Both the position numbers and the translations under genes were made by a program. A model generated the notes under the pieces. That model did no database searches. It worked only from the letters and a program-made list of their open reading frames with translations, and was not told the origin of the DNA. From a virus: a stretch of 47,644 bases of DNA. This document shows, piece by piece, positions 1 to 47,644 of the stretch. How positions within the stretch are numbered: the stretch's first letter is position 1; each line of letters begins with the position of its first letter. The stretch is taken from IMG/VR virus record IMGVR_UViG_3300029845_000021. The stretch is one strand, 5' to 3'.

Positions 1-96
1 TATATATGGCGGATTTTTTTCCGCTTCAACGGGATTTTTTTCCGCTTCAACGGGATTTTTTTCCGCTTCAACGGGATTTTTTTCCGCTTCAACGGG
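1..96. repeat. Terminal redundancy of the window: 1..96 is identical to 47549..47644 (closed circle or terminally redundant contig, unit length 47,548 bp)
   Basis: Direct comparison of both ends: TATATATGGCGG followed by four 21-bp units occurs at both ends. The reading frame of the junction gene is preserved across the join. Confidence 0.9.
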
Positions 97-435
97 ATTT
101 TTTTCCGCTTCAACGGATTTGTAAACGGTTCCCCAATCTCTTAACATTTGCGACGGGGTAAAACAAACGTGGTTGTCAATCTTTATTATTTGAATCAATC
201 CCAAATTTTCCAAATTCTTATAAAGCCGCCTTAACGTATCAACCTTATTTGGCAAAATTGGGCAATAAACAGATACGTTTTTATAGTCTGCCATGTAATA
301 CGGTTTCCCGGCGTATTGTATTGGATTTTGCGCCAACAAACCAAAGAAACATGACGCTAAAATGCTTTCCGTTGGGTTTAAATCTAAAACCCTTGAACGT
401 ACTAAATCTAAAATTAAATAACTTCTTTCGTTCAT
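1..435 (-). CDS. Replication initiator / replisome-organizer-like protein, N-terminal part (gene wraps the junction and continues at 47548..47012; 323 aa in total)
   Basis: ATG at 433-435. The frame stays open to position 1 (145 codons) and continues in frame from 47548 to the stop at 47012. The N-terminal ~95 aa (MNERSYLILDLVRSRVLDL...LENLGLIQIIKID) looks like a winged-helix domain. It is followed by (S/P)VEAEKN x5 encoded by the 21-bp repeats. Confidence 0.7.
   Translation of the reverse strand, partial: MNERSYLILDLVRSRVLDLNPTESILASCFFGLLAQNPIQYAGKPYYMADYKNVSVYCPILPNKVDTLRRLYKNLENLGLIQIIKIDNHVCFTPSQMLRDWGTVYKSVEAEKNPVEAEKNPVEAEKNPVEAEKNPVEAEKNPPYI
13..116. repeat. Five head-to-tail copies of the 21-bp unit ATTTTTTTCCGCTTCAACGGG (candidate iterons); last copy is 20 bp
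   Basis: Units at 13-33, 34-54, 55-75, 76-96 and 97-116 are identical by eye. There are no spacers, so this is not a CRISPR array. Confidence 0.9.
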
Positions 436-440
436 AGAAT

Positions 441-462
441 GAAAAAGCCCGTAATCCGGGCT
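441..462 (-). terminator. Intrinsic-terminator-like hairpin just upstream of the initiator start codon
   Basis: Minus strand reads AGCCCG-GATTA-CGGGCT followed by TTTTTC, ending 6 nt before the ATG at 435. A second CGGGCT copy at 479-484 offers an alternative pairing. Confidence 0.5.
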
Positions 463-538
463 ACCACACACCGGAAAACGGGCTTTGTGCTAATATTAGC
501 AAATATCTTGCAAACGGTGGTAGTCGTTGTTTATGCTG

Positions 539-569
539 CAAAAATAGATGTTTTTTTTGAATTATCAAA
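539..569 (-). promoter_or_regulatory. Bacteroidota-type promoter (-33 TTTG / -7 TAttTTTG, 19-nt spacer)
   Basis: Minus strand has TTTG at 569-566 and TATTTTTG at 546-539. The spacing is identical to three other sites in this genome. Confidence 0.55.
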
Positions 570-984
570 CATTATTGGTTAATTCTGCGATAAAGCCCTT
601 AATATTTTGCTTTCTTATATGTCCTTTTAATACCCTCCCCTCAGAGAATACTGTATAATAGCCTAATCTATTCCATGAAACTACGTTGTTAGTCCTATTT
701 TCCAGATGTATATAGGTTCCACCCTTAGAATTTAAGTCATACAAAAACCGGAGTAACCTTATAGCTTCCTCCTTATCCCCAAGGTAAACAGTAATATACT
801 TTTGATATATATTACTAGTTTTAAGCATAATGTAATAATGGTCTATACACCCATTCACCTTTGCAGCGCACAATTTTTGGTTCCCAAGGTCTGTTACTTT
901 CAACGTTTCAACCTCTACTACAGTTTGGGCATACACGCTTACACACATTACTGATATCACTAAAAACAAAATAATTTTCTTCAT
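565..984 (-). CDS. Small secreted protein of unknown function (moron-like, AT-rich gene)
   Basis: ATG start with an ATGA overlap to the upstream gene. N-terminal signal peptide MKKIILFLVISVMCVSVYA/Q. GC is visibly lower than in the neighbours. Confidence 0.7.
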   Translation of the reverse strand: MKKIILFLVISVMCVSVYAQTVVEVETLKVTDLGNQKLCAAKVNGCIDHYYIMLKTSNIYQKYITVYLGDKEEAIRLLRFLYDLNSKGGTYIHLENRTNNVVSWNRLGYYTVFSEGRVLKGHIRKQNIKGFIAELTNNV

Positions 985-1685
985 TCTTCTATCAATTTTA
1001 TTGGCTTAAATGCTTCAGTTACTTTACGCAAATTCCCCTCGCTTTCGTTCGGAACAATGGAAACGACCGGATAACGGGAACGGTCGCCGGGCTTTTGAGA
1101 GACGGCAAATTGTACGTTCATATCCCAAACTATACCCTTAACAAATCCCCGTTCCTGCAACATGGCGTCGAACGTGTCTCGGATATTTGGAATTGTTGAC
1201 GCCGTACCCTTTGTTACGAACTGCCAAACCCCGGCAACCCCACGCACCAACGGAATAATGAAAGTTACGGTTAACGTTACAATCCATCCGTCGCCGCCAT
1301 TCTTAACAGCCCGGTTTGGGTGTTTTTGCGCAACGCCTGCCATTAAATCGGGATAATCTTTTGTACTGTATTGTGCATATTGTTTCCCGTTCCATACAAA
1401 GAACGTTTCCCCGTCGCCGTATGCAACCAATTTACCCGCATCATCCCTATATTGATATTCTTCCCTGCATGACTTTTCCGGTTCATCATAAACAAATACT
1501 ATTTGTATTGTTTGCGGTTTATCCCCGTATGCTTGATTAAATAGCCCTGCATATTTTCCGGTGCTTACAAAATAATCTATACTTTTAGGCAATCCCTTTT
1601 CATCTTTTATGCCAACTTTTATTTTCCCAATTATAGGTAATGATATTCTATTTATTGGTTCATTACGCATTATTCTACCTTTCAT
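981..1685 (-). CDS. Hypothetical protein downstream of the PD-(D/E)XK nuclease; candidate ssDNA-binding or annealing partner (function unproven)
   Basis: 234-aa ORF with an ATG start, 16 nt after the nuclease gene. No motif was recognised with certainty. Confidence 0.6.
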   Translation of the reverse strand: MKGRIMRNEPINRISLPIIGKIKVGIKDEKGLPKSIDYFVSTGKYAGLFNQAYGDKPQTIQIVFVYDEPEKSCREEYQYRDDAGKLVAYGDGETFFVWNGKQYAQYSTKDYPDLMAGVAQKHPNRAVKNGGDGWIVTLTVTFIIPLVRGVAGVWQFVTKGTASTIPNIRDTFDAMLQERGFVKGIVWDMNVQFAVSQKPGDRSRYPVVSIVPNESEGNLRKVTEAFKPIKLIEE

Positions 1686-1700
1686 TTTTTCCTCCTTCTT

Positions 1701-3107
1701 TTATATATCAATTTCAGTATTTAACAAATCTTTCTTTGTCACGGGTTCCGGCTTTTTAGGCTGTTTTTCTTCGATTTTAGCCACTTTTTCTTTTTTTGGT
1801 GTAATTGTACGTTTTGCGGTTTTCTTTTCCTTGACGGGCTTGTTTCCCGCCGTTTTTGCCGTTTTTCGTGTGGTTCTCTTTACGGTCTTGGTTTTCTTTT
1901 CCTCCGGTTCCGGTTGTGGTTCGGGTTCCGGGTCTTTCTTCAAATCCTCAACGGTAACGGCTTTTTCCGGTTCCGGCTTTTTCTTTTCCGCCGGGGCTTT
2001 GCTTTTAACAAGTTCCGCCAACGTCAGCGAAACAATATTGTTTGTCAAATCCGGTTCGTTATCCAATGATATTTCCCCGGAAACCGCCGTAAATGTATTA
2101 TCCCGTTTTTCGTCCTCAATTGCTGCCAACTCCAAAAGATACGGGATTTTCTTTGCGTTCGGGCTGTCTGTTTGGTCTTTCAAATTGTACGTCGGTTTCT
2201 TTCGCCAATCTTTCGGGCTAAAATTGAAAACACGGTCAATCGGAATATTCGGGAAATTTTCGTTCCACATCATCGCATATAAATGCAACTGAATTTCCGC
2301 TTCTTCGTAAAATCCTTTGCGCCCGCTTTTGAAATCCACAATTGCGTTTATGTATTCTTTTGAACCGGGCTTTGATAACATCGTACACGGTAAATCAATC
2401 ATTCCGGCGTAATTATGAACGGGGTGTACCAACGCAATTTCCACGGCTAACGGTTTAACGTCATAATCCAAAACAAATTGCGCAAATGCTAATATATCCT
2501 TTTTGAAATCATCAGCGTAATAAATGAAATCGGCGGGCAATTTGTTGTTATCAATATAATCTTTCAATTTGGCTTTCAATCCGTCCAAATCATAAACCCG
2601 GTTAATTATAAGTTCTTCAAATTGGGCGTGCATAAATGTACCATACGCCGCCCGTTCTGCCTTGTATCGCTCCGCCTCGTCAATTCCTTTGTCGGCAATC
2701 CATTTTATCAGAAACGGCGATTGTGGCATTGTTTGGGACAAAATTGTTGTAACTGACGGATAAAATTCCGGGGTTCCGTTGTCGTCAAACTTGTAATAAT
2801 ATCGGTGTCCTTTGCTGTTTAGCTGCCATACTTTATACGGCGGTTCAATCAACGCACCATCAAAAAACATTGCTGTCATTTCCTCAACCGTCATGCCCGG
2901 CACAATTTCAAAAGCCCCGGCGGGCTGTTCTATTTCGACGGAATCCAATCCGGGGACAATCTGTTGTTCATCGTTTATTTCCGGGAATTTATCGGCGGGC
3001 AATTGTCCCATTGCTTCCGCCAACTTCTTAACCGCATTTACTGCGTTACCCATTGTGTTTGCAATACTTTTTTCCGGGTTTTCCGGCTGTTTCTTTTTCG
3101 CTCTCAT
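1701..3107 (-). CDS. PD-(D/E)XK (Cas4 / RecB / lambda-Exo-like) nuclease with a lysine/proline-rich disordered C-terminal tail
   Basis: Motifs YGTFMHAQFE, AGMIDLP, IVDFKSGRK and QLHLYAMMW appear in the canonical order. The last ~110 aa are a K/E/P low-complexity region (PEPEPQPEPEEKKTKTVKRTTRKTAK...). Confidence 0.7.
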   Translation of the reverse strand: MRAKKKQPENPEKSIANTMGNAVNAVKKLAEAMGQLPADKFPEINDEQQIVPGLDSVEIEQPAGAFEIVPGMTVEEMTAMFFDGALIEPPYKVWQLNSKGHRYYYKFDDNGTPEFYPSVTTILSQTMPQSPFLIKWIADKGIDEAERYKAERAAYGTFMHAQFEELIINRVYDLDGLKAKLKDYIDNNKLPADFIYYADDFKKDILAFAQFVLDYDVKPLAVEIALVHPVHNYAGMIDLPCTMLSKPGSKEYINAIVDFKSGRKGFYEEAEIQLHLYAMMWNENFPNIPIDRVFNFSPKDWRKKPTYNLKDQTDSPNAKKIPYLLELAAIEDEKRDNTFTAVSGEISLDNEPDLTNNIVSLTLAELVKSKAPAEKKKPEPEKAVTVEDLKKDPEPEPQPEPEEKKTKTVKRTTRKTAKTAGNKPVKEKKTAKRTITPKKEKVAKIEEKQPKKPEPVTKKDLLNTEIDI

Positions 3108-3108
3108 G

Positions 3109-3315
3109 TTATTTGCTCTTTAATTCGTTAAACAATACATAAACCATTAATCCACACATTGCAGAAAACAAAAAATGGATATAATTCCAAAATCCGGCAA
3201 TAAAACATATTACTCCGAAAATGCTAAATATCATTGCAAAAACCTTTGCTTGCCACGCATCGGAAAAGAAAACATCAACCATCTTTTCCATTTTTTCGAT
3301 AAACTTCTTTTTCAT
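3109..3315 (-). CDS. Small membrane protein (start moved to the ATG at 3315; the track start at 3336 is TTG)
   Basis: MKKKFIEKMEKM... followed by two hydrophobic segments. It is packed tightly between neighbouring genes. Confidence 0.5.
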   Translation of the reverse strand: MKKKFIEKMEKMVDVFFSDAWQAKVFAMIFSIFGVICFIAGFWNYIHFLFSAMCGLMVYVLFNELKSK

Positions 3316-3319
3316 GGTT

Positions 3320-3556
3320 TTAATCCTCCATTCCAAACAGATAATCGGCGGAACAACCGCACATTTCGCAAATTATTACTACCCATTCCGGGACAATCCG
3401 TTTGGTCGTGCCGTTACATAAATTCGTCATGTTTACCTGTTGTGCGCTCTCGCTTGCACCCTCAAAAAGACGGGCGGCAATGTCTTTTTTCAAAACCTTT
3501 TTCCCGTTCGCCTCGGAACGGGCGATTGCTTCGTTTACTCTTAATCTCAATGCCAT
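3320..3556 (-). CDS. XRE/Cro-type helix-turn-helix transcriptional regulator
   Basis: 78 aa. KKDIAARLFEGASESAQQVNMTNLCNGTTKRI fits an HTH_3-like helix-turn-helix. Confidence 0.7.
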   Translation of the reverse strand: MALRLRVNEAIARSEANGKKVLKKDIAARLFEGASESAQQVNMTNLCNGTTKRIVPEWVVIICEMCGCSADYLFGMED

Positions 3557-3573
3557 AACTTTAATTTTTATTG

Positions 3574-4002
3574 TTAATAACTCGGTTCGTTACTCTCTTT
3601 GTATCCGCAATGCGTACACGTTGTTTCCTCCCAAATTGGGGTATATTCCGGGGGCGTAATATATCCGTCCCCGCCTGTTTGCTTATATTCGCCGTCCGTA
3701 ACCTCCATTTCGCCGCCACACTCCGGGCAATCCCCGTCGCCAATCAACACACATTCCAATAATGCGTCCAAATGTACCGATTTTACAACGTTGATACCAA
3801 TTGCACGTATAACCCCGGCAATCTCAACAACGGTAATATCCCGTTCGTAACAATCGGAAATTGGGCAACCCCAATTGTCCGGCGTTTCCTCAATTATTTT
3901 TTTATTGAGTAATTCCGAAACGATAATGTCGGATACCTGTTTGGCGGGTTTCCCGGAAAGGGTCGCCAACTCGTTTAATTCTTTGCTTTCTTTTACTCTC
4001 AT
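3574..4002 (-). CDS. Hypothetical protein with a C-terminal zinc ribbon
   Basis: CPECGG...(x27)...CTHCGY forms a four-cysteine pair near the C-terminus. Confidence 0.6.
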   Translation of the reverse strand: MRVKESKELNELATLSGKPAKQVSDIIVSELLNKKIIEETPDNWGCPISDCYERDITVVEIAGVIRAIGINVVKSVHLDALLECVLIGDGDCPECGGEMEVTDGEYKQTGGDGYITPPEYTPIWEETTCTHCGYKESNEPSY

Positions 4003-4032
4003 ATCTTTGCCGGGTATTCCCCCCGGTAGGTT

Positions 4033-4521
4033 TTATTTTTCTTCTTTATACAAAATTCCCTTATATGGTTTCCCGGTATCGACACTCTTTTTTATCAAAT
4101 GTCTGTACATACCCCGCTTTTCCGCATCTATATAATTGTCAAAACGAACACATTCTTTCCCGTCCGCTCCATATCCGACTATTTGGCAATTATATTTAAT
4201 TTTATTTCGCCTTGCGGGTTTATAGTTCATATTTTCCTTTTGCGTACACCAACGTAAATTGTCTGCAAAATTATGATACTTAACCCCGTCGATATGGTCA
4301 ACGTATGGTTTGTTTTCCGGGTTCGGGATGAAAGCCGCCGCAACTAATCGGCTAACTTGAAACTTCGTATTTACTCTGTTTTTTGATAAAGTAACACATA
4401 AACCGGACGTTGCGGGTTTACAAGGCGTCAAAATTATATTGCTATCTAATGACTTTATACGCCCGTAATTGCTTACTTCATATAACCCCTCATAGTCTTT
4501 TATTTCTTTCCAAATTTCCAT
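4033..4521 (-). CDS. Free-standing HNH homing endonuclease (NUMOD4 + HNH_3 type); start moved to the ATG at 4521
   Basis: MEIWKEIKDYEGLYEVSNYGRIKS (NUMOD4-like) and VDHIDGVKYHNFADNLRWCTQKEN (HNH). The track start at 4542 is TTG and overlaps the promoter. Confidence 0.8.
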   Translation of the reverse strand: MEIWKEIKDYEGLYEVSNYGRIKSLDSNIILTPCKPATSGLCVTLSKNRVNTKFQVSRLVAAAFIPNPENKPYVDHIDGVKYHNFADNLRWCTQKENMNYKPARRNKIKYNCQIVGYGADGKECVRFDNYIDAEKRGMYRHLIKKSVDTGKPYKGILYKEEK

Positions 4522-4539
4522 ACTACTAATTTTATTCTG

Positions 4540-4570
4540 CAAATATAAATATTATTTTTGGTTTTGCAAA
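4540..4570 (-). promoter_or_regulatory. Bacteroidota-type promoter (-33 TTTG / -7 TAtaTTTG, 19-nt spacer)
   Basis: Minus strand has TTTG at 4570-4567 and TATATTTG at 4547-4540, 18 nt upstream of the HNH ATG. Confidence 0.55.
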
Positions 4571-4717
4571 TGCAATAGTATTTTATTTATCTATTTTCCA
4601 AAAATATATCTTTGTTTCTAAAATCATTTTTGCGAGGTGCGTTGGATAATCGGATTTTTAATCTACCTTTGCAATACCGCATCAACCAAATATCTCTCTC
4701 GGTTACTGCGTAAAATT

Positions 4718-4750
4718 CCCCCGGTGCATATTGATTTATGACGCCGGGGG
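4718..4750. terminator. GC-rich hairpin after the 187-aa gene (possible bidirectional terminator)
   Basis: CCCCCGG (4718-4724) pairs with CCGGGGG (4744-4750) around a 19-nt loop. The plus strand is followed by TCTTTTTATTT and the minus strand by AATTTTA. Confidence 0.35.
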
Positions 4751-4755
4751 TCTTT

Positions 4756-5319
4756 TTATTTCTTACTCTGATAATACAACCATTTGTAAATTTCGCCGTA
4801 ATATCCGGTTTCCAATACTGCTTTTCGTATGGTCTTTGCGTCGTACTCTCCAAATGTTACGTACTCATATATTGACGGGTTTTCATGCAACGCAAATTCA
4901 AATGTTATGTCAATATATGCGTCGCCGACCTTGTTAAACGCATGGTCAATCGGTATTGGGACGTTTGTTTTTCCCTCACAATAAAGAATCCGTTCCGGGA
5001 ACGCCTCGCAAAGTAAATGGGAATTTCGATAACATTCTTTCGGCTTTGGCTTAATTACGTGCCGTATGTAGTCCAATTGGTAATCCTCCAATACATCAGC
5101 CGCCGGAACTATTTTAACGGGCTTTGCGGCGTTTATCCTCAATAATGGGTATTTGTTGCCGTAATCCGTAACGTACCCGTCCGGTTCAATGTCTGAATAA
5201 ATCCGGTCGTCGTCGTTATTACCAAAGTATTTATTTAGGCTTTGCAGAATATTGTTTTCCAAATATTCATTGCCCAATACTGCTTTTATTTTATCCTGCT
5301 TTCTTAGTGCGTATCGCAT
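4756..5319 (-). CDS. Hypothetical protein with a transglutaminase/papain-like Cys-His-Asp pattern
   Basis: KECYRNSHLLCEAF...LYCEGKT...IDHAFNKVGDAYIDITFE resembles the transglutaminase-like cysteine peptidase core (C ... H ... D). Confidence 0.65.
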   Translation of the reverse strand: MRYALRKQDKIKAVLGNEYLENNILQSLNKYFGNNDDDRIYSDIEPDGYVTDYGNKYPLLRINAAKPVKIVPAADVLEDYQLDYIRHVIKPKPKECYRNSHLLCEAFPERILYCEGKTNVPIPIDHAFNKVGDAYIDITFEFALHENPSIYEYVTFGEYDAKTIRKAVLETGYYGEIYKWLYYQSKK

Positions 5320-5361
5320 GGCTTTTAAGTATTAAACCGGGGATTGCTCCCCGGCTGTTTG

Positions 5362-5505
5362 TTAATTTTGATTTTTCCAAATTTGATAATCATAATAAGA
5401 TTCAAAGCACATATAGCCCCCGCATACCTTTGTAACCTTTTCCGCCCATGGACATTGTTTCTTTGCTTGGTATCTGCTTTCGGTCTCAACAAATTTTGTT
5501 CTCAT
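5362..5505 (-). CDS. Small protein (47 aa) not in the ORF track: MRTKFVETESRYQAKKQCPWAEKVTKVCGGYMCFESYYDYQIWKNQN
   Basis: Translated by hand. ATG at 5503-5505 and TAA at 5362-5364. It sits ~50 nt downstream of a strong promoter and a conserved leader hairpin. Confidence 0.5.
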   Translation of the reverse strand: MRTKFVETESRYQAKKQCPWAEKVTKVCGGYMCFESYYDYQIWKNQN

Positions 5506-5526
5506 AATGTTCTCATTTTATTTTCC

Positions 5527-5542
5527 CTGGGAACCCGCCCAG
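5527..5542 (-). promoter_or_regulatory. Conserved 5'-UTR hairpin, copy 1 (CUGGG-CGGGUU-CCCAG on the transcript)
   Basis: 5-bp stem with a 6-nt loop, 21 nt upstream of the ATG at 5505. A paralogous copy at 44655..44670 carries a compensatory U-A to C-G change. Confidence 0.4.
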
Positions 5543-5561
5543 TCGTTGTTGTTTGACAATG

Positions 5562-5592
5562 CAAATATACAACCTTTATTTTAATTACCAAA
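5562..5592 (-). promoter_or_regulatory. Bacteroidota-type promoter (-33 TTTG / -7 TAtaTTTG, 19-nt spacer)
   Basis: Minus strand has TTTG at 5592-5589 and TATATTTG at 5569-5562. The flanking sequence is homologous to the promoter at 44847..44877. Confidence 0.6.
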
Positions 5593-5716
5593 AGAATTTC
5601 TTTTTATTTTATCGGAAAATGGCAAAAAATTCTGTTTTTGGTTCAAAAGATAGTTATTTTGGTCGAATTTTCGATTTAAGCCACTTTTTCGGGCGAAATG
5701 TGTAATTTATCCATCC

Positions 5717-5742
5717 GGGAAAGAAAAGCCCGCTACGGGGCT
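5717..5742 (-). terminator. Second, weaker intrinsic terminator at the end of the late/lysis transcription unit
   Basis: Minus strand reads AGCCC-CGTAGC-GGGCT followed by TTTTCTTTCC. Confidence 0.4.
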
Positions 5743-5756
5743 AAAAATGGGCAAAA

Positions 5757-5782
5757 CTAAAAAAGCCGGGGGTAACCCGGCT
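5757..5782 (-). terminator. Intrinsic terminator after the last late gene
   Basis: Minus strand reads AGCCGGG-TTACC-CCCGGCT (7-bp stem) followed by TTTTTT. It lies 57 nt downstream of the stop at 5839. Confidence 0.65.
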
Positions 5783-5838
5783 AATCATTGAAAACAATCT
5801 TTATTTATATGGTCAAATGTAATTCGATACAAAGATAG

Positions 5839-6456
5839 TTATTTTTCGATTGTTATAACCTCAAACCCGGTAATTTTTGTATGTGGATTTTTTGAAACAA
5901 TATCAAATTCACGGTTTTTTATCCGTTTTGTTTTCCATAAAAAACCTAACCAACGCTTATATTGCACAGTTTCCGTTATTAAAAGGCTATCCCGTGTTAT
6001 AATTTTGCCCGAAAACGTATTATTTTTAATACATCCGTCAAAATCAACCCATTTGTCGGAATACTCAATACAACGTAATACAGTCGTAACCGTATCGCCG
6101 GGCAAATATACAACACTATCCCGGACGGTTGCCCGCAATTCGTTGATTGTTTCCATTTGGGTTGTTGTAACCCGTTCCAATTCCCGGTTCTTTGTTTGGA
6201 GGGTTTTTATTAGTTCCGCATCGCTCGCCCGGTATCTTTCAAACTCCGACAATTTCAGTTCCAAAACTCCAACTTTGGCGGCGTTCAAACTATCCTTTGT
6301 TTTGTACGTTTCGACGTCCTGCAACAATGTTTCTGTATTTCCCCGGTATCTGTTCCGTTCGTCCGTCAATTTTTCAATTTTCGTTCGTTGCACCCATATT
6401 GTTGCAACGGCGGCAACTACCATCGCAATTGCCGCCCAAATCAAATACTTTTTCAT
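5839..6456 (-). CDS. Membrane-anchored coiled-coil protein adjacent to the endolysin (spanin-like lysis accessory candidate)
   Basis: N-terminal TM helix (YLIWAAIAMVVAAVATIWV) followed by ~100 aa of heptad-like sequence. It overlaps the amidase gene by 4 nt. Confidence 0.7.
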   Translation of the reverse strand: MKKYLIWAAIAMVVAAVATIWVQRTKIEKLTDERNRYRGNTETLLQDVETYKTKDSLNAAKVGVLELKLSEFERYRASDAELIKTLQTKNRELERVTTTQMETINELRATVRDSVVYLPGDTVTTVLRCIEYSDKWVDFDGCIKNNTFSGKIITRDSLLITETVQYKRWLGFLWKTKRIKNREFDIVSKNPHTKITGFEVITIEK

Positions 6457-7040
6457 ACAATTTTCTTTATTGCTTCAAAATGTACCTTTGCAATCCTTTC
6501 TTTTCCGTCGTCGCTCATCATAAAACGGCAATCCTTTTCATTATCAAAAAAGAAATTTTCAGATAATACCGCCGGGCAAACCGTATGTTTCAGAATATAA
6601 AATTGGCTTTCTTTGTCCGGGTCGCCGTCGCAATGGTCGAAACGCATTTTCCAACCATCCGGGGCAAACTCCTTTTCTGCCTCATTACAAAGGACGGTTG
6701 CAATTTCATCGGCTTTCGTTTTGCCGACGCTTGTATAACATTCCCATCCGGTGCCGCCTCCGGCGTTCCCGTGTATGCTGAACAATACGGCGTTCTGCCC
6801 GCAATCGTCATATATCACGTTAGCACGGCGGCAACGTTCCGATAATGATACGTCGTTGTCCTCCGGTACCAAAATTTCAAACTTTATTCCCTCCGCTTTC
6901 AACATCGCCGCAATACGGCGTACAATATCACGGTTAAACTCCCATTCTAACAATTGGGAACCGTCGCCCCAAATGGGGGAACGTTTTCCGGCGCAATCCA
7001 CGCCGTGACCTCCATCAAGAATAATTACTTTCTGTTTCAT
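6453..7040 (-). CDS. N-acetylmuramoyl-L-alanine amidase (Amidase_3-like endolysin)
   Basis: VIILDGGHGVDCAGKRSP, EWEFNRDI and LFSIHGNAGGG match the zinc-amidase motifs (H, E, H). Confidence 0.85.
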   Translation of the reverse strand: MKQKVIILDGGHGVDCAGKRSPIWGDGSQLLEWEFNRDIVRRIAAMLKAEGIKFEILVPEDNDVSLSERCRRANVIYDDCGQNAVLFSIHGNAGGGTGWECYTSVGKTKADEIATVLCNEAEKEFAPDGWKMRFDHCDGDPDKESQFYILKHTVCPAVLSENFFFDNEKDCRFMMSDDGKERIAKVHFEAIKKIV

Positions 7041-7183
7041 AACTCCATTTAAAATTTTTATTGTAAATGGGGACGGGCTGTTGGCTTGCCCTTTCGGTCG
7101 GTTAATTACTCCGCCTATCCCCGTTGCAAATAGAATTATTTATTTACTCATTTTCTTTTTTATGGGGCTTTTCGCCCCGGTTA

Positions 7184-10100
7184 TTATTCATAAAATTCTG
7201 TTGCCCCCTTTTCTAACTCATCCGGTATAAACGGCATACCTACCATTTCTTTGAAGTTTACAATAACCTCAAACAAAGGTTTTCCGTCTGTTCCGCTTTG
7301 CAGATAAAAGCCATCATCAATATTTGAATTAGCCAAAAATCTAACTGACTCGCCCTGCTGAATTGGGAATGATATACTTTTAGACTGAATGTTCTTGGCA
7401 ATCTTTCTGTTTGCTTCAATGGTTGTTGAATATCGGCTGTTTGGAACTTCCGTTAATGAACCATCCGGCGCAACCTTTACAGCCCAAAAATTTGCCTCAT
7501 TCATTGTGCTTGTTTCGTTGTATGCCTGCCCGGAATACTGAATTGTTATAATTCCGTCTGCCTCCGCCAATAAATCTCCTTGAACTTTGTTTGGGTCAGA
7601 CGCTCCGGGGTCTGCCCATGCGTTATTGTTGCTTACCAACGCCAAACCCTTTTTAATTCCCAAAGGTATATTTCCTGCAATCTTGTTATATGTATATCGG
7701 TAACTTGCATCACCTGCCGGGGTCATAACAACAAATTTTGCATAGTCTTTCTGATACTCCAAATATTTTTCCGAAATATGCGAACTATCTGTTATTACCA
7801 TTCGATTAAACCACGGGGTTATATCCCCCTCAAAATCATTCAATACCATAGTTGTTGGTATCTGCGAAGCATTAGGGAATATAATTACCGCAAATTCCTT
7901 TGCGTCAGTAGGAACAACAAACGTTTTTGTTGCTTCATGGATTCCGCTCACTGCATCCTCTGATATAAATAATTTGTCAGAAATGCTCCATCCTGCATTG
8001 AATTGCGGTTGGTCGTTATTGTAACTTACCAATTCCGGTGTTGGTGCTACATTTTCCGACCCGGTGTACTTCATCAATGCAACCACAAAGGCATTTTGTT
8101 TGTCTGTAATTTTAACGGTAGCTTTGTAATTTTTACCACGGCAAACAAAGGTGTCAAATCTGTTATATCGCTTAAACAAAGAAAATACGGGCAAATCCTT
8201 GTTATTATCTTTAACAATTAGTTGATTATTAGATATACTTACCTTTGCTGCTGTCTTAACTGACAAATATGTATTATCCCCCATATATGTAACATCATTG
8301 TTAATTTCCGTTTCGGGTTCGGGGAAAATCAATGTCCTTGCAAGGTTCAAAGAATTATATCCGTAATACTTGTTGTTCATCTTTACTTGATACCCGGTAA
8401 ATGCCATAAATGCCAACAACGCCTTTCCTACTCCATAGTCTTTGCCTACTGACTGAATCAACACACATGAATTTGCCCCAATAGACAATAATTCTTCATT
8501 TGGGAAATTGGTTTCTATACGCAAATGAACATCAGTATATGCTTTGGCTTGACACTCTCCTAAATACAATTCTTTTCGCTGCTCATCGCCCGCATTGTAG
8601 TCAATTTGAACTGCCATAGGATTGCCGTTAACGTCCAATAACGGGGTATCTGTGTCGTCAACGAATTCAAGTCTAATCCAACCGTCCTGCGTAATTCTGT
8701 TATCCCCATATTGCGTTGGCTCAATATACAAGCCAATTAAAAAGGTTGTTCCTCCGGATATATTGGGGTCGTCCTGCGGGTCAATATCTTGTATAACGAA
8801 AGATTTCTTTTGCATATCTTGATATACAGCAATACCGCCTTTGACTTTCAAATCAGAAAACCACAATCGGGATTTTGGATATTTAGAATTTACCAATTCA
8901 TCATTTCCTAACATAGCCAATATTCCCTCCGCATCTTTTTCTGGAACAACGGATAAATCAGCCTTGTAAATCGGGTCGCCATCGGGTGTTTGTCCATTTC
9001 CAACTTGTGCAATGCGAACCGTTCCATCCATACTTCCGACCTCTGTTGCTTTGAATGATTTTTTTGTTATTTTATCATTAAACAGAAATGGAACATCGCC
9101 CAAATTTACATTTGCTTCGTCTGTGTCACTGTCGTATTCAATATAAAATGGTTTTTTGAATCGTAAATTCTTTGTCTGCAACACGATATTTCCCTGCTCA
9201 TCGCTTGTTGTTAGGCTGCTATCAATAGTTTTATACCACGGAATAAAATCCCACGTATTTTCGTTCTGAATAGGCAAAAAAATGCCTGCAATCCCATTGC
9301 TTGTAACGGTTATTGGTGTATTTGCCCCATCAATACTTTCTCCGCCTGCCGGGCTAATTATCGCCTTATAATTGGCTGCCCCCGGTTCTTGTATAAGTTC
9401 CAAAATGATAATACGGTTATCCGATACGGGCGGCAATGTCTGTTGAATTGTTTGGTTGTTGCTCATCTGATAAACCAACAACAAAGTTGTACTTTTGTTG
9501 TACGGGTCTGTATTCAGATTTACCCCCTTTTGTACCTCTTGGCGGTTGGCATAGAATAACGCCTTAATCTGCTCGTTTGTCTTTCCTGCTGTTGCCGGGT
9601 GCGCTGTTTTAGACAATGCAATAAAAGCCGCATTTTGCTTAATCATACGGTCAAACTCTGTTGGGCTTATTGGGTTCTTTGCGTCTGCCAATCCTGCCGC
9701 CAAACCTTTTTCTTTGAGTTTTGCCAAATCTACGTCCGCTAAATCATTCTGAGCAAAATTACCGTCCTTTGCTTTTTTCTCAAAGTCTTTTGCATCAACA
9801 TTTGAAAGGTTTTTGCTTGCCCCGCCCAATGCCGCCAGCGTTGCGGCAAACGCCGGGGTTTTTACATACTTATCCAAATAATCTTTAATCCATTGTTCGT
9901 CCGCTCCTGCCGGAACCCACGGGATTTGTGCTGCATCATTAATTTCAATCGGCAAATATACATCAACCCACATTGCGCCCTGCCTATCGGAAAGAAATGT
10001 TCCTTTCTGAACTACTTCAACGCCCAATTTCTGTTGGTTTTCTGAAATGTATGTTCCGGTAATTGCTTTCGTGTCGCCCAAATAGGTTTGTGTGTAAACT

Positions 10101-10342
10101 TGCATTTGCCCCAATCCTAAAAGCGGAACGATATTAAACAATAACATATCGTTCTGAATCTTACAATTGGTGCAAACCCCTTTGTTTACCTCAAATTCAA
10201 ACGGCTTACCGCTTCCGGTAAAAATCGAACCTTTGACGTGTACGGAATCCGCCTTAATTGGGGCGTTGTTCTTATCCCGGAACATCATCATAATAATTTG
10301 GCTACTGCCTGCTGATAATTGCTTTAATTGTGCCATAATCAT
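7184..10342 (-). CDS. Large tail fibre / receptor-binding structural protein (1052 aa)
   Basis: Call rests on size and on position in the tail module just upstream of the lysis genes. No enzymatic motif was recognised. Confidence 0.6.
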   Translation of the reverse strand: MIMAQLKQLSAGSSQIIMMMFRDKNNAPIKADSVHVKGSIFTGSGKPFEFEVNKGVCTNCKIQNDMLLFNIVPLLGLGQMQVYTQTYLGDTKAITGTYISENQQKLGVEVVQKGTFLSDRQGAMWVDVYLPIEINDAAQIPWVPAGADEQWIKDYLDKYVKTPAFAATLAALGGASKNLSNVDAKDFEKKAKDGNFAQNDLADVDLAKLKEKGLAAGLADAKNPISPTEFDRMIKQNAAFIALSKTAHPATAGKTNEQIKALFYANRQEVQKGVNLNTDPYNKSTTLLLVYQMSNNQTIQQTLPPVSDNRIIILELIQEPGAANYKAIISPAGGESIDGANTPITVTSNGIAGIFLPIQNENTWDFIPWYKTIDSSLTTSDEQGNIVLQTKNLRFKKPFYIEYDSDTDEANVNLGDVPFLFNDKITKKSFKATEVGSMDGTVRIAQVGNGQTPDGDPIYKADLSVVPEKDAEGILAMLGNDELVNSKYPKSRLWFSDLKVKGGIAVYQDMQKKSFVIQDIDPQDDPNISGGTTFLIGLYIEPTQYGDNRITQDGWIRLEFVDDTDTPLLDVNGNPMAVQIDYNAGDEQRKELYLGECQAKAYTDVHLRIETNFPNEELLSIGANSCVLIQSVGKDYGVGKALLAFMAFTGYQVKMNNKYYGYNSLNLARTLIFPEPETEINNDVTYMGDNTYLSVKTAAKVSISNNQLIVKDNNKDLPVFSLFKRYNRFDTFVCRGKNYKATVKITDKQNAFVVALMKYTGSENVAPTPELVSYNNDQPQFNAGWSISDKLFISEDAVSGIHEATKTFVVPTDAKEFAVIIFPNASQIPTTMVLNDFEGDITPWFNRMVITDSSHISEKYLEYQKDYAKFVVMTPAGDASYRYTYNKIAGNIPLGIKKGLALVSNNNAWADPGASDPNKVQGDLLAEADGIITIQYSGQAYNETSTMNEANFWAVKVAPDGSLTEVPNSRYSTTIEANRKIAKNIQSKSISFPIQQGESVRFLANSNIDDGFYLQSGTDGKPLFEVIVNFKEMVGMPFIPDELEKGATEFYE

Positions 10343-10803
10343 TTGAATTTTTTCTTGTTAATACTATGTTTATCATTAATCGCCTTTATTAGCTTTTCGG
10401 CTTCTTCTTTCGTTATACACTTGACTATTTCCGCCGCCATATCTATTGCCTCAACTGCATTGCTTTGTTTGAGTTCGTAATTCTCTTTCATGCTCCAACC
10501 CTCCCTTAATAGAATACCCAATGTCAGTAATACAACAAAAAATGGAATACTGTAAAAAGGAAAAACTATAAGCCCCAAAACATCAATCATCGATACGTAT
10601 AAAACTAAACGCAAATAGTCTATGATTTTTTGCCCGGTTTTCCGCATCGGGTGGCTGCTTAATTTTTCTTTTCTCGCTTTCACGGCTTCGTATGCCGTCC
10701 AAAAATCAAAGAATGTCGCAAATACTACAAAAACACAACATACAAAGATTATTATCAAACAAACTTTCATGTCGTGTTGAATGAAATAAAAATACTTTTC
10801 CAT
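10339..10803 (-). CDS. Holin-like multi-pass membrane protein
   Basis: 154 aa with three hydrophobic helices and a charged C-terminal tail. ATGA overlap with the next gene. Confidence 0.45.
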   Translation of the reverse strand: MEKYFYFIQHDMKVCLIIIFVCCVFVVFATFFDFWTAYEAVKARKEKLSSHPMRKTGQKIIDYLRLVLYVSMIDVLGLIVFPFYSIPFFVVLLTLGILLREGWSMKENYELKQSNAVEAIDMAAEIVKCITKEEAEKLIKAINDKHSINKKKFK

Positions 10804-10816
10804 CGGTCTTTTTTGT

Positions 10817-10836
10817 GGTGCGGATTGTTCCGCACC
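10817..10836 (-). promoter_or_regulatory. Stable hairpin in the leader of the holin-like gene
   Basis: GGTGCGGA-ACAA-TCCGCACC (8-bp stem with a tetraloop), 14 nt upstream of the ATG at 10803. It has no U tract, so it is not a canonical terminator. Confidence 0.3.
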
Positions 10837-10987
10837 GGGTTAAACTTTGCATATTTTGATAAAATATTTTTGTTCAAATATTCCCTAACAACAAAAACCT
10901 TTGTTGGTGTTACATAACAAATAACGGGCTAACCGTGGTAATGGCGATAATACGCCATTGCTCCCAATTAAAAATTCTTTCCATAAT

Positions 10988-13420
10988 TTAATGCAATACA
11001 TCTTCGATATATGGTTCATCTAAATAAAACTGCGCATATCTCAACATTTCATTTATTACAACATTTGCAATTAATCTTCCACCTTTATTATTTGGATGAA
11101 CTTGGTCAATTAAATATTCTTTTATATTTAGTGTTGAAATTCTACTTAAAGCATTAACATCTATTACTGGCAATCCGTATATAGCTGCCACATCTTTAAT
11201 AACCTTACAATAATCTAATATAGTAAGTTCTATTCTATTTTTATAAGGATAATCCGCATTATTATAACTATTATAAAAATTATGTGGTGTGCATAAAAAT
11301 ATTTTAGCATTTGGCAATCTTGCAACCAATTTTCGTATCATCAAACCATAAGCATACATAAAATGAGATTCATCGCCATCTTCTAAAGTACCAATCTCAA
11401 CACTCGCCGTAATATCATTTGCACCTGCATAAACACATAAAATATTCGTATCTAACGGTATTGTATTAATTCTTTCATCTCCGCACATATAATCAGATAT
11501 TGTAATTGTACCGCTATCGGGATTTGAGGCGTTATAATAACCATTCTCATCCACTTTCTTATTTTTTGGATTTACATCAGTTATCTTTGACCCTCCTATA
11601 CCCCTATTGTAGTGGTCTGCCATTCTTAAAAATTTCCATACATATTTTTGCCATGACATTAATTCAACAATAGAATCTCCGTATGATGTAAACTTCTTTC
11701 CTTCATAAGATAATCTTATAATAGTATTTATATTCAACAATGATTCTTTTATTTCTTCAACTTTACACGGAAAGTAATTAACCGAAGCAAATGGAAATAA
11801 TGTTATATTCTGAAAATTTAATACAATATAACTCGGCGTATTATCTATTTTTACTTCCCTAAATGTGTTTAATTGTGTTCCCGTATATTTTATCCATTCG
11901 CCTAAATCATTATAAGTTCCTACACTAAATGCATTGGTAAATATAGACTTAACGTTTGTATCTATTGGAATAAATTGCGTTGTTTTATATGATGCATTAC
12001 TTTGATATGAACCATTAACATTATTATAACCTTCTATTATATTATTAATTATAATATTTTTATCATAATCAATATTAGGAATTTCAGTAATTCCAAATTG
12101 TATAGGTATAAAATTTTCCTCAAACCCAATATAATAAAATTGACGTTCTTTGTTATTCCAACCTTTAACAAATGTGGCATCTTTGGGGATTTCTTTTTTT
12201 CTAATATCAACACCGCTTCCGGTAATCGATATAATTTTACTCAAAAAAACCAAATTATCTTTAGTGCCGGTATAGAAAAACAACGAATAGGAATTTGTAT
12301 ATATAAATTTTTTATTCTTAGGTATTTCAATTGCTTCTATTACTACACCATTACCTTTTATAACATTTCCACTATTATCTATTGTCTTATTTTCATATAA
12401 TAACTCATTATAGACTTTGTTAATTGATGATTGCGCAATAGCATCATAAATATTATAATTTAATTCTAATATTTCATTAAAGTCTTTATATGTCAATATT
12501 CTTTCCCAATTAGAATCTTTTATCCAATTGGAATTATCAAACGTTGTACCTTTATATGTTTCTATAACTTGATTAATCCCGTCATTATAAGTTATTGTAA
12601 ATCCTTGTTTACGTGCTATTAGACTAACTTGTAGTCTTGTATTCAATACATTAGTGCCGTATGATAATGTTTCAAAGCAATAGTTATCAATAGGTATATA
12701 TGATTCGACTTCTCTAATTTGACCTAAATACAAATAACTTCTATAAATACCCGTATCATCCTTATAAGAAAAGATTAATCCCTCTCTCTTATAATAAGTA
12801 TTTGGTAGTGCTTGTCTTGCTGTATTAGGTGAATTATATGTTGAATTAGTTACAAAACTAATATTAATAAATGGCAATTTAGTTGACGGGAAAATACTTG
12901 CCCAATATAAATTATCTTGCCAATATGCATCATCCATTAATGTACCTATATACATTTCCGTTGTTAACTCTCCGGTTTTACCATTTCTATAACTTAATAT
13001 TTTCCCGGTTCTTCTATTTGATTTTGCAACTTGTAATCTTGTTGTTTTTAAATCCGTATTAAAATCAATTGCAATTGCTGCTTTTTTTTCTATATCTTTT
13101 AAAGATTGCGATAGTGCTATACCCGCACTTTGCTTTACCCAACTACCAGTTTTATTAGTAAATATTACAACTTCATCATTTACTTCTATTGCATTAAAAT
13201 TACTATAAGTACCATTTATTGAAGCAATCCAAAAAACATTTTGGTCGGGTGTACCGGGATTTGTTGACGGTATTGCAATCCCGGCAAATGTCGCATTACT
13301 TCCGACCGTTGCAATAATAGATAATAAAGCATTTTGCATTATCTTCCCCGTAATTTTTTGGTTTCCGTTTGTTTTAATTACATCGGAAATCGCTTGTTTT
13401 AATTGTTCGTAATTTCCCAT
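10988..13420 (-). CDS. Tail fibre/spike with a C-terminal SGNH (GDSL) esterase domain
   Basis: All four SGNH blocks occur in the last ~230 aa: SYGDSIVE, RGIGGSKI, YAGANDIT and DQVHPN. The gene is very AT-rich except for its first ~70 codons. Confidence 0.75.
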   Translation of the reverse strand: MGNYEQLKQAISDVIKTNGNQKITGKIMQNALLSIIATVGSNATFAGIAIPSTNPGTPDQNVFWIASINGTYSNFNAIEVNDEVVIFTNKTGSWVKQSAGIALSQSLKDIEKKAAIAIDFNTDLKTTRLQVAKSNRRTGKILSYRNGKTGELTTEMYIGTLMDDAYWQDNLYWASIFPSTKLPFINISFVTNSTYNSPNTARQALPNTYYKREGLIFSYKDDTGIYRSYLYLGQIREVESYIPIDNYCFETLSYGTNVLNTRLQVSLIARKQGFTITYNDGINQVIETYKGTTFDNSNWIKDSNWERILTYKDFNEILELNYNIYDAIAQSSINKVYNELLYENKTIDNSGNVIKGNGVVIEAIEIPKNKKFIYTNSYSLFFYTGTKDNLVFLSKIISITGSGVDIRKKEIPKDATFVKGWNNKERQFYYIGFEENFIPIQFGITEIPNIDYDKNIIINNIIEGYNNVNGSYQSNASYKTTQFIPIDTNVKSIFTNAFSVGTYNDLGEWIKYTGTQLNTFREVKIDNTPSYIVLNFQNITLFPFASVNYFPCKVEEIKESLLNINTIIRLSYEGKKFTSYGDSIVELMSWQKYVWKFLRMADHYNRGIGGSKITDVNPKNKKVDENGYYNASNPDSGTITISDYMCGDERINTIPLDTNILCVYAGANDITASVEIGTLEDGDESHFMYAYGLMIRKLVARLPNAKIFLCTPHNFYNSYNNADYPYKNRIELTILDYCKVIKDVAAIYGLPVIDVNALSRISTLNIKEYLIDQVHPNNKGGRLIANVVINEMLRYAQFYLDEPYIEDVLH

Positions 13421-13431
13421 AATCTAATAAT

Positions 13432-14298
13432 TTAATTGTTGTTGAAATCATTATTGAAATCTTCGTTAAAATCTCCTTTGTTTGCTGTTATATTATAGCC
13501 ACGTCCTATTTTCTTGACGACGGTATTTGTTTTAAATTCAATTTCCACGCTCGCCAAATCTCCCTGCGTTTGCCATTTTGGGGTAATTAGAAACGTGTCG
13601 CAATCGTATTCCCTGCCGTATTTATCCGTTATATGAATATAATCAGCCATACGGATAAAACGCATAACGTCGCAAAGGAACTCCGGTGCCAATATCGTAC
13701 ATTTAAACGTTTTGACTGATATTTGTTTTTCCGGAAAAAAATACCCGTCCCGTTCTTCGCCATCCTCTTCAAATTCATAATCCGGTTTTCCCAACTCTGT
13801 ACAAAGGTACAACGTATTTTTGAAATCCGGGTTTTTATATACTATTTGCCCGGCGTCAAATACCAAATTTTCAATATCCCACCATTGTATTTTTAAGTAA
13901 CCGGAAACATCTTGCACGACCGTAAACATTTCAGAATACCACGTTTGCGCGCCATCCGATAACGTCATATAATATATTCCGTCCAACTGATTTAATGGCA
14001 TGGGTAATATTGACGGGTACAATATAACATCATAACCCAACGTTTGAAACCGGACAATCTGCAATCCGGTTTCTTTCATGTACGTTGTTATGTTTGCAAC
14101 TTGTTTTCCGGTTTTATCGTACAATATAACCGACGACACATTATTTGCCCGTGTGTTTCTGATTATCTGAAAAGGTAACAATCTATCAGCCGGGGCAAAC
14201 AACGGGTAAATTGCGCCGTATGCGTAACTTTTTCTGTGGTTCTGTTCATTTATTGACGTGTACCACGGCAAAACGCTTATATTATTATTCTGTATCAT
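13432..14298 (-). CDS. Tail/baseplate-associated structural protein (hypothetical)
   Basis: 288-aa ORF between tail genes. It overlaps the upstream gene by 14 nt. Confidence 0.6.
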   Translation of the reverse strand: MIQNNNISVLPWYTSINEQNHRKSYAYGAIYPLFAPADRLLPFQIIRNTRANNVSSVILYDKTGKQVANITTYMKETGLQIVRFQTLGYDVILYPSILPMPLNQLDGIYYMTLSDGAQTWYSEMFTVVQDVSGYLKIQWWDIENLVFDAGQIVYKNPDFKNTLYLCTELGKPDYEFEEDGEERDGYFFPEKQISVKTFKCTILAPEFLCDVMRFIRMADYIHITDKYGREYDCDTFLITPKWQTQGDLASVEIEFKTNTVVKKIGRGYNITANKGDFNEDFNNDFNNN

Positions 14299-16489
14299 AT
14301 TTCAACGTTGCTTTAATGTTTCGACTACACAAATTTACGCTTAATTTATCAACTTGACCGTTACCGATATATGTTTTAACTAACTGCATCGGGTTTGGGT
14401 CTGTGGTTCCTGCCGGGAAATTCAATGTTTGTTTCTTTTTACGTTCCAATCCTCCCATAGCATAATATGGGGAATTATTTATTTTGAAATTCCGTGCGGG
14501 CATATCATAAACCCAATATGTCGGTTGTATATTGATAAACGCTAAATATCCATTTTGCAAAAAATATTCTACGCTATCAACGGTTTGTCTTGTGAAAGGC
14601 AATTCCAATTGTCCGCCGCCGGACGGCGTAACTGCTGCAAACAATGCGAATCCATCGGAACTAATTGCACCGGGGTTTAACAACATCAAATCTATGTCAG
14701 ACGTAAAATTTGATATGTTAATTTCTTCAATTTTCCCGGCTGTTACATATTTTGACGTAATTTCTATTGGCAACCCCTCAAATGGTGTTGTTACATCATC
14801 CATCCACTCAAATCGATAACGTTCCGGCATTTCTACTTTGTCAAATGAATATTCAGACGTTGCAAAAGCTAATTTTTTGCCGTTCCTAACGCTTTCTAAT
14901 TGTGTTAAATCATAATCAATAATCGGGTTATATCCATACGAACCGCCATTTCTAAACCAACTTACCTGTTCAATTTTAAATTTTCCGTCCTCAATATACC
15001 AATAACATTTGTAAATATCCCGTAACATCGTCATAATCTGTTGTAATGTAATCGGGGCTTTTTGCGCCGGGGTTTTATATTCGCCATTAATGATATTACT
15101 TTTCTGACTTATTAGCAACTTAAATGACTGCCCGGAAATAGGATTGTTTGTGTTATAAAGAAATTGGCTGTATTCCGGCGTCGCTTCATGCGTTATTCCG
15201 GGCGCAAATTCTTTTAATAGCACATTGATACATGACGACAATGTAAACGCATCACGCAAAGTATATGCTTTTCGGGCTTTTTCCTCTAATATCCAATCCA
15301 TCAGATAAAACCCAAACCATAACGACGCATAACGCCACGTTGACCGGGCGATTGGATAAAACGTTTGTCCATATATGGAATAAGGCGGCTCAAAATACTT
15401 TCCACTGTCGGCTAATCCCCACTCGGTCGGCGTATCTGAAAAATTATTAGATATAAATGCCACGTCGATTGCGTAACCAATTGCCCGGCGGTAATTTCTA
15501 TTATTATCTACAATATCATCGGACGACAACGGGTATGTATCTAAATCGCCTATTTTATCAACATCAACCAAATACCGGGCGTATATATTATAACTTTTCA
15601 TATCGGCGTGCATCGTACCCGTTGCTCCGGAACCCTCAACGGCGGTTAAATCAAATTCCAACGTATCAAAAGGTTCTTGCGTCATCTTTGTATACCGGAA
15701 CATTGCCACATCATCAGAACGGCGGCGTATCTCAACACCTGCTAGCCCAATAGGTAGCCCACCCGCAACTCGTTTTTGTGCAATATGGATATAATAATTT
15801 ACATTTAATTCCGGGTATAAATCTCCCATAAATTCATCAGGACTTACACTCGTCGACATCCGCCCACTATAAAGCCCGGATATTACCGCCGGGGAACCTT
15901 GCGACGTAATTTGTATTTCTTTCAAAATATTACATAGTGCAAAATGATAGGTTTGTATTAATGCGTTTTGGTCAGTCGTGGCGTTTGCGTCTTGTTCCCA
16001 ATTCGTGCCGCCCAAAAAGCACGAAACAATACTATCTCCGGGAACGTATATTTGTATCAATGGGCGTTTTCTTATTGTAAGAAATTCGATTTGTGGGGCC
16101 AACTCAATTAAATTGTATTCCTTTTCCAATCCTGCCAAGACGTCGTTGTATTGGTCTATTGTTTCCGGCTGTACCGTAACCAATTTATCATCATCATTAA
16201 ACGTACAATCCGTTTTCATAAACTTTGCTTTATAGTATTGATTGTATGTTTGTCCCCAATCATCGCTTTTTTCGATATATAGGAAAAATTCAGAATCAAA
16301 CGGGGCGTTATTGATAATATCGTAATCAGCACGGACAAAGTTTATTTTACCGGACAATTTAGCCCGGTAAAACCTTTGATTTGTTTCCAACTCATAATCC
16401 AACGTTAAATCATCCTTATAATTGGGGCGGACGGTTTGTTTGGTTCCGTCCTCCCCTATCTGCAAAAAGAATCTATATTTTGGTGTCAT
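14285..16489 (-). CDS. Distal tail / tail-tip structural protein (hypothetical, 734 aa)
   Basis: Immediately downstream of the tape measure gene with a 4-nt overlap. Size and position are typical of distal tail or tail-tip proteins. Confidence 0.6.
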   Translation of the reverse strand: MTPKYRFFLQIGEDGTKQTVRPNYKDDLTLDYELETNQRFYRAKLSGKINFVRADYDIINNAPFDSEFFLYIEKSDDWGQTYNQYYKAKFMKTDCTFNDDDKLVTVQPETIDQYNDVLAGLEKEYNLIELAPQIEFLTIRKRPLIQIYVPGDSIVSCFLGGTNWEQDANATTDQNALIQTYHFALCNILKEIQITSQGSPAVISGLYSGRMSTSVSPDEFMGDLYPELNVNYYIHIAQKRVAGGLPIGLAGVEIRRRSDDVAMFRYTKMTQEPFDTLEFDLTAVEGSGATGTMHADMKSYNIYARYLVDVDKIGDLDTYPLSSDDIVDNNRNYRRAIGYAIDVAFISNNFSDTPTEWGLADSGKYFEPPYSIYGQTFYPIARSTWRYASLWFGFYLMDWILEEKARKAYTLRDAFTLSSCINVLLKEFAPGITHEATPEYSQFLYNTNNPISGQSFKLLISQKSNIINGEYKTPAQKAPITLQQIMTMLRDIYKCYWYIEDGKFKIEQVSWFRNGGSYGYNPIIDYDLTQLESVRNGKKLAFATSEYSFDKVEMPERYRFEWMDDVTTPFEGLPIEITSKYVTAGKIEEINISNFTSDIDLMLLNPGAISSDGFALFAAVTPSGGGQLELPFTRQTVDSVEYFLQNGYLAFINIQPTYWVYDMPARNFKINNSPYYAMGGLERKKKQTLNFPAGTTDPNPMQLVKTYIGNGQVDKLSVNLCSRNIKATLKYDTE

Positions 16490-19400
16490 AGTCTTTTTAT
16501 TTTACGTTTCAAATTCTTGTAACTTTCAATCGTATTTCCGTCGCCATCCACGTAAACCCGTCGTCGGTTCTGTTCCTTAATTTCCCTTACATCATCCGAC
16601 AAATTGCGTAAATCCGGGCTTTGTCCGGTAACGTTTAACGTCAAACCGTCGCCGTCTGAATAGGATTTTAAATACTTATGTGCAAACGTACCATTGTTTA
16701 GCGAATTGATAACGTCCGGTATTATCTTTCTGAAACGGCGTGAACTTCGTTTATTTATCACGGCGAAAAATTCGCCTCCCTCGGCACGTCGGCGGGTTCC
16801 GTCCGGTTTCGTTCCTAAATCAATATCATTTCCGCTTTGGTGCGAACCGCCCTCCAAAAGTTCAACGGTACCGTCGCCGTATGTTTCCGTTCCTCCGGTT
16901 CCTCCGGTCTGTTTTGCCAATTGCGCCGCCTTGATTTTAGACGCTGCAAAACTCGCCCACATTACGGCAATTGCAGGTATTGCAAACGGGAAACCTAATT
17001 GCGACCATATCAGCGCCGTTGCTGTTACCATGTTTCCGATTTGCTGCAATGTTTGTATTGCTGCCTGCTGTTTTTGCGCTTTCTGTTGTTCTTTCAACGC
17101 TTTTTCTTGGTTTTTCTTTGCCAAATCCAACTCCTTTTGCGCTTGTACAACATTATTGGCGTACCCGTTTGCCCTTGCTTCCAATTCTGCATCCAACGCC
17201 GATTGTGCGGCGGAAACCTCTTTATCCGCTTGCTCAACGGCTGCATCTGCTGCGGCAACACGTGCCGCCGTGAATGTATTTAACGCATCCAATGCGTATT
17301 GCATAGACGTATTAATTGCCTCTTTTTGGTCGTCGTCCAAATTAAGCCCAAACAAACCGTAAATGTCTGTTCCTCGTTCCTCCCCTTTGGATTGCTCAAT
17401 TTCTTGGTCTATTTTTTTAATAGTGTTTTGAATTGTTTGTACCTCAACATCAGACAATTTATTGGCGGCTTGCTGATTTAATTCTAAAACCTTTTGCAAA
17501 CGTTCCTTTTCTGCTTGCAAACGGAATTGAGTTTTCCGGGCTTCTGAATTTCTCAACAAATCAAACTCCGATTGTGCCAACGCTTGTTGTTGGTCGAATA
17601 TCTGTAATTGCGCTTGCAAATATTCGTCCACAATTCCGGCTCCCTTTGCGTCAAAACTTGCATTAATCGCCCCGGCGTCTTGCTGTTGCCCGGTCGGTTT
17701 CTGTTGGTTCTGTAATAATGCGGTTTGTCTTTCGTTTTCCAACAACTGCATCCGCAATTGTCTTTCCTGCTCGCTTCCCTTTTTGACTGCTTGCAAACGT
17801 AATTCAATGCTTTCTTTCTGCAACGCCAATTCCTGCAATTGTCGGTCTTGTTCGATTTTCAATAATGCCTCGGTTTGTTGCTGTTCCAACGCCGTAATTG
17901 TGGCGTTTATCGCTTGGCGTCCGGTTTCGTTCAAATCCTTTTCGGTCTGCAATTGGTGTTGTAAATCCTCAATTTGGCGGGAATACTGATATTGCGTTTG
18001 TTGGCGACGCTTTGCCCATTCGTCGGTTTCCAACTGCAATTGTGCATCCTGCAATTTTCGGGTTGCTTCCAAATTCTTTTTATATGCCGCCTCAATTTGT
18101 TTTGCTTGCTGTTCTGCTGCCTTTTCCGCATCGCTTTTACCCCTCGGCGTTACGGTTGGGTCCTGTGTTGTTACGGGTTTGTTCCCGGTCGGTTCTTTTG
18201 GCGTATCTCCTACGGAAACGGGGATTGTTATCGGCTTTATTTTCTTTTGCATATCATCCAACCCCTCTTTGAAATTTTGGGTAATGTCCTTTACTTGTGC
18301 TTTTACCAAATTTCCGTATGCGGCTGCATAATCTGACAACCCTTTTTTAACGTCGTCAAAATCCAACGTAAACGCTCCCTTTAATGCGGTTCCGGTTGCT
18401 TTGACAATATCAATAAAGAATCCAAACAAATTTCCCAACGTGTCAAATGTGGTTTTAAATCCGGCAACTATACCGTTCCAAATGGCACGTATCAAAACAC
18501 TTTCATTGTACAACTCAATAAAGTAATTGACAACATCAATAACCCCTTTTATTATCGCCGTCAATCCTTGGTTAACAAAAACTTTTGCCTGCGTTGTCAA
18601 CGTTTCAAAATTTCCTCCGATTGCGTCAAACAACCCGGATAATGCGTTTTGCAACTCAATTTGGCTTTGCAATTGTTCCTCCTGCAATTGCGCCAAAACT
18701 CCGGCTTTCCCTTTTACTTCATCCATGTTTGTTGAAATATCTTTCAACGTGCGCAAATACTGCAATCCGGCGTCCTCTCCGGGTCCCCCGAATATATCTG
18801 CAATTGCAGCTCCGACCGTTGCCGCATTATCCGGCAATTCTGCCAATTTTGCGGAAACGTCTTGTATAACATCGAACGTTGTTTTGGTTCCGGTCTGCAA
18901 ATCTTTTTGAACTTGTTCCGACGAAATACCGATACCGTCCAAAGCCGCCGCCGTCGCCGTCGTCATTTCACGCAAACGCAAATTTGCCTCCTTAATTGCG
19001 TCAACGCCTTTGTCCGAAAAGATACCCATTTTGTTTGTTTGGGCTACAATCGCAACAAATTGGTCTGCTGATATTCCAGCCTCTTTGAAATATGCCGGGT
19101 ATTCTTTCAACGTGTCTAAAAATTCCCCGTTCGCATCGGCTCCGGACAAAAAACCATCCTTAACCAACTGCAATGCCTCATTTGCAGAAATACCAAATTG
19201 TTTTGATAATGCGTTTGTTGCAATCAATGTTTCCCGGAAATCTGCGCCGAACGAATCTGCGACGGCTTGCACCTCATTTCTAAACGCTTTCAAATCATCG
19301 CCACTTTTCCCGGTAAATTGTTGCGTCAATCTCGTTGCCTCAACTAACCCGGCGTTATAATCGTACCACCATTTAAACGCCGCACCCGCCGCCGCAATTC

Positions 19401-20151
19401 CGGCAATCGCCAAAAAAACCGGGTTTGAAAGTAATCCCAACAAAGTTTTTCCCAATGCTTTTGCCCCGTCGCCAATAGCTGTAAAAACGGCTTTACTTTC
19501 AGCCCCGCCACGTCCTAACGCCAAAAGACTTTCGCCAAATGCGCTATTTAAACCTAACGTTTCTTTTAATTTGTCGCCATACGCAATAATTGCGTCGGAC
19601 GCCTCCGTATAATTTCCGACGTTCAATTGAAATTTCCCGGTTGCTTCCTGCAAACGTTTCATTTCTTCGTATATTTCTTTGGTTTGTGCAACCAATTTTC
19701 GCCCCTCCTCGGTGTTTTCCCGTTCGGCTTTAGTCATGTTGTTTAAATAAATCTTATTCAATGAATATTGCGCCGATAAACGGTTATAACTACCCTCGGC
19801 GGATTGATTTATTTTCACAATCAGTTTATTAATTTGGTTCGCTTCCTGCTGTGCCAATTTTAACTCGGCTAACTTTTTGGCGTTCTCGCTTTCTGCAAAC
19901 GCCAAATCACGTTGCGCACGTGCCAAACGTTCCGCATCGTCTGCGGCTTTTTTGGTTGTCTTTCGCCCGTCCTCCGTTGCGCCGGAAACCTTTTTCAGAA
20001 TCTCCGCCAATTGTATTGCTTCGGCTTTGATATTTTTCAGCGCATTTGTATATGTGTCCGAAAGTTCATCCAATTGTTTTATCAAATCTGTAATCGAATT
20101 ATCCGGGCTTATTAAATCCGAATATTTGATTGGGTTGTTATTATCTGCCAT
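16486..20151 (-). CDS. Tail tape measure protein (1221 aa)
   Basis: Longest gene. It has extended coiled-coil Q/E/A/L-rich regions and central hydrophobic glycine-rich segments (LAIAGIAAAGAAF). Its position matches a tape measure gene. Confidence 0.85.
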   Translation of the reverse strand: MADNNNPIKYSDLISPDNSITDLIKQLDELSDTYTNALKNIKAEAIQLAEILKKVSGATEDGRKTTKKAADDAERLARAQRDLAFAESENAKKLAELKLAQQEANQINKLIVKINQSAEGSYNRLSAQYSLNKIYLNNMTKAERENTEEGRKLVAQTKEIYEEMKRLQEATGKFQLNVGNYTEASDAIIAYGDKLKETLGLNSAFGESLLALGRGGAESKAVFTAIGDGAKALGKTLLGLLSNPVFLAIAGIAAAGAAFKWWYDYNAGLVEATRLTQQFTGKSGDDLKAFRNEVQAVADSFGADFRETLIATNALSKQFGISANEALQLVKDGFLSGADANGEFLDTLKEYPAYFKEAGISADQFVAIVAQTNKMGIFSDKGVDAIKEANLRLREMTTATAAALDGIGISSEQVQKDLQTGTKTTFDVIQDVSAKLAELPDNAATVGAAIADIFGGPGEDAGLQYLRTLKDISTNMDEVKGKAGVLAQLQEEQLQSQIELQNALSGLFDAIGGNFETLTTQAKVFVNQGLTAIIKGVIDVVNYFIELYNESVLIRAIWNGIVAGFKTTFDTLGNLFGFFIDIVKATGTALKGAFTLDFDDVKKGLSDYAAAYGNLVKAQVKDITQNFKEGLDDMQKKIKPITIPVSVGDTPKEPTGNKPVTTQDPTVTPRGKSDAEKAAEQQAKQIEAAYKKNLEATRKLQDAQLQLETDEWAKRRQQTQYQYSRQIEDLQHQLQTEKDLNETGRQAINATITALEQQQTEALLKIEQDRQLQELALQKESIELRLQAVKKGSEQERQLRMQLLENERQTALLQNQQKPTGQQQDAGAINASFDAKGAGIVDEYLQAQLQIFDQQQALAQSEFDLLRNSEARKTQFRLQAEKERLQKVLELNQQAANKLSDVEVQTIQNTIKKIDQEIEQSKGEERGTDIYGLFGLNLDDDQKEAINTSMQYALDALNTFTAARVAAADAAVEQADKEVSAAQSALDAELEARANGYANNVVQAQKELDLAKKNQEKALKEQQKAQKQQAAIQTLQQIGNMVTATALIWSQLGFPFAIPAIAVMWASFAASKIKAAQLAKQTGGTGGTETYGDGTVELLEGGSHQSGNDIDLGTKPDGTRRRAEGGEFFAVINKRSSRRFRKIIPDVINSLNNGTFAHKYLKSYSDGDGLTLNVTGQSPDLRNLSDDVREIKEQNRRRVYVDGDGNTIESYKNLKRKIKRL

Positions 20152-20254
20152 ACGCCGATTGTTAAGTTATTTACGGGAAATTCCCCCGTCTGTTGCATTT
20201 TCTTTTCTCAAGTGTGTAATTTATCGCCTAAAAATAAAAACGCCGGAAATCGCC

Positions 20255-21028
20255 TTATTTTACCTTTTTTTGCTTGTTTGCTTTTTTGGCTTGTTCCTTG
20301 ATATACTCAAATGCGTTGTAATATTCCAAAACGGTAAATTTCTTTGGGTCAACATGCAAATTTTGGGACAATATCAAACACATATTTTCAAATTGTCTGT
20401 CATGCCTAATTTCCACGCTTTCCGACCCGGTAAACGTCTGCGGGTTGAAATAGGTTATCAACTCCGCCGTAATGTCGTCAATCTCTTTTGCGTCCGCCTC
20501 GGTTGCCCGACCGTCTATTATTGTGCGTAATACAACAATCGTTCTTTGTTTCAATTTATCGTAATACTCTTTCAATGTCGCATCATCGAACAACCGGGGA
20601 AAATACAAACGCAATTCATCGTCTATTTTTTTTTTAACCGCTTCCAAATGGGCGGTTATCTCTGAATTTGCAACGTCTTTAAAAAGACTCATTGTTTGTT
20701 GCAATCCATCATCTGACAAATCATTTCGGGGTTTACCATTTATTGATTTAACCAACACGGCAAAAGCCAAATGCCGGGGGGAAACCTCGGATTGAATGAA
20801 ATATATGTTTTGGCGCATATTTTCCAACTCAACGGTTGCCATGTTTGGCGTTGGGCTGTTCAAATAACGTATTACCTTTTCAATATGTCGGTCAAAATCC
20901 GATAAATCAGAACCAACCCCGGCGTCAACCAAAAGCATTTTGTTATACTTGTGGAAACGCAACATCGGCAATTCGTCTATACTATCATACAATACAACAT
21001 TATGTTTATTTATAATACATTCTTTCAT
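20255..21028 (-). CDS. Helical protein upstream of the tape measure gene (tail assembly chaperone candidate)
   Basis: The call rests on position only. No downstream frameshift-extension ORF was found. Confidence 0.5.
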   Translation of the reverse strand: MKECIINKHNVVLYDSIDELPMLRFHKYNKMLLVDAGVGSDLSDFDRHIEKVIRYLNSPTPNMATVELENMRQNIYFIQSEVSPRHLAFAVLVKSINGKPRNDLSDDGLQQTMSLFKDVANSEITAHLEAVKKKIDDELRLYFPRLFDDATLKEYYDKLKQRTIVVLRTIIDGRATEADAKEIDDITAELITYFNPQTFTGSESVEIRHDRQFENMCLILSQNLHVDPKKFTVLEYYNAFEYIKEQAKKANKQKKVK

Positions 21029-21029
21029 A

Positions 21030-21548
21030 TTATGCCCTCCTAAAACTATATCCTTTTGCGGTTTTCCTTTCCCCTTTTAAGCATTTACATATATTTTGGT
21101 GTGATATACCCAACTTCATACCAGCGATATTTATACTTTCAAATATTTGTATATTATCACCTTTTTTGCATATTATACGACAACTTCTCCCATGTCCTTT
21201 CCCACTTTCACAATATCTATAATCTCTTATTTTACAACGCCCTAAACTATCTGAATATTTAATATTTTCAGATTGCGTACACCATTCTAAATTATCAACG
21301 TTGTTATTAAGCGGGTTACAATCAATATGATTAACATTAGGCTTTAATTCAGAGTTAATAAGGAAATGCATTGCTACAAGTCTATGAATATAACACCACC
21401 GCTTACCATTAGCGTTGTATAATGCTACCGACAAATAACCCTTATTTGTTATTTTAGGTTTTAATATTCTACCTGTTTTATTTTTTACATTACCCATATT
21501 GCTAATATAATATGGGTAATCCTTAATTTTTACATATTCTTCATTCAT
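21030..21548 (-). CDS. Free-standing HNH homing endonuclease (NUMOD4 + HNH_3 + C-terminal HTH), inserted in the tail module
   Basis: YPYYISNMGNVKNKTGRILKP, VNHIDCNPLNNNVDNLEWCTQSEN and the C-terminal AGMKLGISHQNICKCLKGERKTAKGYSF. The gene is AT-rich. Confidence 0.8.
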   Translation of the reverse strand: MNEEYVKIKDYPYYISNMGNVKNKTGRILKPKITNKGYLSVALYNANGKRWCYIHRLVAMHFLINSELKPNVNHIDCNPLNNNVDNLEWCTQSENIKYSDSLGRCKIRDYRYCESGKGHGRSCRIICKKGDNIQIFESINIAGMKLGISHQNICKCLKGERKTAKGYSFRRA

Positions 21549-21802
21549 AGCAAAACACGTGTTATCATTGTACTACAAAAGGGAACGCCCAAAAATGAGA
21601 GGTTCCCGGTAAATATCAACGCAAAGAAACAAATCAAAACGCAAGTCCACCACGACAAACAGAAATCGCAATTAAACATCTTTGAAAAGAAATCGTTCCC
21701 GTGAATCTGTACCCATTCAATGACGCCCCATTTGCGTAATAACGTCAGCACAAAAGCCGCTATTAATGCGACAACAATAATGTTATAAATAAAATGTTCC
21801 AT
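21545..21802 (-). CDS. Small membrane protein (DUF1360-like CxxC...WW pattern)
   Basis: 85 aa with two or three TM helices and the motif CDFCLSWWTC. Confidence 0.55.
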   Translation of the reverse strand: MEHFIYNIIVVALIAAFVLTLLRKWGVIEWVQIHGNDFFSKMFNCDFCLSWWTCVLICFFALIFTGNLSFLGVPFCSTMITRVLL

Positions 21803-21805
21803 ATA

Positions 21806-22384
21806 CTACAATTTACATGTTTCTCCAATACTCAATTCGCCCTCAAACCGGAATCCGCCGAACGGGTGCATTAAAAATTGGTTTTCTATTTCATCCAACG
21901 AAAAGCCCCTGTAAATGTTTTCCGCCAATTCATAAACCTTTGTTATTTTCAAACGCCCATGTTTCAGCCAAAAGCCTCCGTTCAACACGTCCAATATTTG
22001 CCGCTTAACTGCTTCTTTGTTCCGGTCGCTCGCATCGTTGAATATCTTCCGGAAATCAAACCAAAAGATAAGGGAAAACGAGGTTTTTAGCCCTATTGAA
22101 ACGCCGGATTCCCAACTAACGTCCTGCGGGTCGTCAATCCAAAAAAACGAAAAATTCCCAATATTTGCATCCGGGGTTACTTCTATATAATCGTTTCGCC
22201 CTACATAAACGCACGGGGTAAAATAACGTTTCCGGTTCCCGTCATATTTAACAAGTCTTTCAGCCCGTCCAAATGCTTTGTCCAACCACGGTAAATTATC
22301 AACCAATCCGGTTTGTATATTTCCAATAATACGGTCTAATAATTCCGGGTTCGCAATTACCGGGGCTTTGTTATTCGCTGCCAT
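21806..22384 (-). CDS. Head-tail joining or tail protein (hypothetical)
   Basis: 192-aa ORF between the capsid and tail modules. It overlaps the upstream gene by 14 nt. Confidence 0.5.
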   Translation of the reverse strand: MAANNKAPVIANPELLDRIIGNIQTGLVDNLPWLDKAFGRAERLVKYDGNRKRYFTPCVYVGRNDYIEVTPDANIGNFSFFWIDDPQDVSWESGVSIGLKTSFSLIFWFDFRKIFNDASDRNKEAVKRQILDVLNGGFWLKHGRLKITKVYELAENIYRGFSLDEIENQFLMHPFGGFRFEGELSIGETCKL

Positions 22385-22832
22385 ATATCGTTTTTTTTGC
22401 CTCTGTTATTAAATCCGGGAAAATATAATGCCATATAAGGATTTTAATATTTTCGTCCGTTAAACCTAAAATTTGGCGTCCATACTTTTTTATTAATTCC
22501 TCGGTTTTCCAATCCGCCGCCTTAATTTCAAATTGTTTGTCGCCAACTTCCAAATAAAAGCTACTTTGAAAATCGCCCTCATCCCTTAACGTTACCCGGT
22601 TTGTAGGCTGTCCCTTTGCCTCTTTGATTGCAATTGTTACCGGGCTATACGGGGCGTAATCCATGATTGAAACGCCCAAACGGTTAACGCCTTGTTCAAA
22701 CAATTGTTCCTCGGCGTTCATATCTATTATATACGCCTCGTTGTCCCATATTATTTTTTGCACTAACCGCCCGGACGTTAATTCATCGTTGAACTTAACG
22801 ACCCGTTTTAATAAGTCGTCAATTTTTCCCAT
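22371..22832 (-). CDS. Head-tail adaptor / tail-completion-like protein (hypothetical)
   Basis: 153-aa ORF. The call rests on position, plus an RVTLRDEGDFQSSF segment reminiscent of morphogenesis proteins. Confidence 0.5.
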   Translation of the reverse strand: MGKIDDLLKRVVKFNDELTSGRLVQKIIWDNEAYIIDMNAEEQLFEQGVNRLGVSIMDYAPYSPVTIAIKEAKGQPTNRVTLRDEGDFQSSFYLEVGDKQFEIKAADWKTEELIKKYGRQILGLTDENIKILIWHYIFPDLITEAKKTIYGSE

Positions 22833-22881
22833 TTACAATTATTCTTTAAAATTATATACAACTTTCATTTGAAATTATATA

Positions 22882-24234
22882 TTAAACAGTTCTGTACCTA
22901 ACGCCATGATTGTTACAACTCAAACAAATGCGGTCTAATCCTTGCGTATCTAACCGCAAAGCCTCATACGCTTTTTTAAGGTCATAACCCAACCCGCCGG
23001 GACGAACCCCGGACGTATTGCCGTCCAACTCATACAGAATATCGGTGCGGCTTGCATTTGACTGATTGCGGTTAACCCTAACGTTGGGATTCATTGCTAA
23101 CGTTCGCAAACCTATTGCCGCAACCTGCCTTTGAATAACGGTTTGGAACATCTGCCGTTGCGAAATAATAAAGTCGGTCAAATCGCAACCAACCGTTATT
23201 TTGCAATTTAGCCCGTAATTGTGGGTATTTGTGTACATAGTATAAGCCACGTCCCATAATTCCGGGTATTGCTCGAATGTTTCCGGGGCGTCAACCTTAA
23301 ACGGGGAAACCTGCAAATACTTTGTCATTTCTCGCCATGTTTCGACGGAACCAATGTTGCACGTTCCGCACGGCTCCCGGCTCCAATCCTTAGATACGTT
23401 TATTGCTTCCATCCCGGCGGGTAATTCGTCTTGATTATAGCAAAGAAACCATGAACCCCCGGCGTTGTTTGCGTCGCTGATATACGGCAAATAACAATCG
23501 GTCAACGGGAACCATTGAAAGCCGCCATTTGTAACGGTAAAATCCAAATCGAATGTTTTTACCGGGTCAATCTGCGACGAATGAAATAAATACATTCTTA
23601 CCTTTCCGGTCGCTCCGGTCATTTGTAGCCCGATTTTCTCAATTTTGGTTGTTACCCCCATACTACGAACCGGAACAATTTCAAATCCTACTAATTTATG
23701 GGTATTTTGAATTGTAGCCCGGATTCTGCCGGAACCATCAAAAAACGTTTTTCTTTCCAATAAATTGCGGGTTTCCTTTTCCAACTGCTTAATCTGTGTA
23801 AAAGTCTGAACAACGGTTGCAATTCCGTTTAATGTCAGTCTTTCCAAAAAGTCAGAAAAAATGTTGTATGGTCGCCAATACGGGTTTCCGTAATCGTCCC
23901 GGCTGTAATCTTCGTTAAAATCGCTCGCCGTCGGTTCCTGCCCGGTATTATCTATTTTTGCAATCCAAAATATATTGTTATGCTTTACCTTTTGCCCGGC
24001 TTTATATGGCAAAATCAAATTCCATTCCGGGTATTGTAGCCCCCAATCGTCCGGCATTATTGCCTGCATATTATCCAACGTCAAAAGCGGGTGCGCACCT
24101 TGAAAGTACAACCCGCTTTCGGTCTGTGTCAAATGTTCATCAATGAATGTTTTCGGGTCGTATGATTGCTCCCACCCGCACACATTTTTTAACGCTTCGC
24201 ATATTTCATTTATTCTTATCATAAAAACGCCCAT
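22882..24234 (-). CDS. Virion protein (450 aa) with an N-terminal CBM5/12-like carbohydrate-binding motif
   Basis: EWNLILPYKAGQKVKHNNIFWIAKIDNTGQEP resembles the W..Y.aGd.V...g..y.A.w...G.eP chitin-binding-type motif. The gene directly follows the capsid gene. Confidence 0.55.
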   Translation of the reverse strand: MGVFMIRINEICEALKNVCGWEQSYDPKTFIDEHLTQTESGLYFQGAHPLLTLDNMQAIMPDDWGLQYPEWNLILPYKAGQKVKHNNIFWIAKIDNTGQEPTASDFNEDYSRDDYGNPYWRPYNIFSDFLERLTLNGIATVVQTFTQIKQLEKETRNLLERKTFFDGSGRIRATIQNTHKLVGFEIVPVRSMGVTTKIEKIGLQMTGATGKVRMYLFHSSQIDPVKTFDLDFTVTNGGFQWFPLTDCYLPYISDANNAGGSWFLCYNQDELPAGMEAINVSKDWSREPCGTCNIGSVETWREMTKYLQVSPFKVDAPETFEQYPELWDVAYTMYTNTHNYGLNCKITVGCDLTDFIISQRQMFQTVIQRQVAAIGLRTLAMNPNVRVNRNQSNASRTDILYELDGNTSGVRPGGLGYDLKKAYEALRLDTQGLDRICLSCNNHGVRYRTV

Positions 24235-24263
24235 TTATTTCCCATATTAGGAATTAAGATTGC

Positions 24264-24299
24264 AATAAATAAGGGGGCGGGGATAACCACCCCGTCCCC
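24264..24299 (-). terminator. Strong intrinsic terminator after the major capsid gene
   Basis: Minus strand reads GGGGACGGGG-TGGTTAT-CCCCGCCCC followed by CTTATTTATT. Confidence 0.65.
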
Positions 24300-24328
24300 T
24301 CGGTTAAATAATTGTTCCGTTTTCCGGC

Positions 24329-25441
24329 TTATGCGCTCACACCTCCGCCGGGAAATGCTGCGGCGTTGGTAACATATACAGGCATACCCAAAGGTTCATT
24401 TTGGTCGCGTGCTGCAATCTGTGCTTTGATAATTGGATTTGCAATTGTACTTGGGTCGCTATTATAAGCCACCAAAAAAGCAACGTCAACGCTAAATCCG
24501 AAATACTCCTTAACGGCGCACGTCAAATCTTCTGTTGCTGCTCCAACGGTTCCGCTTTGGTCGCCAACCGAAGTATAGTAATGTGAACCAACGGGCAAAT
24601 CAATCATCGGCAAACGTACAACGTCCCACTCATGGAAATTGGCACGTGTACGGCGCAATGCTTCACGGTCAACACGGGTTAACACGCCAATATTTCCATC
24701 CTCAACGGCAAAGAATGTTCCGTTCTGTCCGCTTTCGTTAGTTACGTTATTGGTGTAATGGAATTTCTTTCCGGCGTATTCCAACTGTTTGTTTACGTCG
24801 TTTGTCGCTCCATGCTGCGCCAACTTGCGAACCAAACTTTCGATTCCGGCGTTGCAAACGATATGCGGCATACGTGGGTAACAATTGGCTCTCATAATTG
24901 GGTCAATGTCGCCCAAAATTTCGGTTGCCATTTCCTTTTTAACCTTGATAACGTTACCGGAAAAGTCATAATTCAATTTGTCTTTCAATACCTGCGCTTT
25001 CTGTGCTTCCAACGCTGCAATTGCGCCTTTGTCTAACGCATCAGCCAACGCACGTGTATATTTTTCCATTTTACGGTAAAAGTCGTGTTCATACGAAATT
25101 TCATTGTTCGTATAAGCCGCCGGGACCATAGTAAAACCGATTGTGTATGTTGCCCACACAACGGTATAAAGTGCGGACGTATTTTCGTCGTCCTCAATTA
25201 CACATGAACGGACGTTGCCAACGGTAACATCGCCATCGTAATTGATAACCGGGATTTGCACGGTATTACCCATTGAGGCAAACGCCCTTTCCCTCAACTT
25301 TGGGTTAATAATGGAATTTGCGGCGTTGGTTTGCTCAATAAAGAAATCCAATGCGCCATACTCACACGGGCGGGTCATATTGCGGTCAAATTCCGGGTTC
25401 TGAACTCGCCAATTCTGTAATCTTGTTGCAATTAAACTCAT
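24329..25441 (-). CDS. Major capsid protein (HK97-fold candidate)
   Basis: 370 aa, directly after the scaffold-like gene and followed by a strong terminator. The call rests on position and size; it was not confirmed by search. Confidence 0.65.
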   Translation of the reverse strand: MSLIATRLQNWRVQNPEFDRNMTRPCEYGALDFFIEQTNAANSIINPKLRERAFASMGNTVQIPVINYDGDVTVGNVRSCVIEDDENTSALYTVVWATYTIGFTMVPAAYTNNEISYEHDFYRKMEKYTRALADALDKGAIAALEAQKAQVLKDKLNYDFSGNVIKVKKEMATEILGDIDPIMRANCYPRMPHIVCNAGIESLVRKLAQHGATNDVNKQLEYAGKKFHYTNNVTNESGQNGTFFAVEDGNIGVLTRVDREALRRTRANFHEWDVVRLPMIDLPVGSHYYTSVGDQSGTVGAATEDLTCAVKEYFGFSVDVAFLVAYNSDPSTIANPIIKAQIAARDQNEPLGMPVYVTNAAAFPGGGVSA

Positions 25442-25496
25442 AATGTTTTATTTTAAATTGTTATTAATGCGGGTTTACCCTTTACCCGTGGTTGTT

Positions 25497-26447
25497 TTAT
25501 CTCTCCGGCAATGCTGCAATATTGTTGTCTTTCCATGCTTGCGCCATTGCATCCTCAAACTCTTTGGAACCTGCGGTCATTCCCTGCGCCATCAGATTGT
25601 TACTAATTGCGTCGTATGCTTCAACACGTGTTTTGCATCCTGCAACGTCAATTACTACGCTACCGCCTGCGCCTCTACCTCCCGGCGGGATTGTTCCGCC
25701 TCCCGGCTGTTGGCGTCCTTTGTCAATTATTCCCATTGCGTCCAATTCACGGGTTAACAACTCGCCCGGCGTAAATGGGTTTAACTGATTGTTCGGGTTT
25801 CTCATAATCGCCCCGGTTTCGTCCTTAAACGCCAAAATTTTGCCGCCTTTGCCATCGTCGATATATTCCGGGTTCATTCCCTTGATTTTATCGTTAGCCT
25901 GCTGCAAAATAACCTTTGTTACACTTTCCGGCAAACCTGCCTTAAATTTAAGCCCTGCGGACGCTGTTTGCAATTCGTTGTCTATCTTAATGCCGAACAA
26001 CTCTTTGGCGTGGTTTTCTTTTTCTGCCTCAAACTTTTTGTTCAACTCTGTATATTGAGTTGTAACGTTTGCCAAATCTGCTTTTGCCTGCTTTAATTGC
26101 TTTGCGGTTTCTGCATCTGCTCCACCGTCGGCAATTACTTTTTCCAAACGGGTTTTCTCTTTTGTCAATGTTGCAATCTGTGATTCCAACCCGGTAACGC
26201 TTTCCGCTTTTGTCTTAAAATCTCCCAACACACGTTTTGCGTAATCGTATGTTTTTTCAGTTCCGTTTTTCTCAACTCCGGACGCTGCCAAAATATCCAC
26301 ATCCAAATTGCCGTAAATTTCCCCGGTTTTCTTTGCTATTACACTATTTTCGTCATTCTGTGATAACGTTGTAATTGCGTTAATCTGTTCGTCAGTCAAA
26401 CCGGACAAAGCCGCATTCGCTACCAAAATATCTCTTGTTAATGCCAT
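25497..26447 (-). CDS. Scaffolding protein candidate
   Basis: 316 aa with a long coiled-coil (TKEKTRLEKVIADGGADAETAKQLKQAKADLANV...), located just upstream of the capsid gene. Confidence 0.55.
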   Translation of the reverse strand: MALTRDILVANAALSGLTDEQINAITTLSQNDENSVIAKKTGEIYGNLDVDILAASGVEKNGTEKTYDYAKRVLGDFKTKAESVTGLESQIATLTKEKTRLEKVIADGGADAETAKQLKQAKADLANVTTQYTELNKKFEAEKENHAKELFGIKIDNELQTASAGLKFKAGLPESVTKVILQQANDKIKGMNPEYIDDGKGGKILAFKDETGAIMRNPNNQLNPFTPGELLTRELDAMGIIDKGRQQPGGGTIPPGGRGAGGSVVIDVAGCKTRVEAYDAISNNLMAQGMTAGSKEFEDAMAQAWKDNNIAALPER

Positions 26448-26465
26448 AATATTACCCTTTTATTA

Positions 26466-26738
26466 TTAACTCAAACTAAATACGATCAACGCTCCGGTAT
26501 TGCAATCTACCAACGCAACCTTATATGTTGGTGCCTGCGGTGTTGTTACGTCTTTCGACCATGCCAATACCTTTGATTTGTTTGTTACTTTTGCCGTTTC
26601 CGGTGTTACTACAATAACATCGTTAATCGTTCCGGCTTCAATACATTCTTTCAATTTCTTTTTTGCGGCTTCGTCTATCGTCGCAATTGGTTTCGTACTT
26701 GTAACAATCAAATTGTCCTGCTGTGCAATCTGTGCCAT
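26466..26738 (-). CDS. Hypothetical head-module protein (90 aa)
   Basis: ATG start with tight spacing in the head module. Confidence 0.5.
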   Translation of the reverse strand: MAQIAQQDNLIVTSTKPIATIDEAAKKKLKECIEAGTINDVIVVTPETAKVTNKSKVLAWSKDVTTPQAPTYKVALVDCNTGALIVFSLS

Positions 26739-26762
26739 ATCTTTATAATTTTTTGGTTTAAC

Positions 26763-27257
26763 TTATTTGTTTGTTTCCGGCGCATCCTGCTTTGCTTCCG
26801 GTGTTTCCTTTGATATTCTTCCCGACTTTGCCGCCGTTGCCAACAATCCCTCGGCTTTCAGTTCTGCAAGAATTTCGGCTTTCATAGCTTCTTTCATTGC
26901 TTTTTTCTCTGCCTCTGCTGCCTCTGCTTTGGCTTTTGCACCGGCTTCGGCTTTCTTCTGTTTTTCTGCCTCCAATTTAGCCTCGTTTTCCTGCAACCAT
27001 TTGTTCGGGTCGTGCATTACATCAACGGTAAAACCCTGCTTTCTCAAATTGTGCAACCCAAAAGATTCAAAGAACTTTTTGCCGAAAACCTGCATACGTG
27101 GTTTTGAAATTCTTTCGCCCGTGTCTTGGTTGAATTTCTTAACCTCAATTCGGCAATGATAACAATCTTCCTCGCCCTTTGGTACAATAAAATTTTCCGG
27201 GGTAACGTCTAAAATATTGACGTCTTTAATTTGCCCCTCCTCTGTTCTCACTTGCAT
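26763..27257 (-). CDS. Hypothetical head-module protein with an A/E/K-rich helical region
   Basis: 164 aa containing EAKLEAEKQKKAEAGAKAKAEAAEAEKKAMKEAMKAE. It overlaps the portal gene 3' end by 32 nt. Confidence 0.5.
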   Translation of the reverse strand: MQVRTEEGQIKDVNILDVTPENFIVPKGEEDCYHCRIEVKKFNQDTGERISKPRMQVFGKKFFESFGLHNLRKQGFTVDVMHDPNKWLQENEAKLEAEKQKKAEAGAKAKAEAAEAEKKAMKEAMKAEILAELKAEGLLATAAKSGRISKETPEAKQDAPETNK

Positions 27258-28947
27258 ACTCGTAAAATTTATTAGTTATTACTTTTATTTTCTCGGAAAA
27301 TGGTATTTGCGTTCCAAATTCCAAAATATTTGTATTTTCTCGCTCAAATCTGCGAACAAAATTAGCAAAATTCAGTTTTACACGCAATTCCGGTTCGCTA
27401 ATTATCTGTTGCCCATATAAATTTAATACCTCGGCACGGGTTAAATGTCGGTACGGCTCCAATTCTGCCAACACTAACATACGTTGTAATTGGGTCGAGT
27501 CGTTCCGGTACTCCGTTTCGATAATTTGGTTTTGCATTGCGTCCAATTCTGCCTCACTTGCTCCGGTTTCCTTTGCTAACTTGTAACGTTCCCGCAACTC
27601 CATTGCATCGTAAATATAAAATTCCGTGCCTAAATTGATTTTTGCAGAAACAAACAAATTGCCGTACCTCAATCGGCAAACCGTTTCATCAACGAATTGT
27701 TGCGCCGCCTCAAATCCTTTCTTTACCCGGTTTAAAATTGTGCTTTGGCTCTCAAAATTTGCTTTTATCTGTTGTTCGTTCAATGCGTCCCGTGTTGTTA
27801 TTTCCTCATTCGTTCCGACAATAGACGTGATAATATTGTTGCGCAATCGCTCTTCCTCGGCAACATTATAATCCAAACTATTACGGTCAACGGTCAACAT
27901 CTGAACCGGGTTGCGCAAATCCGGTTGTTTGTCGCCATCGGGAACGGGTATTTCAACAAAAGAACCAACCCCGGCAATTCGTTTGTCGCCACATTTCGGG
28001 CAACGCTCTAATATCCCGGCTTGGTCTAACTTGTAACGTCCTTGTTTGTCTTTCAAAAACCCGCCGTCGCAATAATCGCCATTTTCTGCGTTGCTGAAAT
28101 CGCAACTTTGTTCATAGCCGGAATAAATAGGATATGAACCGTACATATCCAAATGCCGTTTTGATATATGATAAAACAGATACCAATCCATGCTTTCCAA
28201 CTGCTCGGTCAATGGCGACGCCTTAACATCGGGTTCCCTCAAACTTATTGCCTCATTCCAAAAGAAACGGGCGGGGGTATAACCTAAATCGTGGGGGCTG
28301 TCAATCAGCAAATCGCCAATATTCCCGTCTTTCTCCGTAAATACCCGGTATCTCTCATCGTCAATTACTGCAATACGTTTGTCGTCCTGCTTGAAAATTA
28401 TCCATCGCATAACGCCCGTTACCGGGTCTGCATCAAACGTTATTACCTGCTCAATTGGCAACCAATAGAAATACGGACGGGGGTATTTATCGGCGGCGTC
28501 TTGCTCCGTTGGCAAATCCACAATTAGAACGCTGTTAATTTCGGTTTTGAAATATTCCCACCCTTTAGAACTCCAAATTTCCGGCTCCCTTAAAACGTTC
28601 TGTCTATAATACTCCCAATCGTCCCTTTGTCCGCTCTCCATAAACTGATAATTGAACGCCGGGTTACGACCGTCAAAAATTCGGCTCAACTTATCAAAGC
28701 AAATTCCCGTTACCTCGTTGGTCTTAACGGGGTAACGGAAAAGAGTTTTGAAAATTTTAAACTTATCGTCGGGTATAAGGTTTGAAACGAAATTCAGAAA
28801 ATCCGTTAACGGTTGACTGATATACGGCGAAACAAAGGTTTCGGCGTGAAACTTAATGCGCTGTTGGTGTACAATCGCACGGTTAATCGTCGCCCCTTTC
28901 TTTTGCTCCGTAATCTGTTTTTTTATGTCGTTTATACCTAATCCCAT
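27226..28947 (-). CDS. Portal protein candidate (start moved to the ATG at 28947; the track start at 28965 is TTG)
   Basis: 573 aa located between TerL and the scaffold/capsid genes. The call rests on size and position. Confidence 0.6.
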   Translation of the reverse strand: MGLGINDIKKQITEQKKGATINRAIVHQQRIKFHAETFVSPYISQPLTDFLNFVSNLIPDDKFKIFKTLFRYPVKTNEVTGICFDKLSRIFDGRNPAFNYQFMESGQRDDWEYYRQNVLREPEIWSSKGWEYFKTEINSVLIVDLPTEQDAADKYPRPYFYWLPIEQVITFDADPVTGVMRWIIFKQDDKRIAVIDDERYRVFTEKDGNIGDLLIDSPHDLGYTPARFFWNEAISLREPDVKASPLTEQLESMDWYLFYHISKRHLDMYGSYPIYSGYEQSCDFSNAENGDYCDGGFLKDKQGRYKLDQAGILERCPKCGDKRIAGVGSFVEIPVPDGDKQPDLRNPVQMLTVDRNSLDYNVAEEERLRNNIITSIVGTNEEITTRDALNEQQIKANFESQSTILNRVKKGFEAAQQFVDETVCRLRYGNLFVSAKINLGTEFYIYDAMELRERYKLAKETGASEAELDAMQNQIIETEYRNDSTQLQRMLVLAELEPYRHLTRAEVLNLYGQQIISEPELRVKLNFANFVRRFERENTNILEFGTQIPFSEKIKVITNKFYEYASENRGGAN

Positions 28948-29098
28948 AATCTTTGCTAAATTCAAAATTTGAGTTTTCCGGCAACTGCCATCCGCCGTTA
29001 TTTCCCATCATCAACAAACGTTCGGCGTGCGTTATCTCAAATTCTCGTTTCATATTGTGTTGGGGACAAACCAATAAAACTTTTGTTGTCTTTCCCAT
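28883..29098 (-). CDS. Small hypothetical protein (71 aa from the ATG at 29098) overlapping the portal start by 65 nt
   Basis: ORF MGKTTKVLLVCPQHNMKREFEITHAERLL... The long overlap makes either its 3' part or the portal start uncertain. Confidence 0.35.
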   Translation of the reverse strand: MGKTTKVLLVCPQHNMKREFEITHAERLLMMGNNGGWQLPENSNFEFSKDYGIRYKRHKKTDYGAKERGDD

Positions 29099-29115
29099 AA
29101 CCAACCCCCTTATTG

Positions 29116-29760
29116 CTATGGTGCCGCTTTTAAATCTGTTAGCGGGTTGAAATCCTCCGGAACAATAATTGCCAAATCATCCGACCAATTCGGCAAAAAT
29201 GCCCATTGAATGTTGTTGCTATCCGGTGCCTCATATCCGCCCAATGTTTTATCGCCGATAAACAAAGAACGTATTGGAATCGGATAATGGGTTGTTGCTG
29301 TTTTTGCGTCTTGAATTGCTCCAATTGCGCCGTTTTCGTCAAACAGATAAACGCCCAAATTGTCGCCCCAACTTTCGCACTGCAATTCTTTCAAAGCCTT
29401 GATAATTTTCTGTGGCAACTTTCGCATAACCCCGGTAAATGGCGTTGGCTCACGTCCCACAATTTCCTCAACGCCTCCCAATGTTTCGTTACCACCTCCA
29501 AACGTTCTTGCTGCGCCTGCTTCTGCTGTCGGGGCTTGAATGTATGGGGAAATAACAATCTTTGTATCATCGTCAGCCGCCAACAACGGCGTCCACGACG
29601 CTTTTTTTTCAATACCTGCATCGGTTTTAAATGAATTTTTTTCTCCTGTGCTTTTGTACAATCTTTGAAATGCTACTTTCTGAATCTGCCCAAAACTTTC
29701 CGGGCAATTACTTACGGGAATATCGGGCAAAGCCGTACCCGCCGGACACTTACAAATCAT
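29116..29760 (-). CDS. Hypothetical virion protein (214 aa) between terminase and portal; tail-tube candidate by elimination only
   Basis: ATG start, preceded by a -7-like box. No tail-tube-sized gene was recognised in the usual position. Confidence 0.55.
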   Translation of the reverse strand: MICKCPAGTALPDIPVSNCPESFGQIQKVAFQRLYKSTGEKNSFKTDAGIEKKASWTPLLAADDDTKIVISPYIQAPTAEAGAARTFGGGNETLGGVEEIVGREPTPFTGVMRKLPQKIIKALKELQCESWGDNLGVYLFDENGAIGAIQDAKTATTHYPIPIRSLFIGDKTLGGYEAPDSNNIQWAFLPNWSDDLAIIVPEDFNPLTDLKAAP

Positions 29761-29833
29761 AATCCTAAAATTTTAATATTTAAAACTCGTTTTACTATCT
29801 CTGGGGCTAACTCTTTACCCCATTTATCTTTTG

Positions 29834-29841
29834 CAAAGTTA
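29834..29841 (-). promoter_or_regulatory. Isolated -7-like box TAacTTTG upstream of the 214-aa gene (no proper -33 element)
   Basis: Minus strand reads TAACTTTG. The only upstream TTTA sits at the wrong spacing. Confidence 0.3.
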
Positions 29842-29883
29842 TAATAACTTTCCGTTAAACTCTTGCGTATATGAAATAAATTG

Positions 29884-32418
29884 TTAGTTACGACGTTTAA
29901 CGCCCCTTGTTGCTTGGCTGTATGGTCGTGTATCGCCGTCCGCCAACTCTTTTTCGTATATTCCGGTCAATCCGTCCTCCGGGTCGTCATGGGCATTTGC
30001 AGGAAAATCACGCAAAAACCCGGTCAAATGTTCGTGTATCTTTGGAAAACGCTGTTCCCATCCAATCGGCATTATTATTTGTGCATTTACCATCGCTGAA
30101 TTTGTTATAATTCGGCTTTCCTTGTTTGCCCCTTGATAAAATGGTTCTGTTACTGCTTTTATCTTTTTCCTTATAACCTTTTCAAAGCCGGAACCGCCGT
30201 TGTTACTTTCAATCCATGCTTTTTGCGTTCCGCATCTGTTTATCATATCCGGGACGGTAACGGCTGTTATTTCTGTGTTTTCCTGCGTAAATACCATGTC
30301 GGTAATTAGCGCATACAAAATTGGTTCAAACCGTTTCTTTTGTTCGTTCCATGCCTCATTACCGGATTTGTAAATGTCATAACATGCCGAAAATGTAAAG
30401 TCGTCGCCCTCGTCGGCAACGTCTGTATAATTTCCGCTACGTACATACGTCCCCCATTCGGATTTGTCAACGTATGTTCGGAACGGGTTCCGGTACAATT
30501 TACCCTCTGCGTTTCCGGGGTTGCCTTGATACAAACATTGAAATTGTACGGGGTCTAACGCTCTTTGTCCCTCCAATTTTGCCCGGCTGTGTCGTCTATC
30601 CCATAACGCCGCCCCCGGTTCCCGTGGGTCAATCTCTGTAGGTTCCCCGGTTTTCAGTCCCTCAAAATTTATTCGTACCCATGCGCCCGCCGGAATGTTC
30701 TTTACATCGTCCCAACTTTTAATATCAATTACGGTTTCCCCGCTTTTTTCAATACGTCCAATCAAATCATCATCATGCCAACGGGTAAACACAATTAATT
30801 CTTGGGAATCATTATGCAAACGGGTACGTACAACGGTCGTGTACCATTTCCACGCCGCATTACGTACAATCGGGCTGTTGCCCTCGGCATAATCTTTGTA
30901 AACGTCGTCCAAAATAGATACATCAACCGTTTTTGACGTCAAAGAACCGCCACGACCGACAACACGCAACAAACCCTTATGCCCAACCATTTCTATGACG
31001 TCAGAATTTCGTAAATACGTATTAGCCATTGTTACGACGTTGGAACCGTTCAAATACGTTTCCGGGAACAATTCCCGGTAACTTGGCGTATCAATTATTC
31101 TTTGAACATCACGGTTAAAATCTCTCGCAATCGTTGCAGCATAAGAACCTATACAAATCTTTTTGTCCGGATTTAAACCCAACATGAAAGCGGGCAACTT
31201 CCGGCTTGAACCCTCACTATTATGCGTAGGAATAAACGTATCTCCAACCAGATAGATACCCCCATCTACTTGGATGCAATTACCATAACCCAAGCCCTCC
31301 TTTCGTTCAATAGAAACAATAGCACGCTTCTTATTTATAGACAATTTCGTTATCTTCTTACGTTTTACTTTTGTCGGGAAAGTCATTGTAGGATTAAAAC
31401 AGAGTTGATATACTATCTTCTTCCCTACTATTCCGCTACTACTAACCCTAGGTTTGAATTCACACACAACTACAGACTGACCTAATGAGCGTAATATAAA
31501 TGCTGCATCGTCTATAATCCGCTTGTTTGTGTTGGATATGGTTATACGTCCGTTTCTGTGATACACATACCCATCTGTATCAATTAATCCAGCAATCACA
31601 TTCTTGCGAACTTCAACTGAATTGTATTTATACATATCCGGTATATGTTTATTCTTAATTAGTCCATTATTTTTTAGTAAAAGATTCAATTCTGGGCTGT
31701 AGAACTTACGTGTTGTCGTGCCCTTACTTTCTTTGAACTTATATGTACTATTCCCTATTATTTCAACATCATTATTGCCAATGTGTATAATCCCACATGA
31801 GCTATCCCCATCTCCTAGCCACGCTCCTAAAACGTATGGGTCTAAATCTACATTCCGACTATCAAACATTACGCAAACATTACTATCTACATGGTATTTA
31901 TATCGGCTTCCTCTTTTTCCATCTCCATTATATATTGTGGAGGATGCCATATGCTTCGTTTCTATAGTTTCCTCTTTCTGTCGAAATCTATTATATACCG
32001 TCCATTCGTGATTGCCATGACATTCTATCTTTGCTCCATCAGAAAAAGAAACGACATATTCGCTTCTTGTTTTTTCTGACACCCATAAGACTTTAACCGG
32101 TGTTCCATCCCTACCAAACACGTAATCCCCTACAATTAAATCACCATGTTTTTTTAGCCCTTTAGTGGTAGCAACTATCTGATTATCTGATATTTCCTTA
32201 CCATGTTGAGGCGGCATTTGCACAATCATTTTTTTTATTTCCCCGTGGGCGAACTTATCAAGCAACGTATAATATACGACATGAAATGGTTCTAATACCA
32301 TATCGGGCTGCATATACCGGGCAAAGTTTATCAACCGCTTCCGGGCTGCTTGCTTTACCAATTCGCCGGGGTTTGATTTTATGAAAGAAGACATCTTCAT
32401 CATCTGTTCATAGTCCAT
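29884..32418 (-). CDS. terL: Terminase large subunit precursor interrupted by an intein (844 aa; 518 aa after splicing)
   Basis: Split Walker A PPQHGK/SEGSS, Walker B TVDVSILDDV, and nuclease-domain acidic motif YTDVADEGDDFTF. It follows the TerS gene. Confidence 0.85.
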   Translation of the reverse strand: MDYEQMMKMSSFIKSNPGELVKQAARKRLINFARYMQPDMVLEPFHVVYYTLLDKFAHGEIKKMIVQMPPQHGKEISDNQIVATTKGLKKHGDLIVGDYVFGRDGTPVKVLWVSEKTRSEYVVSFSDGAKIECHGNHEWTVYNRFRQKEETIETKHMASSTIYNGDGKRGSRYKYHVDSNVCVMFDSRNVDLDPYVLGAWLGDGDSSCGIIHIGNNDVEIIGNSTYKFKESKGTTTRKFYSPELNLLLKNNGLIKNKHIPDMYKYNSVEVRKNVIAGLIDTDGYVYHRNGRITISNTNKRIIDDAAFILRSLGQSVVVCEFKPRVSSSGIVGKKIVYQLCFNPTMTFPTKVKRKKITKLSINKKRAIVSIERKEGLGYGNCIQVDGGIYLVGDTFIPTHNSEGSSRKLPAFMLGLNPDKKICIGSYAATIARDFNRDVQRIIDTPSYRELFPETYLNGSNVVTMANTYLRNSDVIEMVGHKGLLRVVGRGGSLTSKTVDVSILDDVYKDYAEGNSPIVRNAAWKWYTTVVRTRLHNDSQELIVFTRWHDDDLIGRIEKSGETVIDIKSWDDVKNIPAGAWVRINFEGLKTGEPTEIDPREPGAALWDRRHSRAKLEGQRALDPVQFQCLYQGNPGNAEGKLYRNPFRTYVDKSEWGTYVRSGNYTDVADEGDDFTFSACYDIYKSGNEAWNEQKKRFEPILYALITDMVFTQENTEITAVTVPDMINRCGTQKAWIESNNGGSGFEKVIRKKIKAVTEPFYQGANKESRIITNSAMVNAQIIMPIGWEQRFPKIHEHLTGFLRDFPANAHDDPEDGLTGIYEKELADGDTRPYSQATRGVKRRN
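31219..32196 (-). mobile_element. Intein (aa 75-400 of TerL) with a LAGLIDADG homing endonuclease domain; class 3-like (no N-terminal nucleophile)
   Basis: C-terminal THN followed by Ser+1. LAGLIDADG motifs LGAWLGDGDS and IAGLIDTDGY. Block B reads GNHEW and block F reads YGNCIQV. The first residue is Glu. GC is lower than in the exteins. Confidence 0.8.
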
Positions 32419-32488
32419 ATTTTACAATTTGATAGCTTTTTGTTTGTTTTAGTAACGCACTTTTTTGTCCGTTGTGGATTTAGCACCC

Positions 32489-32722
32489 TTACTTACGTTT
32501 TGAAATACATTGATTCCTTTTCGGTTTCCATTTGTCACAAGCCTTTTCCGAACGAATCATACTTCTATTATCTACATACGGACATTTAATGCAAATAGGC
32601 TTTCCTTCAATATCCAAATTTGAATGAGTATAGTAGTACTCTCCCCAACCGCAATCCCCACAGATATGCACAGGCTTCGGTTCATCCTTTTTCTTTACGT
32701 TTGTTTTAGCTGTTCTTGCCAT
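32489..32722 (-). CDS. Small zinc-ribbon protein between TerS and TerL
   Basis: 77 aa containing CGDCGW...CIKCPY. Confidence 0.55.
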   Translation of the reverse strand: MARTAKTNVKKKDEPKPVHICGDCGWGEYYYTHSNLDIEGKPICIKCPYVDNRSMIRSEKACDKWKPKRNQCISKRK

Positions 32723-33254
32723 TACCGACCTCCTTTCCTTTTTGTATCTTATTAAATTCTGCCTCCTGTAATTTATCGGCTATGTCAAATAATACATCTT
32801 CCGGCAAATCCTCAAAGCAATAGTTGTGGCTCTGTTCCTCAGCAGGTTTAGTTTCTTGCGCTTCTACCCTCTGCTTGTTTACCCATTTTTTCGGTGCAAC
32901 ATTTGTCAAAGCAAATATCAATGCTCCGGTATCCGGCTGTATATGCTTAACCTTTGTGCGTTGGCTTTTTATCTTTGGGTTTCCGTTACTATCACTGACA
33001 TATTCTGTATCTGTTTCAGTAACCTCATATCCCATTGCCCTTTTCCACAAGGTCGCTTCTAATTTCCCGGTAATAGTTGCTAAAAACTCATCTTTAGACT
33101 TTTTAATGCGTTCCGAGAATTCCGGCTTCGCCTTTATCCAATCGTGGAACGTACTATCTCCAATCCCTGCTTTCTTGCAAGCTAATTTCTGACTATCTCC
33201 GTCCCTAATATACGCACATATCGCTTCAACGGTCTGTTTGTTATACTTTGCCAT
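32706..33254 (-). CDS. terS: Terminase small subunit
   Basis: N-terminal HTH (TVEAICAYIRDGDSQKLACKKAGIGDSTFHDWIKAKPEF) and the motif ATLWKRAMGYEV, located upstream of TerL. Confidence 0.7.
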   Translation of the reverse strand: MAKYNKQTVEAICAYIRDGDSQKLACKKAGIGDSTFHDWIKAKPEFSERIKKSKDEFLATITGKLEATLWKRAMGYEVTETDTEYVSDSNGNPKIKSQRTKVKHIQPDTGALIFALTNVAPKKWVNKQRVEAQETKPAEEQSHNYCFEDLPEDVLFDIADKLQEAEFNKIQKGKEVGNGKNS

Positions 33255-33306
33255 AGTTTTAAGTATTATTTTGGGTTATGTTTATTAATGCATCTAAAGA
33301 GGGGTT

Positions 33307-34527
33307 TTACTCCCCGCTTATTTTTTTAGCCTTCTTCCCGGTAAACTGCTCCCACCTTGCAAGTATAACATCGCAATAATGCGGGTCTAACTCCATCATG
33401 TAGCATTTACGGTTTACTTGCTCGCAAGCAATAATGCTTGTACCGCTTCCACCAAATGAATCCAATACTATATCTCCCTTCTGACTGCTGTTCTGTATCT
33501 GATAGGCAAACAACTCAATAGGCTTCATTGTAGGATGCTCTGCGTTCCGGTTTGGTTTGTTGAATTCCAACACTGTTGTTTGCTTTCTGTCTGAATACCA
33601 ATTATGACTCGCTCCGGCTTTCCATCCGTACAAACAAGGCTCATGCTTCCATTGGTAATCTTGGCGACCAATTACCATAGCATTTTTGCTCCATATCAAA
33701 CATTGCTTCATTAACCAACCGCAATGCTTAACTGCATATCTAAAATTGTACCCCTCAATATCGGCGTGCCAAATGTAAAAGGATGCACCTTCTTTCAATA
33801 CCGAATCAGCTGCCATAAACGCATTTACTAAGAAATCTCTAAAGCTGTCATCATTCATTTCGTCATTCTGTATAGTTAGTGCATCTTTTGTCTTACCTTC
33901 GTATGCTACATTATACGGTGGGTCGGTAATATACAAATCTACTTTCTCTCCGGAAAGCAGTTCTTGAATCATGGATGCTTTTGTACTATCTCCGCACATC
34001 AAGCGGTGGTCGCCAAGCTGCCATATATCTCCCGGGTGACATCTTTGCTTTGCTTTTACCTTGCTGATGTCGTCTTCTTGAATATTCCTTTTCGGTGGTT
34101 CGTTAAACCATCCCTTTGGGGTTTCAATGTTCCATGCCATTATTTCGTCTTTGCTCCAATCCTTTGCAAGTTTTGCCCAATCTGTTTGTCCGGTGCTTTC
34201 ATTATCCAACAACGCCATACGGCGTAATTTCTCAACCGGGGTATCCTCCGGCAAAGCAATAATTGGCACCTCCTTACGTTTCAAAGCCCTTTGTGCTTCT
34301 AAACGTCTATTACCACCTATAACGACGTAACGACCGTTATATGGAAAACACAACGCCGCACGTGCAATTGTCATTTCCGGCAAATCCTCAATACTCTTTT
34401 CCAAATTGCGCTGCTTTGCATCCTCTCTCGTTCTCGGATTTTCCGGAACGCTGGGTATTTGTCCCTCGTTGTACTCTAATAATTCTATCGGTACAAACTG
34501 AATCTGAATTTCATTGTTATTTTTCAT
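33307..34527 (-). CDS. ParB-like nuclease domain fused to a DNA methyltransferase (beta-class N6A/N4C, DPPY)
   Basis: ParB N-domain RYVVIGGNRRLEAQRALKRKEVPII. Motif IV is LYITDPPYN and is followed later by motif I, VLDSFGGSGTS. Confidence 0.85.
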   Translation of the reverse strand: MKNNNEIQIQFVPIELLEYNEGQIPSVPENPRTREDAKQRNLEKSIEDLPEMTIARAALCFPYNGRYVVIGGNRRLEAQRALKRKEVPIIALPEDTPVEKLRRMALLDNESTGQTDWAKLAKDWSKDEIMAWNIETPKGWFNEPPKRNIQEDDISKVKAKQRCHPGDIWQLGDHRLMCGDSTKASMIQELLSGEKVDLYITDPPYNVAYEGKTKDALTIQNDEMNDDSFRDFLVNAFMAADSVLKEGASFYIWHADIEGYNFRYAVKHCGWLMKQCLIWSKNAMVIGRQDYQWKHEPCLYGWKAGASHNWYSDRKQTTVLEFNKPNRNAEHPTMKPIELFAYQIQNSSQKGDIVLDSFGGSGTSIIACEQVNRKCYMMELDPHYCDVILARWEQFTGKKAKKISGE

Positions 34528-34644
34528 AAACTTTCTTTCTTTAGGGTTTTTATTCCCCGGTTGATACTTTTATTGTCTTTTGTATTTTCGTCGCCCTACG
34601 GGGCTAATTTTGGCTTTCTTTCGTTCCGGTACCTAAACGGCAAA

Positions 34645-34665
34645 GCCCCGGTTTAATTCCGGGGC
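34645..34665 (-). terminator. Intrinsic terminator ending the DNA-metabolism operon
   Basis: Minus strand reads GCCCCGG-AATTAAA-CCGGGGC followed by TTTGCCGTTT. The plus strand also has a T run after the hairpin. Confidence 0.6.
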
Positions 34666-34670
34666 GTTTT

Positions 34671-34973
34671 TTATTCTTTTTCCATTTTGTCGGTTTTCAA
34701 CAATGGGTAAATACTTGTTACCCTAACTGACGGCGTACCGTCCTTTTTGTCAAACCTAACTTCATACGAAAAATTGCCGTTGTGTTCTGCCTTGATAACT
34801 TCTATCTTTCCGGGCTTTCCGTTGTATTTTATTCTATCGCCTTTTTTAAACGGACAATTTTCTGTTATGTAACTTTCTGCGGCTTTTTCTCTTTCCTTTC
34901 TGTTGTACTCCAAAGCCTTTTGTTTTATCTCGGCTAATTCTGCCATTCTGTTTACAAATGTTTCTTTATCCAT
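34671..34973 (-). CDS. Hypothetical protein (100 aa)
   Basis: ATG-initiated ORF, last gene before the terminator. Confidence 0.55.
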   Translation of the reverse strand: MDKETFVNRMAELAEIKQKALEYNRKEREKAAESYITENCPFKKGDRIKYNGKPGKIEVIKAEHNGNFSYEVRFDKKDGTPSVRVTSIYPLLKTDKMEKE

Positions 34974-35024
34974 ATAGCTTTAATTTATGCGTCTGTTCCC
35001 ATGTAATTTATTTTTTTGTTGGTT

Positions 35025-35513
35025 TCATAATATGTTCTTTGGCTCATATTTCAAAATCAATATATCGGTTCCCATAATTTCGCCGGGGCATTTACCTAAC
35101 TTTTCAACCGCTTCTTTTATCATTTCATCAGCCCATTTGTCGGTTGCAACCATCGGGTTGTTTGCATGTTGCAAAACTCTATGTATCGCCAATCTTTCCT
35201 CGGCGTTTTGTGTTGTTCTGATATGTTTAATCAAATCCCCAATCGGTTGTTTGCTCAAATAATCGGCACACTTAAAACGGTCTTTGCAAATATTGCAATC
35301 ATCCGGGTAATTGTGTTTTGCATCCTGCGAACTCTTTTCGTCTGCCTTTCTGAATCCGTGCCATTCGTCACGGCGGGCGATTGCTTCCGTAAATACCGCC
35401 ATTGCATCAATACAAACTTGTGCCAAAATATAATCCGGGGTATCTCTCATTTCCTTTTCTAAGCCGTGCTTATTAATAAGTTCGGTTAGTTCTTGTTTAA
35501 AATCCTTTGCCAT
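35025..35513 (-). CDS. Hypothetical protein (162 aa)
   Basis: ATG-initiated ORF in the same-strand operon. Confidence 0.55.
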   Translation of the reverse strand: MAKDFKQELTELINKHGLEKEMRDTPDYILAQVCIDAMAVFTEAIARRDEWHGFRKADEKSSQDAKHNYPDDCNICKDRFKCADYLSKQPIGDLIKHIRTTQNAEERLAIHRVLQHANNPMVATDKWADEMIKEAVEKLGKCPGEIMGTDILILKYEPKNIL

Positions 35514-35522
35514 ATCTTTAAA

Positions 35523-36047
35523 TTATAAAGTTATTCTTTCTTGTAAGTCTAAAACCCATCCTTTGCCAAACCTCAATTTTACAATTTCAATTGCTTGTTT
35601 CAAAGCCTCAAACTTTGTATAAAATGCGTTTGTATTATCTCCGGGTTTATAGTTTTCCCATCTTATTGGGTCGTTCTCAATTTCTTCTTTCGTCAATTTT
35701 CGCATAACTTCAATTGTATATATTTCGTCGTATTTGCCTCTGTTCTTTTGGCAAATCTGCGCATATTCATCGCATATATACCCGCCGTGAATTGTCGTCC
35801 TATCTTCTTTTACTTCTGAAATAGTTATTCCATCGGCTTTTATTGCTGCATAATAATGAATGGCACCCGCCGCTATTCCACGGTATGACGAAATTTCAAT
35901 TCTAACTTTTCTTGGATTGTTTGTACTTACAATATAATTTGGTTTTGTTTTCAGAACTAAATCCAAACCATAATCAACCGGAATTACATCGGGTAAATTT
36001 CCGCAATCCAAAGACAAATCAACTGCATCTTTTATTGTTAATTCCAT
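35523..36047 (-). CDS. Hypothetical protein (174 aa)
   Basis: ATG-initiated ORF with tight spacing. Confidence 0.55.
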   Translation of the reverse strand: MELTIKDAVDLSLDCGNLPDVIPVDYGLDLVLKTKPNYIVSTNNPRKVRIEISSYRGIAAGAIHYYAAIKADGITISEVKEDRTTIHGGYICDEYAQICQKNRGKYDEIYTIEVMRKLTKEEIENDPIRWENYKPGDNTNAFYTKFEALKQAIEIVKLRFGKGWVLDLQERITL

Positions 36048-36051
36048 ACGC

Positions 36052-36432
36052 TTAAACTTCTATATGTTCAACTTGTGGTAACTTCTTTATGTATTCCAAC
36101 ATCGCCGTTTTGCTTTCCTCGGTTTCGTCGGTTCTGTTTATTACCAACTGAATAACTTCCAAAAGATAATCGCTATCAATACACGCATTATCAACGTCGG
36201 TAATATTATACAATGGTTCCGTTATTTCCTTGACGGCTTTAAATGCTTCTTTTGTCAACTTTGCGGCTTTTTTGAATCTCATTTTTTCGCCCTTTTCAAA
36301 GCATTTGCCTAAATGGTTTAATTTATCATCAGCGTAAAAAACGCATGTATGTGCCATGTCCGCCAAAAGATACGCCGTATTTGTAAGGAACAACGCTTTT
36401 TTTCTTAATTCTTCTTTTTCTTCGTTTGTCAT
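36052..36432 (-). CDS. Hypothetical helical protein (126 aa)
   Basis: ATG-initiated ORF with a 4-nt overlap to the upstream gene. Confidence 0.55.
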   Translation of the reverse strand: MTNEEKEELRKKALFLTNTAYLLADMAHTCVFYADDKLNHLGKCFEKGEKMRFKKAAKLTKEAFKAVKEITEPLYNITDVDNACIDSDYLLEVIQLVINRTDETEESKTAMLEYIKKLPQVEHIEV

Positions 36433-37442
36433 AGTCTTTTGTTAAAACGGTTCTCAAAATGTTTGTATTGTTCGGCGGTTTCCTGCTGCATATTACCGCA
36501 AACCGGGCTTTCCGGTTTGTTGTGTGGGTGTTTGCGCATAAATTCCGGGTTTTTCTCACGTCCTGCAATTTTAGTATATGCCATTTCCTGCAATTCCTTT
36601 TGGCTATACCCTAATAATGCCGCAATATGGAATAAAACAACGTTTACATCCGCCAATTCGTCGATAATATCATGCGTTCCGGGATTAATTTCGTTTATTT
36701 CTCTTTGCGTTTTTTCCCTGCTTAAATATCTTTCAAACGCTTCAAACAATTCGTTGTATTCCTCGGCTAATTTTCCCAATCTTTTTTCTATATTCTTGCC
36801 GAAAAGTTTATTCATCTTTTCAAACAATCTCTTTTCGTCAAAGGTCAATCCGGCGGTATTGGCGTCTTTTTCTTCAAAATTAGCCATAAACGTTTGCATA
36901 TCCATTTTGCCAAATTTTCCGTCCGGTGTCAATACAATAAAATTTCCCTCCGGTACGTCCAACATTACGCCGTTTTCGGTCGGGAATGAATAAACCGCCA
37001 AACCTCCGGGCGTTCTCGGAATCTGCATTGTTCCGCCTCCGGTAAAAATCTGCAATTTTTCCCAATTATCACGCTTTACGGGTAATGCACGAACTTCTAA
37101 CAATCGGCGGCAATAAATATCCCCGGCGGTTTCGTCCGGCATACCTAAATTTGTGCGCAACTCATTTGGCAAATTTTCCGCCCCTTTTTCGTATTCAACA
37201 AAGAATATTGCACCACGCAAAAGGTTTTGTTCTTTAATCGTCCTTGCGTCTTTTATTCTTTTCCCGTATCTGCCTTGAACTGCATATATTGCGGCTTCAA
37301 TTATTCTTTCCTCTTTGTCCGGGGCGTACATTTTAAGTTCAAAGTAATTTTCTTTCTCTGTAACTTCCGGTTCTGTTCCCGTTACATCTTCAATCATCAA
37401 AAACGTTTCCGCATCAAACGGAATAAAACTTCTTTTTTCCAT
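36429..37442 (-). CDS. MazG-like nucleoside triphosphate pyrophosphohydrolase domain fused to an unknown ~200-aa N-terminal domain
   Basis: The C-terminal part LGKLAEEYNELFEAFERYL...DIIDELADVNVVLFHIAALLGY matches the MazG EExxE...D/ExxD four-helix pattern. Confidence 0.65.
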   Translation of the reverse strand: MEKRSFIPFDAETFLMIEDVTGTEPEVTEKENYFELKMYAPDKEERIIEAAIYAVQGRYGKRIKDARTIKEQNLLRGAIFFVEYEKGAENLPNELRTNLGMPDETAGDIYCRRLLEVRALPVKRDNWEKLQIFTGGGTMQIPRTPGGLAVYSFPTENGVMLDVPEGNFIVLTPDGKFGKMDMQTFMANFEEKDANTAGLTFDEKRLFEKMNKLFGKNIEKRLGKLAEEYNELFEAFERYLSREKTQREINEINPGTHDIIDELADVNVVLFHIAALLGYSQKELQEMAYTKIAGREKNPEFMRKHPHNKPESPVCGNMQQETAEQYKHFENRFNKRL

Positions 37443-37448
37443 ATCTAA

Positions 37449-37721
37449 TTAATAAACGGTTAATAATAAAACAATCAGTCCTCCGGAAATTGTGGCGTAC
37501 AAATCTTTTTTATCAAATACGCCTCCGTGTTTTTTGTTGTAAACCTCACGCAATACCCCGGTTAAAATTACTGCTATCAATGCGATAATACGTGCAATCA
37601 TTCCCGGAATCCCGATAAATGAAACCAAACGCAAAACCAACATTACAACAATCATTCCCGCTATAATATGCAATAATTTATCGTGCGGGATTGATACTAT
37701 TAATTGAAATATCTTTTTCAT
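37449..37721 (-). CDS. Small membrane protein (90 aa, 3 TM segments)
   Basis: Hydrophobic helices throughout. ATGA overlap with the upstream gene. Confidence 0.55.
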   Translation of the reverse strand: MKKIFQLIVSIPHDKLLHIIAGMIVVMLVLRLVSFIGIPGMIARIIALIAVILTGVLREVYNKKHGGVFDKKDLYATISGGLIVLLLTVY

Positions 37722-38002
37722 CGCTTTTTTTCTGTTATGTTATACAATTTTCTGAAATATATTACTTTGTTATCGCTCCGGCTTGTTCTGTAACATTTAA
37801 GCCCAACCGCCGGGCAATCGTCTTTATGGATAACGCAACACGCGCATCTACTCAAACATACATATTTGCCAACATTTTCAATCAGTTTATCAGACGGTTT
37901 AACCCATCTTTCCGCAATTATTACCATACCCCGGTAAACTGCAAGTTCGCCGGGGTTGTATTCACGTCCGGGTTCAAACGGTTGTGGTTTCTTTATTCTC
38001 AT
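37718..38002 (-). CDS. Hypothetical cysteine-rich protein (94 aa)
   Basis: ATG-initiated ORF. Confidence 0.5.
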   Translation of the reverse strand: MRIKKPQPFEPGREYNPGELAVYRGMVIIAERWVKPSDKLIENVGKYVCLSRCACCVIHKDDCPAVGLKCYRTSRSDNKVIYFRKLYNITEKKR

Positions 38003-38174
38003 TTTCTATCGAACTAACCAACAAATCCAAATTTTCCTCTGTTCCGGAAATTGAAATTCTTGCTTTCCCTGCTCCCATTACCGCCAATTCCGTAATTGTG
38101 CAATCATATTTGCCTGCGGATTTTTGAAACTTTGCCGCCTCATTTAATGGCAATATTTTTGTTATCTCTTTCAT
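37974..38174 (-). CDS. Hypothetical protein (66 aa)
   Basis: ATG-initiated ORF. It overlaps the next gene by 29 nt. Confidence 0.45.
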   Translation of the reverse strand: MKEITKILPLNEAAKFQKSAGKYDCTITELAVMGAGKARISISGTEENLDLLVSSIENENKETTTV

Positions 38175-38206
38175 CGCTCACGTTTTTAGTATTTTACATT
38201 ACAAAG

Positions 38207-38413
38207 TTAATAATTTCTTTTGGTTTTTATCCATATCAGCCGGAAACCAACGGAAAAACAAAGCAATTTAATTTCAATATCTAAATAAACGTCATGTCCT
38301 TTTACGCCCTCAACCATAACTCCGGGCGTCAAATAAAATTGCTTATACTTCCACAAACTTTGCAGATACAAATAAAACCCGATACGTCCAATATGGAATC
38401 TGATTGTTTTCAT
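38207..38413 (-). CDS. Small hypothetical protein (68 aa from the ATG at 38413; the track start is TTG)
   Basis: ATGA overlap with the stop of the ASCH gene. Confidence 0.45.
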   Translation of the reverse strand: MKTIRFHIGRIGFYLYLQSLWKYKQFYLTPGVMVEGVKGHDVYLDIEIKLLCFSVGFRLIWIKTKRNY

Positions 38414-38919
38414 TTCTCTATCTGTTTTTTTATCTGTTCCCAACTCTTTTTGTCAATTACCATTTTCCGGGGGTATTGTATTATTTCGCCCTTGGTATAT
38501 ACGAGATTATAGATACCCAATTGCCCCTTAATTGGCATTTCAACAACACGTCTTGGGTTGCGCATCATCCATCCGAAACCCTTTGTTATTTTTGCCCTCT
38601 TTTCCTTTGGAATCCGGGTGTTTTCCCAATCCTCCGGCGTAAACTCTTTTATCGGCTTCACGTCGTACAACTCAACCAATCCCAAAGTAACGCCGCTTTC
38701 CATTCCGGGATAAACCGGTTTTGCCGACGAACAAATAAGAACGTCGCCACGGTATGACGTTTTTTTGCTTCTAACTTCAATTGATTTTCGCCCGTAAACA
38801 ACGCCGTTTTCGTCTTTGTATGCCGCCGTTACCAAATCATTTGCGTATGGCTGTTTGACGGTCAACGCACGCCAACGGTCATGCTTTTCCGGGTTGTAAT
38901 CCTTATTGCTGTACTGCAT
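38410..38919 (-). CDS. ASCH (PUA-fold) domain protein; start moved to the ATG at 38919
   Basis: RALTVKQPYANDLV...KSIEVRSKKTSYRGDVLICSS matches the usual ASCH N-terminal pattern. The longer track ORF begins with TTG and overlaps the upstream gene. Confidence 0.7.
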   Translation of the reverse strand: MQYSNKDYNPEKHDRWRALTVKQPYANDLVTAAYKDENGVVYGRKSIEVRSKKTSYRGDVLICSSAKPVYPGMESGVTLGLVELYDVKPIKEFTPEDWENTRIPKEKRAKITKGFGWMMRNPRRVVEMPIKGQLGIYNLVYTKGEIIQYPRKMVIDKKSWEQIKKQIEK

Positions 38920-38920
38920 A

Positions 38921-39106
38921 TCATTTCGCTTTTTTGTTATTCCCGGCGGGCTGGTCATATACTGCAAAACCAATCGGTCGTCTTGGCTCCGGTTCCGGTT
39001 GTTTCGGCGGGATAAACTCACAAACCGCAATAACCTTATTTCCTTTTGTCCGGGTGCCAATCAGACGGGAACCCGCCGGAATTTTTATTTCAATTTCAAA
39101 TCTCAT
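38921..39106 (-). CDS. Small hypothetical protein (61 aa)
   Basis: ATG at 39106, packed tightly between the SSB and ASCH genes. Confidence 0.45.
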   Translation of the reverse strand: MRFEIEIKIPAGSRLIGTRTKGNKVIAVCEFIPPKQPEPEPRRPIGFAVYDQPAGNNKKAK

Positions 39107-39108
39107 TT

Positions 39109-39522
39109 TCAAAACGGCAAATCATCATTTGGCGTTGGTGGCGGTGGCGTTGGTGCTGCTCCCTGCTGTCCTCCGTTCTGTCCGTCTTTCTTTGGCGTCA
39201 ACATTTCCATATCATACCCGTAAACCTCGGTAATAAAATGTTTAACGCCGTTGTTGTCCTCATAACTGCGGGTTCTCAATTCCCCCTCAATGTATAATTT
39301 ATCGCCCTTTTTAACGTACTGCCCGGCTATCTTTGCCAAACCATTTGACAATACAATGTTGTGCCACTCTGTACGTTCCGGAATCTCTCTGCCGTCTTTT
39401 GTCGTGAATCCTCTTTTGGTTGTTGCCAACGGGAATTGTGCGACAACTCCGCCATTATCAAACGTTTTAACGTCGGGGTCTTTTCCGGTATGCCCCATCA
39501 AAATAACCTTGTTTACACTCAT
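39109..39522 (-). CDS. ssb: Single-stranded DNA-binding protein
   Basis: OB-fold N-terminus MSVNKVILMGHTGKDPDVK...TEWHNIV, a Gly/Pro/Gln-rich linker and the acidic C-terminal tip DDLPF. Confidence 0.9.
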   Translation of the reverse strand: MSVNKVILMGHTGKDPDVKTFDNGGVVAQFPLATTKRGFTTKDGREIPERTEWHNIVLSNGLAKIAGQYVKKGDKLYIEGELRTRSYEDNNGVKHFITEVYGYDMEMLTPKKDGQNGGQQGAAPTPPPPTPNDDLPF

Positions 39523-39644
39523 ACAAAAAACGTTTTAATTATCCAAACAATGATACTATACAACGCCCACATATAAGACGCAACCGTTAACGTCACGAAC
39601 GTGTATAACGCAATTTTATATCCGGTTTCTGATTTTATTTTCAT
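39519..39644 (-). CDS. Small membrane protein (41 aa) not in the ORF track: MKIKSETGYKIALYTFVTLTVASYMWALYSIIVWIIKTFFV
   Basis: Translated by hand. It fills the gap exactly: the upstream stop is at 39646 and its TGA overlaps the ssb ATG (ATGA). Confidence 0.45.
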   Translation of the reverse strand: MKIKSETGYKIALYTFVTLTVASYMWALYSIIVWIIKTFFV

Positions 39645-39645
39645 G

Positions 39646-39993
39646 TCACTTGAATTTTACGCAATCCAACAAATATTGTTTCTTATTGTCCGACCATCCG
39701 GCGGCATGGTTTATCGCTTTTCGGTCGTCGTCGTGTACGAACTCACATACCCAACCGCCGACGCTTGATTTTTGAACCAATCGAACCAATTTACCAACAA
39801 TGAAAGAACGCAATTTGTAATAACTTGAATTTTCGCCAACAAACAAAACCCGTCTTTCTGCATTTATTTCGGGCGGATTTTCGATTTGCGGGCGTTTCTC
39901 CCTTTCCGGGTATGTTTGTACCCGTCTGAAATCATTTTTGATTGAACGGCGGGAAATTGCCCCGTAATCGGGTGTTCTTTTTTTCGTCCTCAT
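39646..39993 (-). CDS. Hypothetical basic protein (115 aa); carries one copy of the 19-bp repeat
   Basis: ATG-initiated ORF with an ATGA overlap to the upstream gene. Confidence 0.55.
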   Translation of the reverse strand: MRTKKRTPDYGAISRRSIKNDFRRVQTYPEREKRPQIENPPEINAERRVLFVGENSSYYKLRSFIVGKLVRLVQKSSVGGWVCEFVHDDDRKAINHAAGWSDNKKQYLLDCVKFK

Positions 39994-40436
39994 ATTTTCA
40001 AACTTCTGTATTCGTTTTTAAGCAATTCAATAATCCGGACGTTGCCCGGATATATACGCATTTTCGTTTTATCCCCATTCTCCCAACATGAATGATGTTC
40101 AAAACATAGTATATTTATATTTCTTGCATCATGCGCCATTTCGGGAAACGCTCCACGGGTCAATATATGCGAACAATAAACGGCGGAATAATTCCGTAAC
40201 GGCTTTAAACATTCTTCGCATCTGTGCGGCTTATGCTCCCAAACCCACCGGAAAAACCGTTGGTTGGCAACGGGAATGTCGCCACGTCCTAAAACGCAAT
40301 TCCCGAACACTTCCCGTTGTAACTCAACACGCAACCGTATATCTAACCGAAAATTACGAATATCCAATAACGGTTCGTAACCACGTGCAACGCAATATTC
40401 ATATTCGCAACGCTCGGTCAACAATATTGGCTCCAT
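39990..40436 (-). CDS. HNH-type nuclease
   Basis: CEECLKPL...CSHILTRGAFPEMAHDARNINILCFEHHSCWE fits a CxxC ... H ... N ... HH arrangement. Confidence 0.6.
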   Translation of the reverse strand: MEPILLTERCEYEYCVARGYEPLLDIRNFRLDIRLRVELQREVFGNCVLGRGDIPVANQRFFRWVWEHKPHRCEECLKPLRNYSAVYCSHILTRGAFPEMAHDARNINILCFEHHSCWENGDKTKMRIYPGNVRIIELLKNEYRSLKI

Positions 40437-41110
40437 TACATATTGTCTGTATCGTCCGCCGGGTCTGCCATTTCCGGGAACATATCATTTTCATTTTCGT
40501 TGTCTGCATCATTTACATAAACTAACGGGTTGGGTTCCCCATCAGCCCCGAACAAATCCATTTGCGCCTTTTTGCCCTCAAACAGAAATTCGTAAACCTC
40601 GTTTTCAATATCGCAAACAATGTTTTCCAACTCTTCCTCAAAACCGAACGTTTCAACGTTATATTTCATTCGTGGGGTATTGATTGCTGTTTTCTGATTG
40701 TTTGATATGGTAAACAATCCGGTTAAAACGACGCCTACGTTATCATCTTGCCCGGACAAAGAAACGCCCCTAACCTCTATATTGTCCAAACATTCTTCCG
40801 CAAATGCGGCTGCAATATCTGTTTGTTTCTTTGTTGCTTTAAACTCCGGCGTTGCCATCATGGTTTTAAATGACGTTATGTTGAATACACGTCCCATAAT
40901 CGGGCGCAAATCATTAAACAAATGACGCAAATCCGGGTGTATGTCTTTTGCACTCAATACATGGTATTTGTTCGTGTAACTCTCATTTCCGACAACTTCC
41001 GTTACTTCATAATGTACGTCTAACCCGCCATCTTTCAATAACTTTACTTTCGATAATGAAAACTTTTCCTTTGTAGGAATCGGCATAACATTTTGTTTTT
41101 TTTCGCTCAT
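40436..41110 (-). CDS. Hypothetical protein with a highly acidic C-terminal tail (224 aa)
   Basis: ATG-initiated ORF. C-terminus reads DADNENENDMFPEMADPADDTDNM. Confidence 0.55.
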   Translation of the reverse strand: MSEKKQNVMPIPTKEKFSLSKVKLLKDGGLDVHYEVTEVVGNESYTNKYHVLSAKDIHPDLRHLFNDLRPIMGRVFNITSFKTMMATPEFKATKKQTDIAAAFAEECLDNIEVRGVSLSGQDDNVGVVLTGLFTISNNQKTAINTPRMKYNVETFGFEEELENIVCDIENEVYEFLFEGKKAQMDLFGADGEPNPLVYVNDADNENENDMFPEMADPADDTDNM

Positions 41111-41115
41111 AATTT

Positions 41116-41238
41116 TTAATCTTTATTGTTTCCCGGTTCCTCCGGGTCGGTTTCTTCTTGGAAATACTCGCACGGTTCATCATCAGCACAACGACCGGAC
41201 AAACAACATACCGGATAATCCACGCAATCAATGCACAT
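41116..41238 (-). CDS. Small Cys-rich acidic protein (40 aa) not in the ORF track: MCIDCVDYPVCCLSGRCADDEPCEYFQEETDPEEPGNNKD
   Basis: Translated by hand. It has an ATG start and ends 5 nt before the next gene. It replaces the TTG-initiated 74-aa track ORF in another frame. Confidence 0.4.
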   Translation of the reverse strand: MCIDCVDYPVCCLSGRCADDEPCEYFQEETDPEEPGNNKD

Positions 41239-41257
41239 TTTTTTTTTCGTTCATAAT

Positions 41258-42070
41258 TTAAAAGTCTGTTTCATTTAACAATTTTGCAACCTTGTTTTCC
41301 GGCTCTGCATCCGGTGCAAATATCGGTTTCGGGCCGTGAACTAAAACTTCCCTTTTTACCTTTTTGGTCTTTGCGGGTTCCGGTTCCGGGTTAAACTTCA
41401 ATTGTTCCGCCGGATATTCTTTTGGTTTCAGTTCTATAATACCATTTTCCACCAAAACCGGAATACAACGTTTGCAGGCTTTCACGTCCTCCAACGCATC
41501 ATGCACCGGGAATGTTTCGCCGGGGAAACATTTATTATAAAGTTCTTCCAACGTCGGGAATTTTCCGGGGCGTCCATTTGCAAACATTGCGCCGACAAAT
41601 TTAATTGTTTTCATCATGGTATCAATTCGTTTTCCCTTAAACAATGCGTCCTCGGCTTTTTCGTCGTAATACTCACGCCCCATAATTCGCAATATCATTG
41701 CTTTTACAATTGACGTATCAAAGTAAATGTTGTGTCCTACCAACAAACGGGCTTTTTCGCAATCCTCCAAAAATTCGCCTATAATATCAGCAAATGGGAC
41801 GCCCTCGGCGTTTGCTCTCTCTGCTGTAATTCCGTGAACTTCTGTTGACGCTTCCGGTATTTCCCATCCCTCCGGCTTTATGATAAATGAACGTTCCTTT
41901 TCGTTTACCGCCCATGCCAATTGCACAATATTTGGAAATTCCGCAAAATCAACGTCCCATTTTGCGCCCTTTGGGGGCAACCCGGTTGTTTCACAATCGA
42001 ACGTCAAAACATCTTTCATAATGTCGTTTATCTCATTTCCTTTGCTGTCTTTCAATGTTACTTTTTTCAT
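41258..42070 (-). CDS. DEDDh 3'-5' exonuclease (DnaQ/epsilon-like)
   Basis: ExoI LTFDCETTGL, ExoII LVGHNIYFDTSIV and ExoIII VHDALEDVKAC. Start taken at the ATG at 42070. Confidence 0.8.
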   Translation of the reverse strand: MKKVTLKDSKGNEINDIMKDVLTFDCETTGLPPKGAKWDVDFAEFPNIVQLAWAVNEKERSFIIKPEGWEIPEASTEVHGITAERANAEGVPFADIIGEFLEDCEKARLLVGHNIYFDTSIVKAMILRIMGREYYDEKAEDALFKGKRIDTMMKTIKFVGAMFANGRPGKFPTLEELYNKCFPGETFPVHDALEDVKACKRCIPVLVENGIIELKPKEYPAEQLKFNPEPEPAKTKKVKREVLVHGPKPIFAPDAEPENKVAKLLNETDF

Positions 42071-42072
42071 AA

Positions 42073-42504
42073 TCAAATTTCATTTGGGTCTGCTATATAT
42101 ATATAATATTCTTCACTTGCAAGTTGTTTTAAAAATTCGATATGTTCTATTAATTCAGCATTGCTCAACTCTGCAATTGTCCGCAACCGGGTTTCATATT
42201 TCCCGGTGTTAATATCCGGGGTCTGCTCATACATAACCGGGGACAACTCACGCAATCGGCGTTCGGTTTGTTCCTCTGTCAGACGTTCGCCCGCCTCCCA
42301 AATTCCGGTTCTGAATGTTGGTACAACGTAATTGAAATAATAACCTTTCAAAGCCTCTGACGAACCGGGCGACGCTACAATAAAACGGGCAATTATGCGG
42401 CTACCTTTGTGCATTGCAAAGAATTGGTTCAACTCTCCAAAATACATTCGTAATTTGCCATCATTACCGATATTACCACTACTTGAAATTTCACGCCTTT
42501 TCAT
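42073..42504 (-). CDS. Hypothetical protein (143 aa)
   Basis: ATG-initiated ORF between the ATPase and exonuclease genes. Confidence 0.55.
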   Translation of the reverse strand: MKRREISSSGNIGNDGKLRMYFGELNQFFAMHKGSRIIARFIVASPGSSEALKGYYFNYVVPTFRTGIWEAGERLTEEQTERRLRELSPVMYEQTPDINTGKYETRLRTIAELSNAELIEHIEFLKQLASEEYYIYIADPNEI

Positions 42505-42820
42505 TTTTATACCTCCACATATAACGTTTCATTGTAATATTAAACGCTTCGCCGCCAACTTCCAATATAAACTTTCTTTCGCTGCTTGAATACCCCTGCA
42601 ATTTTTTATCCATCGCCGACGCATAAAGAACGGTCATTTGTCCCGGTTCAAAAACTCCTTTTTCCTGCAATCGGTCTATCGGGTGCCGTTTCAATGGGGC
42701 GTTTGCGCTTATTCTTGCATTTCTCCGGATGTTTTCCAAATCGGAAATAACCACCTTCAGATTATTATAAAATTCGGGTGTTTTCAAAACGTCCGAAATT
42801 GTCATTTCTTTAACTTCCAT
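42491..42820 (-). CDS. Hypothetical protein (109 aa)
   Basis: ATG-initiated ORF. Confidence 0.55.
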   Translation of the reverse strand: MEVKEMTISDVLKTPEFYNNLKVVISDLENIRRNARISANAPLKRHPIDRLQEKGVFEPGQMTVLYASAMDKKLQGYSSSERKFILEVGGEAFNITMKRYMWRYKNEKA

Positions 42821-42864
42821 ATTGTTTTGTTTAAGGGACGCCGGGAAACCGACGCCCCGGTTAA

Positions 42865-44223
42865 TTACTCGTTTTCTGTGTATTCCTCAATAATTAAATC
42901 CTGCTGTCCCCTTACAACACTTTCAATAAAACCTTGGAATCCCTCTTTTTTTGCCAAATCCAAAATTGCCTGCAATCTCTTTTGTCCCAAACTTTCGCCC
43001 CTCGCAATTCTGAATACCTTAACCGTTGGGTTACTTGCAATAATCAGTTTTGCGGCAACCTCCATTATTTGCGAATCTGAAACCTTTCCGGAGACAAATG
43101 GGACGTCATTTAATACTAACCCATCATCACTAAACGAAAGTCCGGAAATCGGCAATTTCGCCGACGAAATAAGTTTTTCACGCTCGGCGGATAATTCCGC
43201 AATTTCTGAATCCATCTTTTCCGCTTCTGCTTTTTTGTCGTCTGCTTGTTTTTTCTTTGAAAGATAATCGGCAACCTTTGCAGCCTTTTTGTTGTGTTCC
43301 TCGGCTTCTTTCAATTGTTTTTCTGTATCGAAATTATTCGGGTTCAAAGCCTCATAATCTGTTAACCATTTTTCGGCACTTGCTATTTTTCCCTCATAAT
43401 CTTTCTTTTCTTCTTCAACGACCGAAACGGTTTGTTTATACGTCTTTTCGGCTTCTTCCATTGCTTTCTTTGCCGCCTCAATTGCTTTATTGTATGAATC
43501 TTTGGCGGCTGCCAAACGTACCGGAATCTCTGCCAATCTCCCCTTTCTTTCTTCCATACGTAAACGCACGCCCTTTGCTTTCTCAACCAACTTTGCGTTT
43601 TCCTGCTGTTCTTTCATCAGTTCCGTAATGTCCTTTGGTTTGGCATACGTTTTCAAATCCTGCGTTGTCAATCCCTGCCCGGCTGCATCTGATATTGATT
43701 TGTAGGTTTTCAAATCTCGGTTTACTCCGGTACGTTCTGTTTTAAGCCCGGCAACGGTTGTATCAATTTCGGCAATCCTTGTTCTTACTTCTTCCGGCAA
43801 CAAAGACTTTACAACCTCAATTTGCTTTCTGCGTCCCTCGGCGGTTTCCGACCAACGGGAAAATTCCACGGCGTCAAAATCTGTATAACCGAAAATCTTT
43901 TGTAACATAGAAACGTTATCACTTTTCATTCCGGTTGTCTTTGATTTAATTGATAACGTGCCACGTGGGTTTGCTTTCGTGAATTTCAATTCAATCTCGT
44001 ATTCCTCGCCGTCGTCGCCGACAATCATTTTTGCAAAACCTTTGCTTTCTCCATTCTTCAATACGGCGTCACGGTTCCCGGTCAACAAAGCCCCAATTGC
44101 TTTTAATACCGTTGATTTTCCCAACTCATTATCCCCGGTAATGAAATAAACATTACCGTCAAAATCTGCGTTAAACTCTTTAATTACTTGGAAATTTACC
44201 AATTCTAATTTCTTTACTATCAT
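42865..44223 (-). CDS. SMC/RecF/Rad50-like ATPase with a central coiled coil
   Basis: N-terminal Walker A FITGDNELGKSTVLKAIG, ~200 aa of coiled coil, and a C-terminal signature-like SGKVSDSQ...VKVFRIARGESLG. Confidence 0.7.
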   Translation of the reverse strand: MIVKKLELVNFQVIKEFNADFDGNVYFITGDNELGKSTVLKAIGALLTGNRDAVLKNGESKGFAKMIVGDDGEEYEIELKFTKANPRGTLSIKSKTTGMKSDNVSMLQKIFGYTDFDAVEFSRWSETAEGRRKQIEVVKSLLPEEVRTRIAEIDTTVAGLKTERTGVNRDLKTYKSISDAAGQGLTTQDLKTYAKPKDITELMKEQQENAKLVEKAKGVRLRMEERKGRLAEIPVRLAAAKDSYNKAIEAAKKAMEEAEKTYKQTVSVVEEEKKDYEGKIASAEKWLTDYEALNPNNFDTEKQLKEAEEHNKKAAKVADYLSKKKQADDKKAEAEKMDSEIAELSAEREKLISSAKLPISGLSFSDDGLVLNDVPFVSGKVSDSQIMEVAAKLIIASNPTVKVFRIARGESLGQKRLQAILDLAKKEGFQGFIESVVRGQQDLIIEEYTENE

Positions 44224-44257
44224 AATGCTCTCGGTTTGTGCCTTTTGGCGGTTAATA

Positions 44258-44446
44258 TTATTTTGTTAATTCTCTCATTCTTTGGTATATCATTGTTTGC
44301 ACCTTAACAAATGCGTCCCGGCTTTCTTTCGCTTCCTCAACCGTGCAATCAGCAATGAAATTTTCCAAACGCTTGTATAATTCGTTCAACTCTTTGTCGC
44401 TCATTGCGTGCCGGATTGCTCCTACTTCATCAACAAACTTTCCCAT
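44258..44446 (-). CDS. Small hypothetical protein (62 aa from the ATG at 44446)
   Basis: MGKFVDEVGAIRHAMSDKELNELYKRLE... The longer track form starts at TTG and overlaps the upstream gene by 86 nt. Confidence 0.45.
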   Translation of the reverse strand: MGKFVDEVGAIRHAMSDKELNELYKRLENFIADCTVEEAKESRDAFVKVQTMIYQRMRELTK

Positions 44447-44636
44447 CTTTACAAATCCTTTTAAGTTCTTCCAAATCCTTACGTTTCGGTTCTTCTGCGT
44501 TCTTGGTCGCATCAATCAAAGGCATATTGTTTGTTGTTGTCGTCCATCTTTTACCCGTTGCCGGGGACGTGTAAGTTACTTTGTAATATCCGTGTCCGGC
44601 AATCTCAAAATCAAAATCGTAAATCGTTGTTTTCAT
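44430..44636 (-). CDS. Small hypothetical protein (68 aa), first gene of the DNA-metabolism operon
   Basis: ATG start preceded by the conserved leader hairpin. Confidence 0.55.
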   Translation of the reverse strand: MKTTIYDFDFEIAGHGYYKVTYTSPATGKRWTTTTNNMPLIDATKNAEEPKRKDLEELKRICKDGKVC

Positions 44637-44654
44637 AATAAAATGTTTACTTTC

Positions 44655-44670
44655 CGGGAACCCGCCCGGT
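44655..44670 (-). promoter_or_regulatory. Conserved 5'-UTR hairpin, copy 2 (CCGGG-CGGGUU-CCCGG on the transcript)
   Basis: Same loop and flanks as 5527..5542, with a compensatory change in the stem. It lies 18 nt upstream of the ATG at 44636. Confidence 0.4.
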
Positions 44671-44846
44671 CGGTGTTTGTCATACTTTGAAAGATTTTGG
44701 CTTTATAGCTTCATTTAATCGGTTACCGAACCATCATTTAACCCTTTGTAGATACCGTTGCTTACTTTCTACTCTTACGAACTTAATCTTTCAACAGTCT
44801 TTTTGCATTTTGGTTAGACTGTGGGGTCTTTCGTTGTTTGACACTG

Positions 44847-44877
44847 CAAATATACGCATAACATTTTAACTACCAAA
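44847..44877 (-). promoter_or_regulatory. Bacteroidota-type promoter (-33 TTTG / -7 TAtaTTTG, 19-nt spacer)
   Basis: Minus strand has TTTG at 44877-44874 and TATATTTG at 44854-44847. The flanks TACCAAAA and TGTCAAACAACGA are shared with the promoter at 5562..5592. Confidence 0.6.
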
Positions 44878-44894
44878 ATTTTTTCTTTTTATTT

Positions 44895-44934
44895 AAAAAA
44901 AAAACAATAAACCCGGAACGTTATACATTCCGGG
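44895..44934 (-). terminator. Intrinsic terminator ending the replication unit
   Basis: Minus strand reads CCCGGAA-(9 nt)-TTCCGGG followed by TTTATTGTTTTTTTTTT. Confidence 0.7.
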
Positions 44935-44940
44935 CATAAA

Positions 44941-45162
44941 TCAAAACAGCCTCATTTGTTTATCTGTTATTTTAGCAACAATTGCATCAACTTCACCTTC
45001 TAAACGTTTACACGTTTCCAATATTTCCGGTCTGCGTTGGGCAAAATATCTGCGTTGGTTATGTCGCATTTGTCGAATTAACTCGGCGAACTCTTCCAAC
45101 GTTATTTTTCCCGGATTTTCGATTTGCGGGGCTTTTTCTTCTTCCATGTATATTTTATCCAT
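44941..45162 (-). CDS. Hypothetical protein (73 aa); carries the second copy of the 19-bp repeat
   Basis: ATG-initiated ORF followed by a terminator. Confidence 0.55.
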   Translation of the reverse strand: MDKIYMEEEKAPQIENPGKITLEEFAELIRQMRHNQRRYFAQRRPEILETCKRLEGEVDAIVAKITDKQMRLF

Positions 45163-45188
45163 TTTGGAATTAAAATCGCTCTACGTGG

Positions 45189-45755
45189 CTAAAACAAACG
45201 TTCGTGCATATTGCTTGGTAAATTCTGACGCACCCAACCGGGGTTGTTGCGCAAAATGTATCGTCCAAAGTGCATTATCAACGTGGCGTCGGCGTTCCAC
45301 AATGTCGGTTTCAATTCCGGGTACAAATTCCCGGCAATCTCTTTGTATCTGCGTTTTCGCTCGCTCTTTTCCTCCTTTTTCCGGCTTATCTTTGCCCGCA
45401 ACTTCAATTCGTTTTGCCATTTCATAGGATGCGCCATAACAAACGGAATGTCGCAAACTGAAATGATTGCTTTCAACTGCTCAAAGTTTGCCATCATCTT
45501 TTGTATTCGGTACAACTTTCCCATATTGACGCCATCGGCACCCGGCGTTATATCATCCGGGCGCACACTTAGTTTTTCAAGAAAAACAATTGGCGAACAT
45601 ATTGTTTTCAAATGATTCAAATAATCTCTTATGTCGTTTATATCCTCCGGCATTTTTATGGCGGTTATATTGTGGTTTGGTCGCCATGTTACAATACCGC
45701 CATTGCTTCCCGGGTCAATTCCCACTACTGCTGAAATTCTTATATTTTTTCCCAT
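45189..45755 (-). CDS. RuvC-like Holliday junction resolvase (start moved to the ATG at 45755)
   Basis: VVGIDPGSNGGIV (first Asp), VFLEK (Glu) and NADATLIMHFG (C-terminal Asp) fit an RNase H-fold resolvase pattern. The track start is TTG. Confidence 0.7.
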   Translation of the reverse strand: MGKNIRISAVVGIDPGSNGGIVTWRPNHNITAIKMPEDINDIRDYLNHLKTICSPIVFLEKLSVRPDDITPGADGVNMGKLYRIQKMMANFEQLKAIISVCDIPFVMAHPMKWQNELKLRAKISRKKEEKSERKRRYKEIAGNLYPELKPTLWNADATLIMHFGRYILRNNPGWVRQNLPSNMHERLF

Positions 45756-45827
45756 ATATAACCTCCCGCTTTTGTAAAATAACCTATTACGCCAATTATA
45801 AAGCAAACAATAAATAATTTCATTTTT

Positions 45828-46085
45828 TTACAATCCTAATTGCAAAACTAACATTCCAAATCTCAAAGAATCTGATATTGTAGCTTGTTTTATATAATCA
45901 TCCTTAACAGATATAATTTTTTCAGACAAACATCTGTAATCCTCACATTTAGTTAAATCCATACCACAAACAAACATATTCCACGCCTGCATATCCATTT
46001 CATTTTTTAGTATAATTTGGCACGCTTCCTTATTGTTTCCGGTGTTTAATGCTTTCGCCAATTTTACTTTTTCTTCCCATTCCAT
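45828..46085 (-). CDS. Hypothetical protein (85 aa from the ATG at 46085), AT-rich
   Basis: MEWEEKVKLAKALNTGNNKEACQ... The track start is TTG and overlaps the upstream gene. Confidence 0.5.
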   Translation of the reverse strand: MEWEEKVKLAKALNTGNNKEACQIILKNEMDMQAWNMFVCGMDLTKCEDYRCLSEKIISVKDDYIKQATISDSLRFGMLVLQLGL

Positions 46086-46089
46086 AATT

Positions 46090-47025
46090 TCATATAAAAA
46101 ATAAATAGTTATCAATCTGTATTTCCTCCGCAATCATACGGTCAAAAGCCCGTATTATTTCCTTTTTCCGGGCAACCTCATACGCCGTAAAATCAATTTC
46201 CGGGATGTCAATTCCTTTTCTCCGGACGTTGAACGCCGTATATTGGTTTACCATTCCAATTGCCGCACGGTGCATATATTTTGCAAATGCTTGTTTTCTG
46301 TCGTCCTCGGTTGCCTCCACTTCGTCAGCAAATCCAAATTTCAACAACCAATCATACAAAAACATTTCGTCGCCAAATTCAAATGATATTTTCCCGGTGT
46401 ATTTGTATTGCAAAAAAACAATTCTGTTTCTTGCTTCCCTGCGGTTGTGGTAATATCTCTTTTGCTCCGGCGTCATTTCTCTTTTAGGTTCCGGCAACGC
46501 TTTATATGCTTTCCCAATTACTTCATTTTGTTTTTTCCGATACGCTCCCAATATCTTTGCAAAGTAATCGGCGTTGAACTGTTGATAATGGTTTTTGTCC
46601 GGATTCCCTTGTTTATCTTTCGGCAAATATTCGTCTAACTCTCCGGTCGTCGCCAACTCAAAAGCTATCTTAATATCAGCCAACGTCATATCTGAGTAAT
46701 AACGTTTCAGAATATCCAACAACCGGGATTGTATATAATTCCAATCATTTTCATTCTGTGGTATTATATAACCAACGTCTATTGCTATACGCTTAAACAG
46801 TAACGAAAGATTTTCAACTAATTTTGCATCGTCAATTTCCGCAATTGGTGTTTTTGTTGACGCTGCGAAAACATATTTTTCAACTGGGTTTAATGCTTTG
46901 GCAACCTCCGGCAATTGCACCATTCTACGGCGTACTTCAATGGCTTTTGTTCCGGGCTTGGTATTATATATTTCTAACGCCGTATTTTCTTTTTTTTCAA
47001 TTGCTCCCATATCAATCAAAATCAT
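46090..47025 (-). CDS. Hypothetical replication-module protein (311 aa) in the position of lambda P (helicase-loader analogue is speculation)
   Basis: Immediately downstream of the initiator gene. Alternative ATG at 47010. No NTPase motif was seen. Confidence 0.55.
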   Translation of the reverse strand: MILIDMGAIEKKENTALEIYNTKPGTKAIEVRRRMVQLPEVAKALNPVEKYVFAASTKTPIAEIDDAKLVENLSLLFKRIAIDVGYIIPQNENDWNYIQSRLLDILKRYYSDMTLADIKIAFELATTGELDEYLPKDKQGNPDKNHYQQFNADYFAKILGAYRKKQNEVIGKAYKALPEPKREMTPEQKRYYHNRREARNRIVFLQYKYTGKISFEFGDEMFLYDWLLKFGFADEVEATEDDRKQAFAKYMHRAAIGMVNQYTAFNVRRKGIDIPEIDFTAYEVARKKEIIRAFDRMIAEEIQIDNYLFFI

Positions 47026-47644
47026 TGTTTAAATACTTCATCATATCCGCAATTTCTTTGCTGCTTTGCTGCTCTGTCTTTACGGAACGTTTCATTTTTT
47101 CCCATTTTTCGTATTTTTCGGGGGTTGAATCATATTCTAACGCCGCCCAACCTTTTGAAATGCTTTCTTTTATCAGAATCAGCGCAAATTCTTCCGGGTA
47201 TTTACTCAAACCATTTAAGTTTGCTTGTATCGCTGAAAAACTCTTTTGCGACGTTCTCCATTTCGGTTGACACATCAAAATATAAAAGTTCCGTTTAAAT
47301 TCATCGCTATCAAATGGGAATACAAGTTTTGCAAAGCAATTATCAACTTTATCAATTACTTGTTTTCTGACGTCCAACAATTCCGGGGTAAACCCATAAA
47401 CAATACTTGCTTTAACTGTTTTTTCTTCGTTTGAAAAATCGGCTTGTGAAAATCCGTCCGGATTTTCTTTAGATGCTTTAGCATCTTTCTTTATAGTGTT
47501 ATTTATATTATTATTTATATTATTATTTATATTATTATTTATATTATTTATATATGGCGGATTTTTTTCCGCTTCAACGGGATTTTTTTCCGCTTCAACG
47601 GGATTTTTTTCCGCTTCAACGGGATTTTTTTCCGCTTCAACGGG
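47012..47644 (-). CDS. Replication initiator, C-terminal part (continues from 1..435 across the junction; 47549..47644 duplicates 1..96)
   Basis: The frame upstream of the track ORF (47012..47380) stays open through the AT tract and the iterons: ...PVEAEKNPPYINNINNNINNNINNNINNTIKKDAKASKENPDGFSQADF... The C-terminal domain is DnaD/replisome-organizer-like (KWRTSQKSFSAIQANLNGLSKYPEEFALILIKESISKGWAAL). Confidence 0.7.
   Translation of the reverse strand, partial: PVEAEKNPVEAEKNPVEAEKNPVEAEKNPPYINNINNNINNNINNNINNTIKKDAKASKENPDGFSQADFSNEEKTVKASIVYGFTPELLDVRKQVIDKVDNCFAKLVFPFDSDEFKRNFYILMCQPKWRTSQKSFSAIQANLNGLSKYPEEFALILIKESISKGWAALEYDSTPEKYEKWEKMKRSVKTEQQSSKEIADMMKYLNNDFD
47448..47467. repeat. 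Perfect inverted repeat GAAAATCCG-tc-CGGATTTTC next to the AT-rich tract
   Basis: 9-bp arms read directly from the sequence. The arm equals the first 9 nt of the 19-bp repeat at 39874 and 45112. Confidence 0.85.
47499..47556. repeat. 58-bp tract containing no G or C, built from 12-bp units TTATTATTTATA (3 perfect units plus partial flanks)
   Basis: Perfect units at 47508-47519, 47520-47531 and 47532-47543. The tract directly abuts the iteron array. Confidence 0.9.
47561..47644. repeat. Four 21-bp iteron units at the window end (the same DNA as 13..96)
   Basis: Units at 47561, 47582, 47603 and 47624 are identical to the units at the window start. Confidence 0.9.

Follow-up and report, generated by a model that had tools for sequence, protein, structure and literature searches.

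The window analysed here is a viral stretch of 47,644 nucleotides (IMG/VR record IMGVR_UViG_3300029845_000021), and the gene under study is an open reading frame at 10988..13420 on the minus strand, which starts with ATG and encodes a protein of 810 aa. It is the first gene after those of the tape-measure protein (identified by PF10145 and PHROG 20660), and two conserved tail proteins of 734 aa and 288 aa, and this gene order is syntenic with that of phages PDS1 and PD491P1. We annotated it as a complete slot gene whose product is a putative receptor-binding or tail-fibre protein ending in an SGNH esterase; its place among the tail genes, beyond those for the tape measure and the tail tip, is that expected of a receptor-binding protein. 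The 288-aa gene (13432..14298, minus strand) forms the 5' flank of the slot and is conserved, with at least 92% identity in 80 IMG/VR loci. On the other side lies a conserved intergenic spacer (10804..10987, minus strand), which contains the points where homology between phages resumes and would be the 3' homology arm of the cassette. Outside the cassette, the spacer is followed by a gene for a 154-aa membrane (holin-like) protein (10339..10803, minus strand), the first of an optional downstream pair, and then by an Amidase_3 endolysin gene. Scans of the gene and the spacer for promoter and terminator consensus sequences gave matches not above shuffle expectation. We considered whether a downstream 1,052-aa protein might be the C-terminal part of a PDS1-type gp60, moved away when an insertion broke the gene, and rejected this, as BLASTP similarity to PDS1 gp60 and PD491P1 gp16 was absent.

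The first-pass annotation had read the 810-aa protein as ending in a complete SGNH hydrolase, and this was borne out. All four motif blocks occur at the positions it gave (GDS at aa 581-583, GGS at 609-611, GANDI at 666-670 and DQVHP at 772-776), and Pfam matched PF13472 to aa 580-782 (E=4.2e-13; 50.6 bits vs a cutoff of 32.9). The nucleophile Ser of block I, the oxyanion-hole residues Gly of block II and Asn of block III, and the Asp/His of block V, which characterize the SGNH/GDSL superfamily (PF13472 / PF00657), are all present. In an alignment of 31 homologues, down to 48% identity, S583, G609, G610, N668, D669, D772 and H775 were all invariant, together with many positions around the catalytic residues. 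The catalytic codons lie on the minus strand at 11672-11674 (S583), 11591-11593 (G610), 11417-11419 (N668), 11105-11107 (D772) and 11096-11098 (H775). Pfam, PDB matches, Foldseek and the family alignment place the esterase domain at aa 575-800 (11021..11698, minus strand). Its sequence matches in the PDB were 7bxd, 3bzw and 3dc7, and Foldseek assigned the same three a probability of 1.0 with TM 0.66-0.79 (normalised to target), followed by Axe2, a sialate O-acetylesterase of P. vulgatus and CE3; this fold match rests on an AF2 model with a pLDDT of only about 60-80 in the domain. Judged by its sequence, the protein has an intact SGNH domain with a complete Ser-Gly-Asn-Asp/His catalytic set.

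The remainder of the protein is composed of several segments, all on the minus strand. The N-terminal anchor (aa 1-95; 13136..13420) is the sole part conserved among all slot cassettes, as indicated by PHROG 36068, which matches aa 4-102, by tblastn and by 25 invariant columns inside aa 1-75 in an alignment of 44 cassettes. The tblastn matches stop at aa 1 to about 100 and come from PDS1, PD491P1, BKO1-3, AS73P1 and Croceibacter phages. A search of a large database with the 100-aa anchor for fused domains returned only fragments of 60-172 aa and no Pfam domains. Behind the anchor there are repeats of a domain of about 60 aa without assigned function: R1 (aa 117-177; 12890..13072), the weaker copy R2 (aa 184-250; 12671..12871) and R3 (aa 251-310; 12491..12670). 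In local alignments the similarity of R1 to R3 reached z=10.5 relative to shuffles, and that of R1 to R2 reached z=4.7. The same domain occurs in the cassette of another locus (L019), where it aligns to both R1 and R3. A predicted long helix follows (aa 311-331; 12428..12490), a low-confidence assignment from the AF2 secondary structure, which is possibly a trimeric neck. The best-modelled part of the protein is an all-beta, beta-sandwich-like domain (aa 340-435; 12116..12403; pLDDT 84-92), which on this model is possibly a carbohydrate-binding module. A second beta-rich region (aa 452-566; 11723..12067) is poorly modelled and weakly similar to the first (z=2.1). The full-length AF2 monomer model is poor (mean pLDDT 54.7) except at aa 340-430 and in the SGNH core; therefore, no confident fold could be assigned to the adaptor, the repeats or the second beta domain. 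Fold searches with this model gave SGNH matches only, with nothing for the adaptor or the repeats and no fibre or tailspike fold.

To describe the diversity of the slot, we compared 64 phages in which the upstream 288-aa gene is at least 92% identical. Their slot proteins, 523-1211 aa long, fall into 40 unrelated distal clusters, and about 60 of the 64 sibling phages hold a cassette other than that of the window. A conserved N-terminal adaptor joined to a distal part that is exchangeable among close relatives is again what is expected of a receptor-binding protein. Pfam domains were found in the 44 sampled cassettes as follows: PF13472 in 18, DUF4886 in three, and SASA, Beta_helix and DUF2334 in one each; overall, about half of the sampled set encodes SGNH-clan esterases. 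This census relies on Pfam (18 matches), as an iterative HMM search was too insensitive (7 matches).

The edges of the exchanged unit are visible in the DNA. Homology to phages with other cassettes has 5' ends scattered over 13332-13083 (codons ~30-113), and on the 3' side it resumes at 10984-10991, at the stop codon (9 loci), or at 10847-10848 (4 loci). A phage that is only distantly related, with flanking tail proteins 36-46% identical in amino acids (locus L006), is near-identical in DNA to the window gene over codons ~61-145 only (12986..13240, minus strand), with 97-98% nucleotide identity and 92% in the last block. The 5' edge of this tract coincides with a drop in GC3, and together these sequence features indicate that there is a real DNA recombination junction at about codon 55-61. 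When the N-terminal part and the remainder were searched separately, their nearest relatives did differ: aa 102-807 matched only gp13 of Bacteroides phage BS-TP3, and aa 1 to about 100 matched PDS1, PD491P1, BKO1-3 and AS73P1. The module swap proposed in the first-pass annotation, in which the N-terminal anchor is kept and the distal part exchanged, is therefore strongly supported by the sequence comparisons, with 40 distal types in 64 phages and sharp DNA junctions. Its division near aa 70 requires some adjustment, in that the anchor of the protein ends at about aa 95-113, although a DNA junction does exist close by, at codon 55-61.

Two groups of relatives share different portions of the protein. 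BS-TP3 gp13 (XPO95366.1) and homologues of 734-758 aa in Phocaeicola vulgatus prophages have the whole distal module (repeats, beta domains and SGNH), and the window protein is 55% identical to gp13 over aa 102-807. However, these homologues begin with a different N-terminal adaptor of about 30 aa (MAKMHKLTKGGQTI...), and one adaptor of about 35 aa is common to the SGNH protein and a DUF4886 protein of BS-TP3. The same distal module sits behind three different N-terminal adaptors in all. The homologues have a GC content of 36.7% and a GC3 of about 0.35, compared to 28.4% and 0.18 in the window gene. They reside in temperate phages with an integrase, where the gene runs opposite to its neighbours and adjoins lysis genes, an arrangement that counts against the explanation we favour below. 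In the candidate genus Sagittacolavirus, PDS1 gp60 and PD491P1 gp16 are encoded at this slot, behind tail genes syntenic with those of the window, and their N-terminal ~95-103 aa are 56-61% identical to the window protein, whereas their distal 1,000+ aa are unrelated, have no SGNH domain matching the module family and show a normal GC of 42-44%. The PDS1 paper had recorded this slot gene as the variable one among the tail genes, with no known function (PMC10773633). We regard the phage of the window as a gut Bacteroidales siphovirus, a relative of the Parabacteroides phages PDS1 and PD491P1 but separate from them. A class of high-GC cassettes of about 1,000 aa was considered as the 'native' PDS1-type protein and rejected, because the anchor alone matches.

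The abrupt break in base composition claimed in the first-pass annotation proved to be real when sliding-window GC and GC3 were computed: GC is not uniform, and the deviation is far beyond chance. The gene has a GC content of 28.4%, compared to 40.4% in the rest of the window. With a single exception at 21001, all 500-nt windows below 30% GC lie within the gene or at its edge (starts 10751-12751), and the lowest value of the whole window (0.234) falls inside the gene. Its GC3 of 0.178 is about 4.3 sd lower than that of the 39 other ORFs (0.413 +/- 0.055). A maximum-likelihood delimitation of the low-GC segment on total GC gave 10838-13498, which includes the entire gene and about 150 nt of the downstream spacer. 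The figures given earlier were somewhat exaggerated, because the 60-nt lines in the cassette average 27.6% GC with a range of 13-38% (not 13-27%), and the upstream tail genes average 41.7% (not 43-45%). The description of the first ~70 codons as normal was approximately right: codons 1-60 have a GC of 38% and an intermediate GC3 (~0.30), and beyond a point near codon 55-65 GC3 does not exceed 0.17. The only other ORF of the window with a GC3 below 0.25 encodes a mobile HNH homing endonuclease. A tRNA search, made because phage tRNAs might explain the codon bias, found none.

The first-pass annotation attributed the low GC to recent acquisition from a lower-GC donor. To some extent, our data would fit a single recent horizontal transfer from a specific donor genome whose signature is now fading, in that no gene of the window deviates more strongly in composition, the sole other ORF of such low GC3 is the mobile endonuclease, nearly all sibling phages carry a different cassette, GC is normal in the slot proteins of the cultured relatives PDS1 and PD491P1, and a recent exchange tract with another phage lineage (L006) exists. 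However, most unrelated cassettes at the slot are similarly AT-rich (GC3 0.14-0.26, vs a total GC of ~0.38-0.42 in the backbone). We compared the module family across 35 genomic contexts representing at least four backbones. The GC of the carrier flanks is never below 35.6%, and the module is at or below the GC of its carrier in all 35; no low-GC donor lineage with matching composition was found among them. BS-TP3 was rejected as the donor, since the GC of gp13 (36.7%) equals that of its own locus, and a scan of representative bacterial genomes for the module yielded a single contig of 1.9 kb with a Veillonella label, probably a binning error in a MAG, and gave no pointer to a host or donor. 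In five sibling phages with the same cassette, cassette and backbone have diverged equally (identities of 95.4-98.8% and 94.9-99.5%, respectively). Polarised singletons in the cassette numbered 44 from AT to GC and 45 from GC to AT, which corresponds to an equilibrium GC of 0.273 vs an actual GC of 0.278. The GC-to-AT rate per GC site was 1.95 times that of the backbone (Fisher p=5e-4), and the AT-to-GC fraction was 0.494, where the backbone regime predicts 0.620 (binomial p=0.011), in a test of six sequences and 89 informative singletons; some of these singletons might reflect short stretches of recombination with the AT-rich pool and not point mutations. With substitutions in balance at 0.273, the cassette shows no amelioration toward the backbone. 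Moreover, the 802-812-aa architecture can be traced through homologues of progressively lower identity, down to 58%. A recent import from a particular low-GC genome is therefore unlikely, and the claim of recent acquisition was not upheld. Because the cassette is one of at least 40 interchangeable and mostly AT-rich cassettes, we see it as a good representative of an established type of host-range module and not as a one-off import.

As to function, we consider it likely that the slot protein is the receptor-binding protein of a gut Bacteroidales siphovirus, encoded on a swappable cassette from an AT-rich pool, whose esterase de-O-acetylates the capsule or LPS of the host. The substrate class is drawn from context and not from homology, because the SGNH domain's nearest neighbours among solved structures are 'putative lipases' that have not been characterised. 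Alternatively, the SGNH domain might be a cell-wall enzyme (a peptidoglycan O-acetylesterase or similar) that aids DNA entry or lysis. Such a role would suit the holin-like and Amidase_3 endolysin genes that the window gene precedes, the holin and endolysin genes that adjoin the homologue in BS-TP3 and the P. vulgatus prophage, and a weaker Foldseek match, at rank 46, to the catalytic domain of the C. jejuni peptidoglycan O-acetyltransferase B (PatB). We find it improbable, because carbohydrate acetylesterases are the stronger structural neighbours, the enzyme sits in the hypervariable slot with the conserved anchor, where 40 types in near-identical backbones fit variable surface glycans and not an invariant peptidoglycan, and the alternative cassettes include a SASA sialate esterase and a beta-helix, which are typical of polysaccharide-directed enzymes. 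The domain could also be a true lipase or lysophospholipase acting on outer-membrane lipids or the acyl chains of lipid A, as the GenBank name of the nearest cultured homologue, BS-TP3 gp13 ('Lysophospholipase L1'), and the 'putative lipase' names of the top PDB neighbours would have it. These names, however, are automatic or structural-genomics labels given without assays, and the characterised structural neighbours act on acetylated sugars. Those phage SGNH receptor-binding proteins for which tests exist are likewise acetyl esterases (PMC13123978, PMC8471582, PMC9569702), and lipid cleavage seems very improbable. The least credible possibility is that the domain is catalytically inert and serves for binding only; the invariance of the catalytic residues and of many positions around them across the 31 homologues, down to 48% identity, argues against it, and nothing specific to this protein speaks for it. 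Enzyme-derived binding domains without catalysis do occur in phage fibres.

A useful comparison for the esterase reading is gp63.1 of E. coli phage G7C, a receptor-binding protein of the virion that carries an SGNH esterase domain, as we propose for the window protein. As summarised in PMC13123978, gp63.1 strips an O-acetyl group from the receptor polysaccharide without depolymerisation. However, G7C is an N4-like podovirus of Enterobacteria, unlike the phage of the window. The phage tblastn at E<=1e-5 gave no match between the window protein and G7C or N4-like E. coli phages, and gp63.1 was not among the top 50 PDB fold matches. By analogy, the window protein plausibly works like gp63.1, a resemblance of kind and not membership of the gp63.1 family. 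SGNH receptor-binding proteins are described as active esterases or deacetylases in G7C and Klebsiella prophages (PMC13123978) and also in Acinetobacter phage Aristophanes (PMC8471582) and Pectobacterium phage Possum (PMC9569702). The fibres of the Klebsiella prophages, Aristophanes and Possum are described there as modular, with SGNH-esterase ends of demonstrated activity that are tied to capsule type, and no base-composition phenomenon came up for them in the parts consulted (PMC13123978, PMC8471582, PMC9569702). Their hosts are Proteobacteria, and their adaptor and shaft domains differ from those of the window protein. The cassette of the window joins this already known kind of SGNH-esterase host-range module as a good example, not a one-off.

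From these comparisons we infer that the slot protein is attached to the virion, probably as a trimer. Its first ~95-113 residues would be the lineage-conserved adaptor that docks it to the tail tip, and the exchangeable remainder would provide two to three repeats of about 60 aa, a neck formed by the helix, a pair of beta-rich domains with a probable role in carbohydrate binding, and the esterase. Carried on the virion, the enzyme would bind and de-O-acetylate capsular or LPS polysaccharide of the host, and this recognition and modification of the receptor would set the host range; the most likely function of the protein is thus that of a host-range determinant acting on O-acetylated surface polysaccharide. 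The cassette would be exchanged by homologous recombination, with the anchor-coding 5' end and the conserved spacer that starts at the stop codon as arms. The pool would comprise at least 40 types in near-identical backbones and would keep its own AT-rich composition (GC3 ~0.14-0.26) whatever the carrier. It is conceivable, although we hold it with reservation, that the tail-tip slot in this clade of gut Bacteroidales siphoviruses draws on a large shared reservoir of AT-rich receptor-binding cassettes (GC3 ~0.15-0.25) whose composition is independent of the carrier and which are predominantly polysaccharide O-acetylesterases rather than depolymerases. Continual recombination within the pool could keep the AT-richness stable; alternatively, it may result from a cassette-specific mutation or selection regime, analogous to that of the low-GC O-antigen and capsule loci of the target bacteria.

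Gut Bacteroidales coexist with their phages mainly through phase variation of their capsules, yet to our knowledge the phage-side proteins that read these capsules are almost uncharacterised. Capsule phase variation is the main factor that governs the coexistence of PDS1 with its host (PMC12118408). The locus described here pins down the slot of the variable tail gene of the PDS1 group and makes the precise boundaries of the exchangeable unit visible. It further suggests that, in these phages, the enzymes that read capsules include O-acetyl esterases as a major class. For engineering host range by cassette swap, the anchor and the spacer adjacent to the stop codon could serve as ready arms. 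A caution follows for similar loci, in that an AT-rich fibre gene is not necessarily a recent import; here, the low GC appears to be a stable property of the cassette pool. If the reservoir reading is true, de-O-acetylation would be the prevailing way in which these abundant gut phages read phase-variable capsules, and a fibre gene's base composition would tell that it belongs to a mobile pool, not how recently it was transferred.

The gene at 10988..13420 on the minus strand encodes, from an ATG start, the 810-aa protein proposed in the first-pass annotation, and the four SGNH blocks lie at the residues named there (GDS, 581-583; GGS, 609-611; GANDI, 666-670; DQVHP, 772-776). In Pfam, PF13472 matched aa 580-782 (E=4.2e-13; 50.6 bits against a cutoff of 32.9). 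PDB sequence searches returned the SGNH proteins 7bxd, 3bzw and 3dc7, on which the C-terminal part of the AlphaFold model was matched by Foldseek with a probability of 1.0 and a target-normalised TM of 0.66-0.79; acetylxylan esterase Axe2, a Phocaeicola vulgatus sialate O-acetylesterase and CE3 esterases ranked next. The full-length monomer model was poor (mean pLDDT 54.7), and no fold could be assigned from it to the N-terminal adaptor or to the ~60-aa repeats at aa 117-177 (R1), 184-250 (R2) and 251-310 (R3), two of which are clear copies and one weak (R1 vs R3, z=10.5; R1 vs R2, z=4.7). The rest of the model comprises a predicted long helix (aa 311-331), a confidently modelled beta domain (aa 340-435; pLDDT 84-92), a poorly modelled second beta-rich region (aa 452-566) and the SGNH domain (aa 575-800). 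A BFVD fold search returned many long phage proteins with SGNH domains, such as the Pectobacterium PP99 tailspike, the Klebsiella PKP126 tail fibre and a protein of Pseudomonas LIT1.

On the minus strand the gene is preceded by those of the tape-measure protein (16486-20151; PF10145, PHROG 20660), a 734-aa and a 288-aa protein, and followed by a 184-nt spacer and the genes of a 154-aa membrane protein, a 1,052-aa protein, an Amidase_3 endolysin and a DUF6549 protein. The tail genes of the cultured Parabacteroides phages PDS1 and PD491P1 are syntenic with those of the window (77% identity for the 734-aa protein, 60-75% for the 288-aa protein), and a single protein of ~1,130 aa fills the position of our gene, hereafter the slot. 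The 154-aa holin-like gene and the 1,052-aa gene (7184-10803, minus strand) form an optional pair, found in roughly one third of sibling loci and elsewhere replaced by a 172-178-aa gene. The 1,052-aa gene, unusually placed between the holin-like gene and the endolysin, has a conserved N-terminus and a variable remainder (405 aa in locus L010, 277 aa in L012, 289 aa in L059) and looks like a second modular slot; the C-terminal ~580 aa of its product are shared by over 240 records of Vibrio phages and by Clostridium phage CB452P1. Within the spacer (10804-10987) lie two inverted repeats able to form hairpins, caacaaaggtttttgttg and ggtgcggaacaatccgcacc, the latter directly upstream of the start of the 154-aa gene; neither was picked up by a simple terminator scan.

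The slot was surveyed in 80 IMG/VR loci carrying the 288-aa gene at 92% identity or more. The gene directly downstream encoded 523-1,211 aa, and only the first ~95-113 residues, to which the anchor reaches at the protein level, were common to these proteins and that of the window (37-79% identity). An alignment of 44 slot proteins had 25 invariant columns, all in residues 1-75. The distal parts, or cassettes, of 64 slot proteins fell into 40 clusters (at least 40% identity over at least 60% of length), and among these 64 the window's type was carried only by L009, L010 and L012. DNA junctions were mapped against phages with the same backbone and other cassettes. At the 5' side they were scattered, with homology stopping between 13332 and 13083 (codons ~30-113), and at the 3' side homology restarted at the stop codon (10984-10991) in nine loci and at 10847-10848, directly upstream of the second spacer hairpin, in four others. 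The exchangeable unit thus runs from the interior of the anchor-coding region to the stop codon, and the conserved spacer acts as the downstream homology arm. In a codon-block comparison, L006, a phage whose tail proteins are only 36-46% identical to the window's, was 97-98% identical in nucleotides over codons ~61-145 only, against 62-72% before and 45-70% after. This segment is an unambiguous case of recent exchange between distant phages; recombination at the slot is ongoing, also below the level of the gene.

Separate searches with the two parts of the protein, the check suggested in the first-pass annotation, found different relatives, which favours a mosaic. Residues 1 to ~100 matched the slot proteins of PDS1 (61%) and PD491P1 (56%), and also BKO1-3, AS73P1, C1_85S2P and Elizabethkingia and Croceibacter phages. 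The only match of aa 102-807 was gp13 (55%) of BS-TP3, a temperate Bacteroides phage unrelated to the window phage. With aa 102-810, a large-database search returned proteins of 802-812 aa with identity grading from 98% to 58%, a 734-758-aa family in P. vulgatus prophages and a 612-616-aa family, and therefore one module appears on three different N-terminal adaptors. In BS-TP3, gp13 and the DUF4886 protein gp11 have a ~35-aa adaptor in common. In the temperate relatives L001 (BS-TP3; 7911-10115 and 11483-14125) and L008 (10001-12277 and 12442-15210), this N-terminus, MxKMHKLTKGGQTI[FY]PATIxDAVVNP, heads both the SGNH protein and another large protein, the DUF4886 one in BS-TP3. There the SGNH gene runs opposite to every neighbouring gene and adjoins lysis genes, a layout that resembles a moron, and its expression from the prophage is conceivable.

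The compositional break is real: GC is 28.4% in the slot gene compared to 40.4% in the rest of the window, and GC3 is 0.178 compared to 0.413±0.055 in 39 other ORFs. The lowest 500-nt value (0.234) falls within the gene, and of the 500-nt windows with less than 30% GC only one, at 21001, lies elsewhere than in the gene or at its edge. The first-pass figures for single lines and flanks were somewhat exaggerated, since the mean is 27.6% for 60-nt cassette lines (range 13-38%) and 41.7% for the upstream tail genes. The ~70 initial codons of normal GC in that annotation come near a real junction, because the 5' edge of the segment shared with L006 coincides with the point, at about codon 55-65, from which GC3 is 0.17 or lower; codons 1-60 are intermediate (GC 38%, GC3 ~0.30). 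The second-lowest GC3 (0.22) belongs to a 172-aa ORF (21030-21548, minus strand) between the 192-aa and 257-aa tail genes, which encodes an I-HmuI-type HNH homing endonuclease (NUMOD4, HNH_3 and NUMOD1); in L089, a close relative, the gap at this position is a mere 258 nt. Mobile DNA of two different kinds is thus marked by low GC3 in the window. A third low-GC3 ORF (0.27; 35523-36047, minus strand; 174 aa) had no Pfam match.

The low GC had been attributed to recent acquisition from a lower-GC donor, and this part of the earlier interpretation is not supported. Most unrelated slot cassettes have a distal GC of 27-35% and a GC3 of 0.14-0.26, on backbones of ~38-42% GC. L062 is borderline (GC3 0.30), and clear exceptions are cassettes of ~1,000-1,017 aa with 46-47% GC. 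This high-GC class (L011, L015, L056, L063 and L075; also L069) deviates in the opposite direction, with a GC3 of 0.46-0.51, and has no Pfam domain and no relation to PDS1 gp60 beyond the anchor. The distal GC of PDS1 and PD491P1 is normal, so AT-richness of slot cassettes is not universal. In 35 genomic contexts of the module family, on at least four backbones, GC of the module was at or below that of the flanks, and no candidate low-GC donor was found among them (lowest carrier flank, 35.6%). In five sibling phages with the cassette, it is as close to the window in nucleotide identity (95.4-98.8%) as the backbone genes are (94.9-99.5%), indicating that it was in place before these phages diverged. 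In a set of six sequences, polarised singleton substitutions gave no sign of amelioration: the cassette had 44 AT→GC and 45 GC→AT changes (equilibrium GC 0.273, actual 0.278) and the backbone 88 and 101 (0.385 and 0.418). The AT→GC fraction in the cassette was 0.494, compared to 0.620 expected under the backbone regime (binomial p=0.011), and its GC→AT rate per GC site was 1.95 times that of the backbone (Fisher p=5e-4), with no difference in the AT→GC rate per AT site (p=0.50). The low GC of the cassette is therefore being maintained. These counts come from a small sample, and part of the singletons may represent short tracts recombined in from the AT-rich pool, which would still be consistent with the pool model. 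Low GC thus characterises the pool of cassettes and is not the fingerprint of a donor.

In a Pfam census of 44 sampled cassettes, PF13472 (Lipase_GDSL_2) occurred in 18, PF00657 (Lipase_GDSL) in six, probably overlapping the former, DUF4886 in three, and SASA (the sialate O-acetylesterase family), Beta_helix and DUF2334 in one each; DUF4886 and SASA are presumably members of the SGNH clan. Cassettes that otherwise defy alignment still give a majority consensus with GDS…G…GxN…DxxH at the C-terminus, and on the evidence of these families and motifs the slot carries esterases again and again. The best-supported prediction is a receptor-binding protein on the virion, with an SGNH domain that would remove O-acetyl groups from capsular or LPS polysaccharide of the host. 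Three other functions were considered, namely an esterase acting on peptidoglycan, a true lipase and a binding module without catalysis; given how extremely diverse the slot is, and given the carbohydrate esterases among the structural neighbours, each of them is less likely.

A receptor-binding protein with a deacetylating SGNH domain is known in E. coli phage G7C (gp63.1), as summarised in PMC13123978, where esterase activity is also given as confirmed for SGNH receptor-binding proteins of Klebsiella prophages; proteins of Acinetobacter phage Aristophanes (PMC8471582) and Pectobacterium phage Possum (PMC9569702) are further examples of this kind. Although it has no detectable homology to gp63.1, the window protein plausibly functions, by analogy, like the G7C class. 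Coexistence of PDS1 with its host is mainly determined by capsule phase variation (PMC12118408), and the description of PDS1 (PMC10773633) had already pointed to one variable gene in the tail region that it left unexplained. Our full-text literature search turned up no description of SGNH receptor-binding proteins from phages of Bacteroidales.

What the first-pass annotation observed in the sequence is confirmed, and the module swap that it suggested is supported and sharpened by the different relatives of the two parts, the diverse slot and the sharp junctions. The protein belongs to a kind already known, the modular SGNH-esterase tail fibres. What is noteworthy is how large, and how biased towards esterases, the cassette pool of these abundant gut phages is, together with its stable AT-rich composition.

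Follow-up and report, generated by a model that had tools for sequence, protein, structure and literature searches.

A probable class 3 intein with a LAGLIDADG homing endonuclease in the Walker A motif of a Bacteroidales-type phage terminase

Class 3 inteins related to the terminase insert

The first class 3 inteins to be characterised came from mycobacteriophage proteins (PMC2807308), as the first-pass annotation of the DNA studied here had stated, and inteins with a Trp/Cys/Thr (WCT) triplet and no nucleophile at position 1 were stated in 2010 to occur in phage terminase large subunits (TerL), mostly in ATPase P-loops (PMC2807308). The founding member of the class, the 341-aa DnaB intein of mycobacteriophage Bethlehem (PMC2807308), resembles the TerL insert described below in being phage-encoded, in carrying a LAGLIDADG endonuclease, and in lacking a position-1 nucleophile; it has an obligate Cys at block position F:4 and, like the TerL insert, a hydroxyl residue at +1. 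Unlike the TerL insert, it begins with Pro1, is followed by Thr+1, resides in a DnaB-like helicase, and has Gln instead of a P-loop Lys at its N-extein junction. The P1A mutant of the Bethlehem intein still splices (PMC2807308), and the identity of residue 1 is therefore a tolerant feature.

The intein of mycobacteriophage Catera gp206 is an experimentally spliced class 3 intein that contains LAGLIDADG motifs, according to PMC3196547 (citing Tori and Perler 2011). The TerL insert aligns with it end to end (30% identity, E 2e-40), with the same order of HINT segment, two-motif LAGLIDADG endonuclease, and second HINT segment and with HxW, xCIxV, and PTHN followed by Ser or Thr in register. Both have a hydroxyl residue at +1, and Catera would likewise have a position 1 other than Cys, Ser, or Thr if the block A register of the clade holds: the Catera residues matched to block A are L-A-C-S-T-P, preceded by Lys-Ser, so that position 1 would be Leu. 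Unlike the TerL insert, this intein lies in a Cas4-like exonuclease of an actinobacteriophage and has Thr+1 and Asp at B:7.

Class 3 inteins in TerL proteins of actinobacteriophages (PMC5050341; Gosselin et al. 2025, bioRxiv 10.1101/2025.01.02.630785) share with the insert the ATPase domain as their location, the WCT triplet, and a canonical LAGLIDADG endonuclease, and the insert is about 30–32% identical to inteins in terminases of Gordonia and Mycobacterium phages. The survey of Kelley et al. 2016 (PMC5050341) names class 3 inteins of TerL1 at its sites c, d, and e; it describes the P-loop site TerL1-a, between Lys and Thr, as a “classic” insertion. The element studied here differs from these actinobacteriophage inteins in its host lineage, which is that of human-gut Bacteroidales siphoviruses, and in its extein, a Terminase_6N-type TerL.

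The nearest solved splicing domains are those of the mini-inteins Msm DnaBi1 and M. chimaera DnaB-1 (6bs8, 6rix, 6riy; PMC6195587, PMC7664689), which are likewise inserted in a P-loop after GK and share the WCT triplet, a C-terminal PTHN, and Ser+1. Unlike the TerL intein, they have no endonuclease, begin with Ala1, show a DxxH instead of an HxxH block B, and reside in a bacterial DnaB helicase. At position B:7 the TerL intein has His, where Msm DnaBi1 has Asp (PMC6195587) and Bethlehem DnaB has Ser (PMC2807308), a small departure at a residue that is non-essential in the Bethlehem intein (PMC2807308). Cys48, the redox partner in DnaBi1, has no established counterpart in the TerL intein; Cys133 (block B:6), considered by analogy as a disulfide partner of Cys381, was discarded as unsupported, with Cys in 117 of 266 relatives. 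The best whole-molecule fold match is the yeast VMA1 intein PI-SceI (Foldseek 1e-17, TM 0.72), which, unlike the TerL intein, belongs to class 1 (Cys1, Cys+1), carries an extra DNA-recognition region (454 aa), and comes from a eukaryotic host.

Insertion point and splicing domain

The window, meaning the whole stretch of 47,644 nucleotides that was analysed (IMG/VR record IMGVR_UViG_3300029845_000021), encodes an interrupted TerL on its minus strand (Table 1). By far the best explanation, to which we give a probability of about 0.88, is that a mobile class 3 intein, with a LAGLIDADG homing endonuclease encoded in frame, separates Lys74 from Ser401 in the Walker A motif of TerL.

Table 1. Coordinates of the interrupted TerL gene and of the elements of its insert in the window
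Feature	Position	Strand	Basis or remark
TerL precursor ORF (N-extein, intein, C-extein)	29884..32418	minus	ORF list; 844 aa + stop
N-extein, aa 1-74, with the first Walker A half, PPQHGK, at its end (32197-32214)	32197..32418	minus	
Intein, 326 aa, Glu75 to Asn400	31219..32196	minus	exact gap in intein-less homologues
C-extein, aa 401-844 + stop; remaining ATPase domain and nuclease domain	29884..31218	minus	
Splicing block A (EISDNQIVATTKG); position 1 = Glu75, non-nucleophile	32158..32196	minus	register of class 3 DnaB inteins
Splicing block B (GAKIECHGNHEWTV); His137 = B:10 (32008-32010), Trp139 = B:12 (32002-32004)	31996..32037	minus	
Splicing block F (YGNCIQVDGGIYLVGD); Cys381 = F:4 (31276-31278)	31240..31287	minus	
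Splicing block G (TFIPTHN) + Ser401; Thr398 = G:5, His399 = G:6, Asn400 = G:7	31216..31239	minus	
LAGLIDADG homing endonuclease domain, about aa 190-345	31384..31851	minus	Pfam, PI-SceI alignment, fold matches
LAGLIDADG motif 1, LGAWLGDGDS, aa 197-206	31801-31830	minus	
LAGLIDADG motif 2, IAGLIDTDGY, aa 275-284	31567-31596	minus	

The upstream junction reads ...VQMPPQHGK/EISDNQIVATTKGL... and the downstream junction ...FIPTHN/SEGSSRKLPAF, and deletion of aa 75–400 in silico yields a 518-aa TerL with a restored PPQHGKSEGSS. Alignment with four intein-less TerL homologues (94–96% identity, 518 aa) opens a single gap of 326 columns exactly between K74 and S401, which bears out both the initial proposal that the insert splits the P-loop between Lys and Ser and the clean gap between GK and SEGSS that had been expected from such an alignment. 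At the protein level this boundary is unable to slide because K differs from N and E from S. The insert is also more AT-rich than the exteins, as previously noticed (GC 36.5% versus 41.9% and 44.7%), but its base composition is no outlier because it falls at the 12th percentile of the 978-nt windows of the genome.

The spliced 518-aa product matches the terminase large subunit family phrog_38 (9.4e-76) and, from aa 69, Pfam Terminase_6N with 23.2 bits against a cut-off of 22, which is reached solely after splicing in silico; the C-extein matches the terminase C-terminal domain TIGR01630 (1.1e-11). A single-sequence PDB query with the spliced extein did not find a solved terminase. These matches fit a TerL of the Terminase_6N type, which has an N-terminal Walker A ATPase and a C-terminal RNase H-like nuclease, and so does a packaging-gene neighbourhood with TerS upstream and head and portal genes downstream. 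Three observations underlie our assignment of the Walker A motif: the product matches Pfam and PHROG families, it contains GK[ST], and 214 of 238 complete relatives of the intein are likewise inserted after GK. In an alignment of ten terminases, G73 and K74 are invariant.

In an AlphaFold2 model of the intein (pLDDT 92.4, pTM 0.90), a HINT splicing domain encloses an intact LAGLIDADG endonuclease with two motifs, and the top Foldseek matches of this model are PI-SceI together with the TliVMA and PI-PfuI inteins, while the class 3 mini-inteins 6rix and 6bs8 score at about 3–5e-6. The splicing domain comprises blocks A, B, F, and G with His at B:10 and a C-terminal His-Asn followed by Ser. Block A matches ALALDTPLPTPSG of the class 3 DnaB inteins in length and register; H137-E-W139 within GNHEW (aa 135–139) has as its aligned counterparts HQW in 6bs8 and HLW in Catera gp206; and Cys381 (GYGNCIQV), the predicted initiating nucleophile of class 3 splicing, aligns to the region of the catalytic Cys118 of 6bs8 (RCVEVD) and to RCITV of Catera gp206. 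Together with Glu1, Thr398-His399-Asn400, and Ser+1, these residues make up the full class 3 signature. Every residue and motif that the first-pass annotation had listed (His137, Trp139, Cys381, Thr398, Asn400, and Ser+1 among them) is present where it had been placed, and the claimed Trp(B:12)/Cys(F:4)/Thr(G:5) signature without a position-1 nucleophile is upheld by these residues, by the alignments to 6bs8 and Catera, and by the relatives of the intein. Ser401 has a double role as the predicted +1 nucleophile and as the serine of the Walker A motif.

Sequence searches of the PDB likewise find the class 3 Msm DnaB intein 6bs8 as the best solved splicing-domain relative (5.7e-8), then MchDnaB-1 (6rix) at 4e-6, with the class 1 intein gp41-1 merely at 0.03–0.4; PI-SceI is found with the insert at 4e-7. 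This ranking by similarity favours class 3, which is described as a monophyletic clade (PMC3196547). Class 1 does not fit a position 1 that is Glu75 instead of Cys, Ser, or Thr at a boundary fixed by intein-less homologues. The insert is a real, intact element and most probably an ordinary new member of the well-known class 3 family; since class 3 is a mechanistic class, membership is assigned here by signature and homology, and initiation by Cys381 lies beyond proof by sequence.

Every one of the 238 complete relatives has His at B:10, Trp at B:12, and Cys at F:4, while T-H-N occurs in 236/238 and a hydroxyl residue at +1 in 237/238 (Ser in 225, Thr in 12). Position 1 is variable (A, L, Q, E, or K), with Cys or Ser in merely 6 of 238. 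The first-pass annotation had called a Glu at this position unusual, and this is weakly true in that Glu1 belongs to a minority of 17/238 (or 17/161 with the dCTP-deaminase clade set aside). Yet Glu1 is not exceptional, because these 17 relatives, in 16 distinct 50%-identity clusters after GK, and the isolated Bacteroides phage B124-14, at the identical site, carry it as well. Glu75 directly adjoins the scissile bond.

Before removing itself, the intein would leave the 844-aa precursor unable to bind ATP properly, and its splicing would be expected to take the published class 3 path. In a first step, the thiol of Cys381 (F:4) would attack the Lys74–Glu75 bond to give a thioester-branched intermediate, with His137 (B:10) activating the scissile bond and Trp139 (B:12) in a supporting role. 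The N-extein would then be transferred to the side-chain oxygen of Ser401, cyclisation of Asn400 aided by His399 would release the intein, and an O-to-N acyl shift would finally create the native Lys74–Ser401 bond of a 518-aa TerL with PPQHGKS.

We consider it unlikely that the TerL inteins of Bacteroidales phages form a functionally distinct class 3 sub-variant that starts with Glu or Gln, has HxxH in block B, is inserted between GK and S, and belongs to an anaerobic host, and in which splicing would be conditional on redox state (via Cys381) or on pH or metal (via Glu75). If it were true, DNA packaging would start only once the host cytoplasm is permissive, and the differences in junction codons described below would be a record of a live arms race between endonuclease and target in the human gut virome.

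Splicing by a class 2-like route, with a direct attack of Ser401 on the Lys74–Glu75 amide and a structural or assisting part for Cys381 only, appears quite improbable. Class 2 inteins share a position 1 without a nucleophile, which is Ala1 in their case, but they are known from KlbA only and do not have the WCT triplet, and Mja KlbA has Asp at F:4 and Cys at +1, the residue that makes the direct attack in this class (PMC2807308, PMC3196547). The TerL intein does not fit this type with its Glu1, WCT triplet, Cys at F:4, Ser+1, and TerL host protein. Trp B:12 and Cys F:4 are kept throughout the relatives, the nearest characterised of which belong to class 3, and Ser+1 was unable to initiate splicing in those class 3 inteins that were tested (PMC5222942).

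Homing endonuclease and alleles in gut phage populations

The endonuclease that the first-pass annotation had seen in frame with the intein is recognised by profile search as Pfam Hom_end (2.7e-8) and LAGLIDADG_3 (9.5e-8), both above the curated cut-offs. Its fold matches I-DmoI and PI-SceI in Foldseek and, with an acidic residue in each of its two motifs, corresponds to a single-chain LAGLIDADG enzyme, a type with an alpha-beta-beta-alpha-beta-beta-alpha fold. In the alignment with PI-SceI, the counterparts of Asp203, Asp282, and Lys257 are D218, D326, and K301, the catalytic residues of that enzyme, and D203, K257, and D282 hardly vary across the aligned sequences. With these three residues, the endonuclease would cut intein-less TerL alleles of co-infecting phages, and repair would then copy the intein plus a few flanking bases into the cut allele. 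An antisense endonuclease has been reported in some actinophage inteins; plus-strand ORFs are present in the intein region of the window (31222-31485, 31718-32011, and 31891-32079), but we rejected them in this role, the endonuclease being clearly in frame with the intein.

The closest isolated relatives of the phage all infect Bacteroides, Parabacteroides, Alistipes, or Porphyromonas, and the initial suggestion of a Bacteroidota-type phage is thereby confirmed and narrowed to a Bacteroidales type. Plaque-forming phages B124-14, BK649P1, BF702P1, and Porphyromonas phage005b carry a 60–64% identical intein at the equal site in their sole TerL match, beginning with Glu or Gln. Ten population alleles are all open, with no stop and no frameshift; of their polymorphic codons, 17 vary only synonymously and 12 change the amino acid, with zero of these at splicing residues. 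These open alleles and the homologous inteins in plaque-forming isolates are indirect support that the TerL intein probably splices. One allele has G204E inside LAGLIDADG motif 1, so that some members of the population may already be losing endonuclease activity.

The same observations bear on the idea of a dead or degenerating, non-splicing intein, a selfish insert whose carriers would obtain functional TerL from co-infecting intein-less phages. Its Glu1 is no possible nucleophile, the populations that carry it also hold many intein-less alleles, and a class 3-like pseudogene intein, Arth_1007, is known (PMC3196547), but Arth_1007 lacks Cys F:4 and His B:10, whereas every catalytic residue of the TerL intein is intact. 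Moreover, the isolates with a Glu1 or Gln1 intein in a single TerL match were clonally purified, and an unspliced TerL with a split P-loop would be lethal to a phage growing alone, which together with the open alleles renders a dead intein highly improbable. That the segment is never excised and serves TerL proteins of this lineage as a built-in accessory domain, e.g., a nuclease module, is barely conceivable even though databases label proteins of 833–847 aa “terminase large subunit” or “hypothetical protein”, because it is exactly absent from 94–96% identical homologues, interrupts the Walker A motif between GK and S, shows the HINT splicing fold in full, with His-Asn at its end before Ser, and has related copies in unrelated proteins (dCTP deaminases, an exonuclease, and helicases).

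The preferred reading of a mobile class 3 intein also agrees with the coexistence of empty and occupied TerL alleles in gut viromes, where a cluster of 518-aa proteins has 1544 members and two intein-containing clusters of 844 aa and 845 aa have 1073 and 621. The empty allele reads CAACATGGnAAA/AGCGAGGGT around the insertion site (marked by the slash), and the junction is AAA/AGC in 55 of 55 empty sites, whereas occupied sites read AAG/intein/AGT in nine of nine cases plus the window. The intein-negative isolate vB_BfrS_23 has a TCA variant of the target. These synonymous flanking codons are thus perfectly linked to the presence of the intein, and the junction-specific differences between empty and occupied alleles are seen in two separate phage lineages. 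Shared ancestry of the sampled alleles instead of homing could account for this linkage.

Phage TerL P-loops have been known as sites of class 3 inteins since 2010, and the finding leaves our knowledge of how inteins work unchanged. With it, the class 3 clade, for which most descriptions so far concern Actinobacteria and actinobacterial phages, would also include abundant phages of gut anaerobes. In the five intein-positive records that we examined (B124-14, BK649P1, BF702P1, Porphyromonas phage005b, and the relatives of the window), the intein is unannotated; a full-text literature search returned no paper connecting inteins with B124-14, and for inteins and Bacteroides phage terminases it returned only a Crassvirales review. 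TerL is a standard marker for phage phylogeny and clustering, and an unrecognised mobile insert of 326 aa distorts length filters, alignments, and gene-sharing networks. The natural population, in which alleles with and without the intein differ by closely linked junction codons, is suited to studies of homing dynamics, and protein engineering might draw some modest benefit from a class 3 intein with Ser+1 that stems from a mesophilic anaerobe system.

For the comparison of intein-positive and intein-negative TerL DNA, N- and C-exteins were compared separately and without gaps, as a global MAFFT alignment misplaced the N-extein of 222 nt. A mosaic breakpoint near the insertion site was considered as an effect of the intein and rejected, since intein-positive alleles carry either of the two N-extein types.

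Signature, homologues and position 1

The first-pass annotation described a class 3-type intein that splits the P-loop of TerL, and what best explains it is indeed very probably a working class 3 intein, seated in the Walker A motif, whose LAGLIDADG homing endonuclease is active or was so until recently (close to nine chances in ten). All strings, residue numbers and coordinates quoted there were reproduced by translation. The left junction reads ...VQMPPQHGK(74) / E(75)ISDNQIVATTKGL... and the right junction ...FIPTHN(400) / S(401)EGSSRKLPAF, with the motifs GNHEW (135-139), LGAWLGDGDS (197-206), IAGLIDTDGY (275-284), GYGNCIQV (holding Cys381) and Thr398-His399-Asn400 between them. Without residues 75-400 the protein has 518 aa and reads PPQHGKSEGSS. 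The remark that the insert is more AT-rich than the exteins is true (36.5% GC versus 41.9% and 44.7%) but makes a weak argument, because among windows of equal size across the genome its GC content ranks at just the 12th percentile.

Features of the terminase region and its surroundings
Feature	Coordinates	Strand	Remark
TerL precursor	29884-32418	minus	844 aa; ORF list of window
Intein (TerL aa 75-400)	31219-32196	minus	
Small terminase (TerS)	32706-33254		neighbour of TerL
Head protein	29116-29760		neighbour of TerL
Portal	27226-28965		neighbour of TerL
Tape measure	16486-20151		neighbour of TerL
406-aa ORF	33307-34527	minus	upstream of terminase genes
77-aa ORF	32489-32722	minus	between TerS and TerL

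By sequence, class 3 inteins need no position-1 nucleophile and carry Trp, Cys and Thr at positions B:12, F:4 and G:5 of the splicing blocks, mostly followed by Ser or Thr at +1; mechanistically, the obligate Cys F:4 makes the first, thiol-labile branched intermediate (PMC2807308, PMC3196547, PMC5222942). The insert has all of these sequence features (Glu75, Trp139, Cys381, Thr398 and Ser401) as well as His137, His399 and Asn400. With all motifs in register, it aligns end to end (30% identity, E 2e-40) with the intein of Catera gp206, which is on record as a class 3 intein whose splicing was shown by experiment (cited in PMC3196547). Searching PDB sequences with both ends of the insert gave the class 3 DnaB mini-inteins 6bs8 (5.7e-8) and 6rix (4e-6) as top matches, while the class 1 intein gp41-1 reached just 0.03-0.4. 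HEW pairs with HQW, NCIQVD with RCVEVD (containing the catalytic Cys118 of 6bs8) and PTHN with PTHN. From signature and homology the splicing chemistry would be that of class 3, and a class 2-like chemistry is unlikely.

The proposed profile searches placed both Hom_end and LAGLIDADG_3 above their Pfam cut-offs. The top PDB sequence match of the middle of the insert is PI-SceI (4e-7), with Asp203, Lys257 and Asp282 aligned to PI-SceI residues 218, 301 and 326, the residues of its endonuclease active site. An AlphaFold2 model built from 41 sequences is confident (pLDDT 92.4, pTM 0.90); in fold it comes closest to inteins that contain an endonuclease, namely PI-SceI (1e-17, TM 0.72), TliVMA, PhoVMA and PI-PfuI. 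Next come I-DmoI, which resembles the endonuclease part, and class 3 mini-inteins, which resemble the splicing domain.

Searched exhaustively with the intein, 1.84 billion cluster representatives yielded 16,731 proteins at E <=1e-3, 536 of them at E <=1e-30. Among the best 150 of these 16,731 plus 120 word-indexed matches, 238 relatives were readable across the whole intein. None of the 238 lacks His B:10, Trp B:12 or Cys F:4; 236 have T-H-N, 237 have Ser or Thr at +1, and in 214 the insertion directly follows Gly-Lys. This places the element of the window, as an unexceptional member, in a large and very uniform clade.

Only the emphasis on Glu at position 1 as unusual needs adjustment: this residue is a minority state, yet no surprise. 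Among the same 238 relatives, position 1 is Ala in 101, Leu in 56, Gln in 39, Glu in 17, Lys in 9 and another residue in 16; Glu accounts for 17/161 once 77 dCTP-deaminase inteins (all Ala1) are left out. Isolated phages with an intein at the same TerL site have Glu1 (B124-14, BF702P1) or Gln1 (BK649P1, Porphyromonas phage005b), and published mutagenesis showed that the Bethlehem DnaB intein tolerates P1A (PMC2807308).

The dCTP-deaminase inteins (P0154-P0240 of the word-indexed search) form a large, uniform clade of relatives (about 30% identical), with the Trp/Cys/Thr signature and invariably Ala1, at the conserved site [ILV]EGK/SS[LI]GRL; Solirubrobacteraceae are named for some sources. The resemblance of this GK/S to the P-loop site suggests that inteins have switched between host proteins that are unrelated but have a short motif in common.

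Indirect evidence for splicing

Before splicing, the two halves of the Walker A motif are separated in the precursor, and yet the sole TerL match of plaque-forming isolates contains a homologous intein (60-64% identity). Ten recovered population alleles of the intein are all open; 17 of their polymorphic codons vary only synonymously and 12 change an amino acid, none of them at splicing residues. Together with a catalytic set that is constant over hundreds of divergent relatives, these observations are indirect evidence that the intein works, and the isolates and open alleles make a dead selfish insert unlikely.

At codon 204 (31807-31809), at least one population allele among loci L006 and L061-L068 has Glu for Gly, which turns LGDG of the first LAGLIDADG motif into LGDE. 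The change may inactivate the endonuclease and could mean that part of the population is losing the homing function.

Empty and occupied terminase alleles

Searching with the in-silico spliced TerL retrieved near-identical proteins of two sorts, of 844 aa and of 518 aa (the latter with 94-96% identity), and both forms are abundant (1544 members in one 518-aa cluster; 1073 and 621 in two intein-containing clusters of 844 and 845 aa). Aligned with the precursor, four 518-aa proteins share one gap, exactly 326 columns long, that opens after K74 and closes before S401, just as had been anticipated, so that the segment is an insert and an integral domain of TerL an unlikely reading. Its boundary is fixed to a single residue because K differs from N and E from S. 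Full-length TerL did not reach the cut-off of the Pfam terminase model; the spliced protein passes Terminase_6N (23.2 bits, cut-off 22) with a match starting at residue 69, the PPQHGKS motif, and matches the TerL family phrog_38 (9.4e-76).

A degenerate pattern permitting either codon at both junction positions, with a matching pattern for the left junction of occupied sites, found 53 empty and 8 occupied sites in IMG/VR, or 55 and 9 alleles with loci fetched earlier. Empty alleles read ...GGN AAA/AGC GAG... in 55/55 and occupied alleles ...GGT AAG/intein/AGT GAG... in 9/9, as does the window, and intein presence is perfectly linked with these synonymous codons touching the insertion site (32194-32199 and 31216-31221; loci L005-L068). 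In a second, divergent lineage, Ser+1 is AGC in occupied B124-14 and BF702P1 and TCA in the closely related empty vB_BfrS_23; all three bases differ, and the following mismatch lies 12 nt off. Between the window and other intein-positive phages, inteins are more alike (60-64% identity) than exteins (43-56%). These patterns, from phylogenetically non-independent samples, would fit co-conversion during homing and equally selection of cleavage-resistant empty sites.

A mosaic breakpoint lies near the intein site (32197-33300 compared with the intein-less locus L005): from the C-extein onward the two are 98.6% identical, the 222-nt N-extein is only ~77% identical, and most of the ~1.3 kb upstream of the L005 TerL gene has no blastn match. 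N-extein type and intein do not co-segregate, since L006 combines the intein with the other N-extein, and the breakpoint looks like ordinary module exchange.

Earlier descriptions and genomic setting

Nucleophile-less inteins with the Trp/Cys/Thr signature were known by 2010 from DnaB, RecG, SNF2 and phage terminase large subunits, mostly in ATPase P-loops (PMC2807308). A 2016 study maps many mycobacteriophage TerL inteins, some of class 3, and calls the junction of the P-loop Lys with the Thr after it the "classic" site (PMC5050341). In a 2025 preprint the class 3 inteins of actinobacteriophages number 287; almost all sit in TerL and Cas4 exonuclease, and they have canonical LAGLIDADG endonucleases (bioRxiv 10.1101/2025.01.02.630785). 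In full-text searches no paper connected "intein" with B124-14 or described class 3 inteins in Bacteroides phages, and the element is unannotated in all five intein-positive records examined. Novelty thus appears confined to the host lineage.

By tblastn, the intein alone matched 507 isolated-phage records, mainly of Mycobacterium phages, with further matches in Gordonia, Escherichia, Salmonella, Vibrio and Klebsiella phages and the crAss-like Bacteroides phage DAC15. The DAC15 relative (MT074136.1 10044-11069, H36) is full-length, with 30.6% identity over 99% of the query, and lies in a gene annotated as hypothetical protein.

The neighbours of TerL fit a packaging module. In the 406-aa ORF an N-terminal region, ParB-like or nuclease-like, is joined to a DNA methyltransferase; the ORF matches phrog_498 (1e-125) as well as phrog_8071 and phrog_940 (both on residues 4-226). 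The 77-aa ORF shares 17 nt with the end of TerS and had no PHROG match; it is Cys-rich and zinc ribbon-like (CGDCGW...CIKCPY), and the relatives L006 and L007 have a 69-aa gene at the corresponding position.

What the first reader, a model, noticed from the sequence alone, without database searches (positions are those of the whole stretch)
47448..47644. Lambda-ori-like replication origin embedded in the initiator's own reading frame
Seen in sequence:
- Five head-to-tail copies of ATTTTTTTCCGCTTCAACGGG (47561..47644, continuing at 97..116 after the wrap).
- Directly next to them, a 58-bp stretch with no G or C, made of TTATTATTTATA units (47499..47556).
- About 30 bp further on, a perfect palindrome GAAAATCCG-tc-CGGATTTTC (47448..47467).

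All three elements lie inside one open frame. They translate to a (S/P)VEAEKN x5 - PPY - (INNN)n linker that joins a winged-helix N-domain (1..435) to a DnaD-like C-domain.

Established knowledge: in phage lambda, ori consists of four iterons plus an AT-rich region and sits in the middle of gene O, whose product binds it.

Inference: this is the phage origin, and the initiator binds its own coding sequence. Because the contig was broken inside this repeat, the true iteron copy number may be under-assembled.
Basis: partly seen in the sequence, partly recalled or inferred. Interest (0 to 1): 0.7.

Follow-up and report, generated by a model that had tools for sequence, protein, structure and literature searches.

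The report
Phage replication origin inside initiator gene
A gut Bacteroidales phage carries its probable replication origin (five protein-binding repeats, an easily melted AT-only stretch and a small palindrome) inside the gene for its own replication initiator, the layout long known from phage lambda, so it is a well-supported but not surprising new example.

Summary
The window is a circular contig whose last 96 bases repeat its first 96. The circle therefore holds one array of five 21-bp units, a 57-bp AT-only run and a 9+9 palindrome. All three lie in the disordered linker of a 323-aa replication-initiator gene on the minus strand.

Comparative data show DNA-level selection rather than peptide-level selection:
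- Sister genomes 89-99% identical on both flanks carry three alternative cassettes, each an N-terminal domain with its own repeat, joined to the same AT tract and C-domain.
- In type C the repeat is read in two to three reading frames.
- In 77 loci with distant N-domain relatives, the dyad CGGA-W(3-10)-TCCG occurs 210 times just after the domain. It occurs twice in the other 178 kb, and it is read in all three frames.
- Copy number ranges from 2 to 10 among close relatives.
- Cultured Bacteroides, Parabacteroides and Flavobacterium phages show the same layout.

The lambda-like origin reading is supported, though binding and firing are untested. The "DnaD-like C-domain" claim is not supported, and GC skew is uninformative. 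This is a new member of a known kind, of moderate interest.

The parts
1..435 (-). 5' part of the initiator gene (codons 1-145): N-terminal domain plus the repeat-encoded linker. The ATG is at 435 and the ORF continues across the circular junction to 47548.
   Evidence: ORF reconstruction on the circularised contig. PHROG hits: phrog_428 replication initiation protein 2.8e-8, phrog_678 O-like 7.6e-5, phrog_186 DnaD-like helicase loader 1.7e-4.
47012..47548 (-). 3' part of the initiator gene (codons 146-323 plus stop): AT-tract-encoded (INNN)n, palindrome-encoded KENPDGF, and the helical C-domain.
   Evidence: The C-domain model has pLDDT 86.
136..435 (-). N-terminal domain (about aa 1-100), the predicted winged-helix DNA-binding module that sets iteron specificity.
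   Evidence: AF2 topology H-H-bb-H-H-bb-H at pLDDT 53-80. All Foldseek PDB hits are winged-helix regulators, but weak (E >= 0.077). 27% identity (pairwise E 3e-6) to the type B N-domain, which scores above the Pfam cut-offs for HTH_36 and DnaD_N.
10..117 (.). Iteron array of five 21-bp units. The conserved core is a 14-15-bp dyad, CGGAAAAAAATCC(C)G on the coding strand, at 10-23 (canonical 14-mer next to the AT tract), 30-44, 51-65, 72-86 and 93-107. The spacer TTGAAG is variable.
   Evidence: Per-position conservation over 111 units from 23 genomes. The same dyad is about 1000-fold enriched after homologous N-domains in 77 loci.
47558..47644 (.). Second appearance of four of the same iterons. 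This is the assembly overlap (47549..47644 = 1..96), not additional copies.
   Evidence: Exact 96-bp terminal overlap.
47499..47555 (.). 57-bp AT-only tract, (TTTATATTATTA)n, the predicted DNA unwinding element. It encodes (INNN)n.
   Evidence: The tract is shared by types A, B and C, and its length varies between genomes.
47448..47467 (.). Perfect palindrome GAAAATCCG-tc-CGGATTTTC, 31 bp beyond the AT tract, encoding (K)ENPDGF. It is a third conserved element of unknown role.
   Evidence: At least 8-bp arms are kept in 42 distinct relatives, with variation only at the centre and the innermost pair. At the equivalent position, B. fragilis phages carry AATCTAC-TAAC-GTAGATT, AATCTCC-TAAC-GGAGATT or AATTGAC-TAAC-GTCAATT, with compensatory, non-synonymous arm changes.
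47030..47398 (-). C-terminal helical domain (about aa 196-318), the presumed recruiter module. It is shared with B40-8/B124-14-type initiators.
   Evidence: tblastn shows 46-54% identity to B. fragilis phage initiators over aa 187-306. Models. No PDB fold match.
46090..47025 (-). Downstream 311-aa gene overlapping the initiator's 3' end by 14 nt. It sits in the position of lambda P and travels with the C-domain.
   Evidence: phrog_34953, unknown function. 28% identity, E 7e-43, to B124-14 ORF061, which likewise follows that phage's initiator. No similarity to the gene after the FCL-2 initiator, which shares only the N-domain.
539..569 (-). Bacteroidetes-type promoter-like motif upstream of the initiator: TTTG at 566-569 and TATTTTTG at 539-546. 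Low certainty.
   Evidence: Motif search on the minus strand. The consensus is taken from general knowledge of Bacteroides promoters and was not tested.

Best explanation
This is most likely the phage's origin of theta-type replication, built like ori-lambda and placed in the disordered linker of the initiator gene.

Proposed mechanism:
- The initiator's N-terminal winged-helix domain binds, probably as dimers, to five dyad sites, CGGAAAAAAATCC(C)G.
- The sites are spaced exactly 21 bp apart (two helical turns), so all lie on one face of the helix and the A7 tracts are in phase.
- The resulting nucleoprotein complex stresses and melts the adjacent 57-bp AT-only tract.
- The helical C-domain, probably together with the translationally coupled 311-aa downstream protein, brings in the replicative helicase.
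- A palindrome 31 bp beyond the AT tract is a third conserved DNA element of unknown role.

Shown here: the elements themselves; their DNA-level conservation; their co-variation with the N-domain; the predicted disorder of the peptide they encode; and the initiator-family affinity of the protein.

Inferred: binding, dimer stoichiometry, bending, unwinding, helicase recruitment, and that replication actually starts here.
For: 1. Initiator identity. PHROG replication-initiation families match. NCBI nr, as reported in the search output, names a 294-aa homologue (89% identity, full coverage) 'replisome organizer'. Relatives carry HTH_36, DnaD_N, Lin1244_N and DUF6291.

2. Cassette co-variation. 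Genomes 89-99% identical on both flanks carry three N-domain types, each with its own repeat: type A 21 bp, type B 24 bp (GCCGGGTATCAAAACAGCACCGTA), and type C the palindrome AGTCCGAAAACGGACT at 22/23 bp. The non-homologous block runs from 6-39 nt before the ATG into the AT tract.

3. Frame independence. The type C core occurs 116 times in 30 genes, in frames 85/30/1, read as QSENGL, SPKTDF or VRKRTL. Linkers of N-domain relatives contain SEKNP, GKKSE and RKKIR, the three frames of CGGAAAAAAATCCG. In 77 loci there are 210 dyads within 260 bp after the N-domain and 2 in the remaining 178 kb, in frames 62/89/59, with 139 of 143 spacings not multiples of 3.

4. Within type A (111 units). Positions 2-5, 11-13 and 15-21 are invariant or nearly so, including 4-fold third positions. 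Amino acids change instead (P/S, E/G). The non-synonymous pair fraction is 0.138 against 0.075 synonymous; in the N-domain it is 0.080 against 0.164.

5. The array and the AT-only run are unique in the genome.

6. The linker (aa 102-195) has pLDDT below 35.

7. Cultured phages B40-8, B124-14, BF695P3, PD691P4 and FCL-2 show the same order: repeats, then an AT-rich stretch, then in most of them a palindrome.

8. Precedents. ori-lambda lies in gene O, with 4 iterons (6 in Stx phages) plus an AT-rich tract, and two iterons suffice (PMC7466680, PMC3349717). SPP1 oriL lies in gene 38 (PMC5737612). The minimum seen here is also two copies.
Against: - There is no experimental or read-coverage evidence that replication starts here.
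- Cumulative GC skew is monotonic, with no inflection, so it neither supports nor contradicts.
- The type A N-domain has no Pfam hit of its own, and its fold assignment rests on a medium-confidence model with weak Foldseek matches.
- The type A unit is in frame (21 bp), so within type A alone peptide and DNA conservation are partly confounded, and concerted evolution could freeze third positions.
- The protein is not a detectable member of the lambda O Pfam family.
- In many of the 77 distant loci the AT-rich tract is much less extreme.
Confidence: 0.8

Rival explanations
1. The repeats are initiator-binding sites, but their main role is regulation or competition rather than origin firing. Candidates are autorepression of the initiator operon, titration or 'handcuffing', or exclusion of co-infecting phages of the same specificity type. 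The true origin would lie elsewhere.
For: The same comparative evidence for DNA-level binding sites applies. In lambda, cloned iterons alone inhibit replication of homologous phages (PMC3349717). The A/B/C cassette polymorphism in otherwise near-identical genomes resembles incompatibility or specificity groups.
Against: The sites sit directly beside the most extreme AT-only tract of the genome, which is the classic iteron-plus-DUE geometry. No second iteron cluster exists elsewhere. The single outlying dyad at 2757-2770 is equally conserved in type A, B and C genomes, so it is not type-linked. The two roles are not mutually exclusive.
Confidence: 0.1
2. The array is only a slippage-prone, low-complexity protein linker, a peptide repeat VEAEKNP that tunes the spacing between two domains, with no function as DNA.
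For: The unit is 21 bp (7 codons). Copy number varies from 2 to 10 in whole units. The encoded region is predicted to be disordered.
Against: - The peptide is not conserved while the DNA is.
- Non-synonymous differences exceed synonymous ones within units, and five of seven third positions are invariant in 111 units.
- Deviant units in L015/L018 change only the spacer and keep the dyad.
- Homologous N-domains are followed by the same dyad read in all three frames, at spacings that are not multiples of 3.
- Type C repeats are read in two to three frames.
Confidence: 0.03
3. The site is a packaging (pac/cos) or other terminus-related signal, or an assembly artefact, because the contig and many related contigs end there.
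For: The contig junction falls in the array, and about 21 of 80 related contigs end in the repeat/AT region.
Against: - Tandem repeats with strain-level copy-number differences are expected breakpoints for short-read assemblers.
- The same array lies internal in many other contigs and in finished genomes of cultured phages.
- The repeats co-vary with the winged-helix domain of the replication protein, not with any packaging gene.
- The 96-bp end overlap indicates a circular assembly, not a physical end.
Confidence: 0.03

Closest known systems
ori-lambda within gene O of phage lambda and lambdoid/Stx phages
   Same: - The origin lies in the middle of the initiator gene.
- It has several direct repeats with internal dyad symmetry and A-tracts, followed on the 3' side by an AT-rich tract (four 18-bp iterons plus 38 bp in lambda: PMC3349717, PMC7466680).
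- Iteron number varies naturally, adding residues to the protein (4 versus 6 in Stx phages, +13 aa; here 2-10, 7 aa per unit).
- Two iterons are the functional minimum in lambda, and two is the minimum seen here.
- From my own recollection, not checked here: lambdoid phages likewise pair N-terminal domains with cognate iterons, and lambda has a palindrome beyond the AT-rich tract.
   Different: - Pfam Phage_rep_O does not match the window protein. The type B N-domain scores only 15.3 bits against a cut-off of 28.7.
- The iteron sequence differs, and here the array is a perfect 21-bp tandem.
- The C-domain and the downstream partner are unrelated to O-C and P.
- The host is a Bacteroidales bacterium.
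SPP1 oriL within gene 38 (G38P, 'replisome organizer')
   Same: The origin is embedded in the initiator's own gene. It consists of repeated initiator-binding boxes plus an adjacent AT-rich DUE, and the initiator has no AAA+ domain (PMC5737612). According to the search output, NCBI nr names one close homologue of the window protein 'replisome organizer'.
   Different: No sequence or family match to G38P was found. SPP1 has a second binding region, oriR; no second cluster exists here. SPP1 encodes its own helicase and loader next to gene 38. None was recognised near this gene.
Iteron-containing plasmid origins (RepA/RepE/pi type)
   Same: Winged-helix initiator, 19-22-bp iterons phased at about two helical turns, and an adjacent AT-rich DUE (general knowledge; review PMC4980987, seen only as a title and abstract in the search results and not read).
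   Different: Plasmid iterons lie outside the rep coding sequence. This protein shows no match to the plasmid Rep families.
DnaD N-terminal / HTH_36 winged-helix domains of phage replication proteins
   Same: The type B sister cassette scores above the Pfam cut-offs for HTH_36 (32.5 bits against 25) and DnaD_N (27.1 against 27). The type A N-domain is distantly similar to type B. 16 of 118 relatives hit HTH_36 and 4 hit DnaD_N.
   Different: The window's own N-domain does not reach any Pfam threshold. The C-domain is not the DnaD/DnaB_2 C-domain.

Membership tests
Lambda-type origin (ori embedded in the initiator gene) | Cluster of two or more direct repeats (iterons) inside the initiator ORF, between the DNA-binding and recruiter domains | tested here: met
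   Five 21-bp units at 13-117 lie between the N-domain (aa 1-100) and the C-domain (aa 196-318).
Lambda-type origin (ori embedded in the initiator gene) | AT-rich unwinding tract directly adjacent, on the 3' side of the iterons in the gene's orientation | tested here: met
   The 57-bp AT-only run at 47499..47555 lies 2 bp from the last dyad. It is the longest AT-only run and contains the lowest-GC 60-bp window of the genome.
Lambda-type origin (ori embedded in the initiator gene) | Iteron sequence is selected as DNA and co-varies with the initiator's DNA-binding domain | tested here: met
   Three N-domain/repeat cassettes occur in 89-99% identical backgrounds. The motifs are read in several frames. 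Third positions are frozen while amino acids vary.
Lambda-type origin (ori embedded in the initiator gene) | Initiator protein binds the iterons | not testable with these tools
   Needs EMSA or footprinting with purified protein.
Lambda-type origin (ori embedded in the initiator gene) | Replication initiates at the site, or the site confers autonomous replication | not testable with these tools
   No reads or infection time course are available. GC skew is monotonic and uninformative.
Lambda O protein family (Pfam PF04492 Phage_rep_O) | Score above the family's gathering threshold | tested here: not met
   No Pfam hit for the full protein or for the type A N-domain. The type B N-domain scores 15.3 bits against 28.7. 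Only a PHROG 'O-like' profile matches, at 7.6e-5.
DnaD-like initiators (DnaD_N + DnaB_2/DnaD C-domain) | N-terminal DnaD_N winged helix | tested here: inconclusive
   Type A has no Pfam hit, and its model matches winged-helix regulators only weakly. Sister type B reaches DnaD_N at 27.1 against 27 and HTH_36 at 32.5 against 25. The A-B pairwise similarity has E 3e-6.
DnaD-like initiators (DnaD_N + DnaB_2/DnaD C-domain) | C-terminal DnaD/DnaB_2 domain | tested here: not met
   No Pfam or PHROG hit for the C-domain. No PDB sequence hit, either single-sequence or profile. The pLDDT-86 model has its best PDB Foldseek hit at E 2.1, probability 0.08. Only 1 of 118 relatives carries DnaB_2; its position in that protein was not determined.
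SPP1 G38P replisome-organizer family | Sequence membership in the G38P family | tested here: not met
   No such Pfam family appears among the hits for the protein or its 118 relatives.

The most novel reading that the evidence does not exclude
The origin may be a three-part, modular device under diversifying selection in a natural gut-phage population.

- At least three interchangeable 'specificity cassettes' (N-domain plus cognate iterons) circulate in genomes that are otherwise about 90-99% identical.
- Iteron number ranges from 2 to 10.
- These cassettes could define replication-specificity groups shaped by competition between co-infecting phages, by satellites, or by host defences that target initiators.
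- The palindrome beyond the AT tract keeps its symmetry through compensatory, non-synonymous changes in B. fragilis phages. It could be a previously unrecognised origin element read by the C-domain, or by its conserved 311-aa partner, whose folds have no solved relative.
Probability: 0.25. Interest if true: 0.6.

Novelty: new member of a known kind. Interest (0 to 1): 0.4.

Why it matters
No paper found in the literature searches describes an origin for Bacteroides, Parabacteroides or Flavobacterium siphophages, and the B124-14 genome paper mentions none.

This analysis gives a concrete, testable origin prediction for the window phage and for the cultured phages B40-8, B124-14, BF695P3, PD691P4 and FCL-2. 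It also gives a recognition motif, CGGA-W6-TCCG, for one large family of winged-helix initiator domains.

The prediction is useful for engineering gut-phage or Bacteroides vectors, for annotating origins in viromes, and for explaining why assemblies of these phages break at this gene.

Conceptually it shows again that phages place origins in the disordered linker of the initiator, where coding constraint is lowest. It also provides a clean natural experiment: cassette swaps and copy-number series.

Tried and rejected
- GC/AT skew. It is monotonic around the whole circle (G-C skew -0.11 to -0.22 in every 2-kb bin) because all genes are on one strand. There is no inflection, so it is uninformative.

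- Pfam on the full protein and on the C-domain gave nothing. PDB sequence searches with single sequences and with profiles gave only spurious hits.

- The C-domain fold search gave no PDB match, so the DnaD-like reading is rejected. BFVD returned only sequence relatives and weak hits to 'putative DNA replication proteins'.

- A homologue search seeded with the PD691P4 protein returned only 3 proteins. The alignment-based locus search with all N-domains failed for lack of a conserved block. A narrower alignment worked.

- Extra dyad at 2757-2770 (chance about 0.013 by my own rough estimate, not a tool result) as a possible second binding site. It is conserved in 78 of 80 relatives regardless of initiator type A, B or C and lies in a conserved coding stretch, so there is no evidence that it is an initiator site.

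- Synonymous-site test of the palindrome among close relatives. Arms are conserved, but background diversity is too low to be significant (mean synonymous 0.044 against 0.058). The evidence for the palindrome comes instead from compensatory changes in B. fragilis phages.

- The AT tract as the locus-wide GC minimum in the 77 distant loci held for only a minority.

- Terminal overlap as extra iteron copies was rejected. It is the same DNA.

Full report
**1. What is in the sequence**

The window ends with an exact copy of its first 96 bases. It is therefore a circularly assembled contig of 47,548 unique bp with 39.8% G+C, and every long ORF is on the minus strand.

Once the circle is closed, one minus-strand ORF starts at ATG 435, crosses the junction and stops at 47012-47014. 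It encodes 323 aa. Inside it lie three elements:
- One array of five 21-bp units at 13-117. The last unit has one mismatch. TRF reports period 21, 5.3 copies and 98% matches.
- A 57-bp run without G or C at 47499-47555.
- A perfect 9+9 palindrome at 47448-47467.

The four units at the window's end are the same DNA as 13-96, not extra copies. Array and palindrome are unique in the genome. The AT-only run is twice as long as any other and contains the lowest-GC 60-bp window.

**2. The gene**

PHROGs places the protein in replication-initiator families: phrog_428 at 2.8e-8, 'O-like' phrog_678 at 7.6e-5 and 'DnaD-like helicase loader' phrog_186 at 1.7e-4. Pfam is silent.

An AlphaFold model built on a shallow alignment gives three regions:
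- An N-domain (aa 1-100, pLDDT 53-80) with the topology H-H-bb-H-H-bb-H.
- A linker (aa 102-195) with pLDDT below 35.
- A helical C-domain with pLDDT 81-93.

The linker is exactly the part encoded by the repeats, the AT tract and the palindrome. Foldseek hits to the PDB are weak (E >= 0.077), but all are winged-helix DNA binders such as ArsR/SmtB, TubR, CodY-C, PerR and MarR.

Modelled alone, the C-domain reaches pLDDT 86. It has no PDB fold match (best E 2.1) and no Pfam, PHROG or PDB sequence match.

**3. Close relatives: copy number and cassettes**

The protein has 1,745 homologues. The top 120 clusters are 82-96% identical and 293-384 aa long, and the length differences come from 2 to 10 VEAEKNP-type units.

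Eighty IMG/VR loci were fetched. They fall into three types that share the same (NNNI)n AT tract and the same C-domain, but each has a different N-domain followed by its own repeat:
- Type A (the window): the 21-bp unit CCCGTTGAAGCGGAAAAAAAT.
- Type B: the 24-bp unit GCCG(G/A)GT(A/T)(T/A)CAAAAC(A/G)GCACCGTA.
- Type C: the 16-bp perfect palindrome AGTCCGAAAACGGACT at 22- or 23-bp spacing.

blastn shows that type B and C loci are 87-99% identical to the window up to 6-39 nt before the ATG, and again from inside the AT tract onward. The swapped block is therefore precisely N-domain plus repeats.

The three N-domains are only remotely alike (25-27% identity over partial alignments). Type B scores above the Pfam cut-offs for HTH_36 and DnaD_N.

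**4.

- Type C. The 14-bp core occurs 116 times in 30 distinct genes, in frames 85/30/1, giving QSENGL, SPKTDF or VRKRTL. Spacings are 22, 23 and 42 bp.
- Type A, 111 units from 23 genomes. Positions 2-5 (CCGT), 11-13 (CGG) and 15-21 (AAAAAAT) are invariant or nearly so. These include the third positions of GCG, GAA, GAA, AAA and AAT. Variation sits at position 1 (C/T, Pro/Ser), position 6 (T/G/A, synonymous) and position 14 (A/G, Glu/Gly).
- Pairwise non-synonymous differences (0.138) exceed synonymous ones (0.075) in the repeats. The adjacent N-domain shows the usual opposite pattern (0.080 against 0.164).
- Deviant units in L015 and L018 change only positions 6-10.

The conserved core is thus a dyad, CGGAAAAAAATCC(C)G, that spans unit boundaries, separated by a free spacer TTGAAG. 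In window coordinates the dyads lie at 10-23, 30-44, 51-65, 72-86 and 93-107. The one next to the AT tract is the canonical 14-mer.

**5. Distant relatives**

An exhaustive search of 1.84 billion representatives found 440 relatives. Of the 149 listed representatives (plus P0121-P0123), 8 share both domains, 108 share only the C-domain and 30 share only the N-domain.

The linkers after the homologous N-domains contain SEKNP, GKKSE and RKKIR. These are the three reading frames of CGGAAAAAAATCCG.

This was checked on DNA in 77 distinct IMG/VR loci with FCL-2-like N-domains:
- CGGA-W(3-10)-TCCG occurs 210 times within 260 bp after the N-domain and twice in the other 178 kb (10.6 against 0.011 per kb).
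- It is read in frames 62/89/59.
- Spacings are mostly 22, 35 or 44 bp, and 139 of 143 are not multiples of 3.

**6. Cultured phages**

All show the same gene layout:
- PD691P4: ACGGATTTAAATCCGA twice.
- FCL-2: ACTCGGAAAATAATCCGAC three times at 22/23 bp.
- B40-8 type: GGTGAAAATCACC-containing 23-bp repeats, read as WGENHH and GVKITT.
- B124-14 type: 22-bp repeats.
- BF695P3/BK649P1 type: 15-bp repeats, 4-5 copies.

In each, the repeats are followed by an AT-rich stretch.

In all nine B. fragilis/B. ovatus phage genes examined, a 7+7 palindrome then follows. It occurs as AATCTAC-TAAC-GTAGATT, AATCTCC-TAAC-GGAGATT or AATTGAC-TAAC-GTCAATT. The arm changes are compensatory and non-synonymous (KSTNVDY, KSPNGDY, KLTNVNY). 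This makes the palindrome a DNA-level (or RNA-level) element too.

In the window's own clade the arms are kept in 42 distinct sequences, but diversity there is too low for a test.

The 311-aa gene that overlaps the initiator's stop is homologous to the gene following the B124-14 initiator (E 7e-43). It is not homologous to the gene following FCL-2's initiator, so it travels with the C-domain.

**7. Interpretation**

The anatomy matches ori-lambda: iterons plus an AT-rich tract in the middle of gene O, iteron number varying from 4 to 6 among relatives, and two iterons as the functional minimum (PMC7466680, PMC3349717). It also matches SPP1 oriL inside gene 38 (PMC5737612).

The most likely mechanism has these steps:
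- Winged-helix dimers bind the five in-phase dyads (21 bp is two helical turns, with the A7 tracts in phase).
- The complex melts the AT-only tract.
- The C-domain, with its partner, recruits the helicase.

Binding, unwinding and firing are inferred. GC skew cannot test this, because it is monotonic.

Three rivals were considered: a purely regulatory or exclusion role for the sites, a mere peptide linker, and a packaging site or assembly artefact. They are discussed in the rival section; the second and third are contradicted by the data above.

**8. Novelty**

The kind of system is textbook. The protein is not a detectable member of the lambda O, G38P or DnaD-C families. Searches of the held literature found no description of an origin for Bacteroidota siphophages.

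I rate it a new member of a known kind. The useful extras are a recognition motif for a large initiator family, natural cassette swaps and a copy-number series, and a conserved palindrome of unknown role.

Noticed in passing
window 44676-44869 (minus strand), between ORFs 44258..44515 and 44941..45162: An intergenic stretch of about 190 nt is 84-93% identical to unannotated intergenic DNA of B. fragilis and B. salyersiae siphophages that otherwise share almost no megablast-level DNA with this 3.5-kb query. It is preceded by a terminator-like hairpin and a conserved TATATTTG (Bacteroides -7-like) box. A 4-sequence alignment gives 36 pairs, 6 of them with compensatory changes. The single-sequence fold z-score is only -0.25. 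There is no tRNA, no Rfam family and no ORF. It is a candidate phage ncRNA.
   Followed up: partly
window 2757-2770: A single extra canonical dyad, CGGAATTTTATCCG, lies inside the 468-aa PD-(D/E)XK-like gene (chance about 0.013 by my own rough estimate). It is conserved in 78 of 80 relatives irrespective of initiator type A, B or C, so it is probably just coding sequence (PEFYP) and not an initiator site.
   Followed up: yes
window 442-466 and 539-569 (minus strand): Upstream of the initiator ATG there is a Bacteroides-type promoter-like pair (TTTG ... TATTTTTG). Just before the ATG there is a GC-rich hairpin (AGCCCG-GATTA-CGGGCT) followed by T5. This could be a terminator for the upstream gene or an attenuator. 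In some type B/C genomes the cassette boundary lies at -39, so the hairpin is swapped along with the cassette.
   Followed up: no
window 46090-47025 (minus strand): A 311-aa protein of unknown function (phrog_34953, no Pfam) overlaps the initiator's 3' end by 14 nt and is conserved next to B124-14-type initiators (28% identity, E 7e-43). It sits in the position of lambda P and may be the helicase-recruiting partner.
   Followed up: partly
IMG/VR loci L023-L030, L032, L034-L042, L044, L054, L056: About 21 of 80 related viral contigs begin or end inside the iteron/AT region of this gene. It is a systematic assembly breakpoint, probably caused by the tandem repeat and by strain-level copy-number differences.
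   Followed up: partly
window about 10000-14000, especially 11900-12500: This is a markedly low-GC region (0.31-0.33 against 0.40 for the genome). It holds the second-longest AT-only run (12035-12063) and small tandem repeats, all inside the 810-aa ORF 10988..13420. It may be a recently exchanged structural or receptor-binding gene.
   Followed up: no
representative proteins P0127, P0129, P0130: Proteins with a type A N-domain (72-98% identical), the VEAEKNP repeats and the Asn-rich tract continue into entirely different C-terminal domains. The recombination joint at the AT tract therefore works in both directions: N-cassettes are swapped onto C-modules, and C-modules onto N-cassettes.
   Followed up: no
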